NCBI GenBank assembly: GCA_944363925.1
Contig: CALVVS010000001.1
Location: 450 to 64,449, forward strand
DNA from: an uncultured Bacilli bacterium
Lineage (GTDB): Bacteria > Bacillota_I > Bacilli_A > RF39 > UBA660
Length of the DNA: 64,000 nt
Direction of reading: 5' to 3'
The translations under genes and the position numbers were made by a program. The notes under the pieces were generated by a model. That model ran no database searches. It saw only the letters and a program-made list of their open reading frames with translations, and was not told the DNA's origin. This document shows positions 1-64,000 of this stretch, piece after piece (positions within the stretch are counted from its first letter, which is position 1; every line of letters begins with the position of its first letter).

Positions 1-3000
1 GATGGTCCATCATGTTTCATTGCCTCACTAATCGCTTTTATCGTCTGCATCATATTAGCCCCAAGTGATACCTGCGCCACATAAACATTTGGATAAGCCA
101 TTGCTATCCTAGCAAAATCTTTTTTGTAATTCTTCTTTCCGTGAGATGCAAACTGCGCCACCATACCTTCCGGCGTCGCCTTCGAAGCCTGACCACCAGT
201 ATTTGAATATACCTGCGTATCTAAAACTAAAATATTAATATTATCTCCACTAGACAAAACATGGTCAATTCCACCAAAACCAATATCATATGCCCAGCCA
301 TCGCCACCGATAGCCCACACGTTTTTAGCAATAATATAGTTCTTAAGTTCCCTTAATCGTGGATGTTTATCATAATTAACCTTGTCATAAACCTCTTTCG
401 TAGTAGCATAATCATTAGAATTATTAAGCCACTTATCAAATAGTTCATCCCTATTATTAAGCATATACTCCCTAACCATATTCTTGCCATACTCAAAACC
501 ACTTAACATACCATAGCCAAATTCCGCATTATCCTCAAATAAACTGTTAGCCCATGAAACACTGTATGGCGCATTTGGAAGCTCCCCTCCATAAATAGAA
601 GAACATCCTGTCGCATTCGCAATCACTAAACTGTCCGAAGCAAGCTGCGTAAGTAACTTAATATAAGCTGTCTCCCCGCATCCTGCACAAGCTCCATGAA
701 AAGCAAACTTAGGAGAAATAAGTTGACTTCCCTTAATAGTCTCCTTCTTAAAATTATCCTTAACAGAAACATTTTTAACCAAATAATCAAAAATCAAATC
801 ATTTTTACTATCCGCAAGCTTGCCAAAAGCCAAAGCCTTTTGGCCTCTCAAACCAGGACATGTATTTATACACACCCCGCATCCCGTACAATTCTTCGCC
901 GAAATACCAATAATATAATAATAATTAGGCGCACCAAACGCCGGCTTGCACCTTTCCTTAACATATAAAGGCGCTTTTTCATACTCCAAAGCATCAAGTA
1001 AAAATGGTCTAATAACCCCATGTGGACACACAAGCGAACACATACTGCACTGCGTACAATTTTCTAAAATCCATTCAGGCACAAACTCCGCAATATTCTG
1101 CATCTCAGGTTCCGTATGTATAAACGTTCCGTCTTCATGTCCCTTAAAATCAGAAACCTTAAGTTCATTACCCTTCCTGTGCTCCAAAGCTGAATAAATA
1201 TCATAAACATCAAAATTAAGCTCCGCATCCACATCATCTAACTCTATCTTTCTAAATGAAACATCCTGCAAAGCCGCAATATTATTTAAAGCAACCTCCT
1301 TGCTTTTAACCCCAAACTTTCTCATAACATAATCTTCAAGTTTAAGTAAAGCCTTATCCGTATCCACAAAATCGATAAACTCAAACATCGCTCTTTCCAT
1401 AATCATACTTATCTTCCGGCCCAAATTATGCTTTCTAGCAATCCCATCCGCATCAATCACATATACCGAAATATCATTATTCCTCAAAAACTTCTTATAT
1501 CCCTTTAAAGCCTCCAAAAGAGCAGTATCATCCATAGACGTATTTATCAAAAGTGTGCCACCATGTTTAAGTTTAGTAACTGCATCAAATAAAGATAAAT
1601 AAGTATCCTTAGCAATAAGCACTAATTCAGCACTATTCACAAAATAAGTCGACCTTATAGGTCTATCTGCAAACCTTAAATGACTGCAGGTCACACCACC
1701 TGACTTTTTAGAATCATACTCAAAATATCCTTGAACATACTTGTCCTCGCAAATACTAAGTAATGACTTGCTAGAACTAATCATCCCATCACTGCCATAG
1801 CCATACACTAAAGCCTCAAAACAGTCATTAATATCAATATCATCATAATTCAAACTCAAATTAGTCACATCATCGTCAATACCAATTGTAAACTCTTCCT
1901 TCGGTTCATCCAGCATATCATAAATAGCCTTAATCATGCCAGGTGTAACATCCTTACTAGAAAGGCCATAACGACCATGACAAATAACAATATCTTTACC
2001 CTTCAAACAGCTAACCACATCTAAATATAAAGGCTCACCCGCACTACCAGCTTCCTTAGTCCTATCTAATACCGCAATCTTACTTACACTATCAGGTAAA
2101 ACATCTAATAAAAACTCCGCACTAAAAGGCCTATATAAATGAACCTCAATAAGACCAATCTCTGAAGAAGAAAAATCTATAAACTCCTTAATCGTCTCAC
2201 AAACAGACCCCATAGCTACAATAACCTTCTTAGCCTTTAAAGATCCATAATAATTAAAAGGTTTATAATTAGTCCCCGCAAGCGCATTTATCTTATCCAT
2301 ATAATCTTTAACAATCAAAGGTACCCTATCATAAAACCTATTCCTCGACTCCGTCTCCTGAAAATAAATATCTCCATTTTGATTAGTACCCCTAGTAACC
2401 GGTGCCTCATTATTTAAAGCTCTCTCCCTAAACTCTTCTAGTTTTTCCACCTGAATAAGCTTTTTAATTTCCAAATTATCAAGTAAATTTATCTTATTAA
2501 GTTCATGACTAGTTCTAAAACCATCAAAGAAATGTAAAAATGGCAAAGAAGCTTCTATACTAGCTAAATGACTAACTAAAGCCAAATCATAAGCCTCCTG
2601 AACAGAAGACGATGCCAGCATACAAAAACCCGTACTCCTAGTCGCATAAATATCCTGATGGTCCCCAAAAATGCTAAGAGCATGCGTCGCCAAAGAACGC
2701 GCCGCCACATGAATAACACAAGGCAGCATCTCACCTGCAATCTTATACATATCTGGAATCATCAAAAGTAAGCCTTGACTAGCTGTATAAGTCGAAGCTA
2801 AAACACCCATCTGTAAAGCACCATGCACTAAGCCAATAGCCCCCGCTTCACTTTGCATCTCTATAACCTTTGGTACTGTTCCAAATATATTTTCTCTGCC
2901 TTCTGCTGACCACTTGTCAATAAGCTCTGGCATCGGACTAGAAGGGGTAATCGGATATATTCCAAGCACCTCACTAAACAAATACGAAGCCTGCACGCAA

Positions 3001-3031
3001 GCTTCATTACCATCACAAACTATCTGTTTCA
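1..3031 (-). CDS. nifJ: Pyruvate:ferredoxin (flavodoxin) oxidoreductase. The N-terminal roughly 1010 aa are present; the C-terminus runs off the window edge.
   Basis: Minus-strand translation from ATG at 3029-3031 (RBS GGGAGTG upstream) gives MKQIVCDGNEACVQASYLFSEVLGIYPITPSSPM. Downstream are two ferredoxin-type Cys clusters (CTGCGVC..CP) and the TPP motif GGDGWAYDIGFGG near nt 300. It is not in the ORF track because there is no stop codon within the window. Confidence 0.9.
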
Positions 3032-3043
3032 TATAATCACTCC

Positions 3044-3466
3044 CTATTTATGACAATCATCATCTGGATTGACAAAATTAACCGTATATTCAAAATCACT
3101 ACCATTACTAGTTGTAATAACCACGCTGTCACCATCCGCATAAGGCTCATCTGTCATTGGATTTTCTAACTCATCTTCTATATAGCCACCTTTAATAACC
3201 TGACCATTAATCTCACCGCCATCGTGTAATACACTAACCGCAATCGAAACTGACCCCGAAGCATCCGGAAGTATCTCAGGATAATCAATAGCCACCATCT
3301 TCGCCGCATCTATCAAATTAGTCTTTTGAACAGTGCAAGTATCAAACCGGCTTTGTTTCAAATTACTATCAATCGCTCCTACTGCTATAAGCCCTAAAAT
3401 ACTTAAAATAACAATAACTCCAAGTAACTCCGCCAAAGTAAAGCCATTGCGTAAAGCCTTCTTCAA
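3044..3466 (-). CDS. Type IV pilin/pseudopilin-like protein of 140 aa, either fused in frame to the rpe 3' end or started internally at TTG 3464-3466.
   Basis: The C-terminal 140 aa of ORF 3044..4081 read (L/M)KKALRNG-FTLAELLGVIVILSILGLIAVGAI. This is a class III (prepilin) signal: short basic leader, Gly, Phe+1, Glu+5, hydrophobic helix. It ends with a Cys-containing globular part (..TCTVQ..DDDCHK). AGG lies 9 nt upstream of the TTG. Confidence 0.6.
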   Translation of the reverse strand: MKKALRNGFTLAELLGVIVILSILGLIAVGAIDSNLKQSRFDTCTVQKTNLIDAAKMVAIDYPEILPDASGSVSIAVSVLHDGGEINGQVIKGGYIEDELENPMTDEPYADGDSVVITTSNGSDFEYTVNFVNPDDDCHK

Positions 3467-4081
3467 TTTATAAACCTGACTCTGATAATTATCACTATCC
3501 GTAATAAATGAACCAGCCACTACTATATCAGCTTTTTTAACCAGCCTTATAGTCGTATCATTAATACCGCCATCAACCTCTATCAAATAAGATAAATTAT
3601 TCTCTTTTCGGTAGTGCAAAAGAATATCAAGCCTTTCCGTAATATCGATAAAAGACTGCCCGCCAGCTCCCGCCTTGACACTCATCACTAAAACTAAATC
3701 TATTATATCTAAATATGGATAAATATCCTCAAAATTACTCTTCGGATTAATCGCTAGACCCGCTTTAATTCCTTTTCCGTGAATATAATTAATAACATCT
3801 AAAACATCATCTGCCACCTCAATATGAAAAATAATATAACTAGGTTTTAAAAGTGCCACCTCATCGACATACTTTTTAATATCCTCAACCATTAAATGAA
3901 CATCAAAAGGCTTTTTTAAAGATAAAATTGCACCTTTCATTTTATCCAAAGATAAAGTCGCCTTCTCTGTAAACTTTCCATCCATAATATCAAAGTGAAT
4001 TAAATCACAAACTCTATCTAACTCCCTTATCTTCTCAAAATCATTTTGAATTTTCAAAAAAGACCCCGCAACCTTAACCAT
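3467..4081 (-). CDS. rpe: Ribulose-phosphate 3-epimerase. This is the Rpe portion of a 345-aa ORF that continues in frame into a pilin-like domain.
   Basis: MVKVAGSFLKIQNDFEKIRELDRVCDLIHFDIMDGKF..., HLMVEDIKKY, SVKAGAGGQSF, EVDGGIND are a typical Rpe TIM-barrel. It sits after rsgA, as in the Bacillus yloN-prpC-prkC-cpgA-rpe operon. Confidence 0.85.
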
Positions 4082-4093
4082 TTAATAATCACC

Positions 4094-4921
4094 TCATTTT
4101 AAGAAATTCACATAGTTATCATATCTGCTTTTTAAAATTGTCCCATCTAAAACCTTTTCTTTCACTAAACACTTTTTCTCGTGAATATGAAAGCAATCTC
4201 TAAACTGACAGCCATCTCTGTAAAGATTAAACTCTGTAAAATTATCCTTAATATCCTCTTTACTCATGCCAGTAAACTCCAAAGCCGAAAAGCCAGGTGT
4301 GTCAGCCACCATCCCATCGCATAACTCTATCAGCTCCGTATGCCGAGTAGTATGCTTACCTCTGTTTAAAGCAAGCGAAATCTCTCCAGTTTTAAGCTTT
4401 AAATTAGGACTAATTCTATTAAGTAAAGTCGATTTCCCAGCTCCACTTTGACCAGTAAACGCACAAACTTTTCCAGCAAAAACCTTTTTAATAGCTGAAA
4501 TATCATCGTTCATATAAACCTCATAACCAATTTTATCATAATAATCAATTATCGGTTTTATTTTTTCCATTTCTAAATCACTAAGCAAATCAGCCTTTGT
4601 AAAAACAATCACTGGTTTAACCCTATTATATTCACAAATAACCAAAAATTTGTCGAGTAAATTAGACGAAAAATCTGGTCTTTTCAAGCTTGTAATAATA
4701 AACATTACATCCACATTCGCAATCGCTGGCCTATGAAATTCATTTCGTCTAGGTAAAATATCTAAAATATATTTATCCTCTAAATCAAATATAACCTCAT
4801 CGCCAACAATCGGTGAAAGGCCGAGATTTCTAAACTTTCCCCTAGCCTTACACACAAAATCACCTTCACTACATCTTACCGTATAATCATTGCTTATCTG
4901 TTTAATAATCTTTCCTTGCAT
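4094..4921 (-). CDS. rsgA: Ribosome small-subunit-dependent GTPase A (RsgA/CpgA/YloQ)
   Basis: Circularly permuted GTPase with G4 TKADLL before G1 GQSGAGKSTLLN. It has the C-terminal zinc motif CQFRDCFHIHEKKC. Confidence 0.9.
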   Translation of the reverse strand: MQGKIIKQISNDYTVRCSEGDFVCKARGKFRNLGLSPIVGDEVIFDLEDKYILDILPRRNEFHRPAIANVDVMFIITSLKRPDFSSNLLDKFLVICEYNRVKPVIVFTKADLLSDLEMEKIKPIIDYYDKIGYEVYMNDDISAIKKVFAGKVCAFTGQSGAGKSTLLNRISPNLKLKTGEISLALNRGKHTTRHTELIELCDGMVADTPGFSALEFTGMSKEDIKDNFTEFNLYRDGCQFRDCFHIHEKKCLVKEKVLDGTILKSRYDNYVNFLK

Positions 4922-4924
4922 CTA

Positions 4925-6649
4925 TTACATATCTCCAGTATCCTGCGGTTCTGTAGCCGTACCTTCTTCTGGTACCGGAACTTCAGGATTTTTAACTACT
5001 TTTATACGTAAATTAGCTCCTTTACTAACCTTACTACCTGCCTGCATATTTTGATACACAACCGTACCATTAGACTTCGTCGTATCTACAACTTCCGTCA
5101 CATTAAGCGTAAGTCCATGTTCATCGCAAAACTTCTTAACATCATCTTGAGTATAAGTTCCATCAGTAAAATTAGGATAACTTACATATATATTTGGAAT
5201 AACAAATGTAATCGTATCATCTTCACCAAGTTTTGTACCAGGTTTTACATCTTGCTCCAAAATAGTATTTTCTTTAACATTTTCATCCGTCGAAACATCC
5301 TTATAATCACTTAAAACCCGAATGCCCGCTTCTTCTAGCTCTTCTTTAACCTTATCAAAATCTTCACCAGTATAATCTTCTATTTCAATCTTCTCAGAAC
5401 CAGTCGAAATAATAAGTGAAACCGAAGAACCTTCCTTCAAACTCTCCCCAATCTCTGGGTCTGTACCAATAACCTTACCTTCTTCAACCTCGTCACTAGC
5501 CTCTTTCTTTCGCTTACCAGCAACTTCAAAGCCCTTATCTTCCAAAGTAGACTCTGCTTGTTTTACTGTCATACCTTGAACATCAGGAATATCTATATAA
5601 GGCTTTTCCGAAATCTTCGGCCATATTATAAACACAAATATAAGTGCCGCAATAAGTACTCCAACTATTGAACCCACAATAATAAGCGCCTTATTCATCC
5701 TCTTATCTTTCTTATTTTCACCTTTCTGCGCATTTCTAGCTGCCCTACCTTGTTTTGGCATACCCTCATCATCGTCAAAACCCTTTTCCTTATACTTATA
5801 TACTACCTTAGGCTCATTAAATCTATCCTTATCTAAAGCCGTTTCCAAATCTTCATGCATCTCATAAGCCGAATCATAACGGTTCTTTGGATTTTTAGCC
5901 GATGCTCTTAAAATAATATTCTCAATCGATTGTGGCATTTCTGGGTCGTATTCACAAATACTTGGAATTGGCTCGTTCATATGTTTAATAGCCACTTCAA
6001 CTGGATTGTCACCTTTAAAAGGCACATGACCAGTCACAAGCTCATACATCAAAATACCAAGTGAATATATATCACTTTTAATCGTTGCTGCCCCTCCATT
6101 AGCTTGCTCAGGCGGGATATAATAAACCGTTCCCATCACACTATTAGTCTGCGTAAATTCACCCGCATTAAGAGCCACCGCAATTCCAAAATCCATTATT
6201 TTAACTCTACCGTCTTCCAAAATAATCACATTTTGTGGTTTAATATCACGGTGAATAATATAACTCTCATGCGCATGCGCCACCGCACTCGTAAGCTGAA
6301 GCATAATATCCACAACTTCCGGTAAAGTAAGACTACCTCTTTTTTTAATAAGCTGTTTTAAAGTAAGACCCTGAACATATTCCATAACAATAAAATACTT
6401 TCCATTGTCCTCCCCAACATCATAAACCTCCACAATATTTGGATCATTTAAAGAACTAGCTGAAATAGCCTCCCTTTGAAAACGCCTAACAAACTTTTCA
6501 TCTTCAGCTAAATCACCTCTCAAAATCTTAACCGCTACTTTTCTATCCAAAATAGTATCCTGCGCTAAATAAACATTGGCCATACCACCTTCGCCAATAG
6601 ACCTAATAATTTCATAACGATCATTAATAAGTTGTCCCCTTGTTATCAT
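4925..6649 (-). CDS. prkC: Ser/Thr protein kinase with a transmembrane segment and three C-terminal PASTA repeats (PrkC/StkP family)
   Basis: Kinase motifs GEGGMANVY, VAVKIL, HRDIKPQNV, DFGIA. A TM helix (LIIVGSIVGVLIAALIFVFII) is followed by PASTA-like repeats. Confidence 0.9.
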   Translation of the reverse strand: MITRGQLINDRYEIIRSIGEGGMANVYLAQDTILDRKVAVKILRGDLAEDEKFVRRFQREAISASSLNDPNIVEVYDVGEDNGKYFIVMEYVQGLTLKQLIKKRGSLTLPEVVDIMLQLTSAVAHAHESYIIHRDIKPQNVIILEDGRVKIMDFGIAVALNAGEFTQTNSVMGTVYYIPPEQANGGAATIKSDIYSLGILMYELVTGHVPFKGDNPVEVAIKHMNEPIPSICEYDPEMPQSIENIILRASAKNPKNRYDSAYEMHEDLETALDKDRFNEPKVVYKYKEKGFDDDEGMPKQGRAARNAQKGENKKDKRMNKALIIVGSIVGVLIAALIFVFIIWPKISEKPYIDIPDVQGMTVKQAESTLEDKGFEVAGKRKKEASDEVEEGKVIGTDPEIGESLKEGSSVSLIISTGSEKIEIEDYTGEDFDKVKEELEEAGIRVLSDYKDVSTDENVKENTILEQDVKPGTKLGEDDTITFVIPNIYVSYPNFTDGTYTQDDVKKFCDEHGLTLNVTEVVDTTKSNGTVVYQNMQAGSKVSKGANLRIKVVKNPEVPVPEEGTATEPQDTGDM

Positions 6650-7383
6650 AAATTATCCTCCTTTTGTAAATAAGCAACTGTTATATTGTCTGTTCCACCT
6701 CGATTATTAGCTTTATTAATTAATTTTTGTACCTTCGCATCAATATCTAAATCACTATCTAAAACCGCTTCAATCTGCTTTTCGTCAAGCATATTTGTAA
6801 GCCCATCACTGCAAAGAAGTATCGCATTTACATCTCTTTCAACATCGAAAATATCCATCTCTACTGATATATTCGCTCCAAGTGCTCGCATCAAAACATT
6901 CTTTCGTGGATGATCCTTAGCCTCTTCTTCCGTAATTTCTCCTGATTTTACAAGTAAATTAACCAAAGTGTGATCATTTGTTATCTTATATATTTTTCTG
7001 TCTTTAATCACAAAACCAGAAGAATCACCAATATTTCCAAATAGTAAAAATTCGTCCGTCAAAAGTGCCATCACAATAGTCGTTCCCATACCAACACTTT
7101 CAGGGTTATCTTCCGTATACTTATATAAAAGCATATTAGCCTCACTGACAATCTCCTTAAGAAAATTAATTGCCTCATCTTTTGTCCCAACCCTAGAAGA
7201 ATCTGTAAACCTCTTACCAATATGTGTAATCGCAATTGACGAAGCAATTTCGCCGCCTTTGTGACCACCCATACCATCAGCTACTGCCATAAGTATTTCA
7301 CCAGCTGCATTTTTTACAACCGTTACACTATCTTCATTATGATCCCGAACTTGTCCAGCATCAGTTAAATATGAAAATTCCAT
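6646..7383 (-). CDS. prpC: PP2C-family Ser/Thr phosphatase (PrpC/Stp)
   Basis: MEFSYLTDAGQVRDHNEDS, ADGMGGHKGGEIAS, DGLTN. There is a 4-nt overlap with prkC. Confidence 0.9.
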   Translation of the reverse strand: MEFSYLTDAGQVRDHNEDSVTVVKNAAGEILMAVADGMGGHKGGEIASSIAITHIGKRFTDSSRVGTKDEAINFLKEIVSEANMLLYKYTEDNPESVGMGTTIVMALLTDEFLLFGNIGDSSGFVIKDRKIYKITNDHTLVNLLVKSGEITEEEAKDHPRKNVLMRALGANISVEMDIFDVERDVNAILLCSDGLTNMLDEKQIEAVLDSDLDIDAKVQKLINKANNRGGTDNITVAYLQKEDNL

Positions 7384-8405
7384 TATTTTTCCTCCTCAAA
7401 ATTACTCCGTAATTGCCCGCAGGCTGCACTTACTTCACTGCCAAATTCCCTGCGCACTGTCACATTTATTTTACTTTTCTTAAGTATATCATAAAAATCC
7501 ATTATTTTATCCTTATCTGTCTTTTTAAATTCAATATGACTTGTCTCATTATAAGGAATTAAATTCACATAAGCTGTCATACCACGTATTAAAGACGCAA
7601 GCTCCAAAGCACACTCATCACTATCATTAATTCCTTTTAACATAATATATTCAAAAGTCACCTTTCTATTAGTAACCTTCAAATAATCTCGCACCGCCGC
7701 CATAACATCTTTCAAAGGATAAACCTTGTTAATACGCATAAGCTTACTTCTAAGTTCATCGTTAGGAGCGTGCAGACTAATAGCTAAATTAACCTGCCTT
7801 TTTTCTTTAGTAAACTCCCTTATCTTAGGCACAATACCGCATGTTGATACCGTAATATGTCTAGCCCCAATCGCCATACCATAATCACTATTTATAATAT
7901 CGATAAACCTCATCACATTGTCATAATTATCAAAAGGCTCACCTATTCCCATTAAAACCACATGTGAAATTCGGCACCCTAACTCTGCCTCAGCCATAAG
8001 AACCTGTAAAACCATCTCATAAGTCTCTAAATTACGAACCTTTTTAAGTCTTCCACTTTCACAAAAAGCACATCCCATATTACAGCCAACTTGCGTCGAA
8101 ACACATAAACTATTACCATAATCATGATTCATTAAAACCGCTTCAACCTTTTGACCATCAGCTAAACCAAATAAATATTTATGAACATCTTTGCCACTTT
8201 GAACCTTTAAAATAGAAAGCTTATCCATATCAAAGTCTTCTTTTAATTTTTCTATAACGCTTTTTTTAATATTACTCATCTCATCAAAAGAATTAACTCT
8301 TTTCTTATAAAGCCAATCATATACCTGAATAGCTTTAAACTTCTTTTCACCAATATCTGTAAAATATTTTTCCAAATCTTCAAGCGATTTTCCATATATG
8401 TTCAT
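7383..8405 (-). CDS. rlmN: 23S rRNA (A2503-C2)/tRNA methyltransferase RlmN (radical SAM). The likely start is the internal Met (MNIYGK...) with RBS AGGTGA; the ORF track extends to 8441.
   Basis: CVSTQVGCNMGCAFCESG radical-SAM cluster and MGIGEP motif. Position matches yloN in the Bacillus operon. Confidence 0.9.
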   Translation of the reverse strand: MNIYGKSLEDLEKYFTDIGEKKFKAIQVYDWLYKKRVNSFDEMSNIKKSVIEKLKEDFDMDKLSILKVQSGKDVHKYLFGLADGQKVEAVLMNHDYGNSLCVSTQVGCNMGCAFCESGRLKKVRNLETYEMVLQVLMAEAELGCRISHVVLMGIGEPFDNYDNVMRFIDIINSDYGMAIGARHITVSTCGIVPKIREFTKEKRQVNLAISLHAPNDELRSKLMRINKVYPLKDVMAAVRDYLKVTNRKVTFEYIMLKGINDSDECALELASLIRGMTAYVNLIPYNETSHIEFKKTDKDKIMDFYDILKKSKINVTVRREFGSEVSAACGQLRSNFEEEK

Positions 8406-8526
8406 AATTATCACCTTATATTTAATTATAACAAAATTCAAAAAAAAATAATAGAATTACTATATTTTTTATCATAAGTTCTATTACTTTTTAAATTAAT
8501 AACCTCTTATTTGACAATATATTTAC

Positions 8527-8745
8527 CTATTTTACAAAATTCATTACTATACATATAACAAAGAAAGCCACACCAAGTAATGCTGTAAGTCTAGTTATAA
8601 ATAACTCTCCGCCTCTTTCTTTACGATTTGCAAAAAGTTCATCATTACCACCTAATATATTACTAGAAGGACTTACCGCTTTTCCACTTTGTAAAAGTAC
8701 AATAGCAATTAATAAAATAGATACAATAATTAAAAGTATTTTCAT
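8527..8745 (-). CDS. secG: Preprotein translocase subunit SecG
   Basis: 72 aa with two TM helices and LLQSGKAVS..GG glycine-rich loop typical of SecG. Confidence 0.8.
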   Translation of the reverse strand: MKILLIIVSILLIAIVLLQSGKAVSPSSNILGGNDELFANRKERGGELFITRLTALLGVAFFVICIVMNFVK

Positions 8746-8876
8746 AGTATCCCTCCAACTTCTAATAATTTACCATAAAATAAAGGAAAAATCAACAATC
8801 TATAAAAGAAAAACTCACTAATTAAAAATTATTCTTATATTTCCAAAATAAAATTGGAAAATTTCAAATTCCAATT

Positions 8877-9077
8877 TTATTTTTCTTTGATTTTAATTAA
8901 ACCTTTGTTAATTTCCTCTAAAGCCCTGCCAATATTTTTAGAACTTTTATACTCATTTTCTTTCATTTGATAATAACTAGTTTCATCCATTTCTTTAGCG
9001 CGCTTAGAAGCCACATTAACAAGTAAGTATTTTGACTCAATTTTTTGTAGTAATGCATCAATTGATGGAAATATCAT
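8877..9077 (-). CDS. rpoZ: DNA-directed RNA polymerase omega subunit
   Basis: 66 aa, MIFPSIDALLQKIESKYLLVNVASKRAKEM, matching the RpoZ consensus (M.YPSID.LL.K..SKY.LV.VAAKRAR). Confidence 0.85.
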   Translation of the reverse strand: MIFPSIDALLQKIESKYLLVNVASKRAKEMDETSYYQMKENEYKSSKNIGRALEEINKGLIKIKEK

Positions 9078-9146
9078 AACTACCCCTCCTATTTAAAATA
9101 TATACCACTTTGCAAAAAAACACAATAAAAACCCCAAAACTTGACA

Positions 9147-10973
9147 TTATTTAACGCTTTTCCTAAGGCCATCTAAAACCGCAAACATCGCATAAGTATC
9201 CTGTCTACAGTATTCGGTAAGCTTCGTATACTTATGTTTATAATCAAAAGGCAAAAGCTTTGGAAAAGAAGCATAAGTCACCATTGCCTCAACCCCATTG
9301 CCAACCTCCATCCCCTTGTAAGTCAAATTCGAAAACAAAGGTAAAACCTTCTTAATTGAAAACGAACCGTCCATATCTGGATGATAATAATTAAACATCC
9401 TCGCCTCTTCCTTAGAATATCCAAGCCTTTCATATAAAGAAGAATTAGTCTTAACAATATTCATTAAATCAAAAACATTATCCCTTATCTTAAGTAACTT
9501 CTCCTTATATTCAGGAAATATATAAGCAAGTTCCTTTAATCTCGTTTTTTCAAATGAATCATTATAAACCAAAACCATCCCATCATCAGGAATTAATTCA
9601 CACATCAGCTTAACCAATTCTAACCTGTGATCTAAATGATCAGCAGCCAAATAACCATAATGGTCTTTTTCTAAATCACAAACACCTTCTTTTCTTTCAA
9701 TATGAAGTGAAAATTGAAAAACCGATTGACTATAAGGCCTTTCACCTTTATATCTAGGAAGTGGACAAGGAAAAGTCTCAAAATCTAAATGATAAAGTGG
9801 ATATCTAATCATTTTTAAACCACCTTTAATCTTATTCTTGTTAATATAAGGCTCCCCACTAACCACACACTCTCTTTGTATTCTATTTTTTTCCCTATTA
9901 AGCATTGAACTTGGAATATCAAGCATCGATACCTTACCATCATTAATCAGATCAAAAACATCATATTTAGTATTACCATCCTTAAACCCAAAATTATTAT
10001 TCATATAACATAAAATAGAATGCTCCTTTGGAAGCACATCAAAGCATAACTTACAAAACTTACACTTAACCGTCTTTTTATATTCACAGTATTCCCCCAA
10101 AGCCACTCTAGACCCTGATAAATCATCTATATATCTCTTAATCTTCTGACTATCTAAATAAATCTTATCCATCAAATCTCTTGTAATACTTGTCACATCA
10201 ATATAAGCAATAATATCCTCACCATTTATAGTATCATAAATAGCTTCCCCATCTTTATACTTGCCATCAAACACATAATTGCTATTTAAAACCGCTAAAT
10301 AATATCTAACATTTCTCTTATCACCATGACTTTTCATATCATTTTCGATAATAAATCTTTGAACCGCTATATCATAAATATAATGCCCACATGAAGTAAA
10401 TCTATCAAATAACTTGGCTTTATTTCTCTCATAAACCTTCACCGGCATATAATCTTCTATATCATACCCTAAATCTTCAATTAATCTATAAATTCCTTTT
10501 TCATCCTTCAAAAAAATAGATTGTTCCTTACTCCCTAAATTCAAATACTTTTTAGTCGTCGTTGCTTTAACCTCAATAATATTAATACCATCATTATTCT
10601 CATTATAAATATCCACATAACATAAATACCTAATATTATCGATAACTGCATCAAAACTCTCTTGATTATAAGTACTCTTTGAAAACTTAAAATTACCAGA
10701 AAAATACTTCGAAGCAAGTTCACCAGCCAAAATTTCAACCTTATTATAATAAGGCATCATAGTCTCTAAATGTTCATTTTTTACATCTATCAAATCATTA
10801 CCTTCATCGTCAAACATACCCGAAAGTAACTCGGCAATATGCTCAAATTCCTCTTCTTTTTTATACTTATCTATCGAAATCATACTATCTAATTTTTCTT
10901 TTTTTAAATCATCCAAAGCCACATATCTAGGACATCTTGAGTAATTAATAAATTTCGTTTTAGTTATTGCCAT
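9147..10973 (-). CDS. Large cytoplasmic protein with a PD-(D/E)XK-like nuclease signature and a Cys cluster (DUF2779-like). The likely start is the internal Met (MAITKTKF) with RBS GGTGGT.
   Basis: INYSRCPRYVAL N-terminus; ..YVDIYNENNDGINIIEVKATT (D..EVK); C-x7-C-x2-C-x2-C (CEYKKTVKCKFCKLCF); later LDFETF acidic motif. No TM segment. Confidence 0.5.
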   Translation of the reverse strand: MAITKTKFINYSRCPRYVALDDLKKEKLDSMISIDKYKKEEEFEHIAELLSGMFDDEGNDLIDVKNEHLETMMPYYNKVEILAGELASKYFSGNFKFSKSTYNQESFDAVIDNIRYLCYVDIYNENNDGINIIEVKATTTKKYLNLGSKEQSIFLKDEKGIYRLIEDLGYDIEDYMPVKVYERNKAKLFDRFTSCGHYIYDIAVQRFIIENDMKSHGDKRNVRYYLAVLNSNYVFDGKYKDGEAIYDTINGEDIIAYIDVTSITRDLMDKIYLDSQKIKRYIDDLSGSRVALGEYCEYKKTVKCKFCKLCFDVLPKEHSILCYMNNNFGFKDGNTKYDVFDLINDGKVSMLDIPSSMLNREKNRIQRECVVSGEPYINKNKIKGGLKMIRYPLYHLDFETFPCPLPRYKGERPYSQSVFQFSLHIERKEGVCDLEKDHYGYLAADHLDHRLELVKLMCELIPDDGMVLVYNDSFEKTRLKELAYIFPEYKEKLLKIRDNVFDLMNIVKTNSSLYERLGYSKEEARMFNYYHPDMDGSFSIKKVLPLFSNLTYKGMEVGNGVEAMVTYASFPKLLPFDYKHKYTKLTEYCRQDTYAMFAVLDGLRKSVK

Positions 10974-11043
10974 TTTACCACCATCTAAATTATACACCAA
11001 AATCAACCAAACCACACTAAAAAAGAGCTTATAATTAAAGCTC

Positions 11044-12033
11044 TTAAGCTAATTTCTTTTTAGCAATTACTATAGCACCAGCACTTAAGGTTAAAGTACC
11101 AACAGCTAAAATAATTCCATCTGAAGTTTTTGGGTTTTCTACTTCATCTTTTACATCTGGTTTCTCTTCCTCAGCAGGAGTTGTAACATCTTCTTTAGTT
11201 AAAACAAAATTACCATCGTTATCCTTAGTCATTTCGTATCCTTCAGCTAAATAGTCAGTAACATCATCAGAGAACGTTCCCCCACTAACAGAAACACTAT
11301 CTTTTCCATCATTAAAGAAAACTGAACCATTAGCTTCAAAAGTACCACCAGTAACACTTAAAGTAGCGCTTCCATCAGTACTTTGGTTAGTAATTAAAGA
11401 ATAAGCTTTATCATTTCCATCAGTAATAGTAAATGTACCATCATTAACAGTCATTTTACCAGCATTGTTAACCACTGAAAAATTATGAGCTTGTTCAAAA
11501 ATACCACCTTCAATTAAAGCAACACCTTCGTTAACTAAACCGAATACATTATCAGCTTCAGTAGTAATCTTACCGCCTTTAAAAGTTAATGTTCCAGTAT
11601 TATGTAAAGCTGCACTTTTCTCACCATTTGCACTAATAACTCCACCTTCAACTGTCAAAATACCTTGATTGTTAACGGTTGGAGCACTAGAAATATCTTT
11701 TCTACTGATAGTTCCATTTCCTTTACTATCCTTAATTGTAAGACTTCCGCCATTTTCAATTAAAATAGCTGAATTATTAGCCGCATAATTAGTAAAATTA
11801 TAACCAGCTAAATCTAAAACTACAACCTCTCCATTTCTAATAATTAAATCTTCATCAGCGTCAGCTGTAAGTGTTAGAGTATAAACTCCATCTTCACCTT
11901 TCACACTTGTAACTCCACTGCCTTCATAACCAATAGTACCTTCACCATCGACATAAACAGCATTTACATAAGTAAAAGGCATTATCATCAAAGCACATAC
12001 AAATAAACCCAAAAATAAACCTAGTTTTTTCAT
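11044..12033 (-). CDS. Secreted beta-helix-like surface protein with a C-terminal sortase-B-type sorting signal (NPKTS + hydrophobic segment + KKK tail)
   Basis: Signal peptide MKKLGLFLGLFVCALMIMPFTYVNA. Degenerate GG/T-rich repeats (GGTF, GGIF, GGKI). C-terminus ENPKTSDGIILAVGTLTLSAGAIVIAKKKLA. A sortase B gene is divergent and adjacent. Confidence 0.7.
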   Translation of the reverse strand: MKKLGLFLGLFVCALMIMPFTYVNAVYVDGEGTIGYEGSGVTSVKGEDGVYTLTLTADADEDLIIRNGEVVVLDLAGYNFTNYAANNSAILIENGGSLTIKDSKGNGTISRKDISSAPTVNNQGILTVEGGVISANGEKSAALHNTGTLTFKGGKITTEADNVFGLVNEGVALIEGGIFEQAHNFSVVNNAGKMTVNDGTFTITDGNDKAYSLITNQSTDGSATLSVTGGTFEANGSVFFNDGKDSVSVSGGTFSDDVTDYLAEGYEMTKDNDGNFVLTKEDVTTPAEEEKPDVKDEVENPKTSDGIILAVGTLTLSAGAIVIAKKKLA

Positions 12034-12180
12034 TTTCTCACCCTTCCTAAGCAAGTAAACTTGCTAATAACATTATAGCAAAATGTGGTTATCAGTACAA
12101 CTTTTTTATAAAAAATTTTTATAAAAATGTCAAACAAAATAATAAATATGATATAATTATAAAAGTTAGGCGGTGAAAAA

Positions 12181-13029
12181 ATGCATACAAACGGACGAAT
12201 AACTAGAACTAAATATCAAAAAAGAAAAAGGCAAAAAAAAATCATTTGGACCATCATTTTAATCATAAGCATTTTAGTCACTATTCTTTGTACCCTGAAA
12301 ATATTCTTATGGAATAAAGATAATAATAAAATAGATGAAATTAATAAAGATATAAATACCAAAAAAATAGTCAAAGAAACCAAAAGTGAAACCGCTGAAA
12401 ATATAAATCCTCCAGAAAGTAAAGAAGACGATTACTGGTATTATATAAATATGGATATGATGAGTGTCGACTTCAATGAACTAAAACAAAAAAATAGTGA
12501 CACCGTCGGCTTCATAAAAGTAAATGGCACCAATGTCAACTATCCAATTGTCCAATCAAATGATAACTCATATTACTTAAAACACGCTTTTGATAAATCT
12601 AAAAACTCCGCTGGTTGGGTTTTCGCCGATTATCGAAATAATATGGTAAACTTTGATAAAAATACTGTCATCTATGGCCATAGTCGTTCTAATCAAACCG
12701 TCTTTGGTAGTCTTAAAAAAGTTACAAATAAATCATGGTATGGAAATAAAGATAACCATATTATAAAACTATCCACGCCAAAAGAAAACACCTTATGGCA
12801 AATCGTCAGCATCTATACAATTAAACCAGAAAGTTATTATATCACAACTAAATTCTCGGATAGTCAGTTTAAAACCTTTATAAAAACCATTAAAGATAGA
12901 AGCCAAATTGATTTTAGTGGTACTTTAAACGAAAACGATAAAATTCTAACCCTTTCAACTTGTGAAGATGTCGCTGGAACCACTAGACTAGTCATCCATG
13001 CCAAACTAATCAAATTAGAAACAAGATAA
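12181..13029 (+). CDS. srtB: Class B sortase
   Basis: N-terminal TM anchor. NYPIVQSNDNSYYLKH, GWVFADYRN, TVIYGHS (His), ILTLSTCED (TLxTC Cys), TRLVIHAKL (Arg). Confidence 0.85.
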   Translation: MHTNGRITRTKYQKRKRQKKIIWTIILIISILVTILCTLKIFLWNKDNNKIDEINKDINTKKIVKETKSETAENINPPESKEDDYWYYINMDMMSVDFNELKQKNSDTVGFIKVNGTNVNYPIVQSNDNSYYLKHAFDKSKNSAGWVFADYRNNMVNFDKNTVIYGHSRSNQTVFGSLKKVTNKSWYGNKDNHIIKLSTPKENTLWQIVSIYTIKPESYYITTKFSDSQFKTFIKTIKDRSQIDFSGTLNENDKILTLSTCEDVAGTTRLVIHAKLIKLETR

Positions 13030-13075
13030 GAAGCTATGTATCTCATAACTTCTTTTTTTACACTAAAAAAGCAGA

Positions 13076-13723
13076 TTATTCTTCTGCTTGAACAAAATTA
13101 ACTATAATATTCATATCCTTATTATACACTTCTCCAGGTGTAACCCCACCTTTATATTTAGCTGTCACCTGCATATTAGCTGTCTCTCCAGCTTTCAAAA
13201 CATCATTATAATCAATTCCACTTACAGAATATATTATAGGTTCATTTACCACATTAGGTAATTTAATACAAGAAAGTCTTGCATCAAAACTACCATCATT
13301 TTTAATCGTCAAATCATAAACAATCGTATCTCCAGCTTTTGCAAAAGAAACATAAAAATTAGCCACCAAATATTCAGAATTAGGTTTATCAGTTTCCTTC
13401 GCCCCACCAATCTGTTCGACAAGCTTTATATCAGAAAAATGAACATCCCACTTGCCATCACGTGGCTGATATTGTTTATTATTAGAAGCAAGTGGCTGTG
13501 CAAAAGTTGAATACCACATAAGAAGTAAAGCCCCAAGTGCCACTAAAATAATTACAATTCTATTAGTTGTTTTCTTAGACATTTTAATATGACGGTCTTT
13601 TGCATCTGTAATTTCATCCGCATGAGGCTCCCATAATTCTAATACTTCAATCTCTTCATCCTTATTATCTTTTTGTTCATCATTAAGATTAAATTTATCA
13701 TCCATATTAAATTTATTATCCAT
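13076..13723 (-). CDS. Hypothetical single-pass membrane protein with an extracytoplasmic beta-rich domain
   Basis: Acidic cytoplasmic N-terminus, TM helix IVIILVALGALLLMWY, then roughly 140 aa outside. Confidence 0.5.
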   Translation of the reverse strand: MDNKFNMDDKFNLNDEQKDNKDEEIEVLELWEPHADEITDAKDRHIKMSKKTTNRIVIILVALGALLLMWYSTFAQPLASNNKQYQPRDGKWDVHFSDIKLVEQIGGAKETDKPNSEYLVANFYVSFAKAGDTIVYDLTIKNDGSFDARLSCIKLPNVVNEPIIYSVSGIDYNDVLKAGETANMQVTAKYKGGVTPGEVYNKDMNIIVNFVQAEE

Positions 13724-13877
13724 AAAATCATCCCTTACGCCTACTCTAAACTTAGTATATCATAAAGAGCCTCTTTAAGCAATAAATAAGAAAAAAAGAC
13801 AAACAAATTTTTTACTAAGTAAAATAAATTCATAATAAATTCAAAAATAAAACATAAAATTTACTAAAGGAGGAACT

Positions 13878-14234
13878 ATGAAATACTTAAAAAAATTATC
13901 TTTAAACATTTTATATACAATTATACTTTTTATAACCCTATCTTTATTATTAACTGCTTTCAACTATTTTAACATTATAAATTATCAAACCCTTGCCATC
14001 TGTAAAATAATTATTCCTATTTTATCCTTATTTTTTGCTGGTCTTCTCATGGGTAAAAAAGCCACTAAAAATGGATGGTTAGAAGGCTTAAAAATAAGCC
14101 TTATCATTATTGCTATCATGATAATCTTTACCATCATCGCCAAAAGTTTTACCCCAAAAATATTAACCTTCTTTCTGATTTTAATTCTCTCAGGTATCTT
14201 TGGCAGTATAATCGGCATAAATAAAAATAATTAA
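13878..14234 (+). CDS. Small polytopic membrane protein (hypothetical)
   Basis: 118 aa with four predicted TM helices. Good RBS AAAGGAGGAAC upstream of the ATG. Confidence 0.55.
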   Translation: MKYLKKLSLNILYTIILFITLSLLLTAFNYFNIINYQTLAICKIIIPILSLFFAGLLMGKKATKNGWLEGLKISLIIIAIMIIFTIIAKSFTPKILTFFLILILSGIFGSIIGINKNN

Positions 14235-14260
14235 ACCTCGCCCTAAAAAGCGAGATTTTT

Positions 14261-15786
<1,526 letters not shown>

Positions 15787-15800
15787 ATAAAAATCAATGC

Positions 15801-16025
15801 TTACATATACTTTTGCATTGATTTCATCATCTGATTAACTTGTTTTTGACTAGGTGTTCTGCCCATACCAGACATCATCGCCTTAATCATTTTCTCATTA
15901 ATTGGTGGATTTTCTTTAAGTTGTTTCTTCATAACTTTTTTGGCTATCAAAAACCCAATAATAACACCAACTATCAAACCACCAATAACTTTTAATAAAT
16001 CTAATAAAAATGCTCCAATATCCAT
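15801..16025 (-). CDS. yneF: UPF0154/YneF-family small membrane protein. Likely start is MDIGAFLL.
   Basis: [67 protein letters not shown] matches the YneF consensus (..KKNPPINE.M.R.MM.QMG.KPS...I.QMM). Confidence 0.8.
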
Positions 16026-16088
16026 TTTATCTGCCTCCAATAACATTTTACTAAAAAAAACCGTTATTAGCAAGCAATATCCAAATAT

Positions 16089-16226
16089 TTAAGCATTTAC
16101 CATAACATTTACGCCATCATCTTGGGTATGACTGCTTACCATTGTATTTTCCGATGCACTAACATAACTTACTCCTAAAACCATTACAACTAAAGCAATA
16201 ACTGCCTTACATTTTAAAAATTCCAT
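16089..16226 (-). CDS. 45-aa membrane peptide divergent from lexA, with a LexA box in its promoter spacer. It is a candidate SOS-induced cell-division inhibitor (SosA/YneA analogue). Not in the ORF track.
   Basis: RBS GGGAGG-8nt-ATG. MEFLKCKAVIALVVMVLGVSYVSASENTMVSSHTQDDGVNVMVNA has an N-terminal TM/signal-like helix. Promoter TTGACA-17-TATGAT with CGAACAAACATTCG inside the spacer. Confidence 0.6.
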   Translation of the reverse strand: MEFLKCKAVIALVVMVLGVSYVSASENTMVSSHTQDDGVNVMVNA

Positions 16227-16261
16227 ATTTCATACCTCCCTTTGACACCTTAATCATATCA

Positions 16262-16275
16262 CGAACAAACATTCG
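16262..16275. promoter_or_regulatory. LexA operator (Cheo/SOS box) CGAACAAACATTCG
   Basis: Matches the Firmicute consensus CGAAC-N4-GTTCG with one mismatch. It lies in the spacer of the divergent peptide promoter, 85 bp upstream of lexA. Confidence 0.75.
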
Positions 16276-16289
16276 TGTCAATACCATTT

Positions 16290-16305
16290 TCAAACAAATG
16301 TTTGA
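16290..16305. promoter_or_regulatory. Second SOS-box-like inverted repeat TCAAAC-AAAT-GTTTGA overlapping the -35 (TTGACT) of the lexA promoter
   Basis: Perfect 5-bp arms with 4-bp spacer and the same geometry as GAAC-N4-GTTC. It is followed by TTGACT-17-TAAAAT and RBS AGGAGG. Confidence 0.5.
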
Positions 16306-16359
16306 CTAAAATAAAATCTTGTGTTAAAATGTGTATATAATATGTTTAGGAGGAAAAAA

Positions 16360-16977
16360 ATGGAAAAATTAACCCGTAGACAAACCGATGTTTTAAATTA
16401 TGTCAAATCATATATTGTATCTCATGGCTATCCACCAACCGTAAGAGAAATAGGCAAAGCCCTAGATATTTCATCCCCTGCCACTATTCATGCTCATCTA
16501 AATAATTTAGAAAAAAAAGGCTTTATAAAAAAAGAAAACTCTAAAAATAGAGCTATCGAACTTCTTGTAAAAAATGAATTTGAACCCGAAAACGAATTAG
16601 TCGCCGAAGTCCCATTACTAGGTAAAATAACCGCTGGCTCGCCTATCGAAGCTATCGAAATGCCTGACGAATACTTCGCCTTACCTTCATACCTATTACC
16701 TAAAGGTAAAGAAGTTTTCACCTTAAAAGTTGATGGTACCAGTATGATAAACGCCGGCATTTTAGATGGTGACATCGTCATCGTTGAAAGACGAAATAGT
16801 GCTAGAAACGGTGAAATAGTCGTTGCCATGACTGATGAAAATGAAGTAACTCTTAAAACTTTTTACAAAGAAAATGGTCACTTTAGACTTCAACCAGAAA
16901 ACGACACAATGGACCCTATCATTTTAGAAAACGTCACTATACTAGGTAAAGCAATTGGTTTATATAGAAAAATATAA
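16360..16977 (+). CDS. lexA: LexA repressor. Start taken at MEKLTRRQ after RBS AGGAGG; the ORF track starts at 16321.
   Basis: wHTH N-terminus, Ala-Gly cleavage site (KITAGSP), and S24 peptidase Ser/Lys (VDGTSM ... TLKTF). Confidence 0.92.
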   Translation: MEKLTRRQTDVLNYVKSYIVSHGYPPTVREIGKALDISSPATIHAHLNNLEKKGFIKKENSKNRAIELLVKNEFEPENELVAEVPLLGKITAGSPIEAIEMPDEYFALPSYLLPKGKEVFTLKVDGTSMINAGILDGDIVIVERRNSARNGEIVVAMTDENEVTLKTFYKENGHFRLQPENDTMDPIILENVTILGKAIGLYRKI

Positions 16978-17010
16978 AACATGTGAAACAAAACACATGT
17001 TTTTAGTTAT
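16978..17010. terminator. Bidirectional rho-independent terminator between the convergent lexA and repeat-protein genes
   Basis: aacatgtgaaacaaaacacatgtt hairpin flanked by A- and T-runs. Confidence 0.6.
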
Positions 17011-17587
17011 TTTTCTTTAAAACTTTTGATTTTTGACGATTATCCCAAATAACAATATTACAAGATTTTGATAAAACCTTCGATGACATTATCTGTTCAA
17101 TTGGTAAATAAGCCGCCCTAACTTTACGTTCGCGCTTAATAATCTCTGCAATAGCATATTTTAAAGATAAAACATCAGCCTCTTTAACATGACATAAAAA
17201 ATAATACATATACTCGATATCTCCAGCTTTGATTACCTCATCTTCTAATCTAAGTACATCCGCCTCTTCAAAATTTCGGGCAAATAAATACATATAACAA
17301 GCATTTCCACTAGAAATTATTGCCTCTTCCATCTTTTTAATATTAACCCCTTTGACATCTTTAGCTAAATGATACATATAAAAAACATCGTCAGACGCAA
17401 TAATCGCATCCTCTATTTTAGAATAATCTTCAAGCTTAACATTACAGGCAAACTCATACATATATCTAGGCACACCACTGAGTATAATAATATTTTCATA
17501 CTTACTTATATCACCGCTCTTCAAAGCTCCATAAATAAGTAAAGCTCCATTTTTTGAAATATTTTTATCTATCTTAAAATTATCCAT
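17003..17587 (-). CDS. Hypothetical protein with four tandem roughly 33-aa repeats carrying a Y-M-Y-x-F/L motif
   Basis: RYMYEFACNVKLEDY.., VFYMYHLAKDVKGVN.., ACYMYLFARNFEEAD.., IEYMYYFLCHVKEAD.. No TM segment. Confidence 0.5.
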   Translation of the reverse strand: MDNFKIDKNISKNGALLIYGALKSGDISKYENIIILSGVPRYMYEFACNVKLEDYSKIEDAIIASDDVFYMYHLAKDVKGVNIKKMEEAIISSGNACYMYLFARNFEEADVLRLEDEVIKAGDIEYMYYFLCHVKEADVLSLKYAIAEIIKRERKVRAAYLPIEQIMSSKVLSKSCNIVIWDNRQKSKVLKKNN

Positions 17588-17668
17588 CTTAATCCTCCTA
17601 ACAACAATTATCTATTATAACACTATTTTTTAAACATAAACCAAAAAATAACATATTCACAAAATATG

Positions 17669-18484
17669 TTACTTCCTATAATAAGTACTAGACATCCTAT
17701 ACTCGCCATCTTCTAAAACTAAAGCTATCACATTACCAGATACATCCAAAACCTCTTTTTTAGAAGCATCAGTCCAATTAATACCATCAAAACTATATTT
17801 ATAGCTGTAATTATCACCATCTGGATACTCAATTATTAAACCATCCCCATCTTTAAATTGAATACCATCTATAACCTTAATAAGCCTTTTTTTAGTAACC
17901 TCATTTCCCCTTCCATCAGTTGCCTTACACTCTATAACGTAATTACCAACCTCTGCTTTCAAAGTATTCTCACATCTAAAACTAACCTCACCAGAATTAT
18001 CTGTCGCTATAACTCCATCAGATACATCATAACTAAAAACCTCATCAGTTGTAATTGTCACTGCCGAAGGAACCACCAAACGTGGTTTTTTATTATCCGT
18101 AACAATAACCACTCTTTTAAGCTCTTCTAACTCACCTCCATAAGAAGCTTCGTATTTGACCATATAATTTCCTACCTTCGTCGTATCAATCGAACTAACC
18201 TGCCTGTCATCTAAATAATAAGATATAGAAATCAAAGGTGAAACTTTTTTACCATCAAAATAAGCCACCGCCTTCATCTCTTCGTACTTATCATTTATTC
18301 CCACATAAGTAATAAAATTACCATTTAATACTAATCTAAGACCATCTTTTGAAACATTTTCATTTTGAACAATTTCCTTAGCCTCTGGCCTATTTAAATA
18401 ATCAATAATTCTATTTCCAATAAACAAAATAATCAAAAAAATAGTAATCAACGTAACTAGACCTACTAACCGTGCCTTTCTCAT
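17669..18484 (-). CDS. N-terminally membrane-anchored surface protein with bacterial Ig-like domain(s). It lies immediately downstream of two pilin genes and may be pilus-associated.
   Basis: MRKARLVGLVTLITIFLIILFIG anchor, then a beta-rich region with a DUF5011-like Ig segment (..VTITTDEVFSYDVSDGVIATDNSGEVSF..GNYVIECKATDGRGNEV). Confidence 0.55.
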   Translation of the reverse strand: MRKARLVGLVTLITIFLIILFIGNRIIDYLNRPEAKEIVQNENVSKDGLRLVLNGNFITYVGINDKYEEMKAVAYFDGKKVSPLISISYYLDDRQVSSIDTTKVGNYMVKYEASYGGELEELKRVVIVTDNKKPRLVVPSAVTITTDEVFSYDVSDGVIATDNSGEVSFRCENTLKAEVGNYVIECKATDGRGNEVTKKRLIKVIDGIQFKDGDGLIIEYPDGDNYSYKYSFDGINWTDASKKEVLDVSGNVIALVLEDGEYRMSSTYYRK

Positions 18485-18488
18485 AAAA

Positions 18489-18923
18489 TCAGTCCTTATT
18501 CATATTAGCAATCGTGCAGCTATCCGCATCGTTAATATTTTCATTAATCACAATCTCTTTAGATGAAGCTCCTTTTACCACGCAAATATGCGCACTATCA
18601 CTCCATAAAGCAAGCTTCACCTTACCATTTTCATCAATCTCAAACTCTCCCGCATCTGGAAGTTCACCATCCGTTTTAAGTAAATTCTTAACATCATCTG
18701 AACTAGTCTTATAATTAACTAATAAAGTAGGACTTTCATTTAAAGCTTGCTTCTCAGCTTGATAAGTACCAGCTGCCACAACAAGTCCATGCGCTGAATT
18801 AATAAAAGCCTTTTCCCTAGACGACTGAATAACATCTATCACAATTGGCGCTGTTACCACTGCCACAATCGCAATAATCGCAATAACTGCCAGTAACTCC
18901 GCTAAAGTAAAACCTTTTTTCAT
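18489..18923 (-). CDS. Type IV pilin / competence-type pseudopilin. Start at MKKGFTLAELL; the ORF track extends further upstream.
   Basis: MKKG-FTLAELLAVIAIIAIVAVVTAPIVI class III signal peptide. C-terminal Cys pair (HICVV...SCTIA). Confidence 0.8.
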   Translation of the reverse strand: MKKGFTLAELLAVIAIIAIVAVVTAPIVIDVIQSSREKAFINSAHGLVVAAGTYQAEKQALNESPTLLVNYKTSSDDVKNLLKTDGELPDAGEFEIDENGKVKLALWSDSAHICVVKGASSKEIVINENINDADSCTIANMNKD

Positions 18924-18924
18924 A

Positions 18925-19290
18925 TTACTGAGCCTCCTCAACACTATAAACAAACTCCGTCTCACCAACTTTTTCAACGCAAACCTGCGTTAACTGTGAA
19001 AAATCTTCATTTGTCTTTGGGTTTTTAATATCAACAGGTAAATAACCATTACTCTTTAAACTCTCAAGACTTTGGCATGCCCTATCCCCAACATTAGAAG
19101 GCATCTCCTCTAAGTGCTGCGTATAATAATCTTCTCCACCTTTTTTTATCTGTTCGATTTGCGTTTCATATAAATCTTCTCGGCCACTATCTAAAGAACG
19201 GTTAATCGCCGGCACAGTAATAAGTGCAATAACTCCAAGTATCGCAATAACTCCAAGTAATTCTGCTAAAGTAAAACCACCATTTCTCAT
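18925..19290 (-). CDS. Type IV pilin / pseudopilin. Start at MRNGGFTLAELL after RBS AGGTGA.
   Basis: MRNGG-FTLAELLGVIAILGVIALITVPAI prepilin signal. C-terminal Cys pair (RACQS ... QVCVE). Confidence 0.8.
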   Translation of the reverse strand: MRNGGFTLAELLGVIAILGVIALITVPAINRSLDSGREDLYETQIEQIKKGGEDYYTQHLEEMPSNVGDRACQSLESLKSNGYLPVDIKNPKTNEDFSQLTQVCVEKVGETEFVYSVEEAQ

Positions 19291-19364
19291 ATCATCACCT
19301 ATCATAATTATACAACATTTTTATTTCTAAACAAAATAAAAAGTAACTATTTTTCATAATTACT

Positions 19365-19586
19365 TTACTCATTAACTTCAAAATCTTCTAATTTTCCATT
19401 TTCTGAAACTATTTTATTAACCTTAGTTTCAATATTTTTAAGCTCCGCATCACACTCTTTAACAAGTTTCATAGCCTCCGTATATTTCTTAATTGACTCA
19501 TCTAAAGATACCTCGCCATTTTCTAAAACTTCAATAATGCTTTCTAATTCTGCAATCTTCTCTTCAAATTTTTTCTCTTTTGCCAT
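19365..19586 (-). CDS. xseB: Exodeoxyribonuclease VII small subunit
   Basis: 73-aa coiled-coil protein ..KKFEEKIAELESIIEVLENGEVSLDESIKKY.., immediately downstream of xseA. Confidence 0.85.
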   Translation of the reverse strand: MAKEKKFEEKIAELESIIEVLENGEVSLDESIKKYTEAMKLVKECDAELKNIETKVNKIVSENGKLEDFEVNE

Positions 19587-20857
19587 TATTTATCCTCCTT
19601 AACTTCCAATACTTTAGCGTTTAAATTTCCATCACTTAATCTAATACTAATCATGTCATCTTCTTTAACCTTCAAAACACTCTTTAATGCTTGATCGTTC
19701 AAATATGTAATACTATATCCTCTAGATAAAATATTTAAAGGATTCAAAAGATTAAGCTTATCAATAATATTCTTAACCATTAAAACCTCATCTTTATAAA
19801 GTAAATAAGGATTAGTAAGTACATAACTTTTCTTTATTTTATCAAGTTCATTTTTAAAACACTGAACCTTACTAATCATTAATTCATTTAACTTGTCATT
19901 TATCAAAGATAAACTCTGCTTTTTATTTTCAAACATAATCTGCGGATTTTTTAAAACAAATGAATTTTTAACCGACTCCAAATATAATTTCAAATAATTA
20001 ACTTTCTTATAAATAGCCTCATTAAGCCTAACTTTAAATTGGGCAATATGCTTTTGTAAATCAGCCATATTTGGAACTGCAAGTTCAGCCGCTGCTGTCG
20101 GCGTTGGCGCTCTTAAATCAGCCACAAAATCAGCAATCGTAAAATCAACCTCATGACCAACCGCACTTATAACCGGAACCTTTGAATTATATATAGCTCT
20201 AGCCACTACCTCTTCATTAAATGGCCATAAATCTTCGATAGAGCCACCGCCACGACCAACAATCAAAACATCTAAATCATAATCCTGCGCCCTTTCAATA
20301 TTGCGTACAATATCATCCTTCGCATTTTCTCCCTGCACTAAAGTCGGAAATAAAATCGTCTCACAAATTGGAAACCTTCTTTTAATCGTCGTCATAATAT
20401 CGCGAATAGCCGCTCCAGTACTAGCCGTCACAATTCCAACCCGTTTAGGAACACTAGGTATTTTTCGCTTATATGAAGCCTCAAATAAACCTTCTGCTTG
20501 CAATTTCTTCTTAAGCTGTTCAAAAGCAATATATAAATTACCAACACCATCTTCCAGCATTTCATCGACATATATCTGATAACTTCCCATTGCCTCATAA
20601 ATACTAATGCGTCCACTCACCAAAACCTTCATACCATCCAAAGGTTTAAAAAGCACCTTACTCGCATTACTCCTAAACATAATCGCATTAATCTTACTGC
20701 CTTCATCTTTCAAAGAAAAATAAAAATGCCCTGAAGTATGCGCCTTAAAATTAGAAATTTCCCCTTTTAAAAATACCGTTTGTAAATTTTCATCAACATC
20801 CAGTTTAGCTTTTAAATATCTTGTAATCGCACTAACTGTTAAATACTTCTCGTTCAA
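19586..20857 (-). CDS. xseA: Exodeoxyribonuclease VII large subunit
   Basis: N-terminal OB-fold (FLKGEISNFKAHTSGHFYFSLKD), catalytic core GRGGGSIEDLWPFNEE, and long coiled-coil C-terminus. Confidence 0.9.
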   Translation of the reverse strand: MNEKYLTVSAITRYLKAKLDVDENLQTVFLKGEISNFKAHTSGHFYFSLKDEGSKINAIMFRSNASKVLFKPLDGMKVLVSGRISIYEAMGSYQIYVDEMLEDGVGNLYIAFEQLKKKLQAEGLFEASYKRKIPSVPKRVGIVTASTGAAIRDIMTTIKRRFPICETILFPTLVQGENAKDDIVRNIERAQDYDLDVLIVGRGGGSIEDLWPFNEEVVARAIYNSKVPVISAVGHEVDFTIADFVADLRAPTPTAAAELAVPNMADLQKHIAQFKVRLNEAIYKKVNYLKLYLESVKNSFVLKNPQIMFENKKQSLSLINDKLNELMISKVQCFKNELDKIKKSYVLTNPYLLYKDEVLMVKNIIDKLNLLNPLNILSRGYSITYLNDQALKSVLKVKEDDMISIRLSDGNLNAKVLEVKEDK

Positions 20858-21262
20858 CTACTGCACCTTCTCATGATAAATCTTGTCCAAAACTCCATTT
20901 ATCATCTTTCTAACACTGTCATCACTATATTTTTTAGCAAGTTCGACCGCTTCATTAATAGCTACAACATCTGGTGTATCCGTATATAAAAGTTCAAAAA
21001 TTCCCATTCTAAGTATCGCCATATCAGTATTTCCAAGCCTATCAATTGTCCAGCCATCTAAATATTTATTTGCCAGTTTATCTAATTCATTTTTATAAGT
21101 CAAAACCCCATACACAATTTCTTTAATATATTCATTATCAACCTTTGATACACCCATAATAACATCATCAGGATCATAACTTATATGAGCCTTATCATAA
21201 ACTATCATTTGATATAAAATTGTCATACATTTTAATCTTAATTCACTTCTATTTTCTGCCAT
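20858..21262 (-). CDS. nusB: Transcription antitermination factor NusB
   Basis: 134 aa, all-helical. It sits at the head of nusB-xseA-xseB as in Bacillus, with a 1-nt junction to xseA. Confidence 0.85.
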
Positions 21263-21353
21263 ATCATAAGTAGCAGGCTAAAAACCTACTATCCTCCTCT
21301 CCAAAATCTATAACTAATTATATCATACGCCAAAGATAAAGAGCAATAATATT

Positions 21354-22433
21354 TTACTTTCTGTGCGCATACTCTTCTTTAACCTCATCATTACTAATTC
21401 CAAACCTTTTTAAAAAGTTATTACCAGATAAAATCAAATAATTAAACCCTTTATGGTCTAAAGTCACCTTATTAAAAATCAAATAATTCAAACGCGCATA
21501 ACTAAGTTCAGCTCCTTGAATTAAATAAGAAGGCCTTTTTAATATCTCTCTTTCTAAAGAAACATCCATCAAAATATCTATTTTTTTATTCAAAGTACTA
21601 ATCGAATAACTATATACATTTGGCAATTTTAAAGTAATAAAAATAGTCTCCTCAGCGGAATATCCCTTACTTAAAAAACAATTAAAAGTCTCTTTTATAT
21701 TCTCTAAACTTAACGTATAAATAGCTGGATTAACACCTGTAACTATATTAATCTCATCTTCACTATATCCAAACTCTTTTAAACACTGTCTTTTACTTTC
21801 CATCCTCGAAATATTCATCACAATAATATTTGAATTTCGGTAAATCATCTTAGCTAATCTATCAGTATCATAACCTTTTGAAAGTAAATAATCATAATTT
21901 TTCTTTAAAAGCTCCAAACTACAAGTATAAATCATCGGCGAATCTTTAATTATTTTATTAATTTCCTTATCATTAAACCCTAAATCCTTAAAGAAATTCC
22001 TTTTATCATTAATTGCATCTACAGATAAACTAAATAAACTAGGAAGCATCACCGTAAATTTATGAACCATACTATTAGAATAACCATAACCTTTTAAAAG
22101 CTCTAACTTACTTAAAATAAGACCCTCGCTAATAGTTAGTAAAGCAGGTAAAATAATAACCATATTTTTCACTTCAGCCTCGCGATATCCAAGTAACTTC
22201 AAAAAGCTAAAACGTTCATTTAACGTTTCAGCTGGATAATTAAACAAAGTTGGATTTAAAGTAGTCATTAAAATAATTTGTTTATTATCATATCCTCTAC
22301 CTTTTAAATAATTAAAAGTTTTAACAACTTTCTTCTCTAAAGTTTCTCTAGCAAGCCTTTTAACCGCATGACTATTAATAATTTTCTCTTGAGCACGCTT
22401 ATCATACCCTAAATTACTTAGTACATCTGACAT
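21354..22433 (-). CDS. mTERF-like helical repeat protein (putative nucleic-acid-binding)
   Basis: At least eight tandem roughly 35-aa repeats of the form L(K/L)xxG(Y/F)sxxxIxxIIxxxPxLLxxSxExLxxxxxFL, for example LKEFGYSEDEINIVTGVNPAIYTLSLENIKETFNCF. This matches the mTERF motif. Confidence 0.6.
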   Translation of the reverse strand: MSDVLSNLGYDKRAQEKIINSHAVKRLARETLEKKVVKTFNYLKGRGYDNKQIILMTTLNPTLFNYPAETLNERFSFLKLLGYREAEVKNMVIILPALLTISEGLILSKLELLKGYGYSNSMVHKFTVMLPSLFSLSVDAINDKRNFFKDLGFNDKEINKIIKDSPMIYTCSLELLKKNYDYLLSKGYDTDRLAKMIYRNSNIIVMNISRMESKRQCLKEFGYSEDEINIVTGVNPAIYTLSLENIKETFNCFLSKGYSAEETIFITLKLPNVYSYSISTLNKKIDILMDVSLEREILKRPSYLIQGAELSYARLNYLIFNKVTLDHKGFNYLILSGNNFLKRFGISNDEVKEEYAHRK

Positions 22434-22437
22434 AAAA

Positions 22438-22815
22438 TCAACTCCTTAAATAATCTTTAAGCGAAAAGAAATACCAAAAATGTACATAAAAATATAAAAT
22501 GATAAAAACCGTCCATCCCAAAATTGGGATAATTAAACTAACTATCCAAACATAAGGTGGCAAATATATCTCCTCACCCGGAACCTTAAGTCTCGCACTA
22601 ACTAAACAGCCCATTTTAACCGAAAAAACCAAAAACATAACAAATGCCGGAAAAATACCAAGTATAAAACCTAAAACCCAGTAATACCAACGATGATACC
22701 AAGCATCTTTGTCATACAAATCTAATTTATACGCAATATAAAATGTGAAAAGGCCTAAAGTTATAACATTTAAAATTAAATAAATCCAAAAATATCTCTT
22801 TTTAAGCTTTACCAT
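22438..22815 (-). CDS. Small aromatic-rich polytopic membrane protein (hypothetical)
   Basis: 125 aa with 3-4 TM helices and a W/Y-rich loop (AWYHRWYYW). Confidence 0.5.
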   Translation of the reverse strand: MVKLKKRYFWIYLILNVITLGLFTFYIAYKLDLYDKDAWYHRWYYWVLGFILGIFPAFVMFLVFSVKMGCLVSARLKVPGEEIYLPPYVWIVSLIIPILGWTVFIILYFYVHFWYFFSLKDYLRS

Positions 22816-22860
22816 AAAAATCTCCTTTGAGGGGTCAAAAAAAAGATAAAACGAATTATC

Positions 22861-23052
22861 TTATTGGCAAGTTCCCTCGCCTGGCTTAGACCCTTCGACA
22901 TATTCTTTATCGATAAGTTTGCAAGATGTTTTTGTCATAGAGTCTTGAAGATAGCCCCCCAATAGTTTGACTAAACTAACGACTACTACACTAATAACCG
23001 CTATGATTAGTAAATATTCTACTAGGGCTTGACCTTTATTATTTAATTTCAT
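22861..23052 (-). CDS. flp: Flp/Fap-family (Tad-type) pilin, 63 aa. Start at MKLNNKG with RBS GGAGGG; the ORF track starts further upstream.
   Basis: MKLNNKG-QALVEYLLIIAVISVVVVSLVKLL carries the Flp prepilin motif G-xxxxEY followed by a hydrophobic helix. Confidence 0.75.
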   Translation of the reverse strand: MKLNNKGQALVEYLLIIAVISVVVVSLVKLLGGYLQDSMTKTSCKLIDKEYVEGSKPGEGTCQ

Positions 23053-23188
23053 AACACCCTCCACAAAAATATCATAACTTACATCAATTATAATTTTTTT
23101 TGGAAGAAAAATCAACCCCATTAGCAAAAAACAAACAAATTTAAAGACAAAAAAATAAAAATGTGTTAAGATAAATTAGGTGAGAAAA

Positions 23189-23473
23189 ATGAAAGTAATC
23201 GAAGCCAAAACCTTTATTCAAAAACTTAAAGGCCTTATGTTTCAAAAAGATTTCAATTATATATTAAAATTTAAAACCAATGGTATTCATACTTTTTTTA
23301 TGAAAACCAATATTGACGTTATTTTAACAGATAAAAATCATAAAATTTTATACATTTATAAAAATTTAAAACCAAATAAAATAATATTACCTAAAAAAAA
23401 TGTTAAATACACCTACGAAATGCCCATAAATTATCTAAACAAAACAAAAATCGGAGATTATTTCAATCCCTGA
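23189..23473 (+). CDS. DUF192 (COG1430)-like small protein
   Basis: ..KGLMFQKDFNY..NGIHTFFMKTNIDVILTDKNHKILYIY.. resembles the DUF192 core (GLMxR ... HTxxM ... DiiF). RBS AGGTGAG. Confidence 0.55.
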   Translation: MKVIEAKTFIQKLKGLMFQKDFNYILKFKTNGIHTFFMKTNIDVILTDKNHKILYIYKNLKPNKIILPKKNVKYTYEMPINYLNKTKIGDYFNP

Positions 23474-23479
23474 TTTTTT

Positions 23480-24361
23480 TTAAGAACTTACGACATATGG
23501 ATCAGATTGTGTTCCACTTCCAGTCAAAGTAATTTCAGAACTTAAATATAAGACTGGGCGAACCGCAGTGTTCGTATCATCCGCACCGTAGTAGTCGTGG
23601 ATGCTGCCACTCTCAACACAGAACACAGTGTAAGAGTTGTCAGAATTAGGTGACAAAGTCCACCAATAGTCATTTATATACATCCAAGTTGTATTTTTAC
23701 ACTTATTATAATTATCATCGTTTAAATTAAATGAACCACATTCACTTTTATTGCTATTTGTTCTGATATATTCACTTACTGTAGGTAAAGCTACTTTCCC
23801 GTTCAATTTTATTCCGTTTTCATTATTTATTTGTTGAGCTAAATCATTATTATCATTTGTTATTGTACCGATACTCCAGTCTTTTGCTACAATCTGACTT
23901 TTAGCAGTGACATTTAACCCATTATAATATGTCCCATTTAAGTATGTATTTAAACTTGCTGGTCTGGCCCAATTACTAATATTAGAACTATCCCACGCCA
24001 TCCTTTCTATATATGCTTGTCTCATTATTTTTATTGTCCCATCACACTCAACTGAGATTATTCTCCATCCAGCAGTTTCATTATTAAAAGTGACATAATT
24101 ATTTGGATTAGCTCCTGTAAAGAAATAACGACACTCATAAGGGTCTTTCTCTAAATCTGCATCTTCAATTACTTGATCACCAGCACTTGGAAAACACACT
24201 CCATATAATTCATCGATAGCTCCTTGCACATTGGTACTTGAAAGACCACTTTCTTTATTATCATATGTAACATCATTAGATGGAAAATATGTCTCCGCAT
24301 ATACAGCAACTATTCCTACTGACACAAAACCAAGTATAAAACCAATCAAATATTTTTTCAT
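23480..24361 (-). CDS. Secreted Asn/Tyr/Trp-rich protein of unknown function, preceded by a coupled 8-codon uORF and a long homopolymeric tract
   Basis: Signal peptide MKKYLIGFILGFVSVGIVAVYA. It has an NVQGAIDELYGVC motif and no strong RBS of its own. Confidence 0.6.
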   Translation of the reverse strand: MKKYLIGFILGFVSVGIVAVYAETYFPSNDVTYDNKESGLSSTNVQGAIDELYGVCFPSAGDQVIEDADLEKDPYECRYFFTGANPNNYVTFNNETAGWRIISVECDGTIKIMRQAYIERMAWDSSNISNWARPASLNTYLNGTYYNGLNVTAKSQIVAKDWSIGTITNDNNDLAQQINNENGIKLNGKVALPTVSEYIRTNSNKSECGSFNLNDDNYNKCKNTTWMYINDYWWTLSPNSDNSYTVFCVESGSIHDYYGADDTNTAVRPVLYLSSEITLTGSGTQSDPYVVSS

Positions 24362-24384
24362 AAATTCTTTTGCTTTTTTTTCAT
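24358..24384 (-). CDS. 8-codon upstream ORF (MKKKQKNL) whose TGA overlaps the ATG of the secreted-protein gene (ATGA)
   Basis: RBS GAGAGGTG 6 nt upstream of the uORF ATG. The downstream gene lacks its own SD, which suggests translational coupling. Confidence 0.4.
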   Translation of the reverse strand: MKKKQKNL

Positions 24385-24424
24385 TTCTGACACCTCTCTA
24401 TCTTATCCAATATCAAGATATCAC

Positions 24425-24458
24425 AAAAAAAAAAAAAAAAAAAAAATAAAAAAAAAAA
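24425..24458. repeat. Homopolymeric tract A22-T-A11 (poly-T on the coding strand of the downstream gene), 64-97 bp upstream of the secreted-protein start
   Basis: Directly visible: tcac-a22-t-a11-caag. Confidence 0.95.
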
Positions 24459-24530
24459 CAAGTAATATTTTAGATAGATAATCACTCGTTTTTTAGACCA
24501 ATTTTACACTTAAACCAAAATAAATTTAGA

Positions 24531-24548
24531 ACAAAATTAGTGCTAAAC
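24531..24548 (-). terminator. Rho-independent terminator of the rplU-prp-rpmA operon
   Basis: ttagtg-ctaaa-cactaa hairpin followed by a T-run on the minus strand. Confidence 0.55.
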
Positions 24549-24553
24549 ACTAA

Positions 24554-24838
24554 TTATTCAGGATAAACACTCACCTGTTTACGGTCACGTCCTAAACGTT
24601 CAAATTTAACACGGCCAGCAATTTTAGCAAATAAAGTATCGTCTTTACCAATTCCTACATTAACACCAGGATAAATTCTTGTACCTCTTTGACGATATAA
24701 AATAGAACCACCTGATACAACTTCGCCATCAGCCGCTTTTGCTCCTAATCTTTTAGATTCAGAATCACGTCCATTTTTAGTAGAACCTTGTCCTTTTTTG
24801 TGGGCAAATAACTGAATATTTAACTTCAATAATTCCAT
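24554..24838 (-). CDS. rpmA: 50S ribosomal protein L27, with the N-terminal Prp-cleaved extension typical of Firmicutes
   Basis: [32 protein letters not shown]. Confidence 0.95.
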
Positions 24839-24841
24839 AAA

Positions 24842-25138
24842 CTACACCTCCTCGTATATTTTTATGTTTTTATTATATTTCTTCTCTAATTCCTTAAGTA
24901 AACTAACCATATTTAATATAAGCAAATTTGTCTCACGGCTCTCACTCAAAATATCTAATGACATACCCTCATCAGAAATCTTGTATTTAATTGCCTTATC
25001 ATTTAACCTTAAAATACCATTAATACTAGTTATAACAATCGAACTTACCGCCGCACAGACAATATCCTTGCCATAATCATCAAACATCGCATGACCATTA
25101 ATATCAATATGATTATGTCTAATATAAACTTTAATCAT
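24842..25138 (-). CDS. prp: Ribosomal-processing cysteine protease Prp (YsxB)
   Basis: 98 aa with GHA..D..VCAAVS (Cys/His dyad), between rplU and rpmA. Confidence 0.85.
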   Translation of the reverse strand: MIKVYIRHNHIDINGHAMFDDYGKDIVCAAVSSIVITSINGILRLNDKAIKYKISDEGMSLDILSESRETNLLILNMVSLLKELEKKYNKNIKIYEEV

Positions 25139-25437
25139 TAAGCAACTAACTTTGTAATTTCAACTTTAGTATATGGTTGACGATGACCTTGAGTGCGACG
25201 ATATTTTTTCTTTTGTTTATATTTATAAACTTTAATCTTCTTACCTTTACCATGTTTTAAAACTTTAGCCTCTACTTTAGCTCCCTCAACATAAGGATTA
25301 CCTAAAGTACCACCAATCATTAATACATGATCAAAAGTAACTTTACTATCCGCAGCTGCGTCTAACTTTTCCGTATATAAAACGCTGCCTTCTTCAACAT
25401 AATATTGTTTTCCGCCAGTTTCAATAACTGCTTTCAT
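25138..25437 (-). CDS. rplU: 50S ribosomal protein L21. Start at [12 protein letters not shown] after RBS AGGAGG.
   Basis: [25 protein letters not shown] matches the L21 N-terminus. Confidence 0.93.
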
Positions 25438-25470
25438 ACTTTCTACCTCCTTTTTCCTAAGACTCGCCAT

Positions 25471-25543
25471 TAAGGTAAAGTAAAACTTTTTTTAACCTTT
25501 TTTGTGCGGTTGTAGATGGAGATCTACACATTTACAAATTTTA
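25471..25543 (-). ncRNA. Putative L21 operon leader (structured 5' UTR)
   Basis: gtagatggagatctac inverted repeat upstream of rplU. Firmicutes commonly carry an L21 leader here. Confidence 0.3.
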
Positions 25544-26242
25544 TCACAATCTTCCTTTAAAGTCAAACCTTTTTGAAAGCCTATCACCTTCAGATATATA
25601 CTTTTTACCATCAAAAAACAAATGACCATAATCTCTTCTCATAACCCGCATATCCATCGAACTAATCTTCATCCTTTTTTTAAAATGATATCTCTTTAAA
25701 TATCTCTCAAGTAAAAACCGGTTAAATAAACTTTCATGCTCTTTAATTTCTTTTATAACCCGCATAATTAAAAATAAACAAATTAAAAATAATATCAAAC
25801 TAAAATTAGCTTCCATAATCAAAATTAAAACACTTAAAATAGATATCAAAATCATCCATAAATGACTGCATTTAAAACTAACTACCTTATTAAAAAGCAA
25901 ACTCAGTATCTTAGAGCCGTCCAAAGGAAATATCGGTAGTAAATTAAACCCTAAGATAATTAAACTATAATAAACAAAATCATCCACCCTAAAAAAATAA
26001 TAAACTATCAAAGTAAAAACAATTTGAAAAATTGGGCCCATTATTACAATCAAAAACTCTTCCTTAATTGGCCTATTCAAATCCTCATGAAAAATAGTTA
26101 TTCCACCAAAAGGAAGTATCAAAACCTTCTCTATCTTCCACCTAAATAAAATCCCCATCAAAATATGTCCAAGCTCATGCACAGTAATAATCAAACTAAA
26201 CCAAACAAACCCCTTAAAATGCCCAGTAAACGCAGAAGCCAA
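25544..26242 (-). CDS. M50-family (site-2 protease) membrane metalloprotease, SpoIVFB-like
   Basis: HELGH zinc motif in a TM helix, LDG motif (PIFPLDGSKIL). It is immediately upstream of rplU, as spoIVFB is in Bacillus. Confidence 0.8.
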   Translation of the reverse strand: MASAFTGHFKGFVWFSLIITVHELGHILMGILFRWKIEKVLILPFGGITIFHEDLNRPIKEEFLIVIMGPIFQIVFTLIVYYFFRVDDFVYYSLIILGFNLLPIFPLDGSKILSLLFNKVVSFKCSHLWMILISILSVLILIMEANFSLILFLICLFLIMRVIKEIKEHESLFNRFLLERYLKRYHFKKRMKISSMDMRVMRRDYGHLFFDGKKYISEGDRLSKRFDFKGRL

Positions 26243-26270
26243 AGCCGAGATATAATAAAAAAGGTGAATT

Positions 26271-26828
26271 TTAAATATATTTCTTATAATCTAAAATCTC
26301 CCCTTCTTTTGTAAAAACCAAATATAATTTAGACCCATCAGCTTCACCTAAAATATCGCCAGCCTTTAAATAATCATACATACTAACCTTTATCTCCTTA
26401 ATATTCGCATACCATACCTCAACCCCATCTCCTTGCTGAACAACCACCGTATTTCCGTAACCTTCCTTCTCACCAGTAAATACCACTATTCCACTTTTAA
26501 TAATCGGTATCACATAATTTTCCGAAACCTTAAGCGAAACCCCATCTTTATATGGATCGCTTTCCTCGTATTCTATTTTAGACGCTGAAACAAGCGAAGT
26601 CTGCTCACTTCCAGTAAGTGGTAAAGAAGAGCCAAATAACTTCTCATAAACCGTATTTACCTCTCCAAAACTAAAATTATTCTTAAAAACATATTTGTAT
26701 AAATTTTCTCTTAAACTAGGACTTCCTTTAAGCGCAATCAAAACCCCTAAAAGTATAATAACACACACCAAAAACTTACTAAAAACTTTGCTTAAAAAAC
26801 TAACTTTTCGAAAAACTTTCTTCGCCAT
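26271..26828 (-). CDS. Membrane-anchored degenerate M23/LytM-domain protein, SpoIVFA-like
   Basis: N-terminal TM. C-terminal GIVVFTGEKEGYGNTVVVQQGDGVEVWYANI resembles the M23 fold but has Q-Q in place of the metal-binding His. Confidence 0.6.
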   Translation of the reverse strand: MAKKVFRKVSFLSKVFSKFLVCVIILLGVLIALKGSPSLRENLYKYVFKNNFSFGEVNTVYEKLFGSSLPLTGSEQTSLVSASKIEYEESDPYKDGVSLKVSENYVIPIIKSGIVVFTGEKEGYGNTVVVQQGDGVEVWYANIKEIKVSMYDYLKAGDILGEADGSKLYLVFTKEGEILDYKKYI

Positions 26829-26912
26829 AATATCACCTATAATATCCTATTATAAAAAAAACAAATTAGAACCTCTCTTAGGCAAAAGCATATATTAAAT
26901 TAGGTGATTTAT

Positions 26913-28241
26913 ATGAATATTTTAGATATTCTAAATATAACTAACGGTACTTTAATAAACAAAATTAATTTAAACACCAAAATAAATAAATTCAAAATAA
27001 ATAGTAAAGAAATAAATAAAGGTGACTGTTACATCGCCTTAACCCTTTCCAAAGATGGACATAACTTCATTAAAGAAGCCATAACTAATGGCGCTAGTTT
27101 AATAATCGTAAGTAAAAAAGTATTCTATAACATCCCCACCATTTTGGTTCAAAACACCACTAAAACCTTAGGCCAAATTGCCAAAACATTAAGAAAAAAA
27201 TATAACCCTAAAGTAATTGCCATCACTGGCAGCGTAGGAAAAACCACCACTAGAGAACTTATTTATACCGTTTTAAGCACTAAATATAAATGCCTTCCAA
27301 GCGAAAAAAACTATAATAACCATATCGGCGTTCCCCTCACCATCTTCAATTTAAACCTTAAAGATGAAATTGCCATCGTCGAAATGGGCATGAACCACCT
27401 AAACGAAATCAAATACCTCTCAGACATGATAACCCCAGATATCGCCGTAATCACCAATATCGGCACTTCCCACATTGGTAATCTTGGCAGTAAAGAAAAC
27501 ATCCTAAAAGCCAAACTCGAAATAAAACATGGTTTAACTGGGCCTCTTTTTGTAAATGGTGATGATAAAATGCTTAAAAACCAAAACGCTTATAAAAGTG
27601 GTTTTGATGAACATAATGACTTAAAAGCCTATGACCTGTCATCATCATTAACCCAATCATCATTTAAAATAAACTTAAATAATAAACCATATCAAATAAA
27701 CATAAACCTTCCAAAACATTTAATTAATAACGTCCTAATCGCTATCCATATCGGCTTATACTTAAATGTTGATATAAATGATATCATAGAAGCCCTAAAA
27801 AAATATAAGCCATATAATATGCGCATGAATATTCTCCAAGATAAACATGGTAACACCATTATAAATGATTGCTATAACTCATCTTTAGAATCTCTAAAAG
27901 GCGTCTTAAACCTTCTCGAAAAAGAAAATCAAAAAAAACTCCTAATCTTAGGCGACATTAACGAACTAGGCACCTATACTACAAAAATTCATAACCAAAT
28001 TCCAAACCTTTTAGATAAAATAAATAATAAACAAGTAATCTTAATCGGTAAAAACATGCAAAAAGTAAACTATAAAAACGCTTTACATTTTCTAAATTAT
28101 AAAAAAACCTTAAATTATCTAAAAAAAGAAAAAATAAAAGATACCTTAATATTAATTAAAGCATCTAGAAGTTTAAAATTAGAAAAAATCACTAACTATC
28201 TAATTAATCAAAATACCTGCGCCTCTTCGGAACCTTCTTAA
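26913..28241 (+). CDS. murF: UDP-N-acetylmuramoyl-tripeptide--D-alanyl-D-alanine ligase
   Basis: ITGSVGKTTTRELI P-loop and Mur ligase domain order. ATG at 26913 follows RBS AGGTGA. Confidence 0.88.
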   Translation: MNILDILNITNGTLINKINLNTKINKFKINSKEINKGDCYIALTLSKDGHNFIKEAITNGASLIIVSKKVFYNIPTILVQNTTKTLGQIAKTLRKKYNPKVIAITGSVGKTTTRELIYTVLSTKYKCLPSEKNYNNHIGVPLTIFNLNLKDEIAIVEMGMNHLNEIKYLSDMITPDIAVITNIGTSHIGNLGSKENILKAKLEIKHGLTGPLFVNGDDKMLKNQNAYKSGFDEHNDLKAYDLSSSLTQSSFKINLNNKPYQININLPKHLINNVLIAIHIGLYLNVDINDIIEALKKYKPYNMRMNILQDKHGNTIINDCYNSSLESLKGVLNLLEKENQKKLLILGDINELGTYTTKIHNQIPNLLDKINNKQVILIGKNMQKVNYKNALHFLNYKKTLNYLKKEKIKDTLILIKASRSLKLEKITNYLINQNTCASSEPS

Positions 28242-28686
28242 TAACCACAAACATTATCATCCCGTAAAGTAAATTCAAAATAAGCGATTTTAAAATACTA
28301 TATCCTAAAGCCACGATTTCAAAATGTATACTGTTGATAAACACCAAAAGTCCATAAGTAATAACCCTATAAAAAACAATACTTAAAGCAAGTATAATCA
28401 AAGCATTAATAAAATTATCACTTAAAACCAAATTAAGCCTTATAATTATAAAAGCCATAAAGCAAAAAATAATCGCATGAAAAATAATCGTATCCGTATA
28501 AATCAAATCATATGCTAAACCAGTAAAAAAGGCATACTTATAATAATCTGCACTATTTTCAAAAAAAGGACAAATCATAATCAAAGCTACTAAAGTAAAT
28601 AAAGGAGCCAAATATCCATTAATCGTCACAAAATTAGAAATAACTCCCTCAAGTAAAAAAGAAACTATTAAAATAATAACTTTCAT
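28204..28686 (-). CDS. mreD: Rod shape-determining protein MreD
   Basis: 160-aa polytopic membrane protein directly downstream of mreC. Confidence 0.7.
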   Translation of the reverse strand: MKVIILIVSFLLEGVISNFVTINGYLAPLFTLVALIMICPFFENSADYYKYAFFTGLAYDLIYTDTIIFHAIIFCFMAFIIIRLNLVLSDNFINALIILALSIVFYRVITYGLLVFINSIHFEIVALGYSILKSLILNLLYGMIMFVVIKKVPKRRRYFD

Positions 28687-29543
28687 TAGTTACTCACCCT
28701 TTTTAATACCGTCACATAATCTAAATCATCAAAATTAACCGAAGCTTCCACCTCAGCAACCTTCGATAAATCAAAATTATCCGTCGTCACCTTTTTTACC
28801 TTGCCAATCATAAGACCACTAGGAAATACCGTTCCCATACCAGTTGTCACCACATCGGCCCCTTCAGTAATCTCCTCATTTTCACTAATACCCTCAACCG
28901 TATAAGTATTAGTCTTTGAATCATACATCGAAATAAGCCCGTAAACATAATCATCTTTCGTCTTTATCTTCACACTTATCTTATCGCTCATATGGTCATT
29001 AGAAAGTAACTGTACTGTACTAGAATAATTACTAACCTTTGTAATCTTCCCAATAAGTCCCTTTGGTGTAACCACTGCCATATCCTTTTCAATGCCATTT
29101 TTAAGGCCCTTATCAATCGTAACCTCCTCGTACCAATAACCAATATTTCTCGATACCACTGTCGCATTGAGAAAAACCTTATCACTTAAAACCGTATTAA
29201 GCTCCAAAGTATCTTTTAATTTATCAATTTCACTGCGCAAATTATCATTTTGCGAAACTACTGAATCAATTTGTTCTTCTTTATTTTTTAATTCCTTATA
29301 TTTCTCATATACATTATCTTTTTCAATCATTTCCTCTATACTATCATGTACAAAATTAAATGGTGCGGAAACAACTTTTAAAACCACTGTCCCAATATCC
29401 TTTGCCACCTTCTCAATAGGGTTCAAATCCCGATCCTTCTGCAAAGATACCGCCAACACCACTAAAACTAAAGCAATAGCTATAACTACCAATATAAATA
29501 AATATCTCTTGTCAAAACCTCTTTTTTTATACATAGCTATCAC
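28686..29543 (-). CDS. mreC: Rod shape-determining protein MreC
   Basis: N-terminal TM, coiled coil (..QNDNLRSEIDKLKDTLELN..), C-terminal beta domain (..GLIGKITKV.., GMGTVFPSGLMIGKV). Confidence 0.85.
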   Translation of the reverse strand: MIAMYKKRGFDKRYLFILVVIAIALVLVVLAVSLQKDRDLNPIEKVAKDIGTVVLKVVSAPFNFVHDSIEEMIEKDNVYEKYKELKNKEEQIDSVVSQNDNLRSEIDKLKDTLELNTVLSDKVFLNATVVSRNIGYWYEEVTIDKGLKNGIEKDMAVVTPKGLIGKITKVSNYSSTVQLLSNDHMSDKISVKIKTKDDYVYGLISMYDSKTNTYTVEGISENEEITEGADVVTTGMGTVFPSGLMIGKVKKVTTDNFDLSKVAEVEASVNFDDLDYVTVLKRVSN

Positions 29544-29580
29544 CCATTAAAATTATAATACATTTTGAAAATAAAACCAA

Positions 29581-30261
29581 CTATATTTCTCCATTTTCTA
29601 AAAAACTATAGTACTTATCATCTCCAATAATAATATGGTCATCTAATCTAATTCCCATAATAAGCCCCACTTCTCTAATCCTAATTGTCATATTAATATC
29701 TTCTTTACTCGGTTTCACATCACCGCTTGGATGATTATGCACACAAATAATCGAAGACGCATTAAGTAAATAAGCCTCTTTAAAAATATCACGCGGATGA
29801 ACCAAACTATAATTAGCCGTTCCCATAAATAATAATTTCTCTTCAATCACCTTTTTACCCGCATCTAAATATATACAATAAAACTGTTCCTGCGAACCAT
29901 TAATTTTATCTTTATAAAACTCAAATACCTTATCCGACCGGTTAAGCCTAACTTTCTTTAAAGAAACAATCTTTCTATTCATCCTTCGGCTTATCTCACT
30001 CATAGCTACTAAAGTGCAGGCCTTCGCCTCACCTATCCCTTTAAACTTCTTAAGCTCGTGAAAATTTATATTTTTTAAATTCTCTATTCCTCCAAAAACA
30101 CTTAAAATATAAATTGCAAGCTCCTTAGCTGACATCCCCTTAACACCCGTCTTCAAAATAATAGATAGTAACTCCTCATCACTTAAATTCTCTACTCCAT
30201 AATTAATTAATCGCTCTCTTGGTCTTTCCAATAACGGTATTTCCTTTATTTTAATGCTCAT
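29581..30261 (-). CDS. radC: RadC-like JAB-domain protein (UPF0758)
   Basis: HNHPSGDVKPSKEDI JAMM motif and an N-terminal helix-hairpin-helix region. Confidence 0.88.
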   Translation of the reverse strand: MSIKIKEIPLLERPRERLINYGVENLSDEELLSIILKTGVKGMSAKELAIYILSVFGGIENLKNINFHELKKFKGIGEAKACTLVAMSEISRRMNRKIVSLKKVRLNRSDKVFEFYKDKINGSQEQFYCIYLDAGKKVIEEKLLFMGTANYSLVHPRDIFKEAYLLNASSIICVHNHPSGDVKPSKEDINMTIRIREVGLIMGIRLDDHIIIGDDKYYSFLENGEI

Positions 30262-30722
30262 TTAACCAACTCCTCATATTTTGCTAAAATCTGATTACAA
30301 ATCACTTTTATCGACTCACTATCATCTGTCTTTGAAAGTAACTCATCATATTGCCTCAAAACATCAGTAAACTCCCCATTATCCGTAATTTTATCTTTCA
30401 AAAAAGTATCATAACCCAAAGATTTATAATAATTTTGAATTTTCAAAGCATTATCTTTACTAGTCGTAATTCCAATATAAGTATAATAACTATTATCCTC
30501 AACATTATATATATAATGAGTAAAATCTTTCATCCCATCCTTCATACTATCCATATCTGAATAAACTCCTCTTTGAATATAATATAAAGTCTCAGCCTCA
30601 CTTGAAACAGCTAAAGCTGGCATATTTTCATATTGCCTTATAATAAAATAAGCCATAAAAACTCCTAAAACTAAAGATACCGAAATTGGAAATAAATATT
30701 TCTTCATAATATCACCTACCAT
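30258..30722 (-). CDS. Hypothetical membrane-anchored protein
   Basis: N-terminal TM (YLFPISVSLVLGVFMAYFII). It overlaps the radC start. Confidence 0.5.
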   Translation of the reverse strand: MVGDIMKKYLFPISVSLVLGVFMAYFIIRQYENMPALAVSSEAETLYYIQRGVYSDMDSMKDGMKDFTHYIYNVEDNSYYTYIGITTSKDNALKIQNYYKSLGYDTFLKDKITDNGEFTDVLRQYDELLSKTDDSESIKVICNQILAKYEELVK

Positions 30723-30869
30723 AACTTTAAAATAAATAACTTATTTTTTTTGTCACCTAAAGTCACCTTCATAATATATATACGATTTTTTTAATTAAAA
30801 TCCTTTTTTTTACTAAAATTATTTTTCAATTAATCAATAAATTGTTATAATAAAAATAGAGGTGAAAAC

Positions 30870-31721
30870 ATGTCTTATAAATTAGATAAAAAGAAATCAA
30901 ATAAATTTAGCAAATTTTTAATCGCATCTGGAATTGCCGTAGCCTTAATTGGTCAAGGATATGCTGGTATTACCATTTTTAGTCAATTAGAAGGTGTTAA
31001 AACAAATGACACCATCATAACCCAAGTCATCACCGATAAACAAGCAGACACTAAAGCCCAAGAAAATAATAATAATAATATAGACCAAGATATAAACCAA
31101 GAAGAATATATCCCCAAATATGATATTAACGAATTACAACAGCAATATCCAAATGCTTGGGGCATCTTAGAAAAACCAAACGGTACAGCTTTTCCAATTG
31201 CCACCACCAATTCTAGAGAAGAAGAAGACTACTATCTTACACACACCTTAGATGGTAACTATAGTAGCTCTGGAACCGTTTTCTTAGACCATCAAAACGA
31301 TAAAGACATGAACAACCAAGTCAGCCGTATTTGGGGACATAATCTACTTGGTGAAAACATGTTTGGTGATTTAACTGAATATCAAAATCAAGGTCAAAAC
31401 TTTTATGATCAAAATAAAACATATACTCTTTATACTGCTAAAGGTGTATATCAATTAGACGTATTTGCCGCCCTAGAAGAAGACGGAACTACTCAAGAAT
31501 TTGACTATAATAACCAAGATGCTTTTCTCGAAGATATGTATAATAATATAAACGCATCTAATTTTACTTCAGATGTAACCATCGAACCAGATAACCAAGT
31601 CATTATTTTAGAATGCTGTCCAGATAGAGGAAGTGCCTTTTCCGGAAATAATCGGTTTGCTGTTTATACCAAAATAACCCCAATCTACGAATACGATTTA
31701 TCACAAAATAAAACCTTATAA
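30870..31721 (+). CDS. Sortase-B-like protein with an atypical active-site region (ILECC instead of TLxTC)
   Basis: N-terminal TM. NAWGILEKPNGTAFPIATT, DYYLTHTLDG, RIWGHN (His), QVIILECCPDRGS, NRFAVYTKI (Arg). This is the same domain order as the srtB at 12181. Confidence 0.55.
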   Translation: MSYKLDKKKSNKFSKFLIASGIAVALIGQGYAGITIFSQLEGVKTNDTIITQVITDKQADTKAQENNNNNIDQDINQEEYIPKYDINELQQQYPNAWGILEKPNGTAFPIATTNSREEEDYYLTHTLDGNYSSSGTVFLDHQNDKDMNNQVSRIWGHNLLGENMFGDLTEYQNQGQNFYDQNKTYTLYTAKGVYQLDVFAALEEDGTTQEFDYNNQDAFLEDMYNNINASNFTSDVTIEPDNQVIILECCPDRGSAFSGNNRFAVYTKITPIYEYDLSQNKTL

Positions 31722-31773
31722 AACTAACCAAATTTTATAAGGTTTTTATTAACTCTATTTTCATTTTAAAATA

Positions 31774-32973
31774 CTACTTTAATAACCACTCTATTATATT
31801 AATAACCTTTATTCCATTAAAATCATTATTAATAGGTTTATCCATTGTAAGTATTATCTTTTCATAATTATCATTAATACTCTCCAAACTTCTAAGTTCT
31901 CTTTTTTTAACATCATCATTTACTAAAGATTGGGTTACCTGATAATACTTTATTTCATTAGGACTCTCAACCACAAAATCAACTTCATAGTCGCCTGACT
32001 TACCAATGTTAACTCTATACCCACGTCTAAGCAATTCTAAATAAACCACATTTTCAAGTAAATGCCCTTCATCAATATTTCTAAACCCCAGTATTATATT
32101 TCTTATTCCAGTATCCGCAATATAGTACTTACCTAAAGTTTTCAGTAAAGATTTACTTCTTATATCAGTTCTATCAGCTTTGTACATTATATATGATTTT
32201 TCTAACATACTTAAATAATTATCTATTGTTTGATGATTTGACTTAAGAGTAATTTTATTGCTATTCAAATAATCACTTATTTTAGTCGATGATATAAAAC
32301 TACCTATATTATTAGCTAAATATTTAATAATATTTTCAAGCAAAGCCATATCTTTTATATTATTTCTATCTATTATATCCTTTTTCACAATACTATTATA
32401 AATATCATTCAGATAAGACAAAACAAGCTCATCATTATCCTTTATAGATGTAATTGCCGGAAGACCTCCATACTTTAAATACTCTCTAAATTTTTCATCT
32501 AAATTATTATTATCATAGTTATTAAATTTTAAATATTCTTTAAATGATAAAGGATACATCTTTATTTCAATATACCTGCCCGATAATAATGTCGATAATT
32601 CCGATGATAAAAGATAAGCATTTGAACCAGTTATATAAATATCTATATTAAAATCAACCTTAAAAGAATTAATAGCCTTCTCCCAAAACTCTACATTTTG
32701 TACTTCATCTAATAGTAAATAAACTTTTTCATCCTTTATTCTATCCTTTACATAACTATATAAATCTTTATAATTTGTTATATTATCATACATTGCTGAT
32801 TCAAAATTAATATATATAATATTTTCATTTATAATACCACTATTAAGTAAATAATCTCTAAACATCATTAAAAGAGTTGACTTTCCACTTCTCCTAACTC
32901 CTGTAATAACTTTTATAAATTCAGTATCCTTAGCATCAACTATTTTTTTTAAATAATTTTCTCTTATTATCAT
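31774..32973 (-). CDS. AAA-family ATPase with a DUF4143-type C-terminal domain
   Basis: Walker A GVRRSGKSTLL, Walker B LLLDEVQ. Confidence 0.8.
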   Translation of the reverse strand: MIIRENYLKKIVDAKDTEFIKVITGVRRSGKSTLLMMFRDYLLNSGIINENIIYINFESAMYDNITNYKDLYSYVKDRIKDEKVYLLLDEVQNVEFWEKAINSFKVDFNIDIYITGSNAYLLSSELSTLLSGRYIEIKMYPLSFKEYLKFNNYDNNNLDEKFREYLKYGGLPAITSIKDNDELVLSYLNDIYNSIVKKDIIDRNNIKDMALLENIIKYLANNIGSFISSTKISDYLNSNKITLKSNHQTIDNYLSMLEKSYIMYKADRTDIRSKSLLKTLGKYYIADTGIRNIILGFRNIDEGHLLENVVYLELLRRGYRVNIGKSGDYEVDFVVESPNEIKYYQVTQSLVNDDVKKRELRSLESINDNYEKIILTMDKPINNDFNGIKVINIIEWLLK

Positions 32974-33018
32974 TTTTCAATCACCACTTTCATAATATCA
33001 TAAAATAATATTTTTGTA

Positions 33019-33046
33019 AAGTTTTGCAAGTGCACTTGCAAAACTT
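33019..33046. promoter_or_regulatory. Perfect 28-bp palindrome AAGTTTTGCAAGTGCACTTGCAAAACTT abutting the predicted promoter (TTTACA-17-TATTAT) of the AAA ATPase gene
   Basis: Reverse complement is identical over 28 bp. It sits between the ftsZ stop and the ATPase start. Confidence 0.7.
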
Positions 33047-33102
33047 CGATATTTTGACATTTTTTGCAAATAAAACAACAAAAAAGCCTTCAAAACGAAA
33101 GC

Positions 33103-34143
33103 TTAATAATTTCCCCTTTTTCTAAGGAAAGCTGGAATAACAGTATCTTCATCATCTAATCCGGCAATAGGAATTACATCGTCATCTTCTTTTTCCTTAC
33201 TTTGATCAAAACCAGTTGCAATAACCGTTACGATAAGTTCATCCGTAAAATTCTCATTAATAACTGCACCAAATATTGTATTAATATCAGTATTAGCTGA
33301 TTTTCTAATCGCTTCAACTGCCTCTTCAACTTCAAATAAAGTTAAATTTGGTCCACCAGTAACATTGATAATCGCATCAGTTGCTCCATCAATACTAGTC
33401 TCTAAAAGTGGACTAAGTACAGCTTGATTAGCCGCTTCAACCGCTCTATCTTCACCTACGCCAGCACCTATACCAATAAGCGCATTGCCACGTTTTTCCA
33501 TAACAGTTTTAACATCCGCAAAATCCAAATTAATAAGTCCTGGACAAGCAATCAAATCAGAAATAGATTGTACTCCACGTCTAAGTACATTATCAACCTC
33601 TTTAAATGAATCTAAAAGTGGTGTTGATTTATCGATAATCTCTCTTAATCTATCATTTGGTACCACAATTAAAGTATCAACATGTTTCTTAAGTTCTTCA
33701 ATTCCGGCCAAAGCTTGCTCCATCCTCTTTTTACCTTCAAAAGAAAATGGTTTAGTTACAATTCCAATCGTCAAAGCTCCTGAATTTTGGGCAATATCAG
33801 CGATAACTGGAGCAGCTCCAGTACCAGTTCCACCACCCATACCACAAGTGATAAATACCATATCTGCCCCTTTCAAAGCCTCTTCTAATTCACTTTTAGA
33901 CTCTAAAGCTGCTTCCTTTCCAATTTGTGGATTTGCTCCAGCACCAAGTCCATGAGTAAGCTCTACACCTATTTGAATTTTATGTTCAGCCAAAGAATTA
34001 TTAAGAACTTGTGAATCTGTATTTGCCACTATAAATTCTACGCCTTCTACGGATTCAGTCATTCGATTAACCGCATTACAGCCGCCGCCCCCGACACCTA
34101 TTACTTTTATTTTTGCAAGTTGATCCATTTCAATTCCCATCAT
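33103..34143 (-). CDS. ftsZ: Cell division protein FtsZ
   Basis: [20 protein letters not shown] tubulin signature. Confidence 0.95.
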
Positions 34144-34155
34144 ATTAATTTCCTC

Positions 34156-35385
34156 CTATTCGCCAAAAAAGTAACCAAATACTTTCCCTAGCATTGTATC
34201 ATCGTTAGAATTTTCCTTTGGTGAAGAAATTTCATCCATTTCATCTTCACTAAGCATCGAATAATCCATGCCCTTTAATTTTAATGTATTTAGAAAATAA
34301 ATAATATTTCCAATTACTGTACTATATTTATTATTTCTAACTCCTACTAATTTAACTGTTCCTTTACTAGCTGACGGTAATACATCTCGCACACAGTATT
34401 CAAAATCCAGCATGTTACTCATGCCACCAGTTACTATTATATACTGAATTGGCTTATTTGTTAAGTCTTTTAACTCATTTTTTGCCAAAGTAAGTATCTC
34501 ATTAATTCTACTCATTACTACCTCAGAAGCTGCTCGTTGATTAATTTTAATCCTCACATTATCTGAATTAACCGTCTCATAAACATCGTGAATATTCGCA
34601 TTTTTAACATGTGCCAAAGCAAACTTTTCTTTGATTTTTCTAGCCTCAGATAATTCAATCTTATACATATGTGCTAAATCATGATCAATATCATTTCCTC
34701 CAGCTCCAATTATTTTTGTACTAACTGGAATACTTTTATTATATAAAGATACCGTCGTAATTTCTGCCCCAACATTTATTATCGCACTAATACACTTATC
34801 AAGTGCCTCATTTTTAAAACAATTCATATCGCCAATACTAGATGTCGAAATATCGACAATCTCGATACCTAAACTCTCAAGTATACTGGCCACTGAATAG
34901 ACATTTTTCTTCGGCGTCGTTACCATCATCGCTCTTCCAACTAACTTTTTGCCAGGAACTCCTTTAGGATCCTTCATAACCGTTTTCCCATCAATCTTAA
35001 AATCAATCGGCACCACCGTTACAAACTCCTCATTAGGACTTAAATTAGCTTTAATTCCCGCCTTATATGAATTAATCATATCATTAGAAGATATCAAACC
35101 AGAGCGCACATCACACTCACCTCTAATAAGTTTATATTCAGCCATATGATTAGGCACATTCGCAATAACTTTTTTAATTTTAATTCCAAGCATCTCTTCA
35201 ATAGACCTAAAAGCCATTAATATTGACTTCGTAGCTAATTCAGGTTCAGTTATTAACCCCTTTCTTATTCCCCGTGAAGGAATAGACGTTGCCGCAAGTA
35301 AATTCAAATGCTTTTGATATAATTCACACACTGCAAGTTTAATGGAATCAGATCCAAGCTCAATACTTGCGTAAACTTGCTCCAT
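34156..35385 (-). CDS. ftsA: Cell division protein FtsA
   Basis: Actin-fold ATPase (IELGSDSIKLAV..., IVTGGMS) upstream of ftsZ. Confidence 0.92.
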   Translation of the reverse strand: MEQVYASIELGSDSIKLAVCELYQKHLNLLAATSIPSRGIRKGLITEPELATKSILMAFRSIEEMLGIKIKKVIANVPNHMAEYKLIRGECDVRSGLISSNDMINSYKAGIKANLSPNEEFVTVVPIDFKIDGKTVMKDPKGVPGKKLVGRAMMVTTPKKNVYSVASILESLGIEIVDISTSSIGDMNCFKNEALDKCISAIINVGAEITTVSLYNKSIPVSTKIIGAGGNDIDHDLAHMYKIELSEARKIKEKFALAHVKNANIHDVYETVNSDNVRIKINQRAASEVVMSRINEILTLAKNELKDLTNKPIQYIIVTGGMSNMLDFEYCVRDVLPSASKGTVKLVGVRNNKYSTVIGNIIYFLNTLKLKGMDYSMLSEDEMDEISSPKENSNDDTMLGKVFGYFFGE

Positions 35386-35491
35386 AACATCATCCTCCTA
35401 CGGTCTATCATTAATTATACTATAATTTTACCTTACTTAAAAGAAAATGTAAACCCAATTTATTTTTTTAAAGCATTTTCTTTGAAAATAA

Positions 35492-36160
35492 TTACCCTTT
35501 AACCTCAAAATATTCACCAGAATCTAAATATAAAATTCCTTTTTTATTATCAAATTCCTTAATAATATCTAAATAATCATCTATTTTCTCAAAACTATTA
35601 AGCGTTAAATAAACTTGATTACCATCGTTCATCGTTAAGAAAAACCTTCCCTCATCCACTTCATTAGGGTCATACTTAATTTCTGAAATTCTTTTAACTA
35701 TATCATAATTAACCGAAGCTATTGCTTTTAAAAACTTCTCATAAACCTTGTCAGGCACATAATTAATAACCGTTGGTACTGGAAAATTCTCTAAAACCTC
35801 CGTCTTATCCGCCAAAATGGTCTTCTGCGCCGGCAAATAATAAAATAACGGCAAATTCTCATCTATCTTTATAACCACCTTAGTTAAACTAGGTCTTTCA
35901 ACCTTAACTTCCTTTATATAAGCATCCTCTTCAAGCCTGCCTTCAATCTTTGAAGATAAAGTCTTCAAACTACTAGGATAATCATCTAAACCAGCCTTTT
36001 CAATAATCTCCCAGTCACTATAAAGAACATTTCCTTTTATCACAATATTATTAATCTTCACATCCGTCAAAAAAGCCAAACCTAAAAGAATTATTGTAAT
36101 TAAAGTCAAAACTAATAAAACATTTCTTACCTTTAACCTTCTTTTCTTCTTTCGGACCAT
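35492..36160 (-). CDS. divIB: Cell division protein DivIB/FtsQ
   Basis: Basic N-terminus, TM, POTRA-like domain, position between murB and ftsA. Confidence 0.75.
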   Translation of the reverse strand: MVRKKKRRLKVRNVLLVLTLITIILLGLAFLTDVKINNIVIKGNVLYSDWEIIEKAGLDDYPSSLKTLSSKIEGRLEEDAYIKEVKVERPSLTKVVIKIDENLPLFYYLPAQKTILADKTEVLENFPVPTVINYVPDKVYEKFLKAIASVNYDIVKRISEIKYDPNEVDEGRFFLTMNDGNQVYLTLNSFEKIDDYLDIIKEFDNKKGILYLDSGEYFEVKG

Positions 36161-36172
36161 AACATCACCTTT

Positions 36173-37024
36173 TTATTCTATAATTTCTTGTTCACACTCA
36201 AGTAAAACCCCTGTCTTCTCATAAACCGTTTTCTTTATCAAATTAATAAGTTCAATCACATCTTCGCCCTTCGCCTTGCCTAAATTAACAATAAAATTCG
36301 CATGCTTTAAAGAAACCATCGCATCTCCTACTTTAGTTCCTTTTAAACCCGCATCCTCTATCAATTTTCCAGCACTCATCAAAGGTGGGTTGCGAAAAAC
36401 AGACCCCGCCGATGGATACTCAAGTGGTTGTTTTTCTCGTCTAAGTAAACTATTTGAAACCATCTTTTCCTTAATATCTAAAATATTACCTTCTTTTAAT
36501 TTCAAAAACACTTCTAGACAAATAAGTTTCCTATGCTTAAAAATAGAATCGCGGTACCCCAACTTTAAATCATCTAAAGATAAATATAAAATATTATAAT
36601 TTTCATCCAAAACATTAACTCCTTGAACAACCGAAGCCATCTGCTTTCCATAAGCTCCCGCATTTTGACATACCGCCCCACCAATCGTCGCCGGAATTCC
36701 AAAAGCAAACTCAAGTCCACTAAGGCCTCTTTTCATACACTCTGAAGAAAGCTTAGATAAATTGTAACCGCATCCGGCCCTAACCATCGTACCATCTATA
36801 CTTAGTTTATCAAATTTTTCAAGTTTAATCAAAACCCCATCGTACTTAGAACTTATAATCAAATTAGAACCATTGCCAATAACCTTGTATTTCCCCTGTA
36901 AATTCTTTAAAAGCTCTTCCAATTCCGAAATATCATCCGGAAAATATATCGCCTTAACCACGCCAGCTAACTTATAAGTCGTATAATCTTTAATCAAAGC
37001 ATTACTTATTTTTTTCATTACCAC
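36173..37024 (-). CDS. murB: UDP-N-acetylenolpyruvoylglucosamine reductase
   Basis: FAD-binding GNGSNL, and a C-terminal domain with SAGSVFRNP. Confidence 0.88.
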   Translation of the reverse strand: MVMKKISNALIKDYTTYKLAGVVKAIYFPDDISELEELLKNLQGKYKVIGNGSNLIISSKYDGVLIKLEKFDKLSIDGTMVRAGCGYNLSKLSSECMKRGLSGLEFAFGIPATIGGAVCQNAGAYGKQMASVVQGVNVLDENYNILYLSLDDLKLGYRDSIFKHRKLICLEVFLKLKEGNILDIKEKMVSNSLLRREKQPLEYPSAGSVFRNPPLMSAGKLIEDAGLKGTKVGDAMVSLKHANFIVNLGKAKGEDVIELINLIKKTVYEKTGVLLECEQEIIE

Positions 37025-38092
37025 TAACTACCTTTTTCAAATTATCATATATTATACTTGCACTATCCTTAACCTGCATCTTACCTAAATTATCTTTAAT
37101 TTCTGAAAGTCTTTCACTATCATTTATCAAATTATCAACACTTTCAAATAAAACCCCATTTTGTAAATCTTTCTCTTCAATCATCAAAGCCGCTTTTTTA
37201 TTCACTAAATCTAAAGCGTTCAAAAACTGATGATTATTCGCCACATATGGTGATGGAATTAAAATCGTCGGCACCTTCAAAGCAATAATCTCACTTAAAG
37301 TAGATGCCCCCGCTCTTGAAACCATTAAATCAGTCTTCTTCATCACCTTCGTAAGCCCCTCGTAAAATGGAATAATCTTTACATTATCTGGATAACTGTG
37401 TTTCATAACTTCATCGTAAGAAGCCTTACCCGTTACAAATAAAATCTCATAATCCTTACCCTTAAACAAAGAAAGCTCCTTTTCTAAATACTTACTAACC
37501 CTAGAAGCCCCTAAAGACCCCATAACTATCAGTACCAACTTTTTCGATGCCGAAAGACCTAAACTAGACTTAACTAAACTAGGAACCTTTAAAGCATCCT
37601 CACTACAAGGATTACCCGTCATCACTGCTTTTCCACTAGGCATATACTTTAAAGAAGATTCAAAAGATACCCCAATTAAATCAGCGTACTTGCTTAAAAA
37701 CCTGTTAGACTTACCCGGCAAAGCATTTTGTTCGTGTAAAAAAGTCTTATACCCTAACTTTTTCGCACTAATAATTACCGGCACCGTCACATAACCACCA
37801 ACCCCAATAACAATATCCGGTTTAAACGAAGAAATAATCTTCCGGCACTCCTTAAAAGCCTTAAATAAACATCTCACTGTCTTAAAATTTCTAAATATTT
37901 TCTTACTAAAGCCATACATTTCAATCGATTTAAAAGGAATTCCTTTACTAGGAACAATATCCTTCTCCATCCTGTTATGCGTACCAATATATAAAAATTC
38001 ACTATCTGGTTCCTTCTCTTTAATCTTATTAATGATAGCCAGCGCTGGATAAATATGTCCGCCTGTACCACCCGCACTAATTATAACTCGCA
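37002..38092 (-). CDS. murG: UDP-GlcNAc:lipid I GlcNAc transferase MurG. Start at MRVIISAGGTGGH; the ORF track extends to 38147.
   Basis: SAGGTGGHIYPALA G-loop and glycosyltransferase family 28 fold. Confidence 0.88.
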
Positions 38093-38146
38093 TAAATTTC
38101 ACATCCTTAAAATAATTATATATCATAATTATATGTGCCGCAACCA

Positions 38147-40081
38147 TTAAAATTTATCATCTTTAATATTATATATTAAACTATTCCTATATAAACGTAA
38201 ATGACTTAAAATCATACATCCAAACACCAATAAAAAACTCATCAAAAAACTTAAAATAAATACCTTATAATTCATAAATACCAAATCAATTTCAAAAAAT
38301 CTATCCAAATTAACATATAAATACCTACTAATAAGTAAAATAAATGGAAAAGCGTAAAATAAACCTTTAAAACTAATTATTAAACTCTCAAGCCCTAAAC
38401 ATAAACTAATACCAGTATTTGTCAGTCCTAAACTTTTAATCGTCGCAAACTCCCTTTTTCTAATAACAATATTAGCTGATATCACATTAAAAATTCCAAA
38501 CACAAAAATAAATGCAATAATAAGTAACCCAAGTCCCATAAAAAGTCTTAAAACTAAAATAAAATTATTTATAAATTCATATCCTTTTTTAACATTTACG
38601 TAACTCAAATCATCAAAATCATTTTTTAAAGCATAATCTAAAACCTTATCATCAAGTCCCTTTTCATCAGTCCAAATAAAAGCCCTTCCCTCGTATTTAG
38701 GACATACTAAATTAAAATCATTGTCGCTCAAATTAAGTACATAACTTCCTTCTGAAAGCATATTTTCAAAACCTAAAGGCACTTTAGACGTCAAACTAAC
38801 CTCAATCTTATAATTGCCTATCTTAATATCCTTCAAATTATTAAATGGACTATAAAAATTTCTATACATCTTGTCGCCTTTCAAAGTAGTACTATCAACC
38901 CTATTAATAAGTTTATTTTCACCTAAATTAGTAATAAATAAATTACTCGTCTTTTGATAATTTCCATTATAAAACTCTTTAGGAATTAAAACAGTTTGCT
39001 CACAAGCTTTAAAAATAACCTTTTTTGAAGCCTTTAAAAAATTACTAAAATCTGAAAGCCTCTCATAATCATCCATCGAACTAATTAAAGCTATATCATA
39101 CTTTGGTAAATCAACATAATCATCAAATATTCTAAACATATAACTAGTAAAACTCATAAAACTATTTAAAAGCAAAACAAAAATAAAAATACATATTACC
39201 CCACCCCTATACTTCTTTTTGCCGCGCTCATAATTAGTAATTGCATAACTTAAAATAAAATTTTTATGTATCTTCCCTTTAACTTCTCTATCAATATCAT
39301 CATCCCTATAAATATCCATTACCATATACTTTCTCATCTTAAATAAAGAAAATAATGAAGAAAAAATAACAATTATGAGTAAAAATATAAACGGTATCCA
39401 AAGAAAAGGTAAATATAAACTAAACCTTAAATCACCATTAAAATATTCAAACAAAATATCATTAATAATCTTCAAAACAAAAGCATTAAAAAAAATACTA
39501 AAAAAAAGTCCTAAAATAATACCTATAAAACCACAAATAATCTCCTTTAAAAAAAATACCTTGCGGGTTTGACCTTTAGTCGCTCCAAGCGATGAAAGTA
39601 AAAATATATCCTTCTTTTTCTTAGTCAAAACCATTTGAAAACAATTATATATAATAAAAAAAACCGAAACCGCTAAAATAAAAACAATCCCTATAATTAA
39701 ATTTTTAAAAAGCTCTAAATAATTATCATCACCCGTGCCATATAAAGAAAGAAGTTTATTATTATAATAAATCTCATCACATAAATTTGTATGACAAAGC
39801 TTATCTGTATACTCATAAGTTTTCGTAACATCTTTAAACTTAATAAAATATGTATTATCTTCTTCCTTTAATGAAATAATATTATCATTAAAATCAATTT
39901 GACCTTTAATTTTCACATGATAATTATTCTCTTCTAAAGCCTTTCCTATCAAATAATCTCTAAAAGAAGAAAATAAAATTCCTACACTAAAAAGTAAAAT
40001 ACTAGCTAGTACTACCCCAATCACAAGAGTTAAACTCTGCCTTTTATTTTTAAACAAATACCTAAAGCTTAACCTTACCAT
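38147..40081 (-). CDS. ABC transporter permease, FtsX/MacB-like (two permease repeats)
   Basis: Polytopic membrane protein with LSSLGATKGQ motif. It overlaps the upstream ATPase gene. Confidence 0.75.
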   Translation of the reverse strand: MVRLSFRYLFKNKRQSLTLVIGVVLASILLFSVGILFSSFRDYLIGKALEENNYHVKIKGQIDFNDNIISLKEEDNTYFIKFKDVTKTYEYTDKLCHTNLCDEIYYNNKLLSLYGTGDDNYLELFKNLIIGIVFILAVSVFFIIYNCFQMVLTKKKKDIFLLSSLGATKGQTRKVFFLKEIICGFIGIILGLFFSIFFNAFVLKIINDILFEYFNGDLRFSLYLPFLWIPFIFLLIIVIFSSLFSLFKMRKYMVMDIYRDDDIDREVKGKIHKNFILSYAITNYERGKKKYRGGVICIFIFVLLLNSFMSFTSYMFRIFDDYVDLPKYDIALISSMDDYERLSDFSNFLKASKKVIFKACEQTVLIPKEFYNGNYQKTSNLFITNLGENKLINRVDSTTLKGDKMYRNFYSPFNNLKDIKIGNYKIEVSLTSKVPLGFENMLSEGSYVLNLSDNDFNLVCPKYEGRAFIWTDEKGLDDKVLDYALKNDFDDLSYVNVKKGYEFINNFILVLRLFMGLGLLIIAFIFVFGIFNVISANIVIRKREFATIKSLGLTNTGISLCLGLESLIISFKGLFYAFPFILLISRYLYVNLDRFFEIDLVFMNYKVFILSFLMSFLLVFGCMILSHLRLYRNSLIYNIKDDKF

Positions 40082-40763
40082 TTACCTCATCCTTTATAAT
40101 TTTGCCATCGCTCATCGTTATAACCCTATCCGCCCCTTTAGCTAAACTTAAATCATGAGTTACCATTACAATTGTCTGTTTAAACCTTTTATTATAAAAT
40201 CTTAATAACTTAACCACATACTTGCTATTTTTACTATCTAAATTACCCGTCGGCTCATCTGCAAATATTATTTTAGGCCTGTTTATTAAAGCCCGGCCAA
40301 TCGCCACCCTTTGTTGCTGACCACCTGATAAATCATTAGGAAACATCGTCTCTTTTCCCATAAGACCTAAACTCTTAATTAAATCTAAAAACCTTTTATC
40401 ACTTACCTTTCGCCCATCTAAAAGTGCTGGAAGTAAAATATTTTCTTTAACATTTAAAACCGGTATTAAATTATAAAATTGATAAACAAAACCAATATAC
40501 TTTCGCCTAAATATCGTAAGTTCCTTATCTGAAAAATCATAAATATCTTGATTATTTATCATAACACGGCCATCACTTGGCTTATCAAGCCCAGCCATCA
40601 AATGAAGTAATGTACTTTTACCACTGCCACTTTTGCCAATAATAACCACAAACTCCCCCTTATTGACACTAAAACTTACATCTTTTAAAGCATAAAATTC
40701 ATTATCACCAGTTTTATACTTTTTACTCAAATCCTTAACATTTAAAATTTCCAAAATTATCAC
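40062..40763 (-). CDS. ABC transporter ATP-binding protein
   Basis: Walker A GKSGSGKST, signature LSGGQQQRVAIGRAL, Walker B IIFADEPT. Confidence 0.9.
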   Translation of the reverse strand: MIILEILNVKDLSKKYKTGDNEFYALKDVSFSVNKGEFVVIIGKSGSGKSTLLHLMAGLDKPSDGRVMINNQDIYDFSDKELTIFRRKYIGFVYQFYNLIPVLNVKENILLPALLDGRKVSDKRFLDLIKSLGLMGKETMFPNDLSGGQQQRVAIGRALINRPKIIFADEPTGNLDSKNSKYVVKLLRFYNKRFKQTIVMVTHDLSLAKGADRVITMSDGKIIKDEVNGKVKL

Positions 40764-40835
40764 CTCTACATATAAACATACGACGTAAAAAGCAAATTTC
40801 CTTCAAAAACACAAAAAAATCGGCAAAAAACCGAT

Positions 40836-42665
40836 TTATAACTTCTTCTTCATAATTCGAAGCGCATTTAAAACCGCCAAAAGCGTCACACCAACATCCG
40901 CAAACACCGCCATCCAAATACTAGCCACTCCAAACACCGCCAAAATAAGCATCAAAAATTTAAAACTCAAAGCAAATACAATATTAAAAATCACAATTCT
41001 TTGTGTCATTTTCGCAATCTTAATTGCTGTGATAATTTTATCTAAATCATCACGCATTAAAACAATATCTGAAGCCTCAATTGCCGCATCACTGCCAACG
41101 CCGCCCATCGAAATACCTAAATCAGCTAGTTTTATAACTGGTGCATCATTAATTCCATCACCCACAAAAGCCGTCAACTTATCTTTCTTAATTTTCTCTA
41201 ATATAGCCACCTTATCAGCCGGCAATAGCGAAGCATAATATTCCTTAATTCCTGTTTTAGAGGCAACTTTAGAAACCACATCTTTATTATCACCAGAAAG
41301 CATTACTATTTGATTTATACTTTCATATTTAAGCCTATCTACCAAATTTAAAGCCGAAGTTTTAATCTTATCGCCGGTAACTATATAACCAATATACTTT
41401 CCATCATAAGCAATATAAATGGTTGTTCCCAAAGTATCAACACTAGGTACACTTATTTTCTCCTGATCAAACAACTTCTCATTACCTATAATTAATTTTT
41501 TATCAAGTACCGTAGCTGTAATGCCATAACCACTAATTTCCTTGAAATTTTTGATACTTTCCTCGTCAATACTTTTATCATAAGCTTGCGTAATCGTCCT
41601 CGCAATAGGATGATTAGAATAATACTCTCCATAAGCTGCTAACTTTAATAGCTCATCTTGAGAAACTTCATTACTAACTATCTCTCGAACCTCAAACTTA
41701 CCTTCCGTAATCGTTCCTGTTTTATCAAATAAAATTGCCTCTAACTTGCTTAATTTTTCTAACCCATCACTACCTTTAACTAAAATTCCTTCCTTACTAG
41801 ACCTACCAATTCCACAAAAGAACCCTAAAGGTACTGATATAACAAGTGCGCAAGGACATGCTGTAACTAAAAATACTAAAGCCTTATAAAGCCAGTCGTT
41901 AAAATTACCCCCAAACATCACCGGTATTATTACTATCAAAATAGCTAATACCACCACTACCGGTGTATATATCTTTGAAAATCTCGTAATAAATTTCTCG
42001 GTATTAGTTTTCTTTTCCATAGAATTTTCCAGCATATTAATAATCTTACTAGCCGTCGAACTTGCAAAAACACTTGTCGCTTTTACCGTAATAACTCCAC
42101 TTTCATTAACATAACCACTAAGTACCTTATCAAAAACTCCAGCTTCCCTTAAAACGCTCTCACCTGTCAGACTAGAAGTATCTAAAAAAGTACTCCCTTC
42201 TTGAATAATTCCATCAAGAGGCACTTTCTCACCCGGCTTAACTACAAAAATATCACCAACTTTAACTTCTCTTACATCCACCTTTTGAATTCCATTATTT
42301 TCTTTCAAATTAACATAATCACTTCTCAAATCCATAAGTTTAGTTATCGATTTCTTAGAATTAGATGTTGCCAAATCAGATAAATATTCCCCAAATTCAA
42401 AAAGTAACATAACCATAACCGCCTCTGGGTATTCACCAATTATAAAAGCGCTAATGGTAGCTATAATCATTAAAGTACTCTCGTCAAAAACTTCACCATG
42501 AAATAACTTCTTAATCCCTTCTTTAAAAACGTCAAAACTAACAACTAAATAGCTAATTACTAAAAAAGCTACATAAATACTATAATCTTTAAAAAATAAA
42601 GCCAAAACAAACAAAATAGTACTAATTATAATTTTAAATAACGTTTCATTTATCTTAATTTTCAT
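40836..42665 (-). CDS. cadA: Heavy-metal (Cd/Zn-type) P1B-type ATPase
   Basis: CPC metal-binding TM motif (ACPCALVIS), DKTGTITEG phosphorylation site, GDGINDAP. Confidence 0.9.
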   Translation of the reverse strand: MKIKINETLFKIIISTILFVLALFFKDYSIYVAFLVISYLVVSFDVFKEGIKKLFHGEVFDESTLMIIATISAFIIGEYPEAVMVMLLFEFGEYLSDLATSNSKKSITKLMDLRSDYVNLKENNGIQKVDVREVKVGDIFVVKPGEKVPLDGIIQEGSTFLDTSSLTGESVLREAGVFDKVLSGYVNESGVITVKATSVFASSTASKIINMLENSMEKKTNTEKFITRFSKIYTPVVVVLAILIVIIPVMFGGNFNDWLYKALVFLVTACPCALVISVPLGFFCGIGRSSKEGILVKGSDGLEKLSKLEAILFDKTGTITEGKFEVREIVSNEVSQDELLKLAAYGEYYSNHPIARTITQAYDKSIDEESIKNFKEISGYGITATVLDKKLIIGNEKLFDQEKISVPSVDTLGTTIYIAYDGKYIGYIVTGDKIKTSALNLVDRLKYESINQIVMLSGDNKDVVSKVASKTGIKEYYASLLPADKVAILEKIKKDKLTAFVGDGINDAPVIKLADLGISMGGVGSDAAIEASDIVLMRDDLDKIITAIKIAKMTQRIVIFNIVFALSFKFLMLILAVFGVASIWMAVFADVGVTLLAVLNALRIMKKKL

Positions 42666-42966
42666 AATTAACCTTCTCCTTCAAATGTTCGGTGCCATAC
42701 TTTAAAATAATATAGATATGCTCATCACTAATACTATAATTTACCGTTTGTCCAATTTTATTTGCTTTAACCAAATTAGAACTTCTAAGCGTTTTTAATT
42801 GATGTGACACCGCTGATTGACTAACATTAAGCCTTCTCGAAATCTCATTGACAGACTTTTCTCCAGACACAAGTAAATTAAGTATCCTAAGCCTTGTTTC
42901 ATCCGCAAAAATCTTAAAAAATTCAGCTAATCCCCCTAAAAATTCCTTACTATACACTTTCATCAC
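42655..42966 (-). CDS. cadC: ArsR/SmtB-family metalloregulator (CadC-like)
   Basis: ETRLRILNLL..EKSVNEISRRLNVSQSAVSHQLKTL wHTH, overlapping the cadA start. Confidence 0.85.
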   Translation of the reverse strand: MMKVYSKEFLGGLAEFFKIFADETRLRILNLLVSGEKSVNEISRRLNVSQSAVSHQLKTLRSSNLVKANKIGQTVNYSISDEHIYIILKYGTEHLKEKVNYEN

Positions 42967-43032
42967 CTCTGTTATATGAATGTTTGTTCATATAAACATA
43001 TTACTACAAAGAAAAAAAGATGTCAATAACAT

Positions 43033-43803
43033 CTAACACATTCCAGCTCCATCCACTGATAAAATTGCCCCAGTAATAAAACTAGCCAAATCACTAGCTA
43101 AAAATAGAAAAGCATTCGCAACATCCTCTGGTTCACCCATCCTACCAATTGGAATAGAAGCAATAATTGGCTTAATCATCTCTTCTGGTAAACTATCAAC
43201 CATATCTGTATGAATAACGCCAGGTGCCACCGCATTTACCCTAATATGATCACGTCCAAGTTCACGAGCTAAAGATTTAGTAAGTCCATTAACCGCAAAC
43301 TTACTAGCTGGATAACCACATCCTGCCGCTTGTCCATAAATACTAACCATTGAACTAGTATTTAAAATAACTCCGCCACCATTTTCTTTCATATATTTAG
43401 CCCCAACCTTTGAGCAATTAAAAACAGCTTTCAAATTCAAATCTATAATCTTATCAAATTCTTCCTCTTCATAATTATAAAGACTATCACTAGCCGAAAT
43501 ACCAGCATTATTAACAACAATATCAATCTTTCCAAATCTACTTTTAATATCCGCAAAGGCCCTCTCAACAGCCCGCATATCCGTAATATCAGGATGCATC
43601 CCCATTACTTGGTAATTAGGATTTTCCTGTTTCAATTTAGTTAAAGCTTTTTGTACGCTCTCTTCCTTACTTCCAAATAAAACAACTGTTGCTCCATTAT
43701 TTAAAAAAGTTCTGACAACCGCAAAACCAATACCTCTTGTACCTCCAGTAACAATAGCCACTTTTCCCGGTAACATATTATCCCTACCTTTCTTACTTAT
43801 CAT
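43033..43803 (-). CDS. Short-chain dehydrogenase/reductase (FabG-like)
   Basis: TGGTRGIG Rossmann motif, NNAG, and a YxxxK catalytic pair (YPASK). Confidence 0.85.
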   Translation of the reverse strand: MISKKGRDNMLPGKVAIVTGGTRGIGFAVVRTFLNNGATVVLFGSKEESVQKALTKLKQENPNYQVMGMHPDITDMRAVERAFADIKSRFGKIDIVVNNAGISASDSLYNYEEEEFDKIIDLNLKAVFNCSKVGAKYMKENGGGVILNTSSMVSIYGQAAGCGYPASKFAVNGLTKSLARELGRDHIRVNAVAPGVIHTDMVDSLPEEMIKPIIASIPIGRMGEPEDVANAFLFLASDLASFITGAILSVDGAGMC

Positions 43804-43905
43804 ATCACATTTTTCTTATTAAATCTTAAAACACTAAACAAATTACATCTTCTTAACATTATTTAATTACATAATCAAAATATTTTAATTCATATCAAAC
43901 ACCAT

Positions 43906-44856
43906 CTAAAGCATATTCTTTTTCTTAAGCCAGCACGCCAAAATAAATGAAACAATAAATGAAATAACACATATTAAAATAAATGATAACCCGCTTTCAC
44001 CAATAGATCCTAAAGGAACGTTCATCCCTAAAAAAGAAGCTATCATTGTCGGAACCGAAAATACAATCGTAATTCCCGTTAAAAATTTCATAATAACATT
44101 CAAATTATTAGAAATAATCGTTCCGTAAGCATCAATTGTCGATGATAAAATCTCCCTAAAAATCAAACTACTTTCAATACATTGTTTATTTTCAATAACT
44201 GCATCTTCTAAAAGTATTTTCTCATCCTTACTCATTGGAATAACATTTTCCTTTTGAAGTTTTTCTAAAACAGTACTATTTGCTCTAAGAGACGTAATAA
44301 AATAAACAAGTGATTTTTGAATATTCAAAAAATTAAGCATTTGTTTATTATTGGTTGAATGATAAGAACTCTTTTCTACTCTTTTTATATCCATATCTAA
44401 AACATCTAAAGTATATAAATAGGCACTAGAAGAATTAAAAAATATTTGCATCAAAAATCTCGATCTTTTAGAAACGTCAAAATTTTCGACCTTATTTTGT
44501 TTAAACTTGTTCAAAAAAATATGTTCAACCAAAGATACCGTCAAAATATAATCACTATCACAAAGAATAATGCCAAGTGGATAAGTAACATATTTATTTC
44601 TAATACTTTTATCCTTCATATAAGGAACATCAATAACAATCAAAACCCCACCCTCAAACTTCTTAACTCTAGGTAACTCCTTCTCAACCAACACCTGTAA
44701 AATGATTGAAGTGTTAATCTTACACGCCTCAGAAACTTTTTGAATTTCTTCCTTAGTCGGATTTACTAAATCTATCCAAGAATCCTTTTCAAAAGAGTTA
44801 TCCTCATTTAAAGTACTATCTAAACTACTTTTAAAAATTTTAAGCATAATAAACAC
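43906..44856 (-). CDS. corA: CorA-family divalent cation transporter
   Basis: Cytoplasmic N-domain, two C-terminal TM helices, and the GMN signature (FLGMNVPLG). Confidence 0.8.
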   Translation of the reverse strand: MFIMLKIFKSSLDSTLNEDNSFEKDSWIDLVNPTKEEIQKVSEACKINTSIILQVLVEKELPRVKKFEGGVLIVIDVPYMKDKSIRNKYVTYPLGIILCDSDYILTVSLVEHIFLNKFKQNKVENFDVSKRSRFLMQIFFNSSSAYLYTLDVLDMDIKRVEKSSYHSTNNKQMLNFLNIQKSLVYFITSLRANSTVLEKLQKENVIPMSKDEKILLEDAVIENKQCIESSLIFREILSSTIDAYGTIISNNLNVIMKFLTGITIVFSVPTMIASFLGMNVPLGSIGESGLSFILICVISFIVSFILACWLKKKNML

Positions 44857-44988
44857 CTTCCAACCTCTATCATAATAAATATATCACGTAAAAAGCCAAG
44901 TTGTAAAGAAATTATTACAAATTATAATTCAAAAAAACTATATCAAACAAATTATTTTTTTGATAAAATATAGATGGATGTGAGATAG

Positions 44989-45621
44989 ATGATTAAATAC
45001 ATTAAAAATTATATAAATAAAGACCAAACATTTGATAAAAAAAGAAAATTAGCTATCATTTGTCTAATAATAGTCATATCAGGTATCTTTGGGTGGTTAT
45101 ATGAATTCATTTTTTATTTTTTTAATAGTGGCATGAAACAATTTTACTTTAGAGGTGGTAACTTCTTACCATGGATAAACATATATGCCATAGGAGCTGT
45201 TGCTATCTTTTTATTAACATATAAAAAGCGAAAACATCCATTATGCATCTTCTTAATAAGCATACTTGCTAGTGGCATATTAGAATATATTGGTGGCTGG
45301 TATATGGAAAATATTAATGGTGTCAAATGCTGGGACTATAATAAAGAAATACTAAATTTTGGCAACATCAACGGCTATGTTTGTCTAAGAAGCGTTTTAA
45401 TATTTGGTATTATGAGTTTACTTTTAATGTACCTAATAGTTCCCTTATGTTTTTATCTTGCAAACAAAATAAATAGAAAAACCTTCTTAATAATTAGTTA
45501 CACCCTATGTGCCATAATCTTAGCCGATGAACTATATAACCTAATATTTGCTAATCTCTTCTCTCTTCCAAGAGCATCATCCATATATAAAATGTTAGGT
45601 CTCAAATACCTTTATTTTTAA
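44989..45621 (+). CDS. Hypothetical polytopic membrane protein
   Basis: 210 aa with roughly 6 TM helices. RBS GGATGTGAG. Confidence 0.55.
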   Translation: MIKYIKNYINKDQTFDKKRKLAIICLIIVISGIFGWLYEFIFYFFNSGMKQFYFRGGNFLPWINIYAIGAVAIFLLTYKKRKHPLCIFLISILASGILEYIGGWYMENINGVKCWDYNKEILNFGNINGYVCLRSVLIFGIMSLLLMYLIVPLCFYLANKINRKTFLIISYTLCAIILADELYNLIFANLFSLPRASSIYKMLGLKYLYF

Positions 45622-45700
45622 AAAATGCACCATAATTCAAAAATATTGTGCATTTTTATCTTGACTTATACTAAAAATGCACAATCATAGTGCATTTTTA
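45620..45700. repeat. Operator-like unit L: palindrome AAAAATGCAC-N17-GTGCATTTTTA, TTGACT, then palindrome AAAAATGCAC-N7-GTGCATTTTTA. It overlaps the fic 3' end.
   Basis: Directly visible. It is a direct repeat of the unit at 46815..46895, about 80% identical. Confidence 0.85.
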
Positions 45701-46764
45701 CCGACAAATACATTATATATTTCCTCATATCTATAACCCAATTTAGTATGAGAAGAATCTTGAACCAATATTCCAAGATCTACCAATCTATCTACAATCC
45801 TCGAAACCGTATTTCTAGAAACACCAGACTCCTGAACTATTTCTTTTTTCGTAAATACAATTTGATGCATCATTGCCGGCATAACCCTATAAATAGACGT
45901 GCTTCTAAAAGACTTAACCTTTTCCATATCCCTATTAAATATTTGCTTTATCATCTTTATCTTAGCTATATAATTACCACACTGTTCAATAATACATTGT
46001 AAAAAAAACTTAATAAACCCCAGCATATTTCCTTTCCTACTCTCGTTTAAAAATTTATGATAACTTGGTTTATATAATTCTATAACTTCTGATAAGAACA
46101 AAATAGGTTCATCATCAGTTAAATTAGCTAATTGAATTGGAATAAGTGCTCTTCCTAATCTTCCATTTCCATCTCTATAAGCATGAATCGTCTCAAATTG
46201 CGAATGTGAAATAGCCATATTTATAAATATTGGATCTATAAAAGCATCATTCATATATTTAAAAAGATTATCTAAAAGAATAGGAACATCTTCTGGAATA
46301 GGTGGAACAAAAATAGCCTCACCAATACTACATCCCTTCGGACCTATCCAATTTTGAATATTTCTAACATGTCCAGGTTCCTTTTCATTTCCTCTCACAC
46401 TGTCCAAAAGTATTTTATGAATATTATTAACAAAAACTAAATTAATTTCATTATTTTTTTTCAAATATTCTTTAGAATAATCAATAACTTTTTTTAAATT
46501 TTGAATTTCCAAATTATCATCACTTTTAGGCATATATTTTAAATAATACATTTCATCTTGTGAAATTTGAGTACCTTCAATCTGTGTAGACTTCAAACTT
46601 TCACTAAGTATAATTGAATCTAAGAAAAACTTTGAATCAAATTCAACGTTTCTCAAGTATGTTTTATACTCTGCATATTTTGAATTTGCCTCTGCAAGTA
46701 ACCTAAGCAATTCCTTATCCATAACATAATCCACAGGTAATTTTTCAACTTTCATCGGTTCCAT
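45685..46764 (-). CDS. fic: Class II Fic (AMPylase-type) protein with a C-terminal winged-HTH domain
   Basis: Fic motif HAYRDGNGRLGR, N-terminal inhibitory helix STQIEGT ((S/T)xxxE(G/N)), C-terminal ..SGVSRNTVSRIVDRLVDLGILV.. Confidence 0.88.
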   Translation of the reverse strand: MEPMKVEKLPVDYVMDKELLRLLAEANSKYAEYKTYLRNVEFDSKFFLDSIILSESLKSTQIEGTQISQDEMYYLKYMPKSDDNLEIQNLKKVIDYSKEYLKKNNEINLVFVNNIHKILLDSVRGNEKEPGHVRNIQNWIGPKGCSIGEAIFVPPIPEDVPILLDNLFKYMNDAFIDPIFINMAISHSQFETIHAYRDGNGRLGRALIPIQLANLTDDEPILFLSEVIELYKPSYHKFLNESRKGNMLGFIKFFLQCIIEQCGNYIAKIKMIKQIFNRDMEKVKSFRSTSIYRVMPAMMHQIVFTKKEIVQESGVSRNTVSRIVDRLVDLGILVQDSSHTKLGYRYEEIYNVFVGKNAL

Positions 46765-46814
46765 AAAATTATCACCTCAATTAAAATATATCATAATCGT
46801 ATTAAAAAGTAAAT

Positions 46815-46895
46815 AAAATGCACAATATTTCAAAAATATAGTGCATTTTTACTGTTTTGTTGACAAAAAATGCACTATGATAGTGCATTTTTACA
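46815..46895. repeat. Operator-like unit R upstream of fic: AAAATGCAC-N17-GTGCATTTTTA, TTGACA, then AAAAAATGCAC-N7-GTGCATTTTTA
   Basis: Directly visible. A minus-strand fic promoter (TTTACT-17-TATATT, RBS GAGGTGA) lies just downstream. Confidence 0.85.
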
Positions 46896-46940
46896 GGTAA
46901 ATCTTTATTCTAAAATTAATATTAAGAAAATTTTAATAAA

Positions 46941-46968
46941 AAAATTTCCTTAAAATATAAGGAAATTA
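46941..46968 (-). terminator. Rho-independent terminator of the tRNA-Thr gene
   Basis: aatttcctta-tatttt-aaggaaatt hairpin plus T-run on the minus strand. Confidence 0.7.
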
Positions 46969-46977
46969 ATTACAAAA

Positions 46978-47051
46978 TGGTGCCGCAACGGAGAATCGAA
47001 CGCCGATTAAAGCCTTACCATGGCCTCGTAATACCTTTATACTATTGCGGC
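46978..47051 (-). tRNA. tRNA-Thr (anticodon GGU), CCA encoded
   Basis: Minus strand GCCGCAA..AGGCC-AUGGUAA-GGCUU..UUCGAUU..UUGCGGCACCA. 7-bp acceptor stem, T-loop TTCGATT, anticodon loop with GGT. Consensus promoter TTGCAA-17-TATAAT at 47054-47100. Confidence 0.7.
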
Positions 47052-47112
47052 ATAATCAAATTATATAATATTTTACTGCCTATTGCAATAAAAATACCAT
47101 ATAATTTAAAAT

Positions 47113-48483
47113 TTATTTCAACTTGTCAATAAGCCCAGTAAATTCATCTTGAATTTCTTTTAACCTATCTTCAGTCGAAGCCTCAAACCTAACCGTCAAA
47201 TCTGGTCCTGTATTGCTTGCCCTAACCAAAGCCCATCCATCAGCAAACATAACCCTAATTCCATCAACTAAAGAAAAATCGTAATTTTTACTTTTGGCAT
47301 ATTTAACCACATTAGATACAATATCAAACTTATTATCATCAGTCACTTTAATTTTAATTTCCTCAGTCGAATAATAATGTTTCAAACCCACAAACAACTC
47401 ACTTACCTTCTTATCAGTGTGTGAAACAAGCTCAATAATCCTAAGAATACCATATATTCCATCATCAAAACCTAAATACCTGTCTTTAAAAAACAAATGT
47501 CCAGAATACTCTCCTCCAAAAATCAAACCATTTTCATTAACATATCTTCGGCAATATACACTGCCTGTTCTATTCATACAAGGCTCTAATCCAAGCCTTT
47601 TAATCTCATCAATCAAAGAAAGTGAACACTTAACATCAAACACACCTTTACGAACCTTCATCAAAGGCGCTAAATCACGATAAAATAAAGCCATAATTAA
47701 ATCAGCTGGAACAAACTTTCCATCGTCTAAAACAAGTCCACATCTATCAGCATCCCCATCTACAGCCACACCTAAATCATAGCCAAGTTCTTTAACCTTT
47801 TGACCTAAATCAAATAAATTATCCTTAACCGCCGGATCCGGAACATGATTTGGAAAATTAGAATCACTTTCACAATACAAAAGCTCATAATCAATATTAA
47901 AATGTTTTAAAATATCTTTAATAAATAAACTTCCTGTCCCGTTTCCACAGTCCACCACTACCTTAACTCTTCTTTCACCAAAATTTAAAGACTTCTGCAA
48001 ATTTTCAAGATATGCTTTAAATACATCCACCTCTATAAGCTTTCCAGCTCCAGAACTAAAATTATACTCATCCAAAAATTTTTTAAAACTCCTCAAATCA
48101 TCGCCAAATAAAGAATCATCTTTCAAAGTAGACATTTTAAAACCATTATACTCCTTCGGATTATGACTAGCCGTTACCATAATTGCTGACTGAACATCAT
48201 AATATATCTTCGCAAAATTATGCATCGGTGTCGTAACCATCCCTAAACTAACTACATCCACTCCACTATCTAAAAGACCCTTAACTAAAGCCGGATAAAT
48301 AACCTCATGACTTTTTCGGTTATCATGCCCCGTAATAACCTTATCTTGCCCAAGATTTCTTATGTAACTGCCAAAAGCCTTACCAATCGTATAAGAAACA
48401 TCCTCATCTATATCACTTTCATAAATTCCTCTAATATCATACTCTCTAAAAATATCTTCATTAATGCTGTGAGTTATCTTCAT
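47113..48483 (-). CDS. Phosphohexomutase (phosphoglucomutase/phosphomannomutase family)
   Basis: Active-site TASHNPKEYNGFK and metal-binding DGDADR. Confidence 0.88.
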   Translation of the reverse strand: MKITHSINEDIFREYDIRGIYESDIDEDVSYTIGKAFGSYIRNLGQDKVITGHDNRKSHEVIYPALVKGLLDSGVDVVSLGMVTTPMHNFAKIYYDVQSAIMVTASHNPKEYNGFKMSTLKDDSLFGDDLRSFKKFLDEYNFSSGAGKLIEVDVFKAYLENLQKSLNFGERRVKVVVDCGNGTGSLFIKDILKHFNIDYELLYCESDSNFPNHVPDPAVKDNLFDLGQKVKELGYDLGVAVDGDADRCGLVLDDGKFVPADLIMALFYRDLAPLMKVRKGVFDVKCSLSLIDEIKRLGLEPCMNRTGSVYCRRYVNENGLIFGGEYSGHLFFKDRYLGFDDGIYGILRIIELVSHTDKKVSELFVGLKHYYSTEEIKIKVTDDNKFDIVSNVVKYAKSKNYDFSLVDGIRVMFADGWALVRASNTGPDLTVRFEASTEDRLKEIQDEFTGLIDKLK

Positions 48484-48593
48484 TTTCCTAACCTCCTAAT
48501 ATAATTATATATTACTTTTTTTAAAATCACAAATATATCTTTACACATCATAATTTAAAACCATATTAAGTATAATATGATGAGGTGATAAAA

Positions 48594-49649
48594 GTGAAAA
48601 ACACTTTCAAATTACTTTTAACACTCCTAATAGTGAGCCTAATATCAATTATTATATATTTAAAATTCATCAAAAATAATTCTATTGAAATACCAAAAAT
48701 AACCTTAAATGGAAAAAACATCATCACCTTATATCAAGGACAAACATATCAAGAGCCAGGATATAAAGCTACCGATGAAAAAGATGGAAACATTACAAAA
48801 AAAGTCAAAATAACGGGACAAGTAAATACAAATAAAATAGGAACATACGAATTAATATACACCGTAACCAACTCAAAAAAAGAAAGTGCGAAAGCTCATA
48901 GATTTATAAAAGTCATTAAAAATAAAACCATAAATTATAAACCAGAATATGATAACATTGATAATAAAACTAGAGGCTGGTGGGCCAATAATAAATTTGA
49001 TGGCAAAAGACCATCTGGTGGAGCTGATATAAATGAATTAAAAAAATATGATGCTTTCTATATGGGACCTGACGAAAAAGTCTTATATTTAACCTTTGAT
49101 GAAGGCGCATTAGAAACATATGTTAAAGAAATTGTCGATGTTTTAAATAAAAATAACGTCAAAGCCACTTTCTTCCTATGTCAAAAATTTATGGAAACTA
49201 ACCCAGAACTAATAAAACAAATGGCCAACACTGGTCATACTATTGCTAATCATACATCTCATCATCTAAACATGCCTACCCTTGCCACCAAAGAAAACTT
49301 TAATAAATACCTAGAAGAAATCAAAAATGTTGAACAAACCTACTACAAAATAACTGGAAAAGAAATAGAAAAAATATATCGAGACCCACGCGGTGAATGG
49401 AGCTATAGAGATTTACAAATAATAAAAGATTTAGGATATAAAACTTACTTCTATAGCGCTTATTATATGGACTTTGGTGAAAACCTATCCAAAGAAGAAG
49501 CCTTAAATGAATTAACCAAAAGAGTTCATAATGGAGCAATATATCTAATTCACCCCAAAAACAAAGGAAATTATCTTGCAATGGATACCTTTATAAAAAA
49601 CATGAAAAAACAAGGATACACATTTGACCTTGTTAAAAATATAAAATAA
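48594..49649 (+). CDS. Membrane-anchored polysaccharide deacetylase (NodB domain) with an Ig-like (DUF5011-type) domain
   Basis: TM anchor, Ig-like segment (..YKATDEKDGNITKKV..GTYELIYTVTNS), NodB motifs TFDEG, HTIANHTSHH. Confidence 0.8.
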   Translation: MKNTFKLLLTLLIVSLISIIIYLKFIKNNSIEIPKITLNGKNIITLYQGQTYQEPGYKATDEKDGNITKKVKITGQVNTNKIGTYELIYTVTNSKKESAKAHRFIKVIKNKTINYKPEYDNIDNKTRGWWANNKFDGKRPSGGADINELKKYDAFYMGPDEKVLYLTFDEGALETYVKEIVDVLNKNNVKATFFLCQKFMETNPELIKQMANTGHTIANHTSHHLNMPTLATKENFNKYLEEIKNVEQTYYKITGKEIEKIYRDPRGEWSYRDLQIIKDLGYKTYFYSAYYMDFGENLSKEEALNELTKRVHNGAIYLIHPKNKGNYLAMDTFIKNMKKQGYTFDLVKNIK

Positions 49650-49659
49650 CCCTTTATCA

Positions 49660-50862
49660 CTATGGAATTCTTAACACTTGACCTATCATTAATGTATTAC
49701 TCGTAAGACCATTTAAATCTTTTAAAGTATTAACTGTCGTTCCAAACCTATTAGCAATACTCCACAAGCTATCGCCACTTTTAACCGTATATGTATTACC
49801 ATCACTAGAAACTTTTAAAACCTGACCAATACTCAAATTATCACTAGTAAGTCCATTTAAACTTTTAAGCTCCGCTACCGTCATACCATATTTATTCGCA
49901 ATATTCCATAAACTATCGCCTGATTTAACAACATAAGTATTGCCAGAAACATTATTAGATAGACCATCAGATACCTTTAAAACCTGACCAATACTTAAAT
50001 TATCGCTAGTAAGTCCATTTAAACTTTTAAGCTCCGCTACCGTCATACCATATTGATTAGCTATCTTCCATAAACTATCACCTGATTTAACCGTATATGT
50101 ATTACCATCATTAGAAACATTAGGTATCTCCAAAATCTGACCAACACTCAAATTATTACTTGTAAGCCCATTTAAACTTTTAAGCTCATCCACACTAATA
50201 CCATATTGATTAGCTATTTTCCATAAACTATCACCGCTTTTAACTACATAATAATTATCTCCACCAGGTAAACTAGGAATATTCTCTCCATTAGCCGTTG
50301 CTATTACAGCATCGACAACAGCATCAACATATTCCTTATAATTATTTTGAATTTTAGCCAAATCCTCAGGATTATCAATAAAACCATACTCAACAATTAC
50401 TGGATGAGTATTACTCCCAGTATTCCTATGAATAAAATAATAATCCTTAGAAGTATCACTAGGAAGTCTTCTTTGATAAAACTTTCTCATCTTCTGTCCA
50501 GCATTTCCAAGTGCCTGTAAAATATTTGAAGCAAGAGTATCATCATCCCTAAGTGCATAGATAACCTCTGCCCCTTCTGCCCCTTGCGTTGCACTACCAG
50601 CAGCGTTAATATGATTAGAAATAATCACCACATTGGGATTATCACCATAAGCCGCCAAAATTCTATTAACTCTCTCAGTCGGTGAAACCGTCTCATCAAT
50701 CGAACGCACTATAGTCACCGGTACACCTCTTTTTTGAAATTCATCATACATATAATTCGCAATCATTAAAGTCAAATCTTTTTCTCTAACACCAGAACTA
50801 CTCACAGCTCCAGGATCACTGCCACCATGACCAGCATCAATTACAACCTGTAAATTATTCAT
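49660..50862 (-). CDS. N-acetylmuramoyl-L-alanine amidase (Amidase_3) with four C-terminal LysM repeats
   Basis: VIDAGHGGSDPGA N-terminus. 4x (YxVKSGDSLWxIANxYG..V..LKxLNGLTS..L.IGQ.L). Confidence 0.88.
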   Translation of the reverse strand: MNNLQVVIDAGHGGSDPGAVSSSGVREKDLTLMIANYMYDEFQKRGVPVTIVRSIDETVSPTERVNRILAAYGDNPNVVIISNHINAAGSATQGAEGAEVIYALRDDDTLASNILQALGNAGQKMRKFYQRRLPSDTSKDYYFIHRNTGSNTHPVIVEYGFIDNPEDLAKIQNNYKEYVDAVVDAVIATANGENIPSLPGGDNYYVVKSGDSLWKIANQYGISVDELKSLNGLTSNNLSVGQILEIPNVSNDGNTYTVKSGDSLWKIANQYGMTVAELKSLNGLTSDNLSIGQVLKVSDGLSNNVSGNTYVVKSGDSLWNIANKYGMTVAELKSLNGLTSDNLSIGQVLKVSSDGNTYTVKSGDSLWSIANRFGTTVNTLKDLNGLTSNTLMIGQVLRIP

Positions 50863-50888
50863 AACTTCACCCCTACATTAAAATATGT

Positions 50889-50915
50889 AAAAGTAGGCAT
50901 TTAGTTACAAAAAAA
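50889..50915. repeat. 27-bp element AAAAGTAGGCATTTAGTTACAAAAAAA (copy A), just downstream of the metG terminator and upstream of the amidase gene
   Basis: Exact match to 55538..55564. Confidence 0.9.
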
Positions 50916-50973
50916 GATGTTTAAACACCTTTTTAATTATTTTTTCAAATTAACACTATTTAAAAATTACTAG

Positions 50974-52620
50974 TTATTTATGCTTAACATGTGAAACTTC
51001 AGAATTATTTTTATCATCTATTCTTTCATACAATAATGATAAATTATTTACTTGCATATCTCCAGAAATTTTTTCTTCTTCCCACTTAAATTCTGATAAA
51101 TCAAGCATATCTTTAATTTTCTTAGAAGCATCAGGCAAAATAGGAGCAATCAAATTAGCAATATTAGCCATCATATAAACACATGTATAAGTAGTATTAT
51201 TAAAAGCATTTATATCATTTTTCACTTGATTCCATGGTTGTTGACTATCATAATACTTATTACCCAAACTAATATAATCTAAAATGGAAATAACAGCTTT
51301 CCTAAATTCGCCAGCTTCAATATGACTTCCAACTAATTTATAGATTTTAGAAGTAGTATTAACAATATTAGAATCTATAATTCCTTCTGTAATTTTACCC
51401 TCAAATTTTTTACAAATAAATGATAAATTTCTATTTACAAAATTTCCTAACATACCAACCAAAAATTTATTATGACATTGTACAATTTCCTCATAAGAAC
51501 AATTAATATCGTCTACCTCAGGGCCGTTAAATGCGAAATAAAACCTAATCGTATCTTTATCAAAATACTCTAAAAGTTCATTAGCTGTAATTAAATTACC
51601 TTTACTTTTACTCATTTTTTCATTATTTAAATTAACATAAGCACTAGAAATAATATAATCAGGTAATCTATACCCTTTGTTTAGTCCTGTCAAAAGAGCC
51701 GGAAAAATTGTAGTATGAAATGGTATATTATCTTTTCCGTGAACATAATAAGTAATTAATTTTTCATTAGAATCTGATAAAAATTCATCAAAATTAATAT
51801 TTTTTTCATTAGCAACTTGAGTGCCAGCAGAAAGATATCCAAGTACGGCTTCTATCCAAACATAAATTCTTTTATCATCATATCCTTCTACAGGTACTTC
51901 AACTCCCCAATTTAATTGTCTTGTTGCAGCTCTATCAATTAATCCAAGATTAAGAAACTTTTGTGCTTCACCAACAGCATTTTTTCTCCAGTGTTCGCCA
52001 TTTTTATTAATCAATTCTTGCAACACGGATGTAAATTTAGATAAAGCAAAATATAAATGATTGTTGTTTTTAGTAACGCAGTTAGTACCACAAGTTTTAC
52101 AATGTTTATCAAGTACTTCAGAACTGTCTAATGAAGCATTACAAACTTCACATTGGTCACCAGTACTTTTACCACCACATATTGGACAAGTTCCAACTAT
52201 CTCTCTATCCGATAAAAATGTCTCGCATGTTTCACAGTAATCTTGAGGTACTTCTTTTGCATAAATATAGCCATTTTCAATTAACTTTTTAAAATTATCC
52301 TGAACATATGATTGATGGAAATTATCCATTGTATTTGAATACAAATCATATTCAAACCCTAAATTATCAAAAGTCTTTTTAAATTCTTGATGATAATATG
52401 TAGCAATTTTCTGAGGAGAAACACCTTCTTTTTTCGCCCTTTCAGTTATAGGTGTACCATGACAATCAGAACCAGATACATAAATTACATTATCTCCATT
52501 GCCTCTAAAATATTTTGCTAAAATATCCCCTGGTAATAATGCCGCCAAATGACCAACATGCAAAAAATAATTAGCATACGGCCATGCTCCTCCAATAAAA
52601 ATATCTCTCTTTTGTATCAT
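50974..52620 (-). CDS. metG: Methionyl-tRNA synthetase (short form lacking the C-terminal tRNA-binding domain)
   Basis: HVGHL (HIGH), KMSKS, two zinc knuckles (CETCE..CPICGG ; CEVC..CKTCG). Confidence 0.93.
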   Translation of the reverse strand: MIQKRDIFIGGAWPYANYFLHVGHLAALLPGDILAKYFRGNGDNVIYVSGSDCHGTPITERAKKEGVSPQKIATYYHQEFKKTFDNLGFEYDLYSNTMDNFHQSYVQDNFKKLIENGYIYAKEVPQDYCETCETFLSDREIVGTCPICGGKSTGDQCEVCNASLDSSEVLDKHCKTCGTNCVTKNNNHLYFALSKFTSVLQELINKNGEHWRKNAVGEAQKFLNLGLIDRAATRQLNWGVEVPVEGYDDKRIYVWIEAVLGYLSAGTQVANEKNINFDEFLSDSNEKLITYYVHGKDNIPFHTTIFPALLTGLNKGYRLPDYIISSAYVNLNNEKMSKSKGNLITANELLEYFDKDTIRFYFAFNGPEVDDINCSYEEIVQCHNKFLVGMLGNFVNRNLSFICKKFEGKITEGIIDSNIVNTTSKIYKLVGSHIEAGEFRKAVISILDYISLGNKYYDSQQPWNQVKNDINAFNNTTYTCVYMMANIANLIAPILPDASKKIKDMLDLSEFKWEEEKISGDMQVNNLSLLYERIDDKNNSEVSHVKHK

Positions 52621-52726
52621 ATTATTTACCCTCTCACAAAATATTTATAACTAAATTACTACATTATTAAATGCCTTGTCAACACATTTTTAACATTTTT
52701 TACATTTTTTTAGCAATTTTAACATA

Positions 52727-52769
52727 CAAAAAAAGACTGTCATTGAACCATAAGTTACAGTCTTTTTCT
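52727..52769 (-). terminator. Rho-independent terminator after the S66 peptidase gene
   Basis: agactgt..acagtct stem with a U-run on the minus strand. Confidence 0.65.
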
Positions 52770-52782
52770 AACATTTTTAATT

Positions 52783-53823
52783 TTAATCACTCATTGGTTT
52801 TTCTAAAAAAATTATCTCTTTATTATCAAGATCTATTCTTATTTTTTGTCCCATAGGAAAAATACACATTGGAGCTGTATGTCCAATATTTACATTATAT
52901 AAAATTGGCAAATTTGGTCTACCAGCTTCTTCGGCAATTAGTCTTTTATACACTTCTTTATACTCTTCATAATATTTCTCGTCTTGAGGTTTTCCAATGA
53001 CAATTCCATTAATTTCATCAATTATACCTTGAGCAATTAAGTTTCTTAAATAATATTCGATGTAATCAGGTTCAACTTCATCTTCACTAGTTTCTAAAAA
53101 TAATATTCTATCTTTCCATTCACTTTTCTTAGGCCATATTTCTGTACCAATAAACATTGGAAACACATCAAAACAACCACCAAGCAAATATCCTTCTACA
53201 CTTCCTTTACCTTGTAAAACTTCATATCCATGTTTTTCGTCATTCATTTTTCTTTTAACATTATCATATTCAGCATTAGACCAATCTAAAAATTCACTAG
53301 TCCACTTTGAACTTGAAGTAATTTTAATATTTTCCTTATTTTGAAATAACACTTCGTCTACATACTTTTTTGTATATTCGTGCATTTTAAAATTTTCAGC
53401 AAATTCACCCATTACTGATGGTCCATAATATGATGTTACTCCAGCCTTATACATCATAAAATGATTAACTGTTGTATCAGAATAACCCATAAACACTTTA
53501 GGATTATTTTTGATAGTTTCATAATCAATATATGGTAAAAGCCTAACGGTATCAGCTCCACCTATATTACATATAATACCTTTTATAGATTTATCTTTAA
53601 TAGCATCCATAAAATCTTTAGCACGAGCTTCCGGATGTTTAGAAAGATATTCACTTCCTTTTAAAGCATTAGGCATAGTAACAACAGTTAAGCCAAACAC
53701 TTCTTCAAGTCTTTTTTTTCCTTGTTCATACCTATGTTTAAATAGTTTATCACCAGCTGTACCACTTGAAAGACTAACAATAGCGACTTTATCGCCTTTA
53801 CATAACTTTTTTGGTTTAATCAT
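52783..53823 (-). CDS. S66-family serine peptidase (LD-carboxypeptidase / MccF-like)
   Basis: Nucleophile motif FMGYSDTT, and the His region NIGHTAPM. Confidence 0.85.
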   Translation of the reverse strand: MIKPKKLCKGDKVAIVSLSSGTAGDKLFKHRYEQGKKRLEEVFGLTVVTMPNALKGSEYLSKHPEARAKDFMDAIKDKSIKGIICNIGGADTVRLLPYIDYETIKNNPKVFMGYSDTTVNHFMMYKAGVTSYYGPSVMGEFAENFKMHEYTKKYVDEVLFQNKENIKITSSSKWTSEFLDWSNAEYDNVKRKMNDEKHGYEVLQGKGSVEGYLLGGCFDVFPMFIGTEIWPKKSEWKDRILFLETSEDEVEPDYIEYYLRNLIAQGIIDEINGIVIGKPQDEKYYEEYKEVYKRLIAEEAGRPNLPILYNVNIGHTAPMCIFPMGQKIRIDLDNKEIIFLEKPMSD

Positions 53824-53832
53824 AAACTTTCC

Positions 53833-53949
53833 TCACTTTTTCAAATTTTTCATTGTATTTTTTTGACTTTTTAAATCATTAAATAAATTATTACCAACAA
53901 AATTAGTAAAACCATCAACTGGATTACTTAAAATATAAATTTTTTTCAT
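53833..53949 (-). CDS. 38-codon sORF between the two S66 genes. Its start overlaps the stop of the GNAT::S66 gene (ATGA) and its stop sits inside the RBS of the downstream S66 gene.
   Basis: MKKIYILSNPVDGFTNFVGNNLFNDLKSQKNTMKNLKK. It is not in the ORF track (under 60 aa). Confidence 0.3.
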   Translation of the reverse strand: MKKIYILSNPVDGFTNFVGNNLFNDLKSQKNTMKNLKK

Positions 53950-55379
53950 TGTAATACTTCCTCATTAATAATCAACTTACTATTATAACCAGTTAAAGTA
54001 ACTTGGGCACCTACCGGAAGAACACAGTTAATACCAGCATGACCAAAATCATGACATTTTACTATCGGAAAATCATAATCAATTAATTCCGGCAATACTA
54101 AATCTTCTAATTTTACATTTGCTTCATTAATATAATCAGCTAATAGAATTCCTTTAACTCTTTGCATTATTCCTTTTTTCTTTAATATATTAATGTTTTT
54201 AATAATATCTTGTTTGCTAGAAGCACCTTCTAAATCTTCCAAAAAAAGTATAATATTTTCATCTTTAGGAACATATCCCATTTCACATAGCATTGTAAAA
54301 CATGTTAAATTTCCGCCTATTAACGTACCAGTTCCAACACCATCTTTCAATGTTTTCCAAGCACTTTTTTGTGGGATAGCGCCAATTTTTTTATCTAAAA
54401 ACATATTAACAAAACATGTTTCATTATATTCATCATTTTTTATAAATCGTTTAAAATCAGACATATGAAATGTTATTAATCCCGTCATAGCATATATAGC
54501 ATTAAGTAAAAATGTACCGTCACTAATTCCAGTAAAAACTTTAGGATTATTTTTAATAATGTCAAAATGGATATAATTAAGTAAATAACTACAAAATTGG
54601 CCGCCTTTAGCACAAAATATACCATTAATTTTTGGATTTTCAAACATAGCTTCTATATCATCCACTTTTTCTTTTATTTTAATTTCTTTATCATTTGATA
54701 TTGAATAAGCATTTTTACTTATTTCTACTTTAATTCCTAATTCATTACATTTAATAATAGATTCTTGAATATCATTTTTATTACTCTCTTTTAAATTAGT
54801 TGATGGAGCAATAACACCAACTGTAGAGCTTTTTAAATTTTTAGGTTTTAGCTTTGTACTTCCTAAATTAATCCAATAACGCTGAAATTTATTGCCTTTA
54901 TCATCATTTACGGTATTTTCTAATTTTCCACCAACACTTATAATTGCTTTTGCAGAAGCAATATTTTTTTCATTACATGTTAATAATACATATTGAATAT
55001 TTAATTTTTTACATATATCTAAAGCAAATTGCAAAGAAAGTTCAGCATATCCTTTTTTTCTCTCACTTGGACAAGTACTTCCGGCAATATGTCCACCATA
55101 TAAATAAAGTCCTTTATCTAGTTTGTGACAAACTGTAAAAGTCCCTATTACTTTATCATCACTTTTACGATATAAAGCATATAAACTTTTAGAAACACCA
55201 AATTTACCTTCTTCAAATTGTTTTAAAACTTCTAACCATTTTTCAAAACTTATATTTGTATCAAATCTTAAATCCCCGATAATTTCATTTTCACCGTTAT
55301 TATAAAAATCATTTCTATATGACAAAAACTGTTTTTCATATTTTTTTGAAGGCTTTATCAAAATAATATCTTTATTCAT
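53946..55379 (-). CDS. Fusion protein: N-terminal GNAT (RimL/Acetyltransf_3-like) acetyltransferase plus C-terminal S66 LD-carboxypeptidase/MccF-like peptidase
   Basis: N-terminal roughly 170 aa: ..HIAGSTCPSERKKGYAELSLQFALDICKKLNIQYVLLTCNEKNIASAKAIISVGGKLE (GNAT core). C-terminal: FTGISDGTF nucleophile motif and DFGHAGIN. Confidence 0.8.
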   Translation of the reverse strand: MNKDIILIKPSKKYEKQFLSYRNDFYNNGENEIIGDLRFDTNISFEKWLEVLKQFEEGKFGVSKSLYALYRKSDDKVIGTFTVCHKLDKGLYLYGGHIAGSTCPSERKKGYAELSLQFALDICKKLNIQYVLLTCNEKNIASAKAIISVGGKLENTVNDDKGNKFQRYWINLGSTKLKPKNLKSSTVGVIAPSTNLKESNKNDIQESIIKCNELGIKVEISKNAYSISNDKEIKIKEKVDDIEAMFENPKINGIFCAKGGQFCSYLLNYIHFDIIKNNPKVFTGISDGTFLLNAIYAMTGLITFHMSDFKRFIKNDEYNETCFVNMFLDKKIGAIPQKSAWKTLKDGVGTGTLIGGNLTCFTMLCEMGYVPKDENIILFLEDLEGASSKQDIIKNINILKKKGIMQRVKGILLADYINEANVKLEDLVLPELIDYDFPIVKCHDFGHAGINCVLPVGAQVTLTGYNSKLIINEEVLQ

Positions 55380-55537
55380 ATTTTATTTTCTCCTTTAATT
55401 TTTTAACTTGTTCAGTTATTTTTTATAAATTGGCTCTTTTTTATCAAAACAGCTTTATTTAAAAAATAGTCGTATTTTTAAATAACCTATCACTTACTTT
55501 TTCATCACTGACTAAATAATGATACATATATTATCTA

Positions 55538-55564
55538 AAAAGTAGGCATTTAGTTACAAAAAAA
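55538..55564. repeat. 27-bp element AAAAGTAGGCATTTAGTTACAAAAAAA (copy B), just downstream of the leuS terminator
   Basis: Exact match to 50889..50915. Confidence 0.9.
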
Positions 55565-55592
55565 CTATATATATAATTAAAACTATATATAG
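55558..55592 (-). terminator. leuS rho-independent terminator
   Basis: CTATATATAG..ATATATATAG hairpin followed by T7 on the minus strand. Confidence 0.6.
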
Positions 55593-55656
55593 TTCTTTTA
55601 AAACAAACTTTAAATAACTCTAACCATTTTAAAAATTTCTTCATAATTTTTTATAA

Positions 55657-58050
55657 TCACTTAACCACAATATTTACTATCTTATTTGGAATAACAATTT
55701 CCTTAACAATATTTTTGTTTTCAATATACTTTTTAATATTATCTATTTTATATACTTTATTTAAAATACTATTTTTATCTTCATTAATCTCAGTCTCTAT
55801 ACTTCCTCTTAATTTACCATTAATTTGAATACCTATAGTAATTTTATCATCCAATACTTTGTTCTCATCATATGTTGGCCAAGATTCATACGCTATTGTA
55901 TTATCATGACCTAACATCATCCAAATTTCTTCAGTAAGATAAGGTGCTATAGGATTCAAAAGCTTAATAAAATCTTCAGCCATATTTTTAGGAAAAACTT
56001 CTTCCTTATAAACCGCATTTATAAAAATCATCATTTGACTAATAGCCGTATTAAAATTCAAACTTTCAAAATCCTTCGTAACCTTTTTTACAGTTTGATT
56101 ATAAACCTTCTCTAAATTTGGATTATTTTTATTAACAATCTTATCAGAAGTATATAACCTATAAATTCTTTCTAGAAAACGCTTCGCCCCTTCTACTCCC
56201 TCTGTACTCCAAGGCTTATCTGATTCTAAAGGTCCCATAAACATTTCATATAACCTAATCGTATCAGCTCCATAATTTTCAACAATATCATTTGGATCAA
56301 CAGAATATTCTGGATATCTTTTTCCCATTTTAATACCATTAGAACCTAAAATCATCCCTTGATGCACTAACTTTTTAAACGGTTCTTTAAAAGGCGTAAT
56401 ACCCTTATCGTATAAATAATGATTCCACATTCTAGAATATAAAAGATGTCCAACCGCATGTTCTGGTCCTCCAACATATAAATCAACTGGCATCCAATGC
56501 TCTAATAATTTTTTATCTGCTAATTCGTTATTATTATTTGGATCAATATATCTTAAATAATACCAACTAGAGCCAGCCGAACCAGGCATCGTCGAAGTTT
56601 CTCTTTTCACATCTTTTCCTTTATAAGTTGTATTAACCCAATCCTCAGCTTTTGATAAAGGAGATTCCCCCGTCTTGCTTGGAGAATAATCTTTAAGTTT
56701 TGGTAAAATTAATGGTAAATCCTCTTTATCTAAAATACCTATTTTACCGTCTGGATAATATACTATCGGAATAGGTTCACCCCAGTATCTTTGTCTAGCA
56801 AAAATCCATTCGTGAATTTTATAATTTACTTTTCTCTCTCCAAACTTTTTCTCTTCTAACCACTCTATCATTTTATTAATAGAATCATCCTTATTAAGTC
56901 CATTTAAAAATTCCGAATTAACATGTATGCCATCACCTACATATGCCTCCTTAGAAATATCACCGCCATCAATAACTGGTATAATCTCTAAATCAAACTT
57001 TTTAGCAAATTGATAATCTCTTGAATCATGAGCCGGCACCGCCATAATAGCACCCGTACCATATGTTGCAAGCACATAATCACTCACCCATATAGGAATT
57101 TTCTTATTATTCACTGGATTAATTGCATAAGCACCCGTAAAAACACCTGTTTTATCCTTATTTAATTCAGTTCGCTCCAAATCAGATTTTAATGAAGCTT
57201 CTTTTTGATATCCCTCTACTTTATCCGCACAATCATCTTTTACTATCTTTGATAATAATTTATGTTCAGGAGATAAAACACAATAAGTTGCCCCATATAA
57301 AGTATCTGGCCTAGTCGTAAATACTTCAAATTCTAAATCACTATCATCAACTTTAAACTTCACTTGTGCCCCAATAGACTTTCCAATCCAATTTCTTTGT
57401 ATTTCCTTAGTTGACTCTGGCCAATCAATCTCATCTAATCCAGACAAAAGTTTTTCTGCATACTTAGGTATATCAATAACCCATTGCTTCATTTTTTTTC
57501 GAACAACAGGAAATCCACCTCTCTCACTTTTTCCATCTATAATCTCATCATTAGCCAATACTGTACCTAACCCCTCACACCAATTCACTGGCATCTCAAC
57601 AATTTTAGCTAATCCATCCTTATACAACTGTTCAAAAATCCACTGTGTCCATTTGTAAAATTTTGGATCTGAAGTCGATAACTCTTTTGACCAATCATAA
57701 GAAAATCCAAGCAAATTTAATTGTTTTTTAAAAGTTGCAATATTCTTTTCAGTAAATCCATCAGGATGATTACCTGTCTTAATAGCATACTGTTCAGCCG
57801 GCAAACCAAAAGAATCCCATCCCATAGGGTGTAAAACATTAAATCCTTGCATCCTTTTCATTCGCGCAATAACATCCGTTGCCGTATACCCTTCTACATG
57901 TCCAGCATGCAAACCAACACCAGATGGATAAGGAAACATATCTAAAACATAATACTTAGGTTTTGAAAAATCCCAAACATCAGTTTTAAAAGTTTGATGT
58001 TCCTCCCAATATTTTCTCCATTTTTTTTCTATTTCTTTATAATCATACAT
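55657..58050 (-). CDS. leuS: Leucyl-tRNA synthetase
   Basis: [12 protein letters not shown] (HIGH), KMGKRYP (KMSKS), CP1 editing domain. Confidence 0.95.
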
Positions 58051-58281
58051 TAACGAACTCCTCCTTTTGTAACGATTATACCATAAATATTAAATTAATG
58101 CTAAAGCAGTCATATAATCCCTTAAATATAATTTGACATATACATTAAATATACAATTTTTACTTACATAAAGTCCCCATCTATCTTTACTTTATAACAT
58201 ATAATCAATTAATACCTATTCAAACAAGCAAACAAACATACAAAAAAGATGTATAAACATCCCTTAACTTTAAAATTAAGT

Positions 58282-59172
58282 TCAATACCACTTCTTCTTC
58301 ATTGAAAATTTTCTGTGCTTACTAAATATAATCACATCCATCTGCATAGGACATAAATGATTTAAAAAATGTAACTTCTTAGGCGCACATTTTGAGATCT
58401 TAATCACCCCACCAGTAACCAGAATATAACCATTACCAATTTTTCTAATCCCTCTAACATTCTTAGGAAAAAACTTCTTTTTAGGACTAATAATACCTCT
58501 TGTAAATTCACCCACACCAAATGGAACACATCCATCATGAGTATGACCACAAATAATTAAATCATACTTATTTAATAAAGATATACATCTTTTATCATCA
58601 CTAAATTCAGGTGAATGCACCAAAGCCACCGATGGCAAACGCTTATCAACATTCTTATAAAGTAAATCATGCTTACTAAAATCATCATAAAACTCTTTAA
58701 AATCATAATTTTTCCTGCGATAATACTTAATAGTCTCCGTATACCCCATAAGCCAAAGCTCATCATCAGAATAAACATCATTATCTAATAATGTAATACC
58801 TTGAATATTCTTTATAACCAAACTAATTTTTTCCTTATAACTACTATAATTTTCTCTATGAATATAATCGTGATTTCCTAAAACAACAAAAGTTTTTGCC
58901 ACTTTAGCTGAAAACTCAAGTAAATGCTTTAACTTAAATAAAGACTCACTATTATTAATTTCTTCTACTCTATCAATCAAATCACCAACAAAAACAATAT
59001 AATCAGCCTTTTCTTTTAAAAACTGTCTTTCTATTCTTTTTATCTTTTTAAAACTAACCAAATTACTAATATGTATATCACTAATTGCTAAAATCTTTAA
59101 ATCATCAGTAACCTTTTCATTATATAAATTAATATACCTAACTTGTAAATAATCATCAACAAATATTCTCAT
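58282..59172 (-). CDS. Calcineurin-like metallophosphoesterase
   Basis: DIH..., GDLIDR, GNHD, GHTH motifs. Confidence 0.8.
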   Translation of the reverse strand: MRIFVDDYLQVRYINLYNEKVTDDLKILAISDIHISNLVSFKKIKRIERQFLKEKADYIVFVGDLIDRVEEINNSESLFKLKHLLEFSAKVAKTFVVLGNHDYIHRENYSSYKEKISLVIKNIQGITLLDNDVYSDDELWLMGYTETIKYYRRKNYDFKEFYDDFSKHDLLYKNVDKRLPSVALVHSPEFSDDKRCISLLNKYDLIICGHTHDGCVPFGVGEFTRGIISPKKKFFPKNVRGIRKIGNGYILVTGGVIKISKCAPKKLHFLNHLCPMQMDVIIFSKHRKFSMKKKWY

Positions 59173-59184
59173 ACCTCACCCCTT

Positions 59185-59874
59185 TTAAATATTATTCACA
59201 TCAACCACCTTGTTTTCCAAATTCTTATCAACTAAAGTCTCATGAATCTTCTCCTCAGGACTATCCAAAAAGACTTCCTCAATTCTATCAACCCTACATT
59301 TTTCAGCTCTAATAATTGCCTCTAATTTTGTAGCTGCCTCCATAACCTCATCATTGACAATAACATAATTATATTTTGATAATTCATTTATTTCTTTATA
59401 AGCAGTTTCAAACCGTTCCATTACCTTTTCCTTTGATTCAGTATTACGTTCTGTAAGTCTCCTCTTAAGTTCTCTCATACTAGGTGGTAATAAAAATACA
59501 AATAAAGCCTGTGGAATTTTCTTTTTAATCTGTAAAGCCCCTTGAATTTCAATAACTAATATTACATCTTCACCATTATCTAAATGTCTTTGTACACTCT
59601 CACTAGGTGTTCCATAATAATTACCAGCAAACTTGGCATACTCAAGCATCTTATCGTCCTTAATATTCTTTTCAAACTCTTCCTCGCTCACAAAATAATA
59701 AGCCTTACCATCTTCCTCACCCTTACGCGGTTTCCTACTAGTCATCGAAATAGACTCCCATATATTTAGATTTCTTTTCTTAACCTCGTCACATACAGTA
59801 TTCTTACCACTACCAGAAGGTCCGGAAAGAACAATTAATAATCCTTGTTTCTTTGTCTTTATCATATATTTCAC
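59185..59874 (-). CDS. gmk: Guanylate kinase
   Basis: P-loop LSGPSGSGKNT, with ..YYFVSEEEF.. and ..RRLTERNTES.. regions. Confidence 0.92.
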   Translation of the reverse strand: MKYMIKTKKQGLLIVLSGPSGSGKNTVCDEVKKRNLNIWESISMTSRKPRKGEEDGKAYYFVSEEEFEKNIKDDKMLEYAKFAGNYYGTPSESVQRHLDNGEDVILVIEIQGALQIKKKIPQALFVFLLPPSMRELKRRLTERNTESKEKVMERFETAYKEINELSKYNYVIVNDEVMEAATKLEAIIRAEKCRVDRIEEVFLDSPEEKIHETLVDKNLENKVVDVNNI

Positions 59875-59905
59875 TCCCTTGAAAGAAAAGAACTGTTCAA
59901 GCAGT

Positions 59906-60196
59906 TCAATTATTTAACAATTCCTTTATTCTCTCTGGATTTTTTATCAATTCTTTAGCATCATCTACCAAAATTGGTACAACTTTCCTAAGCTCATCAC
60001 CATTAACTAAATCCATATATTCATCATTTCCATCAAAATAGCTTTTAACAACTTGATACTCATCAATGAAATCATCTTCACTTTGATTTAATCTAATCAT
60101 ATAACTATACTTACTACCATCAATTACCTTCTCAGCTATTACAAACCATTTATCATTATCATCAAACTCAACTGTTGTATATAATCCATTTTCCAT
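59906..60196 (-). CDS. Small acidic protein, DUF1292-like
   Basis: 96 aa, ..TVEFDDNDKWFVIAEKVIDGSKYSYMIRL..DEY..VKSYFDGNDEYMDLVNGDE. Confidence 0.5.
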   Translation of the reverse strand: MENGLYTTVEFDDNDKWFVIAEKVIDGSKYSYMIRLNQSEDDFIDEYQVVKSYFDGNDEYMDLVNGDELRKVVPILVDDAKELIKNPERIKELLNN

Positions 60197-60209
60197 AAAA
60201 TGCCCCTTT

Positions 60210-61769
60210 CTATTTAATTAATCCACTTTTACTAACTTCTGAAACAACATCACTAAGTTTAACAAAACCAGATGGACTTTTCATACTATCACCCAAAAGT
60301 AACACATTATTTGAATCTTTAGCTAATTCAGCCATAAATGAAGAATCATTAAGTTGCTCCTGAGTAAGCCCCATATAACTATTAGTCGCTGTATTAAACA
60401 CATCTATAGGGTTATTATTAAACCACTCATTAGAAATAACTCCATTAACATTATTCACAGTATCATAAGCATTAGTAAAAACTTGATGCCCCTCACCAAT
60501 ACTTCCATAATTTAACATAGTTTCAGTAGAAACTTTATCCGTTGTATCATCAACTGTATTAAAAGTATTATTAGCCATATTAATATTATCTGCACTAACA
60601 AAATTATTAATACCATTCACAATCTGCGAATTAGCCGCAAACAATCCAACACCAGTAATCGCAATCATTGCCGCCACAATAGCTACTTTTCTACTAATAT
60701 TAAATTTCTTAAACTTTTCTATAATTGATGGCTTAGACTCTTTTCGCTTAATCAAACGGCCCTTAATCGTTGGCATCGATTCAACTTCACTATTCGAATT
60801 AACCAAATCAGGCATATCTGGTATAACATCTAAACCCGATAAATCCTTATCAACACTACCATTAACCTCTCCAAAATCATTTGAATTATCATCCAAAACC
60901 TTGTTATGAGCCTCTACATCATCAACATTACCAACAATATCTATATTTCCATCTTTTGAAACATTAATTTTCACATCTAACCCATAAACCTTATTCGTTC
61001 CATAATCTAAATTATTTATAAGCTTTACATTTTTAAGATTATTATTTAAAAGCTTAGAATCTAAAAGTTTATAATTTTTATTTAGATAATCACTAGTAAA
61101 ATTTCCAACAATATAACAAATACCATCTTTTACAAAAACCGTATATGGAAAAGATAATTCATTAACTTTAAAATGTTTAGCTCCTATATAAGGAATATAA
61201 TTTTCTTCTTTAACCTCAGCACCTTTAAAATGTTTGCCAGATTTAACCTTACTATTGTCTAAAACTAAGTCTTCATCTTTAAAATGTCTAGGTCTTGGCT
61301 TAATATCTTCCTCTTTTGATACATTTGAATTTTCATAACTCTTTAAATCAAAAAGAATATTACGACTTTGAACATATAAATCATCATAACCAGGTTTACC
61401 ATATTTAATACCATTAATTGGCATAGCCAAATAATAATTAAGTTCTAATTCTAATAACTTTCTTTGCTGAAAATAGGCCTTTTCATAATTGTCACTACCA
61501 AACTCACATAATACTTTATTAAAAACACTATTATCCTTATAACGAAAATAAAGTTCCTCTTTATTCTTGTATTTTCTTTCTAGCTCATCCATTTTATCTA
61601 AAATAGCTATCTCACCAGTAAGTTTATTAACTCTTCCTCTTTTTAAATTAACCTGTAAATTAAAAGAGGCATTGTTAGGATTTTTCTTTTGCTCTTCTTC
61701 CATAGCCTTAAGTTCTTTTTTCAAAACCTCAAGTTCTCTTTTTTTATCATTCAAATCCATAATAATCAC
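60210..61769 (-). CDS. Hypothetical bitopic membrane protein with an N-terminal coiled-coil cytoplasmic region
   Basis: KRELEVLKKELKAMEEEQKK coiled coil. Single TM (VAIVAAMIAITGVGLFAA) near residue 355. Asn-rich C-terminal ectodomain. Confidence 0.5.
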   Translation of the reverse strand: MIIMDLNDKKRELEVLKKELKAMEEEQKKNPNNASFNLQVNLKRGRVNKLTGEIAILDKMDELERKYKNKEELYFRYKDNSVFNKVLCEFGSDNYEKAYFQQRKLLELELNYYLAMPINGIKYGKPGYDDLYVQSRNILFDLKSYENSNVSKEEDIKPRPRHFKDEDLVLDNSKVKSGKHFKGAEVKEENYIPYIGAKHFKVNELSFPYTVFVKDGICYIVGNFTSDYLNKNYKLLDSKLLNNNLKNVKLINNLDYGTNKVYGLDVKINVSKDGNIDIVGNVDDVEAHNKVLDDNSNDFGEVNGSVDKDLSGLDVIPDMPDLVNSNSEVESMPTIKGRLIKRKESKPSIIEKFKKFNISRKVAIVAAMIAITGVGLFAANSQIVNGINNFVSADNINMANNTFNTVDDTTDKVSTETMLNYGSIGEGHQVFTNAYDTVNNVNGVISNEWFNNNPIDVFNTATNSYMGLTQEQLNDSSFMAELAKDSNNVLLLGDSMKSPSGFVKLSDVVSEVSKSGLIK

Positions 61770-61885
61770 CCACTTTAATTGAAAACTATTCTATAGCATT
61801 TATACATTTTTGTCAATTTGACAATATCTATATAAATTATAACACATGAAAATCATAAAAAATTATTTTTTTACCATATAACCAA

Positions 61886-62503
61886 TCATTTTACTCTAAC
61901 ATCCAATAATCTAACAAGTTCATGACATTGAAAACTATCCACAATCATACCCTTCACACTATATAAATCAAACATAACCTCATCAATAATGCAAGAAGAA
62001 AAATCTATATTCTTTAAAGATGTATTCAAAAATTCCGCCCATCTAAAATTAACTTCATCAAGTAAGATTTTTTTAATCTTTACATCCACAAAAGAACTCT
62101 CTGAAAAATCGCTATTAAAAATTTTCAAATCATTTATATTAACCCCTGACATATTTATATATCTTCCATTTACCAAATTAAACTCTGTATTCTTAATAAA
62201 ACTATTGATAAAACTAACCCCACTTAATTTACAACTTTTAAAAACAGTATCTTTAATTAATCTCTCATCAATACTTTTATTAGACAAATCACAATCTTCT
62301 AAAACACAATCAATAAAATCTACACCCTCAAACACTATATTATCAAAATTAACTCCTTTAAAAATACATCCCTCAAATGTCATATTTTTAAGCATAATAC
62401 TACCTTGCACACCTTCAAATTGTTGATTACTAACCGTCATATCTATCAAATCACTATCCATATAACTTACTATCTTATTTAATTTAGTCATAAATACCTC
62501 CAA
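61886..62503 (-). CDS. Pentapeptide-repeat protein
   Basis: Tandem A(D/N)LxX-type pentads (FEGCIFKGVNFDNIVFEGVDFIDCVLEDCDLSN...). Confidence 0.8.
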   Translation of the reverse strand: MEVFMTKLNKIVSYMDSDLIDMTVSNQQFEGVQGSIMLKNMTFEGCIFKGVNFDNIVFEGVDFIDCVLEDCDLSNKSIDERLIKDTVFKSCKLSGVSFINSFIKNTEFNLVNGRYINMSGVNINDLKIFNSDFSESSFVDVKIKKILLDEVNFRWAEFLNTSLKNIDFSSCIIDEVMFDLYSVKGMIVDSFQCHELVRLLDVRVK

Positions 62504-62552
62504 ATTAATTATACCAAAAAATCCGCTTTTTAAATAAAAACGGAAATAACTA

Positions 62553-63227
62553 TTATTCTTCTTTGTATTTATAAATCTTATATGAAATCTTATAACTAAT
62601 AAAATAAAGGATAAAACTTAATAGTACAAGAATAATCAAACCAAAATTTTTTAATGCACTTTCTAATTTTGCAATATCAACTGAAAGTCCAGATTTTTCT
62701 ATAAGAAAGCCTACTCCTACCCCTATAAGTGCTAAAACAAATATAACAATAAACATTTGAATTCTTCCTTTTTCGGCCCCCCATTTAAAAATACTAGGAA
62801 TTTGAATTGTCTCTATAAGAGATACTCCAAAAAATCCACCAATAGTAGTAGCAAGTAATGTATCAATACTTATATCTATAACTTTATCTGGTCTTACATA
62901 ATTCATAATATTACCAATTAACAAAGTTAGTACAAAACCAAGTAAACTTCCTAATATAGTTGCTCCAATAGCCAAAATATATTTTTCTAATACTATTTCT
63001 TTTCTAGTCACTGGTAAAGTTAATATATATCTATTTGATTTTGCCATTTCATCATAACTAAATGTCGAAAGTGAAATCATCCCTACAATCATGCCAATTA
63101 CAATAGAACCCCAGTATATAGCATCCGTTCCAATAATCGCCATACCACAAAATAACACAACTATAATTAATGTAGTTTTATAACTGGCTAAATTATATAA
63201 ATCCTTTTTAAGTAATCCTTTTATCAT
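62553..63227 (-). CDS. ABC-2-type transporter permease
   Basis: 224 aa with six TM helices, immediately downstream of an ABC ATPase. Confidence 0.7.
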   Translation of the reverse strand: MIKGLLKKDLYNLASYKTTLIIVVLFCGMAIIGTDAIYWGSIVIGMIVGMISLSTFSYDEMAKSNRYILTLPVTRKEIVLEKYILAIGATILGSLLGFVLTLLIGNIMNYVRPDKVIDISIDTLLATTIGGFFGVSLIETIQIPSIFKWGAEKGRIQMFIVIFVLALIGVGVGFLIEKSGLSVDIAKLESALKNFGLIILVLLSFILYFISYKISYKIYKYKEE

Positions 63228-63229
63228 AA

Positions 63230-64000
63230 TTATCTTTCTCCTTTTATGTAAAATAGCATAATATCATCAATAGATGGCTTATCAATAGAAGTAATACCAT
63301 ACTTTTTCTTAAAACTGTTTTTATCATTGATTAATACTTCATATTGATATTTTCCTTTTTTATAACTTACATAATCTTTTTCATCTATTTTAGAAAATTC
63401 TTCTTTCCTGCATTTAACAACACCATATTCTTCTAACAGTTCTAAAGTAGGTATATTTAAAACTATTTTTCCCTTATCAATAAATACTATATAATCCGAA
63501 ATATGTTCTAAGTCTGTTGTAATATGGGTAGATAATAAAATCGATCTTTCCTCATCTTCTTCAATATATTTTCTAAATATATCAAGTATTTCACTTCTTA
63601 CAACTGGATCAAGTCCACTAGTTGGCTCATCTAATATTAATAATTTTGGATTATGAGAAATAGCTACTATAATTTTTAATTTCATTTTCATACCACTTGA
63701 AAAGTCTTTCACTAATTTATCAGCTGGTAATCCAAATTGTTTTAATAAATCATTATATTTATTTTCATACCACGTTTCGTAGAAATCTTTCATAACTAAG
63801 TTTATATGTTTAGGTGTTAAATAAGCCGATAAAAAACTATCATCTAATACAACACCCAAATCTTTTTTTATTTCTTTTTCATATTTTTTACTGTCTTTTC
63901 CTAGTATCTTAACTGTACCTTCTGAATTTATAATATTAAGTATAGATTTTATTGTAGTCGTTTTACCTGCTCCATTTTCTCCAATAAGTCCGACAATCAT
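63230..64000 (-). CDS. ABC transporter ATP-binding protein (N-terminus truncated by the window end)
   Basis: Walker A GENGAGKTT, signature FSSGMKMKL, Walker B ILDEPTSGLD. Confidence 0.85.
   Translation of the reverse strand: MIVGLIGENGAGKTTTIKSILNIINSEGTVKILGKDSKKYEKEIKKDLGVVLDDSFLSAYLTPKHINLVMKDFYETWYENKYNDLLKQFGLPADKLVKDFSSGMKMKLKIIVAISHNPKLLILDEPTSGLDPVVRSEILDIFRKYIEEDEERSILLSTHITTDLEHISDYIVFIDKGKIVLNIPTLELLEEYGVVKCRKEEFSKIDEKDYVSYKKGKYQYEVLINDKNSFKKKYGITSIDKPSIDDIMLFYIKGER

Follow-up and report, generated by a model that had tools for sequence, protein, structure and literature searches.

A conserved in-frame fusion of ribulose-phosphate 3-epimerase to a type IV prepilin in uncultured Bacilli, and its possible processing by prepilin peptidase

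Why does the ribulose-phosphate 3-epimerase (Rpe) gene of an uncultured Bacilli bacterium run on well past the point where Rpe proteins usually end, and what does the additional sequence encode? In the window, meaning the whole 64-kb stretch of DNA that was analyzed (31% G+C), the open reading frame at 3044..4081 on the minus strand encodes 345 amino acids from an ATG (4079-4081) to a TAG (3044-3046) and holds an Rpe, a class III signal motif and a pilin head in one frame. The Shine-Dalgarno sequence of this fused gene, GAGGTG (4090..4095, minus strand), lies 8 nt upstream of the ATG and overlaps the end of rsgA. The genes rlmN, prpC, prkC and rsgA are found upstream, while the pyruvate:ferredoxin oxidoreductase (PFOR) gene (1..3032, minus strand), a neighbor common to fused and unfused relatives, begins 11 nt past the fused frame and runs off the window. 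A sequence-only reading of this DNA had described an rpe frame that continues beyond the usual Rpe end, that carries a class III signal and a Cys-containing pilin domain, and that is wedged before the PFOR gene; all three descriptions are borne out, the last by the start of PFOR at 3032 and the others by the domain analyses that follow.

The N-terminal part, residues 1-212 (3446..4081, minus strand), is a complete Rpe domain. The Pfam family Ribul_P_3_epim (PF00834) matched residues 7-193 with an E-value of 2.8e-42 and 144.8 bits (cutoff 21.1), and the NCBIfam model NF004076, ribulose-phosphate 3-epimerase, matched residues 3-209 with 180.7 bits (cutoff 165); the window protein scored 160.1 with the equivalog TIGR01163, below the cutoff of 212.6. 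In the full-length AlphaFold model the Rpe part shows 8 strand/helix repeats at pLDDT above 90, a predicted (beta/alpha)8 barrel. The residues H29, D31, H62 and D170, which we take from Rpe structures to be the metal-binding and catalytic positions, are invariant in alignments of 34 and 51 sequences. They match the corresponding positions of 2FLI, the best solved Rpe (S. pyogenes, 220 aa), whose residues 13-218 align with the window protein. As for where Rpe proteins end, residue 218 of the 220 in the 2FLI chain corresponds to query residue 210, just ahead of the pilin motif. Counted through Gly213, the Rpe part has the length of a free Rpe, which is 204-214 aa at unfused loci. The window protein resembles the canonical S. 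pyogenes Rpe in its full-length alignment, its invariant His/Asp/His/Asp set, its TIM barrel and its conserved operon position, and it differs in bearing 133 further C-terminal residues that form a prepilin.

After the Rpe no stop codon intervenes, and the frame goes on as ...KLKKALRNG-FTLAELLGVIVILSILGLIAVGAI..., followed by about 110 residues with two conserved cysteines. Three segments can be told apart on the minus strand. The first is a basic, leader-like junction, Lys207-Lys-Ala-Leu-Arg-Asn-Gly213 (3443..3463), which ends at Gly(-1); the second is the hydrophobic alpha1-N segment FTLAELLGVIVILSILGLIAVGA, residues 214-236 (3374..3442), with Phe(+1) and Glu(+5); and the third comprises alpha1-C and the globular pilin head, residues 237-345 (3047..3373), with the conserved pair Cys249...Cys343. 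Together RNG and the alpha1-N segment make up a class III motif, with a hydrophilic stretch up to the Gly, about 21 hydrophobic residues and a Glu at +5. This motif is recognized by PF07963 N_methyl (aa 211-233, 23.2 bits, cutoff 21.2) and by TIGR02532 IV_pilin_GFxxxE (aa 211-234, 20.9 bits, cutoff 16.3). It is not N-terminal: a complete Rpe precedes it, so that it begins only at residue 211-213 of the 345. The equivalogs for particular filament types all stayed below their cutoffs, namely GspG TIGR01710 (24.2, cutoff 88.85), ComGC (18.7, cutoff 75) and ComGD (16.2, cutoff 70).

Position -1 is Gly in 29 and Ala in 2 of the 31 scored fused loci, and Phe(+1) and Glu(+5) are each present in 31/31. 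Across 51 fused proteins F214, T215, L216, E218, V222, I223 and C343 do not vary, and conservation of G213 and C249 is 90% or more; the junction keeps the pattern KLKK[ASVC][LI]RNG across 21 species. AlphaFold modeled the full-length protein with a mean pLDDT of 92.2 and the pilin part alone with 88, the latter as a lollipop fold made of a helix (5-55) and an antiparallel sheet of 4-5 strands. In the full-length model the Rpe helix 199-210 is followed by a non-helical hinge, RNGFT, and then by the alpha1 helix 216-266; pLDDT falls to 70 at residues 211-220, exactly at the predicted cleavage site between Gly213 and Phe214. Foldseek returned no significant match. The alpha1-N segment would serve both as membrane anchor and as filament assembly helix.

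The fused pilin is not the only one in the window. Two pilins had been pointed out near 18489-19290, and two tandem prepilin genes are indeed present at 18489..19305 on the minus strand (18925-19305, and 18489-18923 counted from its ATG), with N_methyl scores of 26.5 and 25.8 bits over the cutoff of 21.2. The N-terminus of the fused pilin had been called nearly identical to theirs, but the mature N-termini agree at only 17/24 and 11/24 positions. The two prepilins probably belong to the same filament system as the fused pilin. A second match to the internal-prepilin regular expression in the window, at 62553-63227, was a false positive, a multi-pass membrane protein beside an ABC-type ATPase.

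We asked whether such an unusual protein is genuine. It could be explained trivially by artefact or decay, that is, by a frameshift error that erased the rpe stop or by a defunct pilin remnant that persists as a drifting C-terminal tail; the junction does lie within an A-rich stretch, and annotation pipelines, like the public records of the fused proteins, call the product plainly "ribulose-phosphate 3-epimerase". Searching 5.8 billion proteins recovered about 74 fused clusters at 90% identity, 316-359 aa long, with 97-100% query coverage and identities to the query from 99% down to 46%; below them the match list drops to ordinary Rpe proteins of 205-215 aa that cover only 60% of the query. 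The exact window protein is not on record, and the representative of the 99% cluster, P0001, was used in its place. P0001 is encoded in six assemblies, on one contig of each, and every time the gene order is ...rlmN-prpC-prkC-rsgA-[345 aa]-PFOR. When one genome per species was scanned, the fused frame was found in at least 33 species-level genomes (33/80 loci fetched), whose carriers are uncultured Bacilli and Bacillota including Candidatus Coprosoma sp. and Firmicutes bacterium CAG:822, with complete MAG chromosomes of 1.3-1.5 Mb among them, such as OZ007022.1, OZ007038.1 and OZ007025.1. The carriers are a group of uncultured gut bacteria, in which Rpe sits exactly where the short cleavable leader of a pilin normally sits.

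Selection was also considered on the two halves. Within the window clade pairwise dN/dS was 0.11-0.27 for the Rpe part and 0.07-0.28 for the pilin part in 9/10 pairs, the remaining pair being the nearly identical L017/L020, in which a pilin value of 0.58 stems from very few substitutions. Judged by these ratios, both halves are under purifying selection. If an rpe stop had been lost through error, close relatives would be expected to keep a stop after the Rpe in DNA that is conserved in other respects; none does, and only more distant relatives have two genes, with a different junction that carries an ATG and a ribosome-binding site. Because of that different junction, the two-gene relatives represent a true alternative state and not a sign of error. 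Sequencing or assembly error is ruled out by six independent assemblies and 33 species. With six independent assemblies of the same species, 33 species that include long-read complete MAG chromosomes, dN/dS far under 1, conserved motif residues and Cys pair, and a confidently predicted fold all speaking against it, artefact or decay is scarcely credible. The natural Rpe::pilin fusion that the sequence-only reading had considered very unusual is thus supported, and on comparative grounds it is a genuine, evolutionarily retained gene fusion.

The two-gene relatives also suggest how the fusion arose. Queries with the pilin part alone turned up pilins that stand on their own (126-138 aa), begin MNKK[GA]FTLAELLGVIV... 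and are 41-56% identical to it; their genes lie between rpe and PFOR in the order rlmN-prpC-prkC-rsgA-rpe-pilin-PFOR, as in the fused loci. Such unfused pairs come from sister uncultured Bacilli MAGs (locus L002, and L023 of Candidatus Coprosoma intestinipullorum). They share with the fused gene the orthology of both parts, the position between rsgA and PFOR, the pilin fold, the Cys pair and the FTLAELLGVIV helix; unlike it, they consist of two frames with an 8-nt overlap, and their pilin has an AGGAGG, an ATG and a leader of 3-5 residues (MNKK before Ala or Gly). The window has lost the start and the ribosome-binding site of the pilin as well as the stop of rpe, and Rpe stands in the place of the leader.

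Locus L002 allows a direct comparison of junctions. Its rpe encodes 211 aa (ending ...NLRRSLNE*) and its pilin gene 136 aa, the two overlapping by 8 nt (ATGAATAA), with an AGGAGG 7 nt upstream of the pilin ATG and within rpe. The L002 junction reads CTA AGG AGG AGT TTA A ATG AAT AAA AAA GCC TTT ACC and that of the window TTG AAG AAG GCT TTA CGC AAT GGC TTT ACT. The stretch from the TTA to the TTT codon has 7 nt (3n+1) fewer in the window; neither the ATG nor the rpe stop is present there, and the ancestral Shine-Dalgarno is reduced to GAAGAAGG. The fusion can therefore be traced to a few nucleotides deleted where two translationally coupled genes overlapped. The ancestor would have carried a small type IV pilin gene right after rpe, overlapping it by 8 nt and equipped with a ribosome-binding site and an ATG. 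A short 3n+1 deletion within this overlap, amounting to 7 nt net when measured against L002, would then have taken away both the start of the pilin and the stop codon of rpe and brought the two frames into register.

The Rpe and pilin parts gave largely congruent neighbor-joining (NJ) trees, which shows that the pair has long been inherited together. In these trees the window clade is uniformly fused, and outside it fused taxa are interspersed with unfused ones (L039; L030 with L033, L034 and L041; L050 with L072; L036; L038; and L040), with linkers that vary in sequence and length (KLRGN-GF, IRKD-AF, LKKAL-GF, LKEVFT-GF and others). Such a pattern points to fusion having occurred independently at least about six times (or to reversals), a count that is approximate as it comes from NJ trees only. 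In L040 an AGAGGT relic persists with no start codon, which suggests that the direction was from unfused to fused. All fusions fall inside the leader, and Gly/Ala(-1), Phe(+1) and Glu(+5) are kept every time.

A fused frame does not by itself tell whether the pilin is also translated alone. One explanation would be that there are two products, the pilin being made from an internal start, either the TTG at 3464..3466 (minus strand) or another non-ATG codon, and the read-through fusion being a by-product. Start signals were compared between 20 unfused loci and 21 fused loci of the window clade, computing the best Shine-Dalgarno duplex with CACCUCCUU. In unfused loci an ATG lies 2-4 codons ahead of Gly/Ala(-1) in 20/20 cases, and the median duplex energy is -9.75 kcal/mol. 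On the contrary, the 21 loci of the window clade have no conserved start, and their duplexes range from 0 to -4.1 kcal/mol with a median of -2.7. The TTG, which is the codon of Leu206, had been proposed as an independent start for the pilin; it is present, with a weak AGG upstream and the relic of the ancestral ribosome-binding site, but its role as a start is not conserved, since the Leu206 codon in the 21 species is TTA in 12, TTG in 5, CTA in 3 and CTT in 1, so that initiation there could occur in just 5/21, and no Shine-Dalgarno accompanies it. Codon usage and the missing Shine-Dalgarno rule it out as a conserved start.

Other internal starts fare no better in this clade. No ATG, GTG or TTG occurs in the 12 codons preceding Gly(-1) in 10/21 species, and the sole ATG close to the window junction (in AATGGC) is out of frame. 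Promoter-like signals inside rpe, where a terminator was also considered, were not above chance (7 sites versus 5.6 +/- 2.5 expected). A different fused lineage, L033, L034 and L041 (...LRGIFMNK-GF), speaks for the explanation by two products: an in-frame ATG with an AGGGG or AAAGG Shine-Dalgarno is retained there, so the pilin may also be made separately in these bacteria, and fusion as such need not imply processing. A frameshift or slippery-site reading was rejected as well, considering that the A-runs at the junction are not conserved (AAATTGAAGAAGG in the window) and that off-frame stops are expected at 31% GC. For the window clade we consider two products improbable; as independent start and ribosome-binding signals have been lost, the pilin is predicted to be translated there only as the C-terminal part of Rpe.

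If so, how could it become a pilin? By considering that (i) a pilin leader stays in the cytoplasm according to the positive-inside rule, is variable in length and ends in Gly or Ala, and (ii) prepilin peptidase cuts at the cytoplasmic face of the membrane (PMC10191384), a domain N-terminal to a class III signal is topologically compatible with cleavage. The basic KLKKxLRN just before Gly213 fits a cytoplasmic location of the N-terminal side. We therefore propose, as a somewhat probable reading of these sequences, that Rpe acts as a 213-residue cytoplasmic leader which prepilin peptidase removes, yielding an Rpe of normal length and a normal pilin. Rpe would fold in the cytoplasm; the internal hydrophobic alpha1-N would then act as an N-in/C-out signal anchor, with translocation of the pilin head, a topology that we infer; prepilin peptidase, working at the cytoplasmic membrane face where it has its active site, would cleave after Gly213; and this would leave Rpe soluble and at its natural length of 213 aa, alongside a normal mature pilin, FTLAELL..., presumably available for incorporation into a filament. 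In these steps the peptidase would act as a polyprotein-processing enzyme. On the broader proposition, in which prepilin peptidase is a polyprotein-processing protease, folded Rpe (213 aa) is a type IV pilin leader and one translation product is split, after membrane insertion, into a soluble enzyme of the pentose-phosphate pathway and a pilus subunit, our judgement is evenly balanced.

A pilin with a 23-kDa cytoplasmic domain attached cannot enter a filament, so cleavage is obligatory if the pilin half works as a pilin, and the pattern of selection suggests that it does. Cleavage would also explain the repeated and harmless origin of the fusion: if it takes place, fusions could have arisen many times because cleavage renders them harmless, or because they help to couple expression where genomes are streamlined (1.3-1.5 Mb).

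Alternatively, the product could be an uncleaved bifunctional membrane protein, with Rpe tethered inside the cell by the pilin-like helix and an external head that has a non-filament role, the pilin part possibly being a mere anchor. Regular-expression scans for pilus machinery (GspE/PilB/PilT and TadA-type Walker A motifs, and the A24 peptidase motif GxGDxK), run over the 64-kb window and all fetched loci (about 944 kb of related DNA), brought up neither a prepilin peptidase nor an extension ATPase or platform protein; the matches were only UvrA, ABC ATPases and one 736-aa ORF in L025. This absence from the available sequence speaks for a tethered Rpe, and the stability of the fusion over long evolutionary time goes in the same direction. 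Moreover, the linker between the Rpe helix 199-210 and Gly213 is very short and might block the peptidase, so steric hindrance by the nearby folded Rpe is possible; we know of no experiment in which prepilin peptidase cleaved a protein whose scissile bond lies just 3-10 residues from a folded domain of about 23 kDa. In principle, interactions besides cleavage might also account for the conserved Gly(-1), Phe(+1) and Glu(+5). However, a charged Glu(+5) in a plain anchor, together with Gly/Ala(-1) and Phe(+1), would be unexpected as invariant features in 31-51 fused sequences of several origins, and purifying selection on the head is as strong as on Rpe. The same pilin is free-standing or adhesin-bearing in sister genomes, and the oligomers seen in solved Rpe structures (2FLI has 12 chains in one entry) would probably be constrained by a tether. 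Altogether we regard an uncleaved, tethered enzyme as unlikely, although clearly less so than two products, and we retain cleavage after Gly213 as the preferred reading.

How the fusion relates to known pilins can be seen from its family. A profile search of 1.84 billion representatives gave 3,381 members of the family (E <= 1e-10). In nearly all of the best 150 of these the pilin module lies at residues 2-16; many of the 150 are 200-1672 aa long with long C-terminal extensions, and within this set a folded domain ahead of the module occurs only in the Rpe fusions or fragments P0010, P0135 and P0138. Short N-terminal extensions of 35 and 28 residues are present in P0121 and P0216. The pilin orthologue next to rpe bears adhesin-like modules at its C-terminus in three unfused relatives, L048, L052 and L063 (Beta_helix; Listeria-Bacteroides repeat, Flg_new, with Ig; and DUF285), which argues for display of this pilin outside the cell.

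These relatives are modular pilins, defined by an N-terminal IPR012902 motif and extra C-terminal modules (Raynaud et al. 2021, PMC8179133); the window protein falls outside that definition, having Rpe N-terminal to the motif. Like PilB and PilC of Streptococcus sanguinis, it unites a pilin module and a non-pilus domain in one polypeptide; unlike in those proteins, where the extra module is C-terminal and extracellular (PMC8179133), the additional domain here is a cytoplasmic Rpe on the side that would be cleaved off, and it could not be displayed on a filament. Another comparison is offered by pilins with long leaders. Known long leaders measure tens of residues, roughly 15-30, and to our knowledge have no fold or function of their own. 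They occur in type IVb pilins and in the major pilins PilE1 and PilE2 of S. sanguinis, and the likeness lies in a hydrophilic cytoplasmic leader of variable length that the peptidase cuts after Gly or Ala (PMC10191384); the difference is that the putative leader is here a folded enzyme of 213 residues. In full-text searches of the literature we found no Rpe-pilin fusion described, and no enzyme-sized leader or enzyme upstream of a class III signal.

In conclusion, the architecture is, on the genomes compared, real, conserved and recurrent, a variant of known pilins whose most interesting implication would be the release of an enzyme-sized leader by prepilin peptidase. Only the N-terminus is inspected by pilin-finding programs and in the published modular-pilin survey, so pilins fused in this way are missed and annotated plainly as Rpe. 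The locus is also a clean case of recurrent fusion from two translationally coupled, overlapping genes, and the fused, unfused and C-terminally modular states of one pilin can be compared side by side. If the protein is processed, prepilin peptidases accept a folded 23-kDa leader and mature a polyprotein, which would widen their known substrate range and provide a simple natural system for studying how these peptidases recognize their substrates. The leader would then be by far the longest of class III, and the fusion a natural proof that a class III signal need not be N-terminal.

We also looked at the locus in related genomes where, with the same gene order, rpe and the pilin are separate genes before PFOR. 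In three of these unfused relatives the orthologue of the fused pilin is a large modular pilin, with a C-terminal Beta_helix module in L048 (803 aa, 6004-8412), Listeria-Bacteroides repeat and Ig modules in L052 (669 aa, 6001-8007) and a DUF285 module in L063 (549 aa, 143-1789). One and the same locus therefore undergoes N-terminal fusion or C-terminal grafting, depending on the species.

Searches with the pilin part of the Rpe-pilin ORF also returned two metagenome proteins from short contigs, P0122 (192 aa) and P0121 (200 aa), which carry this pilin (71-81% identity) behind unrelated N-terminal sequence; P0122 matches PF10926 and retains KLKKALRNGFTLAEL. Neither is likely to represent a further fusion partner; chimeric assembly or a truncated gene call is the more probable origin of both.

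Elsewhere in the window, 2 tandem prepilin genes (18925-19305 and, from its ATG, 18489-18923, minus strand) are followed on the same strand by a gene for an Ig-like surface protein of 271 aa (PF16403) that is anchored in the membrane, the whole group (17669-19305) lying directly downstream of nusB-xseA-xseB. No pilus machinery was found near these prepilin genes, and pilin genes appear to be scattered in this genome, behind housekeeping operons.

The minus strand also encodes a 359-aa protein (21354-22433) with a strong match to mTERF (PF02536, E 1e-33, in three stretches), unusual for a bacterium as this family is known mainly from eukaryotic organelles. A DUF6273 protein with a hydrophobic segment at its N-terminus (23480-24361, minus strand) is encoded close to a small Flp-like ORF, and in L084, a locus from the window's own species, another DUF6273 gene lies just after PFOR (11545-12456).

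The Flp-like ORF itself (22861-23127, minus strand; 88 aa, beginning MKLNNKGQALVEYLLIIAVISVVVV) matches Flp/Fap pilin (PF04964, E 2e-4) and the archaeal-type Class_IIIsignal (PF04021, E 3e-3) weakly, both under the gathering cutoff. It may be a Flp/Tad-type prepilin, in which case prepilin peptidase substrates of two kinds would be encoded in this genome.

Follow-up and report, generated by a model that had tools for sequence, protein, structure and literature searches.

A short membrane peptide encoded opposite lexA in uncultured gut Bacilli is a candidate SOS-induced inhibitor of late cell division

What does the small open reading frame (ORF) that diverges from lexA in an uncultured Bacilli bacterium encode, and could its product halt division after DNA damage? 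The stretch of DNA that we analysed, called the window here, covers 64,000 nucleotides (64 kb) of contig CALVVS010000001.1. Its lexA gene (16360–16977, plus strand; 205 aa) starts at ATG 16360 after TAGGAGG and encodes the domains LexA_DNA_bind (PF01726) and Peptidase_S24 (PF00717). The LexA proteins of relatives are 53–96% identical. On the opposite strand, the small ORF (16089–16226, minus strand, stop codon included) encodes a 45-aa peptide, MEFLKCKAVIALVVMVLGVSYVSASENTMVSSHTQDDGVNVMVNA. A first-pass annotation, made from the sequence alone, had proposed that this peptide is a novel SOS-induced division inhibitor resembling YneA and SosA. Our comparison with known systems suggests that it may indeed work in this way, holding back late cell division under SOS control as the local equivalent of YneA and SosA, a reading to which we give a probability of roughly 0.6.

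The peptide has a basic N-terminus (MEFLKCK), a hydrophobic helix at approximately residues 8–25 and a 20-residue acidic/polar tail that ends in VNVMVNA. A Shine-Dalgarno (SD) sequence, GGGAGG (16235–16240, minus strand), lies 8 nt 5′ of the ATG, and an SD-like sequence with the same spacing was found at 63 related loci. A Pfam search of the 45-aa ORF returned no match. The peptide was also considered as a lipoprotein, but it lacks a lipobox (LKC does not fit L-[AS]-[GA]-C).

Two divergent promoters occupy the region between the genes. The small ORF is preceded by a sigma-A type promoter (16253–16281, minus strand) with the −35 element TTGACA (16276–16281), a 17-nt spacer and a TG-extended −10 element, TATGAT (16253–16258). 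It agrees with the consensus at 11 of 12 positions and is the top promoter-like site within 15700–16500. A predicted LexA operator of the Cheo type, CGAACAAACATTCG (operator 1; 16262–16275, no strand assigned), fills the spacer. The lexA promoter (16302–16330, plus strand) agrees at 10 of 12 positions, with −35 TTGACT (16302–16307), a 17-nt spacer and −10 TAAAAT with TG (16325–16330). Its −35 is overlapped by a second predicted operator, the weaker variant TCAAACAAATGTTTGA (operator 2; 16290–16305, no strand assigned; core CAAACAAATGTTTG, 16291–16304), which probably serves lexA autoregulation. The ORF, ribosome-binding site, promoter, spacer box and second repeat all lie where the first-pass annotation had put them.

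Operator 1 is the sole site in the window with at most one mismatch to CGAACNNNNGTTCG. The chance expectation for such boxes in 64 kb is 0.19, and at least one match arose in 16 of 100 shuffles. Taken alone, the window gives the box modest statistical support. Adding the related loci makes that support, as judged from sequence conservation, overwhelming. The arrangement TTGACA / CGAACAAATGTTCG / TGnTAnnnT, where CGAACAAATGTTCG is the box consensus over 62 loci, is kept in 62 of 64 loci. Boxes with at most one mismatch number 52 in the 11.65 kb upstream of lexA versus 3 in 583 kb elsewhere, so that near-consensus boxes are enriched approximately 870-fold upstream of lexA. For operator 2, all 64 loci have a GTCAAAC-anchored site ~43–56 nt upstream of lexA; the downstream half-site of this site, which was not used as an anchor, is likewise conserved (T/G/T/T in 56–63 of 64).

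One relative separates the two genes. In L033 a 274-aa gene is inserted between lexA and the ORF, and the promoter with its two boxes stays beside the ORF. Neither this inserted gene nor the extra ORF of L027, L029 and L030 gave a credible Pfam match, the sole match being TBCC_N (E = 0.015), below threshold and at chance level. A box that is conserved inside the promoter spacer, and that follows the ORF to a site away from lexA, argues for the LexA control first proposed from the window alone. The small ORF thus appears to have a LexA operator of its own; such an operator, or transcription divergent from lexA, marks the genes for the Gram-positive SOS membrane division inhibitors YneA, SosA, ChiZ and DivS.

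The comparison set comprised 78 related uncultured-Bacilli genomes or loci with LexA 61–96% identical. At 63 of them an SD-preceded ORF of 28–57 aa with a single transmembrane (TM) segment lies opposite lexA. It starts 114–149 nt upstream of lexA in 59 of these 63; elsewhere the distance is 190 nt (L021) or ~315–325 nt, behind an interposed ORF (L027, L029 and L030). With L023 (28 aa) and the displaced copies in L033, L050 and L056, the total reaches at least 67 of 78 genomes. In L019, L023 and L037 the peptide consists of the helix only (28–32 aa). Approximately 10 of the 78 have no such ORF within the stretch around lexA (up to ~4 kb on each side), and the gene may therefore be dispensable or replaced there. 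The ratio dN/dS is 0.17–0.4 across close pairs: 0.32–0.39 when the 45-aa ORF is paired with L003 and L002, the two nearest orthologs of its own length, and 0.17–0.2 in the tightest pairs among other relatives. The first-pass annotation had named a broken frame in close relatives as an outcome that would count against it, and had suggested a search for short ORFs at the same position. That search found one in most relatives, with the frame kept and under purifying selection in dozens of genomes. By these sequence measures, the 45-aa ORF is a real gene under purifying selection. That it is instead a chance frame in the lexA regulatory region or the yneF-tgt 5′ region, as its very short length, its lack of any Pfam or NCBIfam match and its homologs named only 'hypothetical protein' might suggest, appears effectively refuted by the retention of frame, SD and length in at least 67 genomes despite synonymous sites diverged to saturation, by dN/dS well below 1, by the size of the family recovered in an exhaustive search (below), and by the persistence of the ORF with different downstream genes and away from lexA.

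An exhaustive search with a hidden Markov model (HMM) places the peptide in a large family of at least 189 clusters at 50% identity, nearly all of 39–60 aa. The few matches of 73–84 aa either match at their C-terminus or carry the family motif plus extra sequence, and no 77-aa protein occurs among the matches. The sole protein above 84 aa among the 189 representatives is a 920-aa match without an aligned stretch, which we take as spurious. No Pfam domain was found in 222 homologs, and an NCBIfam scan of 55 members at E values up to 1 gave only scattered chance matches and none of the YneA type. Homologs that carry a source name are all called 'hypothetical protein'; most are unnamed. An HMM trained only on L011–L034 matched the held-out 45-aa ORF at E = 1.6e-7 and ranked it, together with L001–L010, ahead of all unrelated ORFs in a set of 1,164 small ORFs. 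Two homologs found by sequence alone (P0015 and P0124) are also encoded opposite lexA, at a distance of ~130 nt. These searches indicate that an unnamed family occupies the yneA/sosA slot in uncultured Bacilli that are abundant in the gut.

The family has two parts. In the wider family a TM Tyr (95%), an Arg (97%) and a Leu (96%) are near-invariant, as is a membrane-proximal motif, R-x3-L-(D/E), and the C-terminus is patterned, with an h-x-h-x-h-K end. The subfamily of the window peptide lacks these Tyr, Arg and Leu residues; it has (D/E)-N-x-x-h in place of R-x3-L-(D/E) and ends in h-N-A. The wider-family HMM does not directly detect the window subfamily, and the two are linked through intermediate sequences only.

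Gene order provides a second comparison. A UPF0154/YneF-family gene (15801–16025, minus strand; PF03672, 2e-28) lies 63 nt downstream of the small ORF on the same strand. We found no intrinsic terminator between them; the only fold downstream of the ORF pairs the yneF SD (z = −1.95) and is not convincing. The two genes are possibly co-transcribed, in this genome only. Among relatives lexA is the constant neighbour; on its 3′ side the ORF is followed by yneF-tgt, tkt, polA or a convergent gene. Because the downstream gene differs in this way, we rejected the idea that the ORF encodes a leader peptide for yneF-tgt or is its constant partner in an operon. L006 has the order lexA | ORF - tkt - yneF and the window lexA | ORF - yneF. 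The order in relatives matches that of B. subtilis, which we take to be lexA | yneA yneB ynzC tkt ... yneF. In Listeria valentina (L079) a 109-aa ORF occupies the same slot at the same offset from lexA; we read it as YneA, judging from its position and a LysM-like sequence rather than from a Pfam run. The neighbourhood of yneA (lexA | yneA ... tkt ... yneF) is thus found around the small ORF, and the yneA-like position noted from the window holds across relatives.

We then considered where the peptide would reside. Across 285 members, charges flanking the hydrophobic 18-mer are net positive on the N-terminal side in 99% and net negative in the tail in 66%, the tail of the window peptide having a charge of −4. 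AlphaFold2 (AF2) models the window peptide as a TM helix, and pLDDT exceeds 90 within the membrane segment; AF2 monomers give only this helix with a low-confidence tail. For the wider family the modelled helix runs ~10 residues past the membrane through R-x3-L-(D/E). The peptide is therefore predicted to be a single-pass membrane protein with its N-terminus in the cytoplasm and a ~20-residue acidic tail outside. A single N-terminal span with an extracellular C-terminus is also the architecture of the YneA, SosA, ChiZ and DivS class.

The same segment could instead be a cleavable Sec signal peptide, from which the ~20-residue acidic tail would be released as a damage-induced signal or an antimicrobial. 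The window peptide and its nearest relatives have a hydrophobic core of ~12–15 residues, and the small residues that follow it fit the −3/−1 rule (VSA|S, ISA|L, IGA|M, IGG|L, LGA|D). YneA of B. subtilis also reaches the medium when overexpressed, but its active form is thought to be the full-length membrane form (PMC6051672). The site is absent from most of the wider family, where sequences such as ...LCLFLATDRIERLD and ...LLVNLRFSRL offer no plausible signal-peptidase site. Conservation is highest in or next to the helix and not in the would-be mature peptide, and the three helix-only relatives would make no sense for a secreted product. We consider secretion very unlikely, and the tail is better read as part of a membrane-anchored candidate inhibitor.

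Such an inhibitor would need a division machinery to act on. The window encodes ftsZ, ftsA, divIB, murG, murB, a Mur ligase and mreCD, and also a PASTA kinase, a sortase, LD-carboxypeptidases and an amidase with four LysM domains (49660–50862). By gene content the organism has a cell wall and normal division machinery. We saw neither FtsW nor a CtpA-like protease within the 64-kb window. A division target for the peptide within its host is plausible from these genes. Since LysM was detected in the amidase, the method can see LysM domains, and no Pfam LysM was found anywhere in the small-ORF family. Many relatives are labelled Tenericutes or Mycoplasmatota. Loss of LysM through wall loss of the lineage was considered and is excluded by the wall and division genes in the window.

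What the Gram-positive SOS division inhibitors have in common is a gene divergent from lexA, a single TM segment and an extracellular C-terminus; their sequences show little homology (PMC6851548). Of these, the small-ORF product seems closer in kind to SosA than to YneA. SosA of Staphylococcus aureus (77 aa) is divergent from lexA and LexA-controlled, as is predicted here, and has an N-terminal single TM segment and an extracellular C-terminal part; neither protein has LysM (PMC6851548). SosA is conserved just outside the membrane and at its extreme C-terminus, corresponding to R-x3-L-D/E and h-x-h-x-h-K in the wider family. Its 'extended helix' and essential membrane-proximal residues resemble the predicted helix extension of the wider family, and it too evolves fast, being 25–60% identical within staphylococci (PMC6851548). 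The C-terminal end of SosA governs its turnover through CtpA (PMC6851548). The two differ in length (77 aa versus 45 aa, or 39–60 aa across the family), in the outside part (~40 versus ~20–25 residues) and in host, staphylococci versus uncultured gut Bacilli, with SosA compared here by its published description.

YneA of B. subtilis and Listeria (~103–109 aa) shares the chromosomal slot lexA | X ... tkt ... yneF, Cheo-type LexA boxes in its promoter and an N-in single TM segment with the remainder outside (PMC13396833, PMC6051672). It differs in carrying a LysM domain, and the small peptide is less than half its length. Profile comparison (hhalign) of the 55-member alignment with Listeria valentina YneA gave a probability of 0.6% over 6 aligned columns. 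Homology to YneA was therefore rejected, there being no detectable sequence similarity. According to a 2026 study, YneA requires LysM to block septal wall synthesis via FtsW, and its TM segment alone localises without inhibiting (PMC13396833). The 20-residue tail would therefore have to work otherwise.

That a peptide can be shorter still is seen in SidA, which is ~29 aa long. The sidA gene is not known to lie beside lexA. SidA of Caulobacter crescentus is likewise a very small SOS-induced membrane peptide; three sources report or predict that its targets are FtsW and late division proteins, not FtsZ (PMC6851548, PMC6051672, PMC13396833). SidA is a case of a bare TM peptide that can inhibit division, and three relatives here are likewise 28–32 aa. 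It differs in coming from a Gram-negative alphaproteobacterium, in its LexA box type and in having no outside tail. SOS-induced membrane inhibitors that lack LysM (SosA), or are even smaller (SidA), are thus already known. The single span with a short outside tail, the absence of LysM and a length well below that of YneA and SosA, all put forward in the first-pass annotation, agree with our results. Its word 'novel' holds for the protein family but not for the kind of system, which SosA and SidA precede.

These comparisons suggest how the peptide might act as a division inhibitor. LexA would repress the small-ORF promoter by binding the operator that fills its −35/−10 spacer, and the second, weaker operator over the lexA −35 would allow lexA to regulate itself. 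After DNA damage, RecA-stimulated self-cleavage of LexA would derepress both promoters and allow synthesis of the peptide. It would then enter the membrane and meet the late division machinery, most likely the FtsW–PBP septal wall synthase, contacting it through its membrane-spanning helix and the adjoining segment on the outside. Septum closure would be delayed until repair is complete, and the peptide would then be removed by a membrane or C-terminal protease. Damage induction, division inhibition, the target and protease turnover are here only inferred, by analogy with the studied systems. More tentatively, and at less than even odds, we propose that a peptide of 45–57 residues with no peptidoglycan-binding domain arrests septal wall synthesis as the smallest Gram-positive DNA-damage checkpoint effector. 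Its helix would dock to FtsW–PBP, while a 10-residue helical extension (with R-x3-L-D/E in most members) and a short strand-like C-terminus would block the outer face of the enzyme.

A small LexA-regulated membrane peptide could also be a toxin. An SOS toxin of the TisB/DinQ type would lower the proton-motive force or disturb the membrane, leading to dormancy or persistence. The tisB and dinQ genes are not known to lie beside lexA; the small ORF is tied to it, and its regular association with lexA in the slot of yneA fits division inhibitors. The likeness to these E. coli type I toxins lies in LexA control, a single helix and a similar size of a few tens of residues; SOS-controlled toxic single-TM peptides such as DinQ are known in E. 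coli (PMC3567139). The E. coli toxins have antisense or sRNA antitoxins and act on membrane energetics. Here we found no plus-strand promoter-like site between 15700 and 16288 and no Rfam match within 15700–16450, and the differing 3′ context among relatives argues against a conserved downstream or antisense partner. These three checks thus yielded no associated antisense RNA antitoxin of the kind that marks type I systems. The outside-part motifs (R-x3-L-D/E and the h-x-h-x-h C-terminus) and the acidic tail suggest specific recognition and not bulk membrane damage. We regard a toxin as improbable.

Somewhat better placed, though still unlikely, is a genuine LexA-regulated small membrane protein with another job, acting for example on a membrane protease, a transporter, wall elongation, competence or the SOS response. 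Everything that points to a real membrane protein under LexA control fits this equally well, the peptide has no homology to any characterised inhibitor among those compared, and ~10 relatives do without an ORF near lexA. However, all the studied Gram-positive single-TM genes divergent from lexA listed in PMC6851548 proved to be division inhibitors, and no conserved neighbour points to an alternative function. An inhibitor of late division therefore remains our favoured reading of the small ORF.

Only a few cultured species are known to have membrane inhibitors of late division that the SOS response induces; these share almost no sequence and are therefore invisible to annotation. What is new here is a large unnamed family, of at least 189 clusters, in the yneA/sosA slot, approximately half the size of SosA and without a wall-binding domain. 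It also suggests a rule of position and regulation by which annotation could find such genes: look ~130 nt upstream of lexA, on the opposite strand, for a strong promoter that encloses a LexA box. If these peptides stop division, they would show how little protein suffices, and the helix with its membrane-proximal motifs could guide peptide inhibitors of FtsW-type synthases. The family would then represent a natural SEDS polymerase inhibitor reduced to a minimal peptide and common among the uncultured Bacilli of human and animal guts.

The small ORF has 45 codons (MEFLKCKAVIALVVMVLGVSYVSASENTMVSSHTQDDGVNVMVNA) and lies on the minus strand at 16089-16226, with a Shine-Dalgarno sequence, GGGAGG (16235-16240, minus), 8 nt 5' of its ATG. 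Its promoter, also on the minus strand, is the top promoter-like site of the region and matches consensus at 11 of 12 positions: a -35 TTGACA (16276-16281), a 17-nt spacer and a TG-extended -10 TATGAT (16253-16258). LexA box 1 (CGAACAAACATTCG, 16262-16275) fills the spacer. It is the sole match to CGAACNNNNGTTCG with at most one mismatch in the 64 kb window, against 0.19 expected. A second palindrome, TCAAACAAATGTTTGA (16290-16305), overlaps the -35 of the lexA promoter (TTGACT-17-TAAAAT). lexA itself runs from an ATG at 16360 to 16977 on the plus strand and encodes LexA_DNA_bind and Peptidase_S24 domains. The first-pass annotation had reported the ORF, its ribosome-binding site and promoter, the box in the spacer and the repeat over the lexA -35, and all proved accurate when the sequence was re-read. 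Directly after lexA, on the opposite strand, are four genes (17003-19305, minus): a 194-aa gene of no family, an Ig-like surface protein gene (17669-18484) and two prepilin-motif (comG-like pseudopilin) genes (18489-18977 and 18925-19305, minus).

On its 3' side, the small ORF is followed on the same strand by a UPF0154/YneF-family gene (15801-16025, minus), a 140-aa gene without a family match, and tgt. No terminator was found in the 63-nt gap before the YneF-family gene. A possible fold in this gap (16030-16076, minus) pairs the yneF-like Shine-Dalgarno (16033-16040) and is marginal against shuffles (z = -1.95).

A scan with the LexA protein, taking one genome per species, gave 80 loci. Two are Listeria valentina and Gottfriedia; the other 78 are uncultured gut Bacilli (labelled Bacilli, Firmicutes, Tenericutes, Candidatus Coprosoma, Scybalousia or Onthousia) whose LexA is 61-96% identical to that of the window, one locus being cut off at a contig end. 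Upstream of lexA, on the opposite strand, 63 of the 78 carry a Shine-Dalgarno-preceded ORF of 28-57 codons that encodes a single, strongly hydrophobic segment. Its start is 114-149 nt from lexA in 59 loci, 190 nt away in L021, and about 315-325 nt away in L027, L029 and L030, beyond an extra ORF of 62-68 aa. Together with a 28-aa version in L023 and copies displaced by about 0.9-1.1 kb in L033, L050 and L056, at least 67 of the 78 loci have the small ORF, and the frame is kept in related genomes, where a broken frame would, according to the first-pass annotation, have spoken against the proposal. About 10 lack it in the stretch around lexA, and there lexA faces tkt, polA-like, mutS-like or unrelated genes. 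Close relatives have nearly saturated synonymous sites and a dN/dS of 0.17-0.4 (L002/L003, 0.18; L007/L008, 0.17; window/L003, 0.32), which puts the frame under purifying selection, though the tail changes fast.

Two variants stand apart. The extra ORF of L027, L029 and L030 (MEYYTINDIQILTGY...), about 140-330 nt upstream of lexA, overlaps the start of the small ORF and stands between it and the lexA-proximal promoter region; a Pfam search gave no credible match, and of the three only L030 showed a strict LexA box there. L019, L023 and L037 encode a 28-32 aa peptide only, essentially the membrane helix with no outside tail; its LexA-box promoter is fully conserved. If these short versions are functional, the tail would be dispensable in some lineages.

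Alignment of the promoters of 64 loci revealed a fixed order: TTGACA, directly followed by a 14-mer with consensus CGAACAAATGTTCG, then TGnTAnnnT. Among Bacillus LexA sites, this 14-mer corresponds to the classical Cheo box. A further site (consensus CAAACAwTTGTTyG) lies about 30 nt nearer lexA, and its left half also serves, on the other strand, as the lexA -35. In the 78 loci combined, boxes with at most one mismatch number 52 in the 150-nt stretches preceding lexA (11.65 kb together) versus 3 in the other 583 kb, an enrichment of about 870-fold. With the box conserved in the promoter spacer, the LexA control proposed for the small ORF holds at the level of sequence. All three outlying boxes are in L033, where the displaced small ORF has two of them in its promoter. 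In this locus (2768-3847) an inserted 274-aa gene, without a Pfam match, separates lexA from a 50-aa small ORF (2768-2920, minus), which retains a promoter of its own, carrying two LexA boxes, and precedes tkt. Because the boxes stay with the displaced ORF, the operator is a property of the small gene itself and more than a part of lexA autoregulation. The displaced copies in L050 and L056 have a degenerate box. We infer that LexA binds the boxes and that damage induces the small ORF.

With the window peptide as query, phmmer found six full-length homologs (71-98% identical, 44-45 aa) and one 39-aa partial match. A profile of 55 positional ORFs extended this to 222 proteins of 45-80 aa, named, where at all, only 'hypothetical protein'. 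An exhaustive HMMER search of 1.84 billion representatives returned at least 189 clusters at E 1e-3 or better, nearly all of 39-60 aa. In most members the N-terminus is rich in Lys, the membrane helix contains a Tyr conserved at 95%, and a membrane-proximal R (97%)-x3-L (96%)-D/E/N motif precedes a polar stretch and an alternating hydrophobic/polar end, usually with Lys as last residue. The window subfamily lacks the conserved Tyr, Arg and Leu, and the wider-family HMM does not raise it above noise. An HMM built from the intermediate loci L011-L034 alone and run against 1,164 small ORFs placed the held-out window ORF (E = 1.6e-7), and likewise L001-L010 without exception, ahead of all unrelated ORFs. 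Wider-family members L078 (1e-5), L045 (6e-5) and L048 (1e-4) were among the proteins that scored better than the first unrelated ORF (E = 0.065). Given this bridge, we treat both groups as one fast-diverging superfamily of positional orthologs, the link from the window to the R-x3-L group being transitive only. There is no Pfam or NCBIfam model for the family, and full-text literature searches found no paper describing it. Small SOS-induced membrane proteins divergent from lexA are a known kind of system; the protein family itself is new, widespread in uncultured gut Bacilli and the shortest among the Gram-positive candidates of its class.

Of 285 members, 99% have a net positive N-terminal flank and 66% a net negative tail (-4 in the window peptide), which predicts an N-in, C-out topology. 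AF2 gives the window peptide one helix, confident only at residues ~5-25. In one wider-family member the helix spans the membrane segment and about 10 residues beyond, including R-x3-L-D/E, before an unstructured C-terminus. The family has no LysM or other domain: Pfam finds none in the window ORF or in the 222 profile homologs, and the only one of the 189 cluster representatives longer than 84 aa is a 920-aa hit with no aligned stretch, taken as spurious. hhalign detected no similarity to YneA. Charge pattern, helix and domain searches agree with the single membrane helix, short outside tail and missing LysM first described for the peptide. The window also encodes FtsZ, FtsA and DivIB for division, MurG, MurB and a Mur ligase for wall synthesis, MreC and MreD for shape, and a PASTA kinase, a sortase, two LD-carboxypeptidases and a 4xLysM amidase. 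By gene content the organism is walled with normal division machinery, so peptidoglycan loss does not account for the missing LysM.

Elsewhere in the window, a 345-aa ORF (3044-4081, minus) encodes a ribulose-phosphate 3-epimerase domain at residues 7-193 and, in the same frame with no intervening stop codon, a prepilin-type N-terminal methylation motif with a pilin-like tail (...KKALRNGFTLAELLGVIVIL..., residues 211-233); it is either a true fusion or reflects an unrecognised internal start or sequencing issue. A 359-aa protein (21354-22433, minus), adjoining nusB and the exonuclease VII large subunit, has three mTERF repeats (PF02536, E = 1e-33), a family characteristic of organelles that is unusual in bacteria. 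Rfam at gathering threshold gave just two matches in the window, a ribosomal protein L21 leader upstream of rplU (RF00559, 60.9 bits; 25450-25521, minus) and one tRNA gene (46981-47051, minus).

Many loci, L006 among them, have the order lexA | small ORF - tkt - yneF. This agrees with the B. subtilis order, lexA | yneA yneB ynzC tkt ... yneF. The Listeria valentina locus has a 109-aa ORF in the same slot, taken to be YneA from its position and LysM-like sequence, and the yneA-like position first noted for the small ORF is thereby borne out. Downstream genes vary: tkt is missing and yneF directly follows in the window and L001-L004, a convergent gene follows in L026, and polA in Faecimonas and Onthousia. 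P0015 (Candidatus Faecimonas) and P0124 (Candidatus Onthousia), homologs found by sequence alone, are likewise encoded on the strand opposite to lexA, about 130 nt away from it. Across these loci the sole constant partner is lexA. In the Faecimonas and Onthousia contigs L081-L086, polA (DNA polymerase I) is usually 40-54 nt 3' of the small ORF on the same strand and may be transcribed together with it from the LexA-controlled promoter; one contig has an IS200-type transposase (Y1_Tnp) and an MFS transporter inserted between the two. According to the SosA paper, synteny divergent from lexA is the mark of SOS division inhibitors in Bacillus, Listeria, Mycobacterium, Corynebacterium and Staphylococcus; these proteins show little mutual homology but all have a single membrane span and an extracellular C-terminus (PMC6851548).

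By analogy, we favour, with a probability of about 0.6, a checkpoint peptide whose promoter LexA would repress and which would act on late division. Comparison with known systems cuts both ways. According to a 2026 study, YneA docks on FtsW TM7 through its transmembrane segment and needs LysM binding to peptidoglycan to inhibit; FtsW contact is also predicted for SosA, ChiZ and SidA, SosA having an extended helix in place of LysM (PMC13396833). SosA activity needs membrane-proximal extracellular residues, and its extreme C-terminus controls CtpA-dependent turnover. The family resembles SosA in its conserved membrane-proximal segment, extended helix and patterned C-terminus but is ~20-30 residues shorter, and unlike YneA it has no LysM. 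A LexA-controlled protein with another membrane function would agree with all the evidence for a real gene of this kind, but no conserved neighbour hints at another role, and we consider it unlikely. A TisB/DinQ-like toxin is somewhat less probable, as promoter-site and Rfam searches around the small ORF found no antisense partner. The signal-peptidase-like site that would suit a cleaved secreted peptide occurs in the window subfamily only, and helix-only relatives exist, making this reading improbable. That the ORF is spurious is hardly credible, being contradicted by its conservation in relatives, the dN/dS values, the 189 clusters and the held-out HMM recovery.

If the late-division role is correct, the peptide would show how a minimal protein acts on the septal synthase without LysM; the family also supplies an annotation rule for such genes.

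Follow-up and report, generated by a model that had tools for sequence, protein, structure and literature searches.

What becomes of two adjacent prepilin genes when the surrounding DNA encodes no machine to assemble them? The question is raised by a 64,000-nt stretch, hereafter the window, from a bacterium of the family CAG-822 within RF39. RF39 is a prevalent uncultured human-gut lineage, of order rank, with a reduced genome. A literature search on pili or competence in RF39 or CAG-822 returned nothing specific. On balance, we favour the interpretation that the two genes encode accessory pilins of a type IV filament, with a third gene for their Ig-domain partner, and that the assembly machine is encoded elsewhere.

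Gene order and conservation

All genes in the cluster are on the minus strand, in the order nusB-xseA-xseB-pilin1-pilin2-Ig. The first three form a common housekeeping block. The cluster is transcriptionally downstream of xseB; the earlier note on this DNA had wrongly placed it upstream. The features are as follows.

19365..21262, minus strand: nusB-xseA-xseB, housekeeping genes directly upstream; synteny with the pilin pair is kept in relatives
19291..19364, minus strand: 74-nt spacer between xseB and pilin1, with a Shine-Dalgarno sequence (AGGTGA) at 19300-19295
18925..19290, minus strand: pilin1, a 121-aa prepilin with leader MRNGG and mature N-terminus FTLAELL
18489..18923, minus strand: pilin2, a 144-aa prepilin with leader MKKG and mature N-terminus FTLAELL
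17669..18484, minus strand: Ig protein, 271 aa, bitopic, with a transmembrane (TM) helix at residues 2-30 and three tandem Ig-like beta-sandwich domains
17003..17587, minus strand: 194-aa repeat protein of unassigned function, the final gene ahead of the terminator
16976..17003, bidirectional: terminator-like hairpin that separates the 194-aa gene from the convergent lexA

Only 1 nt separates pilin1 from pilin2, and 4 nt separate pilin2 from the Ig gene. Hence, the three genes form a tight operon. Each has its own Shine-Dalgarno sequence, and pilin1 and pilin2 are translationally coupled. The Shine-Dalgarno sequence in the spacer favours 19290 as the start of pilin1, and gene callers likewise predict 121 aa. 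The end at 19305 reported in the earlier note is an upstream in-frame ATG. No terminator-like hairpin was found in the xseB-pilin1 spacer, and a promoter scan of this spacer gave promoter-like matches at the level of shuffled sequence. Hence, we claim no promoter. The hairpin at 16976-17003 is the sole terminator-like site downstream of xseB. The 194-aa gene is possibly a fourth operon member. Its product has no Pfam or NCBIfam matches, and the gene is missing from CAG:822-type relatives (L010-L012, L019).

The xseA-xseB-pilin1-pilin2-(Ig) synteny holds in RF39/CAG-822 relatives down to ~45% identity. Within the species, pN/pS for the operon is 0-0.3. Against the sister species (L010), values are 0.42 and 0.32 for the pilin operon; xseAB and nusB give 0.18-0.21. 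By these sequence measures, the operon is under purifying selection. Conservation with xseAB, together with this selection, indicates that the operon is not cryptic. A reduced or cryptic module, one of two options in the earlier note, is thus unsupported; a conserved Flp gene and the adjacency of pilin and Tad genes in relatives, both described below, also speak against it. We consider it reasonably probable that the three genes are a functional operon of this gut bacterium.

The pilin pair and its Ig-domain partner

Type IV pilin signals open with a hydrophilic leader of few residues, the last of which is Gly or Ala; ~20 hydrophobic residues come next, and position +5 is usually Glu. The residues Gly-1, Phe+1 and Glu+5 serve cleavage, methylation and assembly, not membrane anchoring. 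Both pilins have this canonical class III signal, including the hydrophobic alpha1N. With the cleavage site marked by a slash, the N-termini are MRNGG/FTLAELLGVIAILGVIALITVP for pilin1 and MKKG/FTLAELLAVIAIIAIVAVV (also given as MKKG/FTLAELLAVIAIIAIVAVVTAP) for pilin2. A degenerate DNA pattern for GFTLAELL matched three times in the window and not once in 100 shuffles. Pilin1 scored 23.2 bits against Pfam N_methyl (PF07963, IPR012902; cut-off 21.2) and 20.6 bits against TIGR02532 (cut-off 16.3); the values for pilin2 were 26.5 and 30.2 bits. The earlier note had proposed two adjacent prepilin genes with FTLAELL leaders, and had named motifs below pilin HMM thresholds as the point on which this could fall. 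Both proteins lie above the thresholds and the proposal is borne out.

Sequence matches of the pair in the PDB are exclusively pilins (PilE1, geopilin, MshA and PilA). For pilin1, the best of these cover alpha1 only. The remaining, globular part of pilin1 is GspG-like, with the motif GYLP.DI.NP.T. The best PDB match of the pilin2 profile is Streptococcus sanguinis PilE1 (8pfb_G, E 3e-8). The AF2 model of pilin2 (pLDDT 86.5) has a helix at residues 7-60 and a four-stranded sheet (67-70, 91-96, 102-108 and 113-117). Pilin2 is thus modelled as a classic pilin 'lollipop', with a long N-terminal helix and an antiparallel beta-sheet head. A Foldseek search of the PDB with this model gave no significant match; the top entry was gonococcal pilin (1ay2, E 0.31). 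Among 24 pilin2 orthologues, G4 is nearly invariant and F5, T6, L7, E9, C114 and C136 are kept.

Each pilin has exactly two cysteines: C72 and C104 in pilin1, C114 and C136 in pilin2. The pilin2 pair is invariant in the 24 orthologues. In the orthologue alignment of pilin1, the pair is retained in the closest genus only. The earlier note described C-terminal disulfide pairs. Of this, the two cysteines per pilin stand; a bond between them is putative.

Among the systems closest to the pair are type IVa pilins of monoderms, such as PilE1 and PilE2 of S. sanguinis and the modular minor pilins PilB and PilC (PMC10628169, PMC8179133, PMC9934059). Shared are the G/FTLxE class III signal and, for the pilin2 model, a long alpha1 with a beta-sheet head. 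However, sequence similarity is confined to alpha1, and leaders in the window have 4-5 residues. Furthermore, in S. sanguinis the pil genes share a cluster with those for PilB/C/D/M/N/O/T, whereas no machine gene lies within the 64 kb here. In the modular minor pilins, adhesive modules are 'grafted' onto a pilin. This arrangement matches proteins of two relatives (P0139 and L021) and the large prepilins described below; in the window, the Ig module has a gene of its own, which does not encode a pilin.

The third gene was described in the earlier note as encoding a TM-anchored protein with Ig-like (DUF5011-type) domains. This holds. The protein scored 32.9 bits against PF16403 (formerly DUF5011; cut-off 27). 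The earlier note also suggested structure prediction and, beside the pilin2 lollipop, this yields for the Ig protein (AF2, pLDDT 87.2) the TM helix, a linker and three beta-sandwich domains. Foldseek matched the model with Ig domains from Rib, SraP and chitinase (E 2e-9 to 3e-6). The family is confined to the lineage of the window organism.

We considered whether the Ig protein is itself a prepilin with a degenerate class III signal. This was rejected: the Gly is unconserved, and the window copy, which begins MRKARLVGLVTL, has none. In the alignment, some orthologues read GYTKAQ, and position +5 is Q or R, not Glu. Since the class III signal is missing, the Ig protein cannot polymerise as a pilin. 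It may simply be a membrane-anchored surface protein. The tip adhesin proposed in the earlier note is plausible and fares unevenly. In its favour, relatives join a pilin module to Ig domains. Protein P0139 combines in one chain a module resembling pilin1 (39% identity over 101 aa, E 3e-24) and the same Ig domains, and L021 carries PF16403 on a prepilin. As judged from sequence, a single modular pilin thus comprises both the pilin1-type module and the Ig domains in at least one relative. Against it, the Ig protein of the window has no class III signal. The Ig partner is also not universal in the operon, since the third gene in L013 encodes an unrelated 157-aa protein; this counts against the overall explanation favoured here.

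Where the assembly machine may lie

The earlier note reported no assembly ATPase, platform or prepilin peptidase. We confirmed this using tblastn and Pfam: T2SSE ATPase, T2SSF platform and A24 peptidase were not found in the 64-kb window. When CpaF, TadB, TadC, TadZ, TadE, PilC and PilD from related loci were used as tblastn queries against the window, only Flp matched. Approximate ComGA and ComC probes gave no match in the window. Candidate membrane and ATPase ORFs of the window belong to other families by Pfam. A 125-aa membrane protein beside Flp, and the M50 and CmpB-like proteins, were considered as cryptic prepilin peptidases and rejected, as they lack an A24 signal.

One pilin gene of a different class was absent from the earlier note.

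22861..23052, minus strand: Flp-type pilin, 63 aa, 3.5 kb upstream on the same strand

Its N-terminus is MKLNNKG/QALVEYLLIIAV... and includes the processing motif KG/QALVEY. The PF04964 score is 22.5 bits, below the cut-off of 32.2, and no tad gene adjoins it. The protein is 86% identical to the Flp that heads a Tad operon in L049. Across relatives, Flp is 82-89% identical with pN/pS of ~0.1.

Related MAGs carry Tad-type operons in the order Flp-TadE-TadE-TadZ-CpaF-TadB-TadC. The CpaF genes were found with a tblastn probe; a Walker-A regular expression for T2SSE, applied to 80 related loci, matched only FtsK and VirD4. The TadB-like platform bears an Ig-like domain of the same Pfam family as the Ig protein. 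No TadV was seen next to these operons. N_methyl pilins adjoin Tad genes in several loci: directly upstream of TadE in L087 and L101-L108, between CpaF and TadB in L069, and after TadC in L049. Over 106 aa, the L087 pilin shares 39% identity with pilin2, and the globular DG.LP..G...NGKV motif falls within this alignment. A Tad operon lies within 10 kb of only 3-4 of the 80 pilin loci, near random expectation for +/-10 kb; by a rough estimate, direct adjacency alone is clearly enriched. In L096, PilC and an A24 peptidase lie ~2.7 kb upstream of an N_methyl pilin. Relatives also encode prepilin-leader proteins of 300-2670 aa by the dozen; their genes are interspersed with housekeeping genes, and most lie at a distance from type IV filament genes. 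Larger paralogues of the pilin2 family carry LRR, Ig, DUF6273 and Fib_succ_major modules, and adjoin Tad rather than com genes.

These loci resemble known Tad/Flp (type IVc) systems, such as those with CpaF in Caulobacter, the tad locus of Bulleidia extructa (PMC12786226) and the pilus cluster of TANB77 (PMC11680825). The relatives have the operon and the window keeps the Flp gene. Like the TANB77 gut clade (PMC11680825), the host belongs to a reduced-genome uncultured gut lineage. There are also differences. Flp in the window is detached from machine genes, the operons of relatives are without an adjoining TadV, and their TadB-like platform has the extra Ig-like domain. In canonical Tad systems, the pilins are Flp and TadE/F and not of the GFTLxE N_methyl type, to which pilin1 and pilin2, with their globular heads, belong.

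Of the two options in the earlier note, machinery encoded elsewhere is favoured. Synteny, purifying selection, Flp and the Tad-adjacent pilins support it, each indirectly. Judged from sequence comparisons, the assembly machine is probably encoded elsewhere in the genome and of Tad type. A pilin operon distant from assembly genes is ordinary: scattered pil genes are normal for type IVa pili (PMC10191384). Both tad and comG are retained in an Erysipelotrichales isolate with a small genome (PMC12786226). In a CpaF search with a query from a relative, the 120 matches listed of 8000 were all at least 83% identical, and none among them was attributable to the species of the window. The context of protein P0207 belongs to a different organism. 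An identical pilin1 (P0410) occurs on a 966,690-bp contig, whereas exact look-ups of proteins near the window ends (the ABC-2 permease, the Rpe::prepilin ORF described below and RsgA) gave no record.

In the mechanism we propose, the prepilins would first be inserted by Sec, and an A24 prepilin peptidase encoded elsewhere would then remove the leaders. The distant machine would build mature pilin1 and pilin2 into a type IV filament, in which they would be accessory, priming or tip pilins of low abundance and not the major subunit. The likeliest machine would be the Tad/CpaF type (T4c) typical of the clade, with a ComG or T4a-type machine as second candidate. Flp, 3.5 kb upstream, would be the major pilin gene of the Tad/CpaF-type system. 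The Ig protein would remain anchored by its own TM helix. It would either pair with the pilins, at the filament or at the filament base, or serve independently of them as adhesin or stalk.

Three other explanations were weighed. The pair could be ComGC/ComGD-like pilins of a competence (Com) pseudopilus that captures DNA, with ComGA, ComGB and ComC elsewhere and with xseAB and lexA as a DNA-processing theme. Com pili are widespread type IV filaments of monoderms (PMC10191384), a reduced-genome Erysipelotrichales relative has comG (PMC12786226) and the N-terminal 40-60 residues of the pilins align to the ComGC and GspG models. As with ComGC (NF040999; PMC7212644), the host is a monoderm and the prepilins are short with a similar alpha1N. 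However, the genes do not lie in a comG operon, the head of the pilin2 model is a beta-sheet, and equivalog scores reach 13-28 bits where the cut-offs are 49-89. For pilin1 and pilin2 respectively, these are 23.1 and 21.6 bits for ComGC (cut-off 75), 13.3 and 20.4 for ComGD (70), 18.2 and 15.3 for ComGE (49), and 27.7 and 20.6 for GspG (TIGR01710; 88.85). All fail. Furthermore, there are two pilins only, ComGF/GG-like genes are absent, tblastn of the window found no comGA or comGB near the pair, and the larger pilin2 paralogues bear adhesin modules beside Tad genes. The conserved adjacency to xseAB fits a Com role but may be mere synteny, because nusB-xseA-xseB is a common housekeeping block. 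We consider this explanation, also mooted in the earlier note as a competence pseudopilus, unlikely. A short T2SS-like pseudopilus, acting as a secretion piston across the monoderm wall with the Ig protein as substrate or wall-spanning part, is very improbable. Among NCBIfam equivalogs, GspG scores best for pilin1, over N-terminal residues 5-65; the GYLP...NP.T motif is reminiscent of it, and the platform of relatives shares its Ig-like domain family with the Ig protein. Nevertheless, the GspG score is far under its cut-off, the GspH-K set is absent and T2SS is restricted to diderms (PMC10191384).

Alternatively, the proteins may need no machine. The class III signal, cleaved or not, would then be an anchor only, and the pilin-like proteins and the Ig protein would be surface proteins tethered to the cell membrane, with no polymerisation. 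In a weaker form, the genes would be remnants of a lost pilus system. The empty 64 kb fits this, as do the plain TM anchor of the Ig protein and the many large prepilin-leader proteins remote from filament genes. Yet Gly-1, Phe+1 and Glu+5 are nearly or fully invariant, selection is purifying, the highly conserved Flp gene is retained and pilins adjoin Tad genes in relatives. We doubt this explanation strongly.

Starting from accessory pilins with a distant machine, a bolder joint proposal can be made, which we put forward only tentatively. A Tad (type IVc) machine may have been recruited, in RF39 and its small-genome relatives among gut Bacilli, to display T4a-style GFTLxE pilins. Pilin1, pilin2 and modular adhesin-pilins would be among those displayed; the Flp gene would have drifted off, and a third prepilin, described below, would be processed from a polyprotein. 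If true, the outcome would be a filament system of hybrid type whose tips are interchangeable. RF39 keeps conserved, selected pilin operons and a very conserved Flp gene, and in its relatives a Tad-type machine is accompanied by many different adhesins with prepilin leaders. Taken together, these features suggest that type IV filaments are the main surface-interaction device of RF39. They also offer concrete targets, for example antigens or cell-sorting handles for cultivation.

A prepilin fused to an epimerase

The oddest feature of the window, absent from the earlier note, is distant from the operon.

3044..4081, minus strand: Rpe::prepilin, 345 aa, a third GFTLAELL prepilin in frame on the C-terminus of ribulose-phosphate 3-epimerase

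The cleavage motif is ...KLKKALRNG/FTLAELL, at residues 212/213. Scores are 144.8 bits for PF00834, 180.7 bits for NF004076 (cut-off 165) and 23.2 bits for N_methyl. As the prepilin is made as the C-terminal part of Rpe, a prepilin peptidase would have to process a polyprotein with a 212-residue 'leader'. If confirmed, the fusion would represent a novel variation in how class III signals are processed. No stop codon is present at the Rpe/prepilin junction. A second species (L100) carries this fusion too, and 10 full-length members of 345 aa, with one 252-aa fragment, make up the fusion cluster (P0260). On this recurrence, an assembly error was rejected. An internal start was also rejected: in L100, there is no ATG, GTG or TTG between the Rpe domain and G/F.

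Organisation and conservation of the pilin operon

The pilin operon of this uncultured RF39 bacterium is real and conserved. The window has a G+C content of ~30% and a strongly negative GC skew. The minus strand carries nearly every gene. Features of the locus, in order of transcription, are as follows.

Features of the pilin locus
21262-20858, minus strand: nusB
20857-19586, minus strand: xseA
19586-19365, minus strand: xseB
74 nt: spacer between xseB and pilin1
19290-18925, minus strand: pilin1 (121 aa)
18923-18489, minus strand: pilin2 (144 aa)
18484-17669, minus strand: Ig gene (271 aa)
17587-17003, minus strand: repeat-protein gene (194 aa)
16976-17003: bidirectional terminator-like hairpin, between the 194-aa gene and lexA
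Beyond the hairpin: lexA, convergent

In the direction of transcription, nusB, xseA and xseB precede pilin1. Hence, the cluster lies downstream of xseB, and not upstream as the earlier note had it. The operon is tight; gaps of 1 nt and 4 nt separate pilin1 from pilin2 and pilin2 from the Ig gene, respectively. A Shine-Dalgarno sequence precedes each of the three genes. The 194-aa gene, last in the putative operon of this species, encodes ~33-residue repeats (..YMY.FA..V...D...E.AII.S.D..). A search for a family match to this protein returned none, and the gene is absent from CAG:822-type loci.

Many contigs from human-gut metagenomes carry exact copies of pilin1, pilin2 and the Ig protein. Pilin2 shares 70% identity with a protein of 'Firmicutes bacterium CAG:822'. 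The GTDB genus CAG-822 is placed in order RF39, family CAG-822 (PMC8035907), and RF39 is an uncultured lineage of gut Bacilli with reduced genomes (PMC12306168). The xseA-xseB-pilin1-pilin2 block is kept in relatives down to ~45% pilin identity. In most of these the Ig gene comes next after pilin2; at one related locus (L013) an unrelated 157-aa gene replaces it. Most differences between the window and other members of the species are synonymous, in pilin1 (0 non-synonymous against 1-2 synonymous), pilin2 (0-2 against 0-4) and the Ig gene (0-6 against 3-8). Compared with the sister species (locus L010), pN/pS was 0.42 for pilin1 and 0.32 for pilin2, against 0.18-0.21 for xseAB and nusB, and 0.11 for Flp. 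Thus, purifying selection maintains the genes, with no decay.

Identity of the pilins and the Ig protein

The two tandem prepilin genes recognised in the earlier note are borne out by profile searches. Pilin1 begins MRNGG/FTLAELL and pilin2 MKKG/FTLAELL, both canonical class III signals. With Pfam N_methyl the proteins score 23.2 and 26.5 bits, respectively (gathering score 21.2), and with TIGR02532 they score 20.6 and 30.2 bits (cut-off 16.3). A degenerate DNA pattern for GFTLAELL matched at three sites in the window, and 100 shuffles gave no match. There are two cysteines in each pilin. Those of pilin2 (C114/C136) are invariant across 24 orthologues; the pilin1 pair is retained in the nearest genus only. 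The AF2 model of pilin2 (pLDDT 86.5) has the lollipop shape of the pilin fold, with a helix (residues 7-60) and a four-stranded sheet. Only pilins came up when the PDB was searched by sequence. The top match was S. sanguinis PilE1 (8pfb_G, E 3e-8); geopilin, MshA and PilA came next, with every match confined to alpha1. Foldseek found nothing significant for the pilin2 model.

The third protein was described as TM-anchored, with Ig-like (DUF5011-type) domains. Consistent with this, it scores 32.9 bits with PF16403, formerly DUF5011 (cut-off 27). In its AF2 model (pLDDT 87.2), a disordered linker joins a TM helix (2-30) to three beta-sandwich domains. PDB matches to these domains are Rib, SraP, chitinase-Ig and cadherin-type arrays (E 2e-9 to 3e-6). 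The family is confined to the window's lineage. We rejected the Ig protein as a prepilin because the GYTKAQ motif appears in some orthologues but is not kept across the family. P0139, a 292-aa prepilin from another metagenome, unites a module resembling pilin1 (39% identity over 101 aa, E 3e-24) with the same Ig domains. As a Rosetta-stone case, this fusion ties pilin1 and the Ig module together functionally. It makes a role as pilus-associated adhesin or stalk plausible, a role that the TM-anchored form in the window may share. In L009, a low-coverage strain (~4x) of the species, the Ig gene (467-1282) is split into ORFs of 79 and 164 aa. The split is a point change without an indel, reflecting either strain-level loss or assembly error.

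Search for assembly machinery in the window and in relatives

As the earlier note stated, no assembly machine is encoded in the window. Searches by tblastn and Pfam found no T2SSE ATPase, T2SSF platform or A24 prepilin peptidase in the 64 kb. In tblastn of the window with CpaF, TadB, TadC, TadZ, TadE, PilC and PilD from related loci, only Flp matched. Doubtful membrane ORFs were rejected as machine genes; these are M50, CmpB-type or without family.

Two pilin-type genes were missing from the earlier note: a third GFTLAELL prepilin and the matched Flp-type gene (23052-22861, minus strand). The latter encodes 63 aa with the signal MKLNNKG/QALVEY and scores 22.5 bits with PF04964, under the gathering score. 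It lies 3.5 kb upstream of the pilin pair and is 82-89% identical among relatives (pN/pS ~0.1). In the window's lineage it stands apart from every tad gene, beside a DUF192 gene and a gene for a 125-aa membrane protein.

Scanning a genome collection with a pilin2 profile identified 80 loci in related Bacilli, 'Tenericutes' and 'Mollicutes' MAGs. Prepilin-leader genes are numerous in related MAGs (among L019-L098), with several per MAG, often of 300-2670 aa. Modules on the large prepilins include PF16403 Ig, BspA-type LRR, DUF6273, and Flg_new with Fib_succ_major. They are modular pilins in the same sense as those of S. sanguinis (PMC8179133; PMC10191384). Examples are found at L021, L024, L030, L058, L090, L096 and L097, the last with five tandem LRR-pilin paralogues of ~675 aa each. 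PF16403 Ig combined with ALK_LTK_GRD is also among the grafted modules.

A Tad-type operon (TadE-TadE-TadZ(ParA)-CpaF-TadB-TadC, TadB with an Ig-like domain) is present at three loci and in a prevalent human-gut species that was reached via CpaF. An N_methyl pilin lies directly upstream of TadE (L087, L101-L108), between CpaF and TadB (L069) or after TadC (L049). That of L087 is 39% identical to pilin2 over 106 residues, extending into the globular head. The first gene of the L049 operon encodes a 63-aa Flp, 86% identical to that of the window. In L096, from a more distant MAG, a PilC-like platform and A24 peptidase lie ~2.7 kb upstream of an LRR-pilin. Hence, relatives do possess type IV filament machines, and their pilin genes are mostly remote from the machine genes. 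Such distance is normal for pilin genes (PMC10191384). The extra-cytoplasmic Ig-like domain of the TadB-like platform (~500 aa) belongs to the same Pfam family as the window's third gene (PF16403, sub-threshold at 23-24 bits).

TadB-like platforms with an Ig-like domain
L049, 7772-9274
L069, 4981-6471
L087, 13875-15374
L101, 11334-12830

Sec would insert the pilins, and an A24 peptidase encoded outside the window would then cleave them after Gly. They may be accessory, priming or tip subunits of a filament. Its machine, probably encoded elsewhere in the genome, would most likely be the Tad/CpaF system of the clade (major pilin Flp); ComG or T4a would be less likely. The Ig protein may be a membrane-anchored partner or an independent adhesin.

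Less likely, the pilins are anchored proteins that act without a machine, and the window encodes none. A Com pseudopilus is another of the less likely readings; Bulleidia extructa, a small-genome isolate, retains both tad and comG (PMC12786226). Probes for ComGA and ComC (approximate sequences) had no match in the window. Least likely is a T2SS-like piston, which would suit the GspG-like motif of pilin1 (GYLP.DI.NP.T). Pilin1 falls far under the cut-offs of the ComGC, GspG and other equivalog models. We conclude that pilin1 and pilin2 are type IV pilin-fold proteins outside every named equivalog.

An Rpe::prepilin fusion and other genes of the window

Like the association of N_methyl pilins with a Tad machine across the clade, the third prepilin is worth following. 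A six-frame motif scan placed it in frame with ribulose-phosphate 3-epimerase (Rpe), with no stop between (4081-3044, minus strand, 345 aa). The Rpe part scores 180.7 bits with NF004076 (cut-off 165) and the junction reads ...YKLKKALRNG/FTLAELL. A second species (L100, 3419-4468) has the same fusion, 65% identical in the pilin part, and the same gene order (pknB-rsgA-rpe::pilin-nifJ). Between its Rpe domain and the G/F site there is no ATG, GTG or TTG. The 50%-identity cluster P0260 has ten members of exactly 345 aa and one 252-aa fragment. In another such fusion, P0264, the pilin domain is a different one; the pilin part also occurs as separate orthologous proteins (P0282 and P0355).

The topology would fit an N-in enzyme followed by a TM helix and a pilin head on the outside. 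Both parts would then be set free by a prepilin peptidase, which would need to cut off a 212-residue enzyme as 'leader'. We know of no described precedent. Other Rpe proteins of this group (P0284, P0351, P0327, P0335, P0325) end in hydrophobic multi-TM extensions where the fusions have a pilin, so that tethering to the membrane may recur among Rpe proteins of the clade.

The window also encodes a DUF6273 protein (23480-24361, minus strand, 293 aa) whose N-terminus is a plain TM or signal sequence. Relatives L030, L046 and L049 have DUF6273 fused to a prepilin leader, in L049 directly after TadC. Between the Flp region and nusB lies a gene for an mTERF-repeat protein (21354-22433, minus strand, 359 aa; PF02536, 117 bits), with paralogues in L051. 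Proteins of the mTERF family are known mainly from mitochondria and plastids. At 11044-13723 and 30870-31721, the window has two sortase genes and encodes a beta-helix-like surface protein with NPXTG-type anchoring (336 aa), as well as a TM protein of 215 aa that has a DUF11-like domain. The organism thus has a sortase-based route of surface display too. L019 and L046 have homologues of the 215-aa protein, at a distance of 3-8 kb from pilin genes.

Follow-up and report, generated by a model that had tools for sequence, protein, structure and literature searches.

A bacterial mTERF-type repeat protein conserved in uncultured Bacilli as a candidate sequence-specific binder of double-stranded DNA

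The window, a stretch of 64,000 nucleotides from an uncultured Bacilli bacterium, carries on its minus strand a gene for a 359-residue protein built of tandem repeats. The ATG start codon is preceded by a Shine-Dalgarno sequence, AAGGAG, located 7 nt upstream. An earlier interpretation of this DNA (the sequence-only reading) had placed the open reading frame at 21354..22433, with nusB, xseA, and xseB downstream and a small membrane protein upstream. This description is correct in every item, and all of these genes lie on the minus strand. The features of the locus are as follows.

23087..23115, minus strand: promoter-like site upstream of flp, TTGATT-17-TATAAT (consensus scan, 10/12 positions; consensus match only)
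22861..23052, minus strand: Flp/Fap-type pilin-like gene (MKLNNKGQALVEY...), first in the probable transcription unit (Pfam Flp_Fap)
22837..22862, minus strand: AT-rich hairpin and T-run directly after the flp stop, AAGATAA-loop-TTATCTT-TTTTTT (conserved in the alignment)
22438-22815, minus strand: membrane protein of 125 aa with three TM segments and no known family, upstream of the mTERF-like gene
21354..22433, minus strand: mTERF-like gene, complete CDS of 359 aa and a TAA stop (open reading frame, Pfam mTERF, model, Foldseek, dN/dS)
22308..22433, minus strand: residues 1-42, N-terminal cap unit (LGYD...I.NS.AV.R...TLEKKV) with a long third helix of 17 residues (model helices H12-19, H22-25, H29-45)
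21573..22307, minus strand: residues 43-287, seven canonical 35-residue mTERF motifs (unit table, per-position entropy, motif matches, alignment to MTERF1 motifs)
21357..21572, minus strand: residues 288-359, two to three degenerate C-terminal units (RPSYLIQG..LSYARL..L....V.LDHKGFNYL.LS...F.K.FGISNDE.KE.Y; helices H294-355 in the model)
21317..21346, minus strand: nusB promoter in the 91-nt gap after the mTERF-like gene, TTGCTC, 18 nt, extended -10 TGaTATAAT (conserved sequence)
19365..21262, minus strand: nusB-xseA-xseB, adjoining but separately promoted operon (Pfam NusB 1.5e-33, Exonuc_VII_L 3e-94, synteny)
20858-21262, minus strand: nusB, downstream of the mTERF-like gene
19586-20857, minus strand: xseA, downstream of the mTERF-like gene
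19365-19586, minus strand: xseB, downstream of the mTERF-like gene

The mTERF-like gene is the probable last member of a Flp-pilin/membrane-protein/mTERF unit. The flp product matches Pfam Flp_Fap under the gathering cut-off (E = 1e-4) and is 74-97% identical across all loci, and the consensus site upstream of it is a candidate promoter for the unit. The hairpin and T-run behind flp are found in 14/14 aligned sequences (the window and 13 loci) and probably act as a leaky terminator that reduces the expression of the two genes behind it. An intrinsic-terminator scan gave nothing relevant at the locus, because the local hairpins are AT-rich and fall under the GC requirement of the scan; they came from the alignment. 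The stop codon of the membrane-protein gene precedes the mTERF-like ATG by 4 nt. This gene always adjoins the mTERF-like gene within the clade but is absent beside distant family members, and the membrane protein was therefore rejected as a general mTERF partner. At the other end, the element TGTGnTATAAT upstream of nusB is conserved in 15/15 loci and marks where the mTERF transcription unit ends on its 3' side. Since nusB has its own conserved promoter, the mTERF-like gene lies outside the nusB operon, and a common operon was rejected.

The repeats of roughly 35 residues described in the sequence-only reading are real. The BLOSUM62 autocorrelation of the protein peaks at lags of 35, 70, and 105 (z = 12.2, 19.4, and 14.0, taken against the maximum over all lags in 1000 shuffles), and the G[YF] anchors recur with a spacing of 35, namely at residues 9, 47, 82, 117, 152, 187, 222, and 257. 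The lag-70 signal exceeds that at lag 35, and the canonical units alternate between types A and B to give a 70-residue double unit. The consensus proposed earlier is essentially right except for one spacer: four residues, not three, separate [IVM] from the proline. As a regular expression the original pattern has no match; once the spacer is set right, it matches one unit literally, and a class-relaxed version matches seven canonical units, starting at residues 43, 78, 113, 148, 183, 218, and 253. Their consensus is L-K-x-x-G-Y-x3-E-[IV]-x2-[MI]-T-x3-P-x-[LI]-[FY]-x2-S-x3-[LI]-x2-K-x3. Unit positions G5, Y6, L29, and K32 are conserved, and P19 is kept in six of the seven units, the remaining one having Ser. 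In the predicted model, the helices of a canonical unit occupy unit positions 8-17, 19-23, and 26-3, and about ten three-helix units, one per 35 residues, follow each other, beginning with an N-terminal cap, continuing with seven canonical units, and ending in two to three degenerate C-terminal ones. The cap residues G9, Y10, I18, S21, R26, L32, and E33 are invariant across 13 orthologs. The degenerate C-terminal units, which align to the final MTERF1 motif, NPRVLDSSISTLKSRIKEL, are the best-conserved portion across the wide bacterial family; L304, R314, and F340 are conserved at 90% or more in 66 distant sequences.

The mTERF family is described in textbooks as helical-repeat nucleic-acid binders of animal and plant organelles only. 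The profile and structural comparisons place the window protein with them. Pfam PF02536 (mTERF) matches it over three stretches with E = 1e-33 and 117.1 bits, against a curated cut-off of 23.1 bits, and a profile of 13 orthologs matches MTERF1 (7e-20), MTERF3 (1.5e-16), mS93 (1.4e-13), and MTERF4 (3e-8). The AlphaFold model, for which the alignment of search hits was the input, is an all-alpha solenoid of three-helix repeats with a pLDDT of 96.3 and a pTM of 0.89. In a Foldseek comparison with the PDB, ranks 1-17 are all mTERF proteins (MTERF1, MTERF3, mS93, and MTERF4; probability 1.00, TM up to 0.77), including DNA-bound MTERF1 (3mva; TMq 0.59) and MTERF3 (TMt 0.77, rmsd 3.6 Å). The first other fold is that of TALE (E = 4e-3). 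These results confirm the observation of an mTERF-type repeat protein and support the identification as mTERF. The sequence-only reading had named the lack of an HMM match and a non-superhelical fold as findings that would speak against it; both were looked for, and the Pfam match and the predicted solenoid were found instead. The protein begins 4 residues before the first unit and has no N-terminal targeting extension, a trait of eukaryotic organellar proteins, and its gene is located on a bacterial chromosome, with nusB, xseAB, and ribosomal protein genes around it. No NCBIfam model matches the protein, so PGAP would label it hypothetical.

The gene is single-copy in the window, chromosomal, and vertically inherited in a clade of uncultured Bacilli with small genomes (1.3-1.5 Mb). 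Another thirteen orthologs, intact and full-length with 47-72% identity, are found in identical gene order, all in MAGs of "uncultured Bacilli bacterium," and a fourteenth related locus (L014) has a disrupted mTERF-like copy. The 14 loci come from 13 related MAG assemblies; the genome scans used close relatives, and the named genomes with the locus are those of the immediate clade only. In 15/15 loci, the gene is flanked by the L21-Prp-L27 operon on one side and nusB on the other. Three of the ortholog genomes are assembled chromosomes of 1.3-1.5 Mb, OZ007022, OZ007038, and OZ007025. Among these, the locus is found 386 kb into a chromosome of 1520 kb, 387 kb into one of 1539 kb, and 614 kb into one of 1337 kb. 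The gene is under purifying selection, with a dN/dS of 0.23-0.33; dS is 0.6-0.9 between the divergent pairs compared and 0.014 for the near-identical pair L002/L004. The Flp88 dN/dS values of two pairs, distorted by a wrong start coordinate, were left out of account. It evolves 3-4 times faster than its housekeeping neighbors, as also seen in the ortholog identities (47-72% versus 81-99% for nusB, xseA, and L27). From its sequence and context, the gene looks native and functional.

The suggestion of a possible horizontal acquisition is unsupported as far as a recent event is concerned. Its GC content (0.274), GC3 (0.214), and codon-usage divergence (0.156) are all typical of the window, and this native composition, together with the identical gene order of the orthologs and the dN/dS values, gives no sign of recent acquisition. 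A recent transfer from a eukaryote, plant or host, could be imagined because the family is otherwise known from eukaryotes and because the exhaustive search lists plant proteins with E down to 1e-48, their scores adding several domains of very long proteins. We regard it as extremely improbable. The synteny is perfect in the 14 related loci and dS in the divergent pairs is 0.6-0.9; moreover, the best single-HSP scores are 135-158 bits for bacterial relatives, about twice the 68-85 bits for eukaryotic ones, and the median identity is 29.5% between bacterial proteins versus 24.2% between bacterial and eukaryotic ones. Relatives are also absent from mobile-element collections: no relative of the protein was detected by tblastn among 50,697 phage and 72,556 plasmid records, PADLOC gave no match among defense models, PHROGs gave nothing better than E = 0.029, and BFVD returned only a weak Megaviridae match. 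An origin in a defense system, phage, or plasmid was rejected on these results. An ancient transfer between domains, in either direction, is not excluded.

The description "rare in bacteria" holds for the literature and for named proteins but not for sequence space. With a threshold of E ≤ 1e-3, an exhaustive search gave 1235 related clusters (50% identity); among the top 150, about 140 look bacterial. A word-indexed search of 5.8 billion proteins found no match by single sequence and four proteins by profile; this near-blank result reflects the insensitivity of the index to K/N/I-rich repeats rather than absence. The gene thus belongs to a large bacterial mTERF branch that has been reported only once, in 2024. 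Other bacteria carry tandem arrays of up to nine diverged mTERF paralogs, which point to diversified specificity. One array of nine genes (L020) is followed by an SNF2/DEAD helicase gene. One relative with 25% identity immediately follows rpsF-ssb-rpsR and precedes rplI (L018), another with 26% identity immediately follows nusB-xseAB near RNase J (L017), and ssb neighbors mTERF relatives in both L018 and L024. Most other sampled contexts of distant bacterial members are unrelated to translation. A wider reading, which we consider rather unlikely, is that bacterial mTERFs are a large, old, and actively diversifying family of low-GC Bacillota with modular, evolvable nucleic-acid recognition, and that this prokaryotic branch, instead of a eukaryotic invention, was the source of organellar mTERFs. 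The family so defined takes in single-copy members fixed at housekeeping positions, pairs of the "long plus mini" type, and tandem arrays with at least nine paralogs.

The best explanation of the window gene, to which we give roughly even chances, is an authentic bacterial mTERF-superfamily protein, of the sort published in 2024 as "pTERF," that binds double-stranded DNA sequence-specifically and acts as a regulator or roadblock. In the model, about ten three-helix units stack as a continuous alpha-solenoid of the MTERF1/MTERF3 fold, and its inner surface may bind a nucleic-acid duplex. The pI of 9.2, the net charge of +10, and the basic residue at unit position 32 are predicted to favor nucleic-acid binding. 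Lys or Arg is kept at this position in five of the seven canonical units (R74, K109, K144, K214, and K284; ortholog entropy 0.44), and these residues, if they face the concave side as assumed, could make backbone contacts. Specificity would be given by polar residues that are invariant among the orthologs yet specific to single units, such as N65, Y66, H124, R145, and N159. By analogy with pTERF1 and pTERF2, the ligand would most likely be double-stranded DNA at a specific site of 10-20 bp, where the bound protein may serve as a site-specific regulator or, like MTERF1, as a polar roadblock to RNA polymerase. Expression would probably be low, by read-through of the conserved hairpin behind the Flp-pilin gene, alongside the clade-specific small membrane protein. 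The fast divergence of the protein is what would be expected if a regulator co-evolved with its site, and less so for a protein that binds conserved rRNA. The positions of the MTERF1 base-flipping and stacking triad, which were located via wild-type versus mutant PDB chains in the profile alignment, should be noted. R162 aligns with I94 (I/K/F/R/G in orthologs) and F243 with M167 (M/F/S in orthologs), and Y288 falls in an MTERF1-specific insertion without a counterpart in the bacterial protein. Since these residues are not conserved, the MTERF1-like termination mechanism cannot simply be transferred, and the bacterial protein would work without the triad. The motif bound by pTERF1, ACTNNNAGTC (Kd 1.87 nM; PMC11417379), shows no enrichment in the window, with six matches versus 3.7 ± 2.0 expected; as specificity differs between pTERF members, this count says little about the window protein.

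The fold match does not discriminate a DNA ligand from an RNA ligand in this model-based comparison, and half of the characterized eukaryotic mTERFs bind RNA. The main rival, possible but on the whole doubtful, is an RNA-binding factor of ribosome biogenesis or RNA maturation, whose solenoid would clamp an rRNA helix or other structured RNA. Precedents are MTERF4 on 16S rRNA h68-71, MTERF3 and plant mTERF9 in ribosome assembly, and mS93, a ribosomal protein. The profile matches to mS93 and MTERF3 and the superposition on MTERF3, the best obtained, agree with such a role. The neighborhoods also hint at it, with the L21-Prp-L27 operon and nusB on both sides in every locus and with the distant relatives beside rpsF-ssb-rpsR/rplI and nusB-xseAB, the latter near RNase J; retention of a single copy in reduced genomes of 1.3-1.5 Mb further suggests housekeeping. 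However, nusB is separately promoted, so adjacency here is not co-transcription, and the remaining contexts sampled mostly have no link to translation. The protein evolves fastest in its block, yet the presumed rRNA target would be nearly invariant, and the sole bacterial homologs tested, pTERF1 and pTERF2, bind double-stranded DNA.

The same neighborhoods can be read in terms of replication or single-stranded DNA, the protein being a polar barrier to forks or helicases ("contrahelicase") or a partner of SSB and exonuclease VII on single-stranded DNA. Proteins of the MTERF family pause replication forks, and contrahelicase activity has been reported for sea-urchin mtDBP, DmTTF, and MTERF1. Genes for SSB or ExoVII recur nearby (xseAB here and in L017, ssb in L018 and L024), and the helicase gene behind the nine-gene array is in keeping with the idea. 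We find this role improbable: the neighbors are separately promoted here, and rpsF-ssb-rpsR and nusB-xseAB are very common housekeeping blocks, so the adjacency may be fortuitous in compact genomes. The positions in the three assembled chromosomes are not obviously at the terminus. A very unlikely alternative arises from the other side of the gene. Alpha-solenoids frequently serve as scaffolds, and the conserved order of flp, membrane protein, and mTERF, the 4-nt junction in the window subgroup, and the pseudopilin genes just past xseB would suit an adaptor for the membrane protein and Flp pilus machinery that binds proteins and no nucleic acid. To our knowledge, however, every characterized mTERF is a nucleic-acid binder. 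The protein is basic with conserved Lys/Arg per unit, the membrane partner is absent beside all distant members, and in four loci a hairpin and T-run separate the membrane-protein and mTERF genes.

A 2026 paper still describes the mTERF family as absent from prokaryotes (PMC12977773). The window gene represents a native mTERF, conserved and selected throughout a clade of gut Bacilli with reduced genomes, and the searches reveal hundreds to more than 1000 bacterial mTERF clusters, paralog arrays included. The evolutionary origin of mTERFs thereby becomes testable by phylogeny. Bacterial members offer simple models for nucleic-acid reading by mTERF solenoids and enlarge the pool of compact 35-residue modular repeat binders, which may be engineerable.

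Among known systems, TALE and TALE-like proteins share tandem repeats of about 34-35 residues, a superhelix tracking nucleic acid, and the idea of modular specificity. However, their units have two helices, Foldseek aligns them only weakly (E = 3.8e-3, TM 0.37), and the window protein has neither an RVD-like hypervariable dipeptide nor sequence similarity to them. Plant organellar mTERFs (e.g. MTERF5 chloroplastic, P0151) are the closest eukaryotic sequences (Prunus MTERF5, profile E = 6e-32); they have the G-x(13)-P-x(12)-K motif in common, and their family has grown by tandem duplication, a parallel to the bacterial arrays. Contrarily, they are nuclear-encoded with transit peptides, show 22-28% identity, and group apart from the bacterial proteins.

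Human MTERF3 (MTERFD1, PDB 3M66) gives the best local superposition, over 262 columns, and the best single-sequence PDB match (2.3e-8). MTERF3 and MTERF4 (PDB 4FP9, 7O9K) show similarly regular motif stacking, but both are shorter (about six motifs) with 17-21% identity, and MTERF4 acts on rRNA as a heterodimer with the NSUN4 methyltransferase, a partner gene absent at the locus. Human MTERF1 (PDB 3MVA, 3N6S, 5CRK, among others) has the same fold (Foldseek E = 1.9e-9 to 3.6e-8, TMq 0.51-0.59), a comparable size (about 340 aa mature), and a basic charge, and seven bacterial units align with it motif for motif in the profile comparison. The identity is, however, 17-19%, the triad is not kept, the MTERF1 units are irregular and interspersed whereas those of the window protein are strictly tandem at 35 residues, and the organellar presequence is missing in the latter.

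The nearest counterparts are pTERF1 and pTERF2, prokaryotic mTERF-like proteins that bind double-stranded DNA specifically with nanomolar Kd, their motifs differing from each other (Nucleic Acids Res 2024, PMC11417379). They too are bacterial, mostly from Bacillota, and known only from gut-habitat MAGs; they consist of tandem 35-residue three-helix units (3-11 there, about ten here), their mTERF motifs are recognized by domain databases, and an MTERF1-like solenoid is predicted. DNA binding was measured for those two, whereas the window protein is known from sequence and model, and about 46 homologs were found there versus the 1235 clusters here. pTERF1 is described as lacking the canonical Pro and Leu-heptad pattern, with 9-18% identity to eukaryotic mTERFs (PMC11417379). 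The window protein, compared with pTERF1 by description only, keeps the Pro, Gly, Lys signature and fits the canonical mTERF model more strongly than that description suggests for pTERF1. Only the shared 35-residue period, unit number, and taxon place both in one pTERF subfamily; since pTERF1 (MBQ3414883.1) lacks the Pro/Leu pattern kept here, the window protein may belong to a different one. Prokaryotic mTERFs are already known through the 2024 paper, and the window gene adds a member.

The mTERF-like gene and its repeat array occupy the following positions in the window.

21354..22433, minus strand: mTERF-like ORF of 359 aa, with an ATG start, an AAGGAG Shine-Dalgarno (SD) sequence, and a TAA stop
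21573-22307, minus strand: alternating A/B repeats (A, ...P.LF..S...LN.KR.F; B, EINKI...P.IYT.SLE.L)

The G[YF] anchors of the 35-residue unit are found at residues 47, 82, 117, 152, 187, 222, and 257, at a constant spacing of 35 residues, and a variant first unit has its anchor at residue 9. Autocorrelation (BLOSUM62) gives z = 12, 19, and 14 at lags 35, 70, and 105, respectively, against the highest-scoring lag among 1000 shuffles. Repeats of this strength lie far outside what chance would give (12-19 SD above the shuffles), and the tandem array claimed in the sequence-only reading is borne out by both anchors and autocorrelation. The consensus given there was right as a pattern, except that x4, not x3, precedes the Pro residue; because of this spacer error, the literal pattern gives no match. 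The similarity at lag 70 is larger than that at lag 35, indicating that A-type and B-type units alternate as a 70-residue double unit and implying that the array may have grown by duplication of a two-motif block.

Conservation among the orthologs is concentrated at unit positions G5, Y6, and P19, the hydrophobic core, and the basic position 32 (R74, K109, K144, K214, and K284). Unit positions 3, 8, 9, 13, 16, 26, 27, 31, and 34 form a freely varying face of helices 1 and 3. The polar residues N65, Y66, H124, R145, N159, and K214/R215 are invariant among the orthologs but differ from unit to unit, which would look like the pattern expected of specificity determinants. The protein is basic (pI 9.2).

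The Pfam search and the structure prediction proposed in the sequence-only reading both lead to the mTERF family. PF02536 (mTERF) matches at E = 1e-33 with 117 bits (gathering score, 23.1), and the predicted structure is an all-alpha repeat model whose best PDB neighbours are mTERF proteins. In the PDB, the single sequence matches MTERF3 (2.3e-8), MTERF1 (1.7e-7), and mS93, a mitoribosomal protein of Tetrahymena, and a profile of 13 orthologs matches MTERF1 (7e-20), MTERF3 (1.5e-16), mS93 (1.4e-13), and MTERF4 (3e-8). The AlphaFold2 model, built on 66 sequences (pLDDT 96.3, pTM 0.89), has approximately 10 units, each with three helices per 35 residues. In the Foldseek search against the PDB, ranks 1-17 are mTERF proteins without exception (MTERF1, E = 1.9e-9, TMq up to 0.59; MTERF3, TMt 0.77, rmsd 3.6 Å), with TALE, the first other fold, following at only E = 4e-3. 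On the Pfam, PDB, and Foldseek matches, sequence, motif, and predicted fold all make the protein a true mTERF superfamily member.

Scanning genomes for the gene turned up 14 loci, every one from MAGs labelled 'uncultured Bacilli bacterium' and three of them on assembled chromosomes (1.34-1.54 Mb). Intact full-length orthologs are present in 13 of the 14. Wherever the contig reaches far enough, the gene order is identical: murF(-), M23, M50, L21, Prp, L27, [DUF6273], DUF192(-), Flp-like, a 125-aa membrane protein, mTERF-like, nusB, xseA, xseB, two pseudopilins, and an Ig-like surface protein. The neighbours named earlier, nusB-xseAB and a small membrane protein, were correctly identified. The mTERF-like gene is the fastest-evolving gene of the block, with 47-72% identity to the window protein (nusB, 81-90%; xseA, 81-86% for full-length matches; L27, 90-99%). 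Its dN/dS is 0.23-0.33, versus 0.05-0.15 for nusB and xseA; the gene is under purifying selection. In GC content (0.274), GC3 (0.214), and codon usage, the gene does not stand out from the window. No relatives were found in phage and plasmid records, and no match in defence and phage family libraries. Given the native composition, conserved synteny, selection, and lack of phage or plasmid relatives, a recent date for the horizontal acquisition raised earlier is not supported.

The remaining locus holds a disrupted ortholog (L014:5737-6427), in which units 1-3 lie in one frame, a frameshift follows, approximately five units are lost, and the last unit and C-terminus lie in another frame; at a contig coverage of only 3.5x, repeat-mediated deletion is indistinguishable from misassembly. 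MAG E16__bin2 holds two complete syntenic blocks, L002 and L005 (65% and 60% mTERF identity to the window), and is probably a merge of two related species, in which case these copies are not true paralogs.

Further features of the block are as follows.

22861-23052, minus strand: Flp/Fap-like pilin, upstream of the mTERF block
21269-21302, minus strand: nusB 5' leader with insert, a structured spacer candidate
within 17669-19305, minus strand: two N-methylation-motif pseudopilins and the Ig-like surface protein, directly after xseB

The 91-nt gap before nusB contains an extended -10 promoter, TGTGnTATAAT, kept in 15/15 loci, so that nusB-xseAB is separately promoted, and an operon of the mTERF-like gene with nusB was rejected. 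On the other side, in the window subgroup, the stop of the membrane-protein gene lies 4 nt before the ATG of the mTERF-like gene. An AT-rich hairpin with a T-run follows the Flp-like gene in every aligned locus, and only approximately 25 nt and an SD sequence separate it from the membrane-protein gene. The most economical reading of this arrangement would be a flp/membrane protein/mTERF unit with read-through into its last two genes. The membrane protein, which has three TM segments, matched no known family, and no homologs of it were found beside distant family members. L006, L008, L010, and L011 have a second hairpin and T-run approximately 40 nt ahead of the mTERF start codon (e.g., CTTAGC-TAAA-GCTAAG-TTTTTT, between the two genes); compared with the 4-nt junction, this indicates that the coupling varies within the clade.

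The block is bracketed by two kinds of pilin genes, and the Ig-like surface protein matches the mTERF gene in evolutionary rate (dN/dS 0.17-0.29). In the window, L001-L005, and L009, an insert of approximately 45 nt in the nusB leader places a strong SD (GGAGAGGAGG / GGAAAGGAG) approximately 30 nt before the nusB ATG. A hairpin lies between this SD and the ATG (window, AGTAGG..CCTGCTACT; L002, GGTGGGTT..AACCCAT), with apparent compensatory changes between the two. In seven of the remaining loci, a plain AGGTGA SD stands 7 nt from the ATG, and L013 has GGAAAGGAG near the ATG without the hairpin. The insert could be either a structured spacer bringing the SD near the ATG or a very short leader ORF; L002-L004 have a candidate ORF in frame with nusB.

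Three features lie elsewhere in the window.

17003-17587, minus strand: 194-aa protein with approximately four internal repeats of approximately 30 residues around a Y-M-Y motif
25450-25521, minus strand: L21 leader (Rfam)
46981-47051, minus strand: tRNA (Rfam)

The repeat cores of the 194-aa protein are ..YMYEFA.., ..YMYHLA.., ..YMYLFA.., and ..YMYYFL..; it has no Pfam match and a counterpart in L001 (58% identity). Rfam gave only the L21 leader and the one tRNA over the whole window. GC skew on the plus strand is very strong and negative throughout (-0.22 to -0.49 per 2 kb) and 55/64 ORFs are on the minus strand, which makes the window one replichore arm whose genes are heavily biased to the leading strand.

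When 1.84 billion cluster representatives were searched exhaustively with HMMER, 1235 relatives had E ≤ 1e-3, and 375 had E ≤ 1e-10. Among the best 150 of the 1235, approximately 10 come from eukaryotes (plants, a fern, very long contigs), and approximately 140 are K/N/I-rich proteins of 260-450 aa that start directly at an 'LGY' unit and, by sequence, look like proteins of low-GC bacteria. For ten distant members, the fetched contigs show a GC content of 20-37% and ordinary bacterial genes. Bacterial members group apart from eukaryotic ones: the query's best single-HSP scores are 135-158 bits to bacteria versus 68-85 bits to eukaryotes, and median identity is 29.5% among bacterial members versus 24.2% across domains. 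A word-indexed search of 5.8 billion proteins gave 0 and then 4 matches, versus 1235 by HMMER; low-complexity K/N/I-rich repeats appear to saturate the index, which missed nearly the whole family, so that its 'no homologs' result is unreliable for such proteins.

Gene contexts vary among the ten distant members, with recurring patterns. The member in L017 directly follows nusB-xseA-xseB, that in L018 directly follows rpsF-ssb-rpsR, and that in L024 follows an SSB gene. Four (L015, L016, L017, and L024) are paired with a mini-mTERF of approximately 132 aa, and L020-L023 hold tandem arrays of mTERF-like paralogs in low-GC bacteria.

L015:3140-3538, L016:538-936, L017:7119-7517, L024:2564-2968, L022:3799-4176: mini-mTERF (approximately 125-134 aa) adjoining a long mTERF-like gene
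L020:1-8000 (GCA_964644815.1, CAZXXI010000022.1): largest array, at least 9 consecutive ORFs of 293-368 aa

The mini-mTERF precedes the long gene in two loci and follows it in three, which suggests a two-component arrangement; the pairing is absent from the window's clade. The L020 array is followed by a 1054-aa SNF2/DEAD helicase. Its eight full ORFs match the family HMM at E = 1e-48 to 1e-87, most without a precomputed Pfam match; the ninth, cut at 329 aa, has a precomputed Pfam mTERF match. L021 has three mTERF-like genes in a row and L022 four plus the mini unit. That the bacterial radiation was the source of the eukaryotic mTERF family and constitutes a modular recognition system seems doubtful.

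For the window protein, the analysis establishes the predicted fold, the anatomy of the repeats, and the selection on the gene. The solenoids of MTERF1, MTERF3, and MTERF4 bind nucleic-acid duplex on the inner face. pTERF1 and pTERF2, the only bacterial homologs tested for binding, each recognize their own dsDNA motif at nanomolar affinity (PMC11417379). By analogy with both, we favour, at middling confidence, sequence-specific dsDNA binding: the inner face of the solenoid would hold the duplex, and the DNA-bound protein would act as a site-specific regulator or roadblock. Any roadblock activity would operate without the MTERF1 base-flipping triad, which is not conserved in the profile alignment, where the mutant PDB chains (R162A, F243A, and Y288A) were used to place the residues: R162 aligns to the variable position I94, F243 to M167 (M/F/S in orthologs), and Y288 falls in an MTERF1-only insertion.

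The main rival, binding to rRNA or a role in ribosome assembly, has precedents in MTERF3, MTERF4, mTERF9, and mS93. Its neighbourhoods with r-protein genes and nusB, and the retention of the gene in reduced genomes, speak for it; the fast evolution of the protein and nusB's own promoter speak against it, and we consider it possible though rather unlikely. Of less weight as alternatives to dsDNA binding are a replication or ssDNA role and a role purely as a scaffold.

The mTERF family was called absent from prokaryotes in the plant-mTERF literature as late as 2026 (PMC12977773), with the exception of a 2024 NAR paper that introduced the name pTERF and listed approximately 46 MAG-derived homologs (PMC11417379). 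The window protein shares with pTERF the 35-residue tandem period, the unit number, and the taxon, and it is well supported as a further protein of this already known kind, although it may belong to a different subfamily from pTERF1. Unlike pTERF1, compared by its description, it retains the Pro/Gly/Lys signature that is canonical for mTERF. To the known system, the present analysis adds a demonstrated ortholog group that is vertically inherited and selected, and the scale of the bacterial mTERF family with its paralog arrays.
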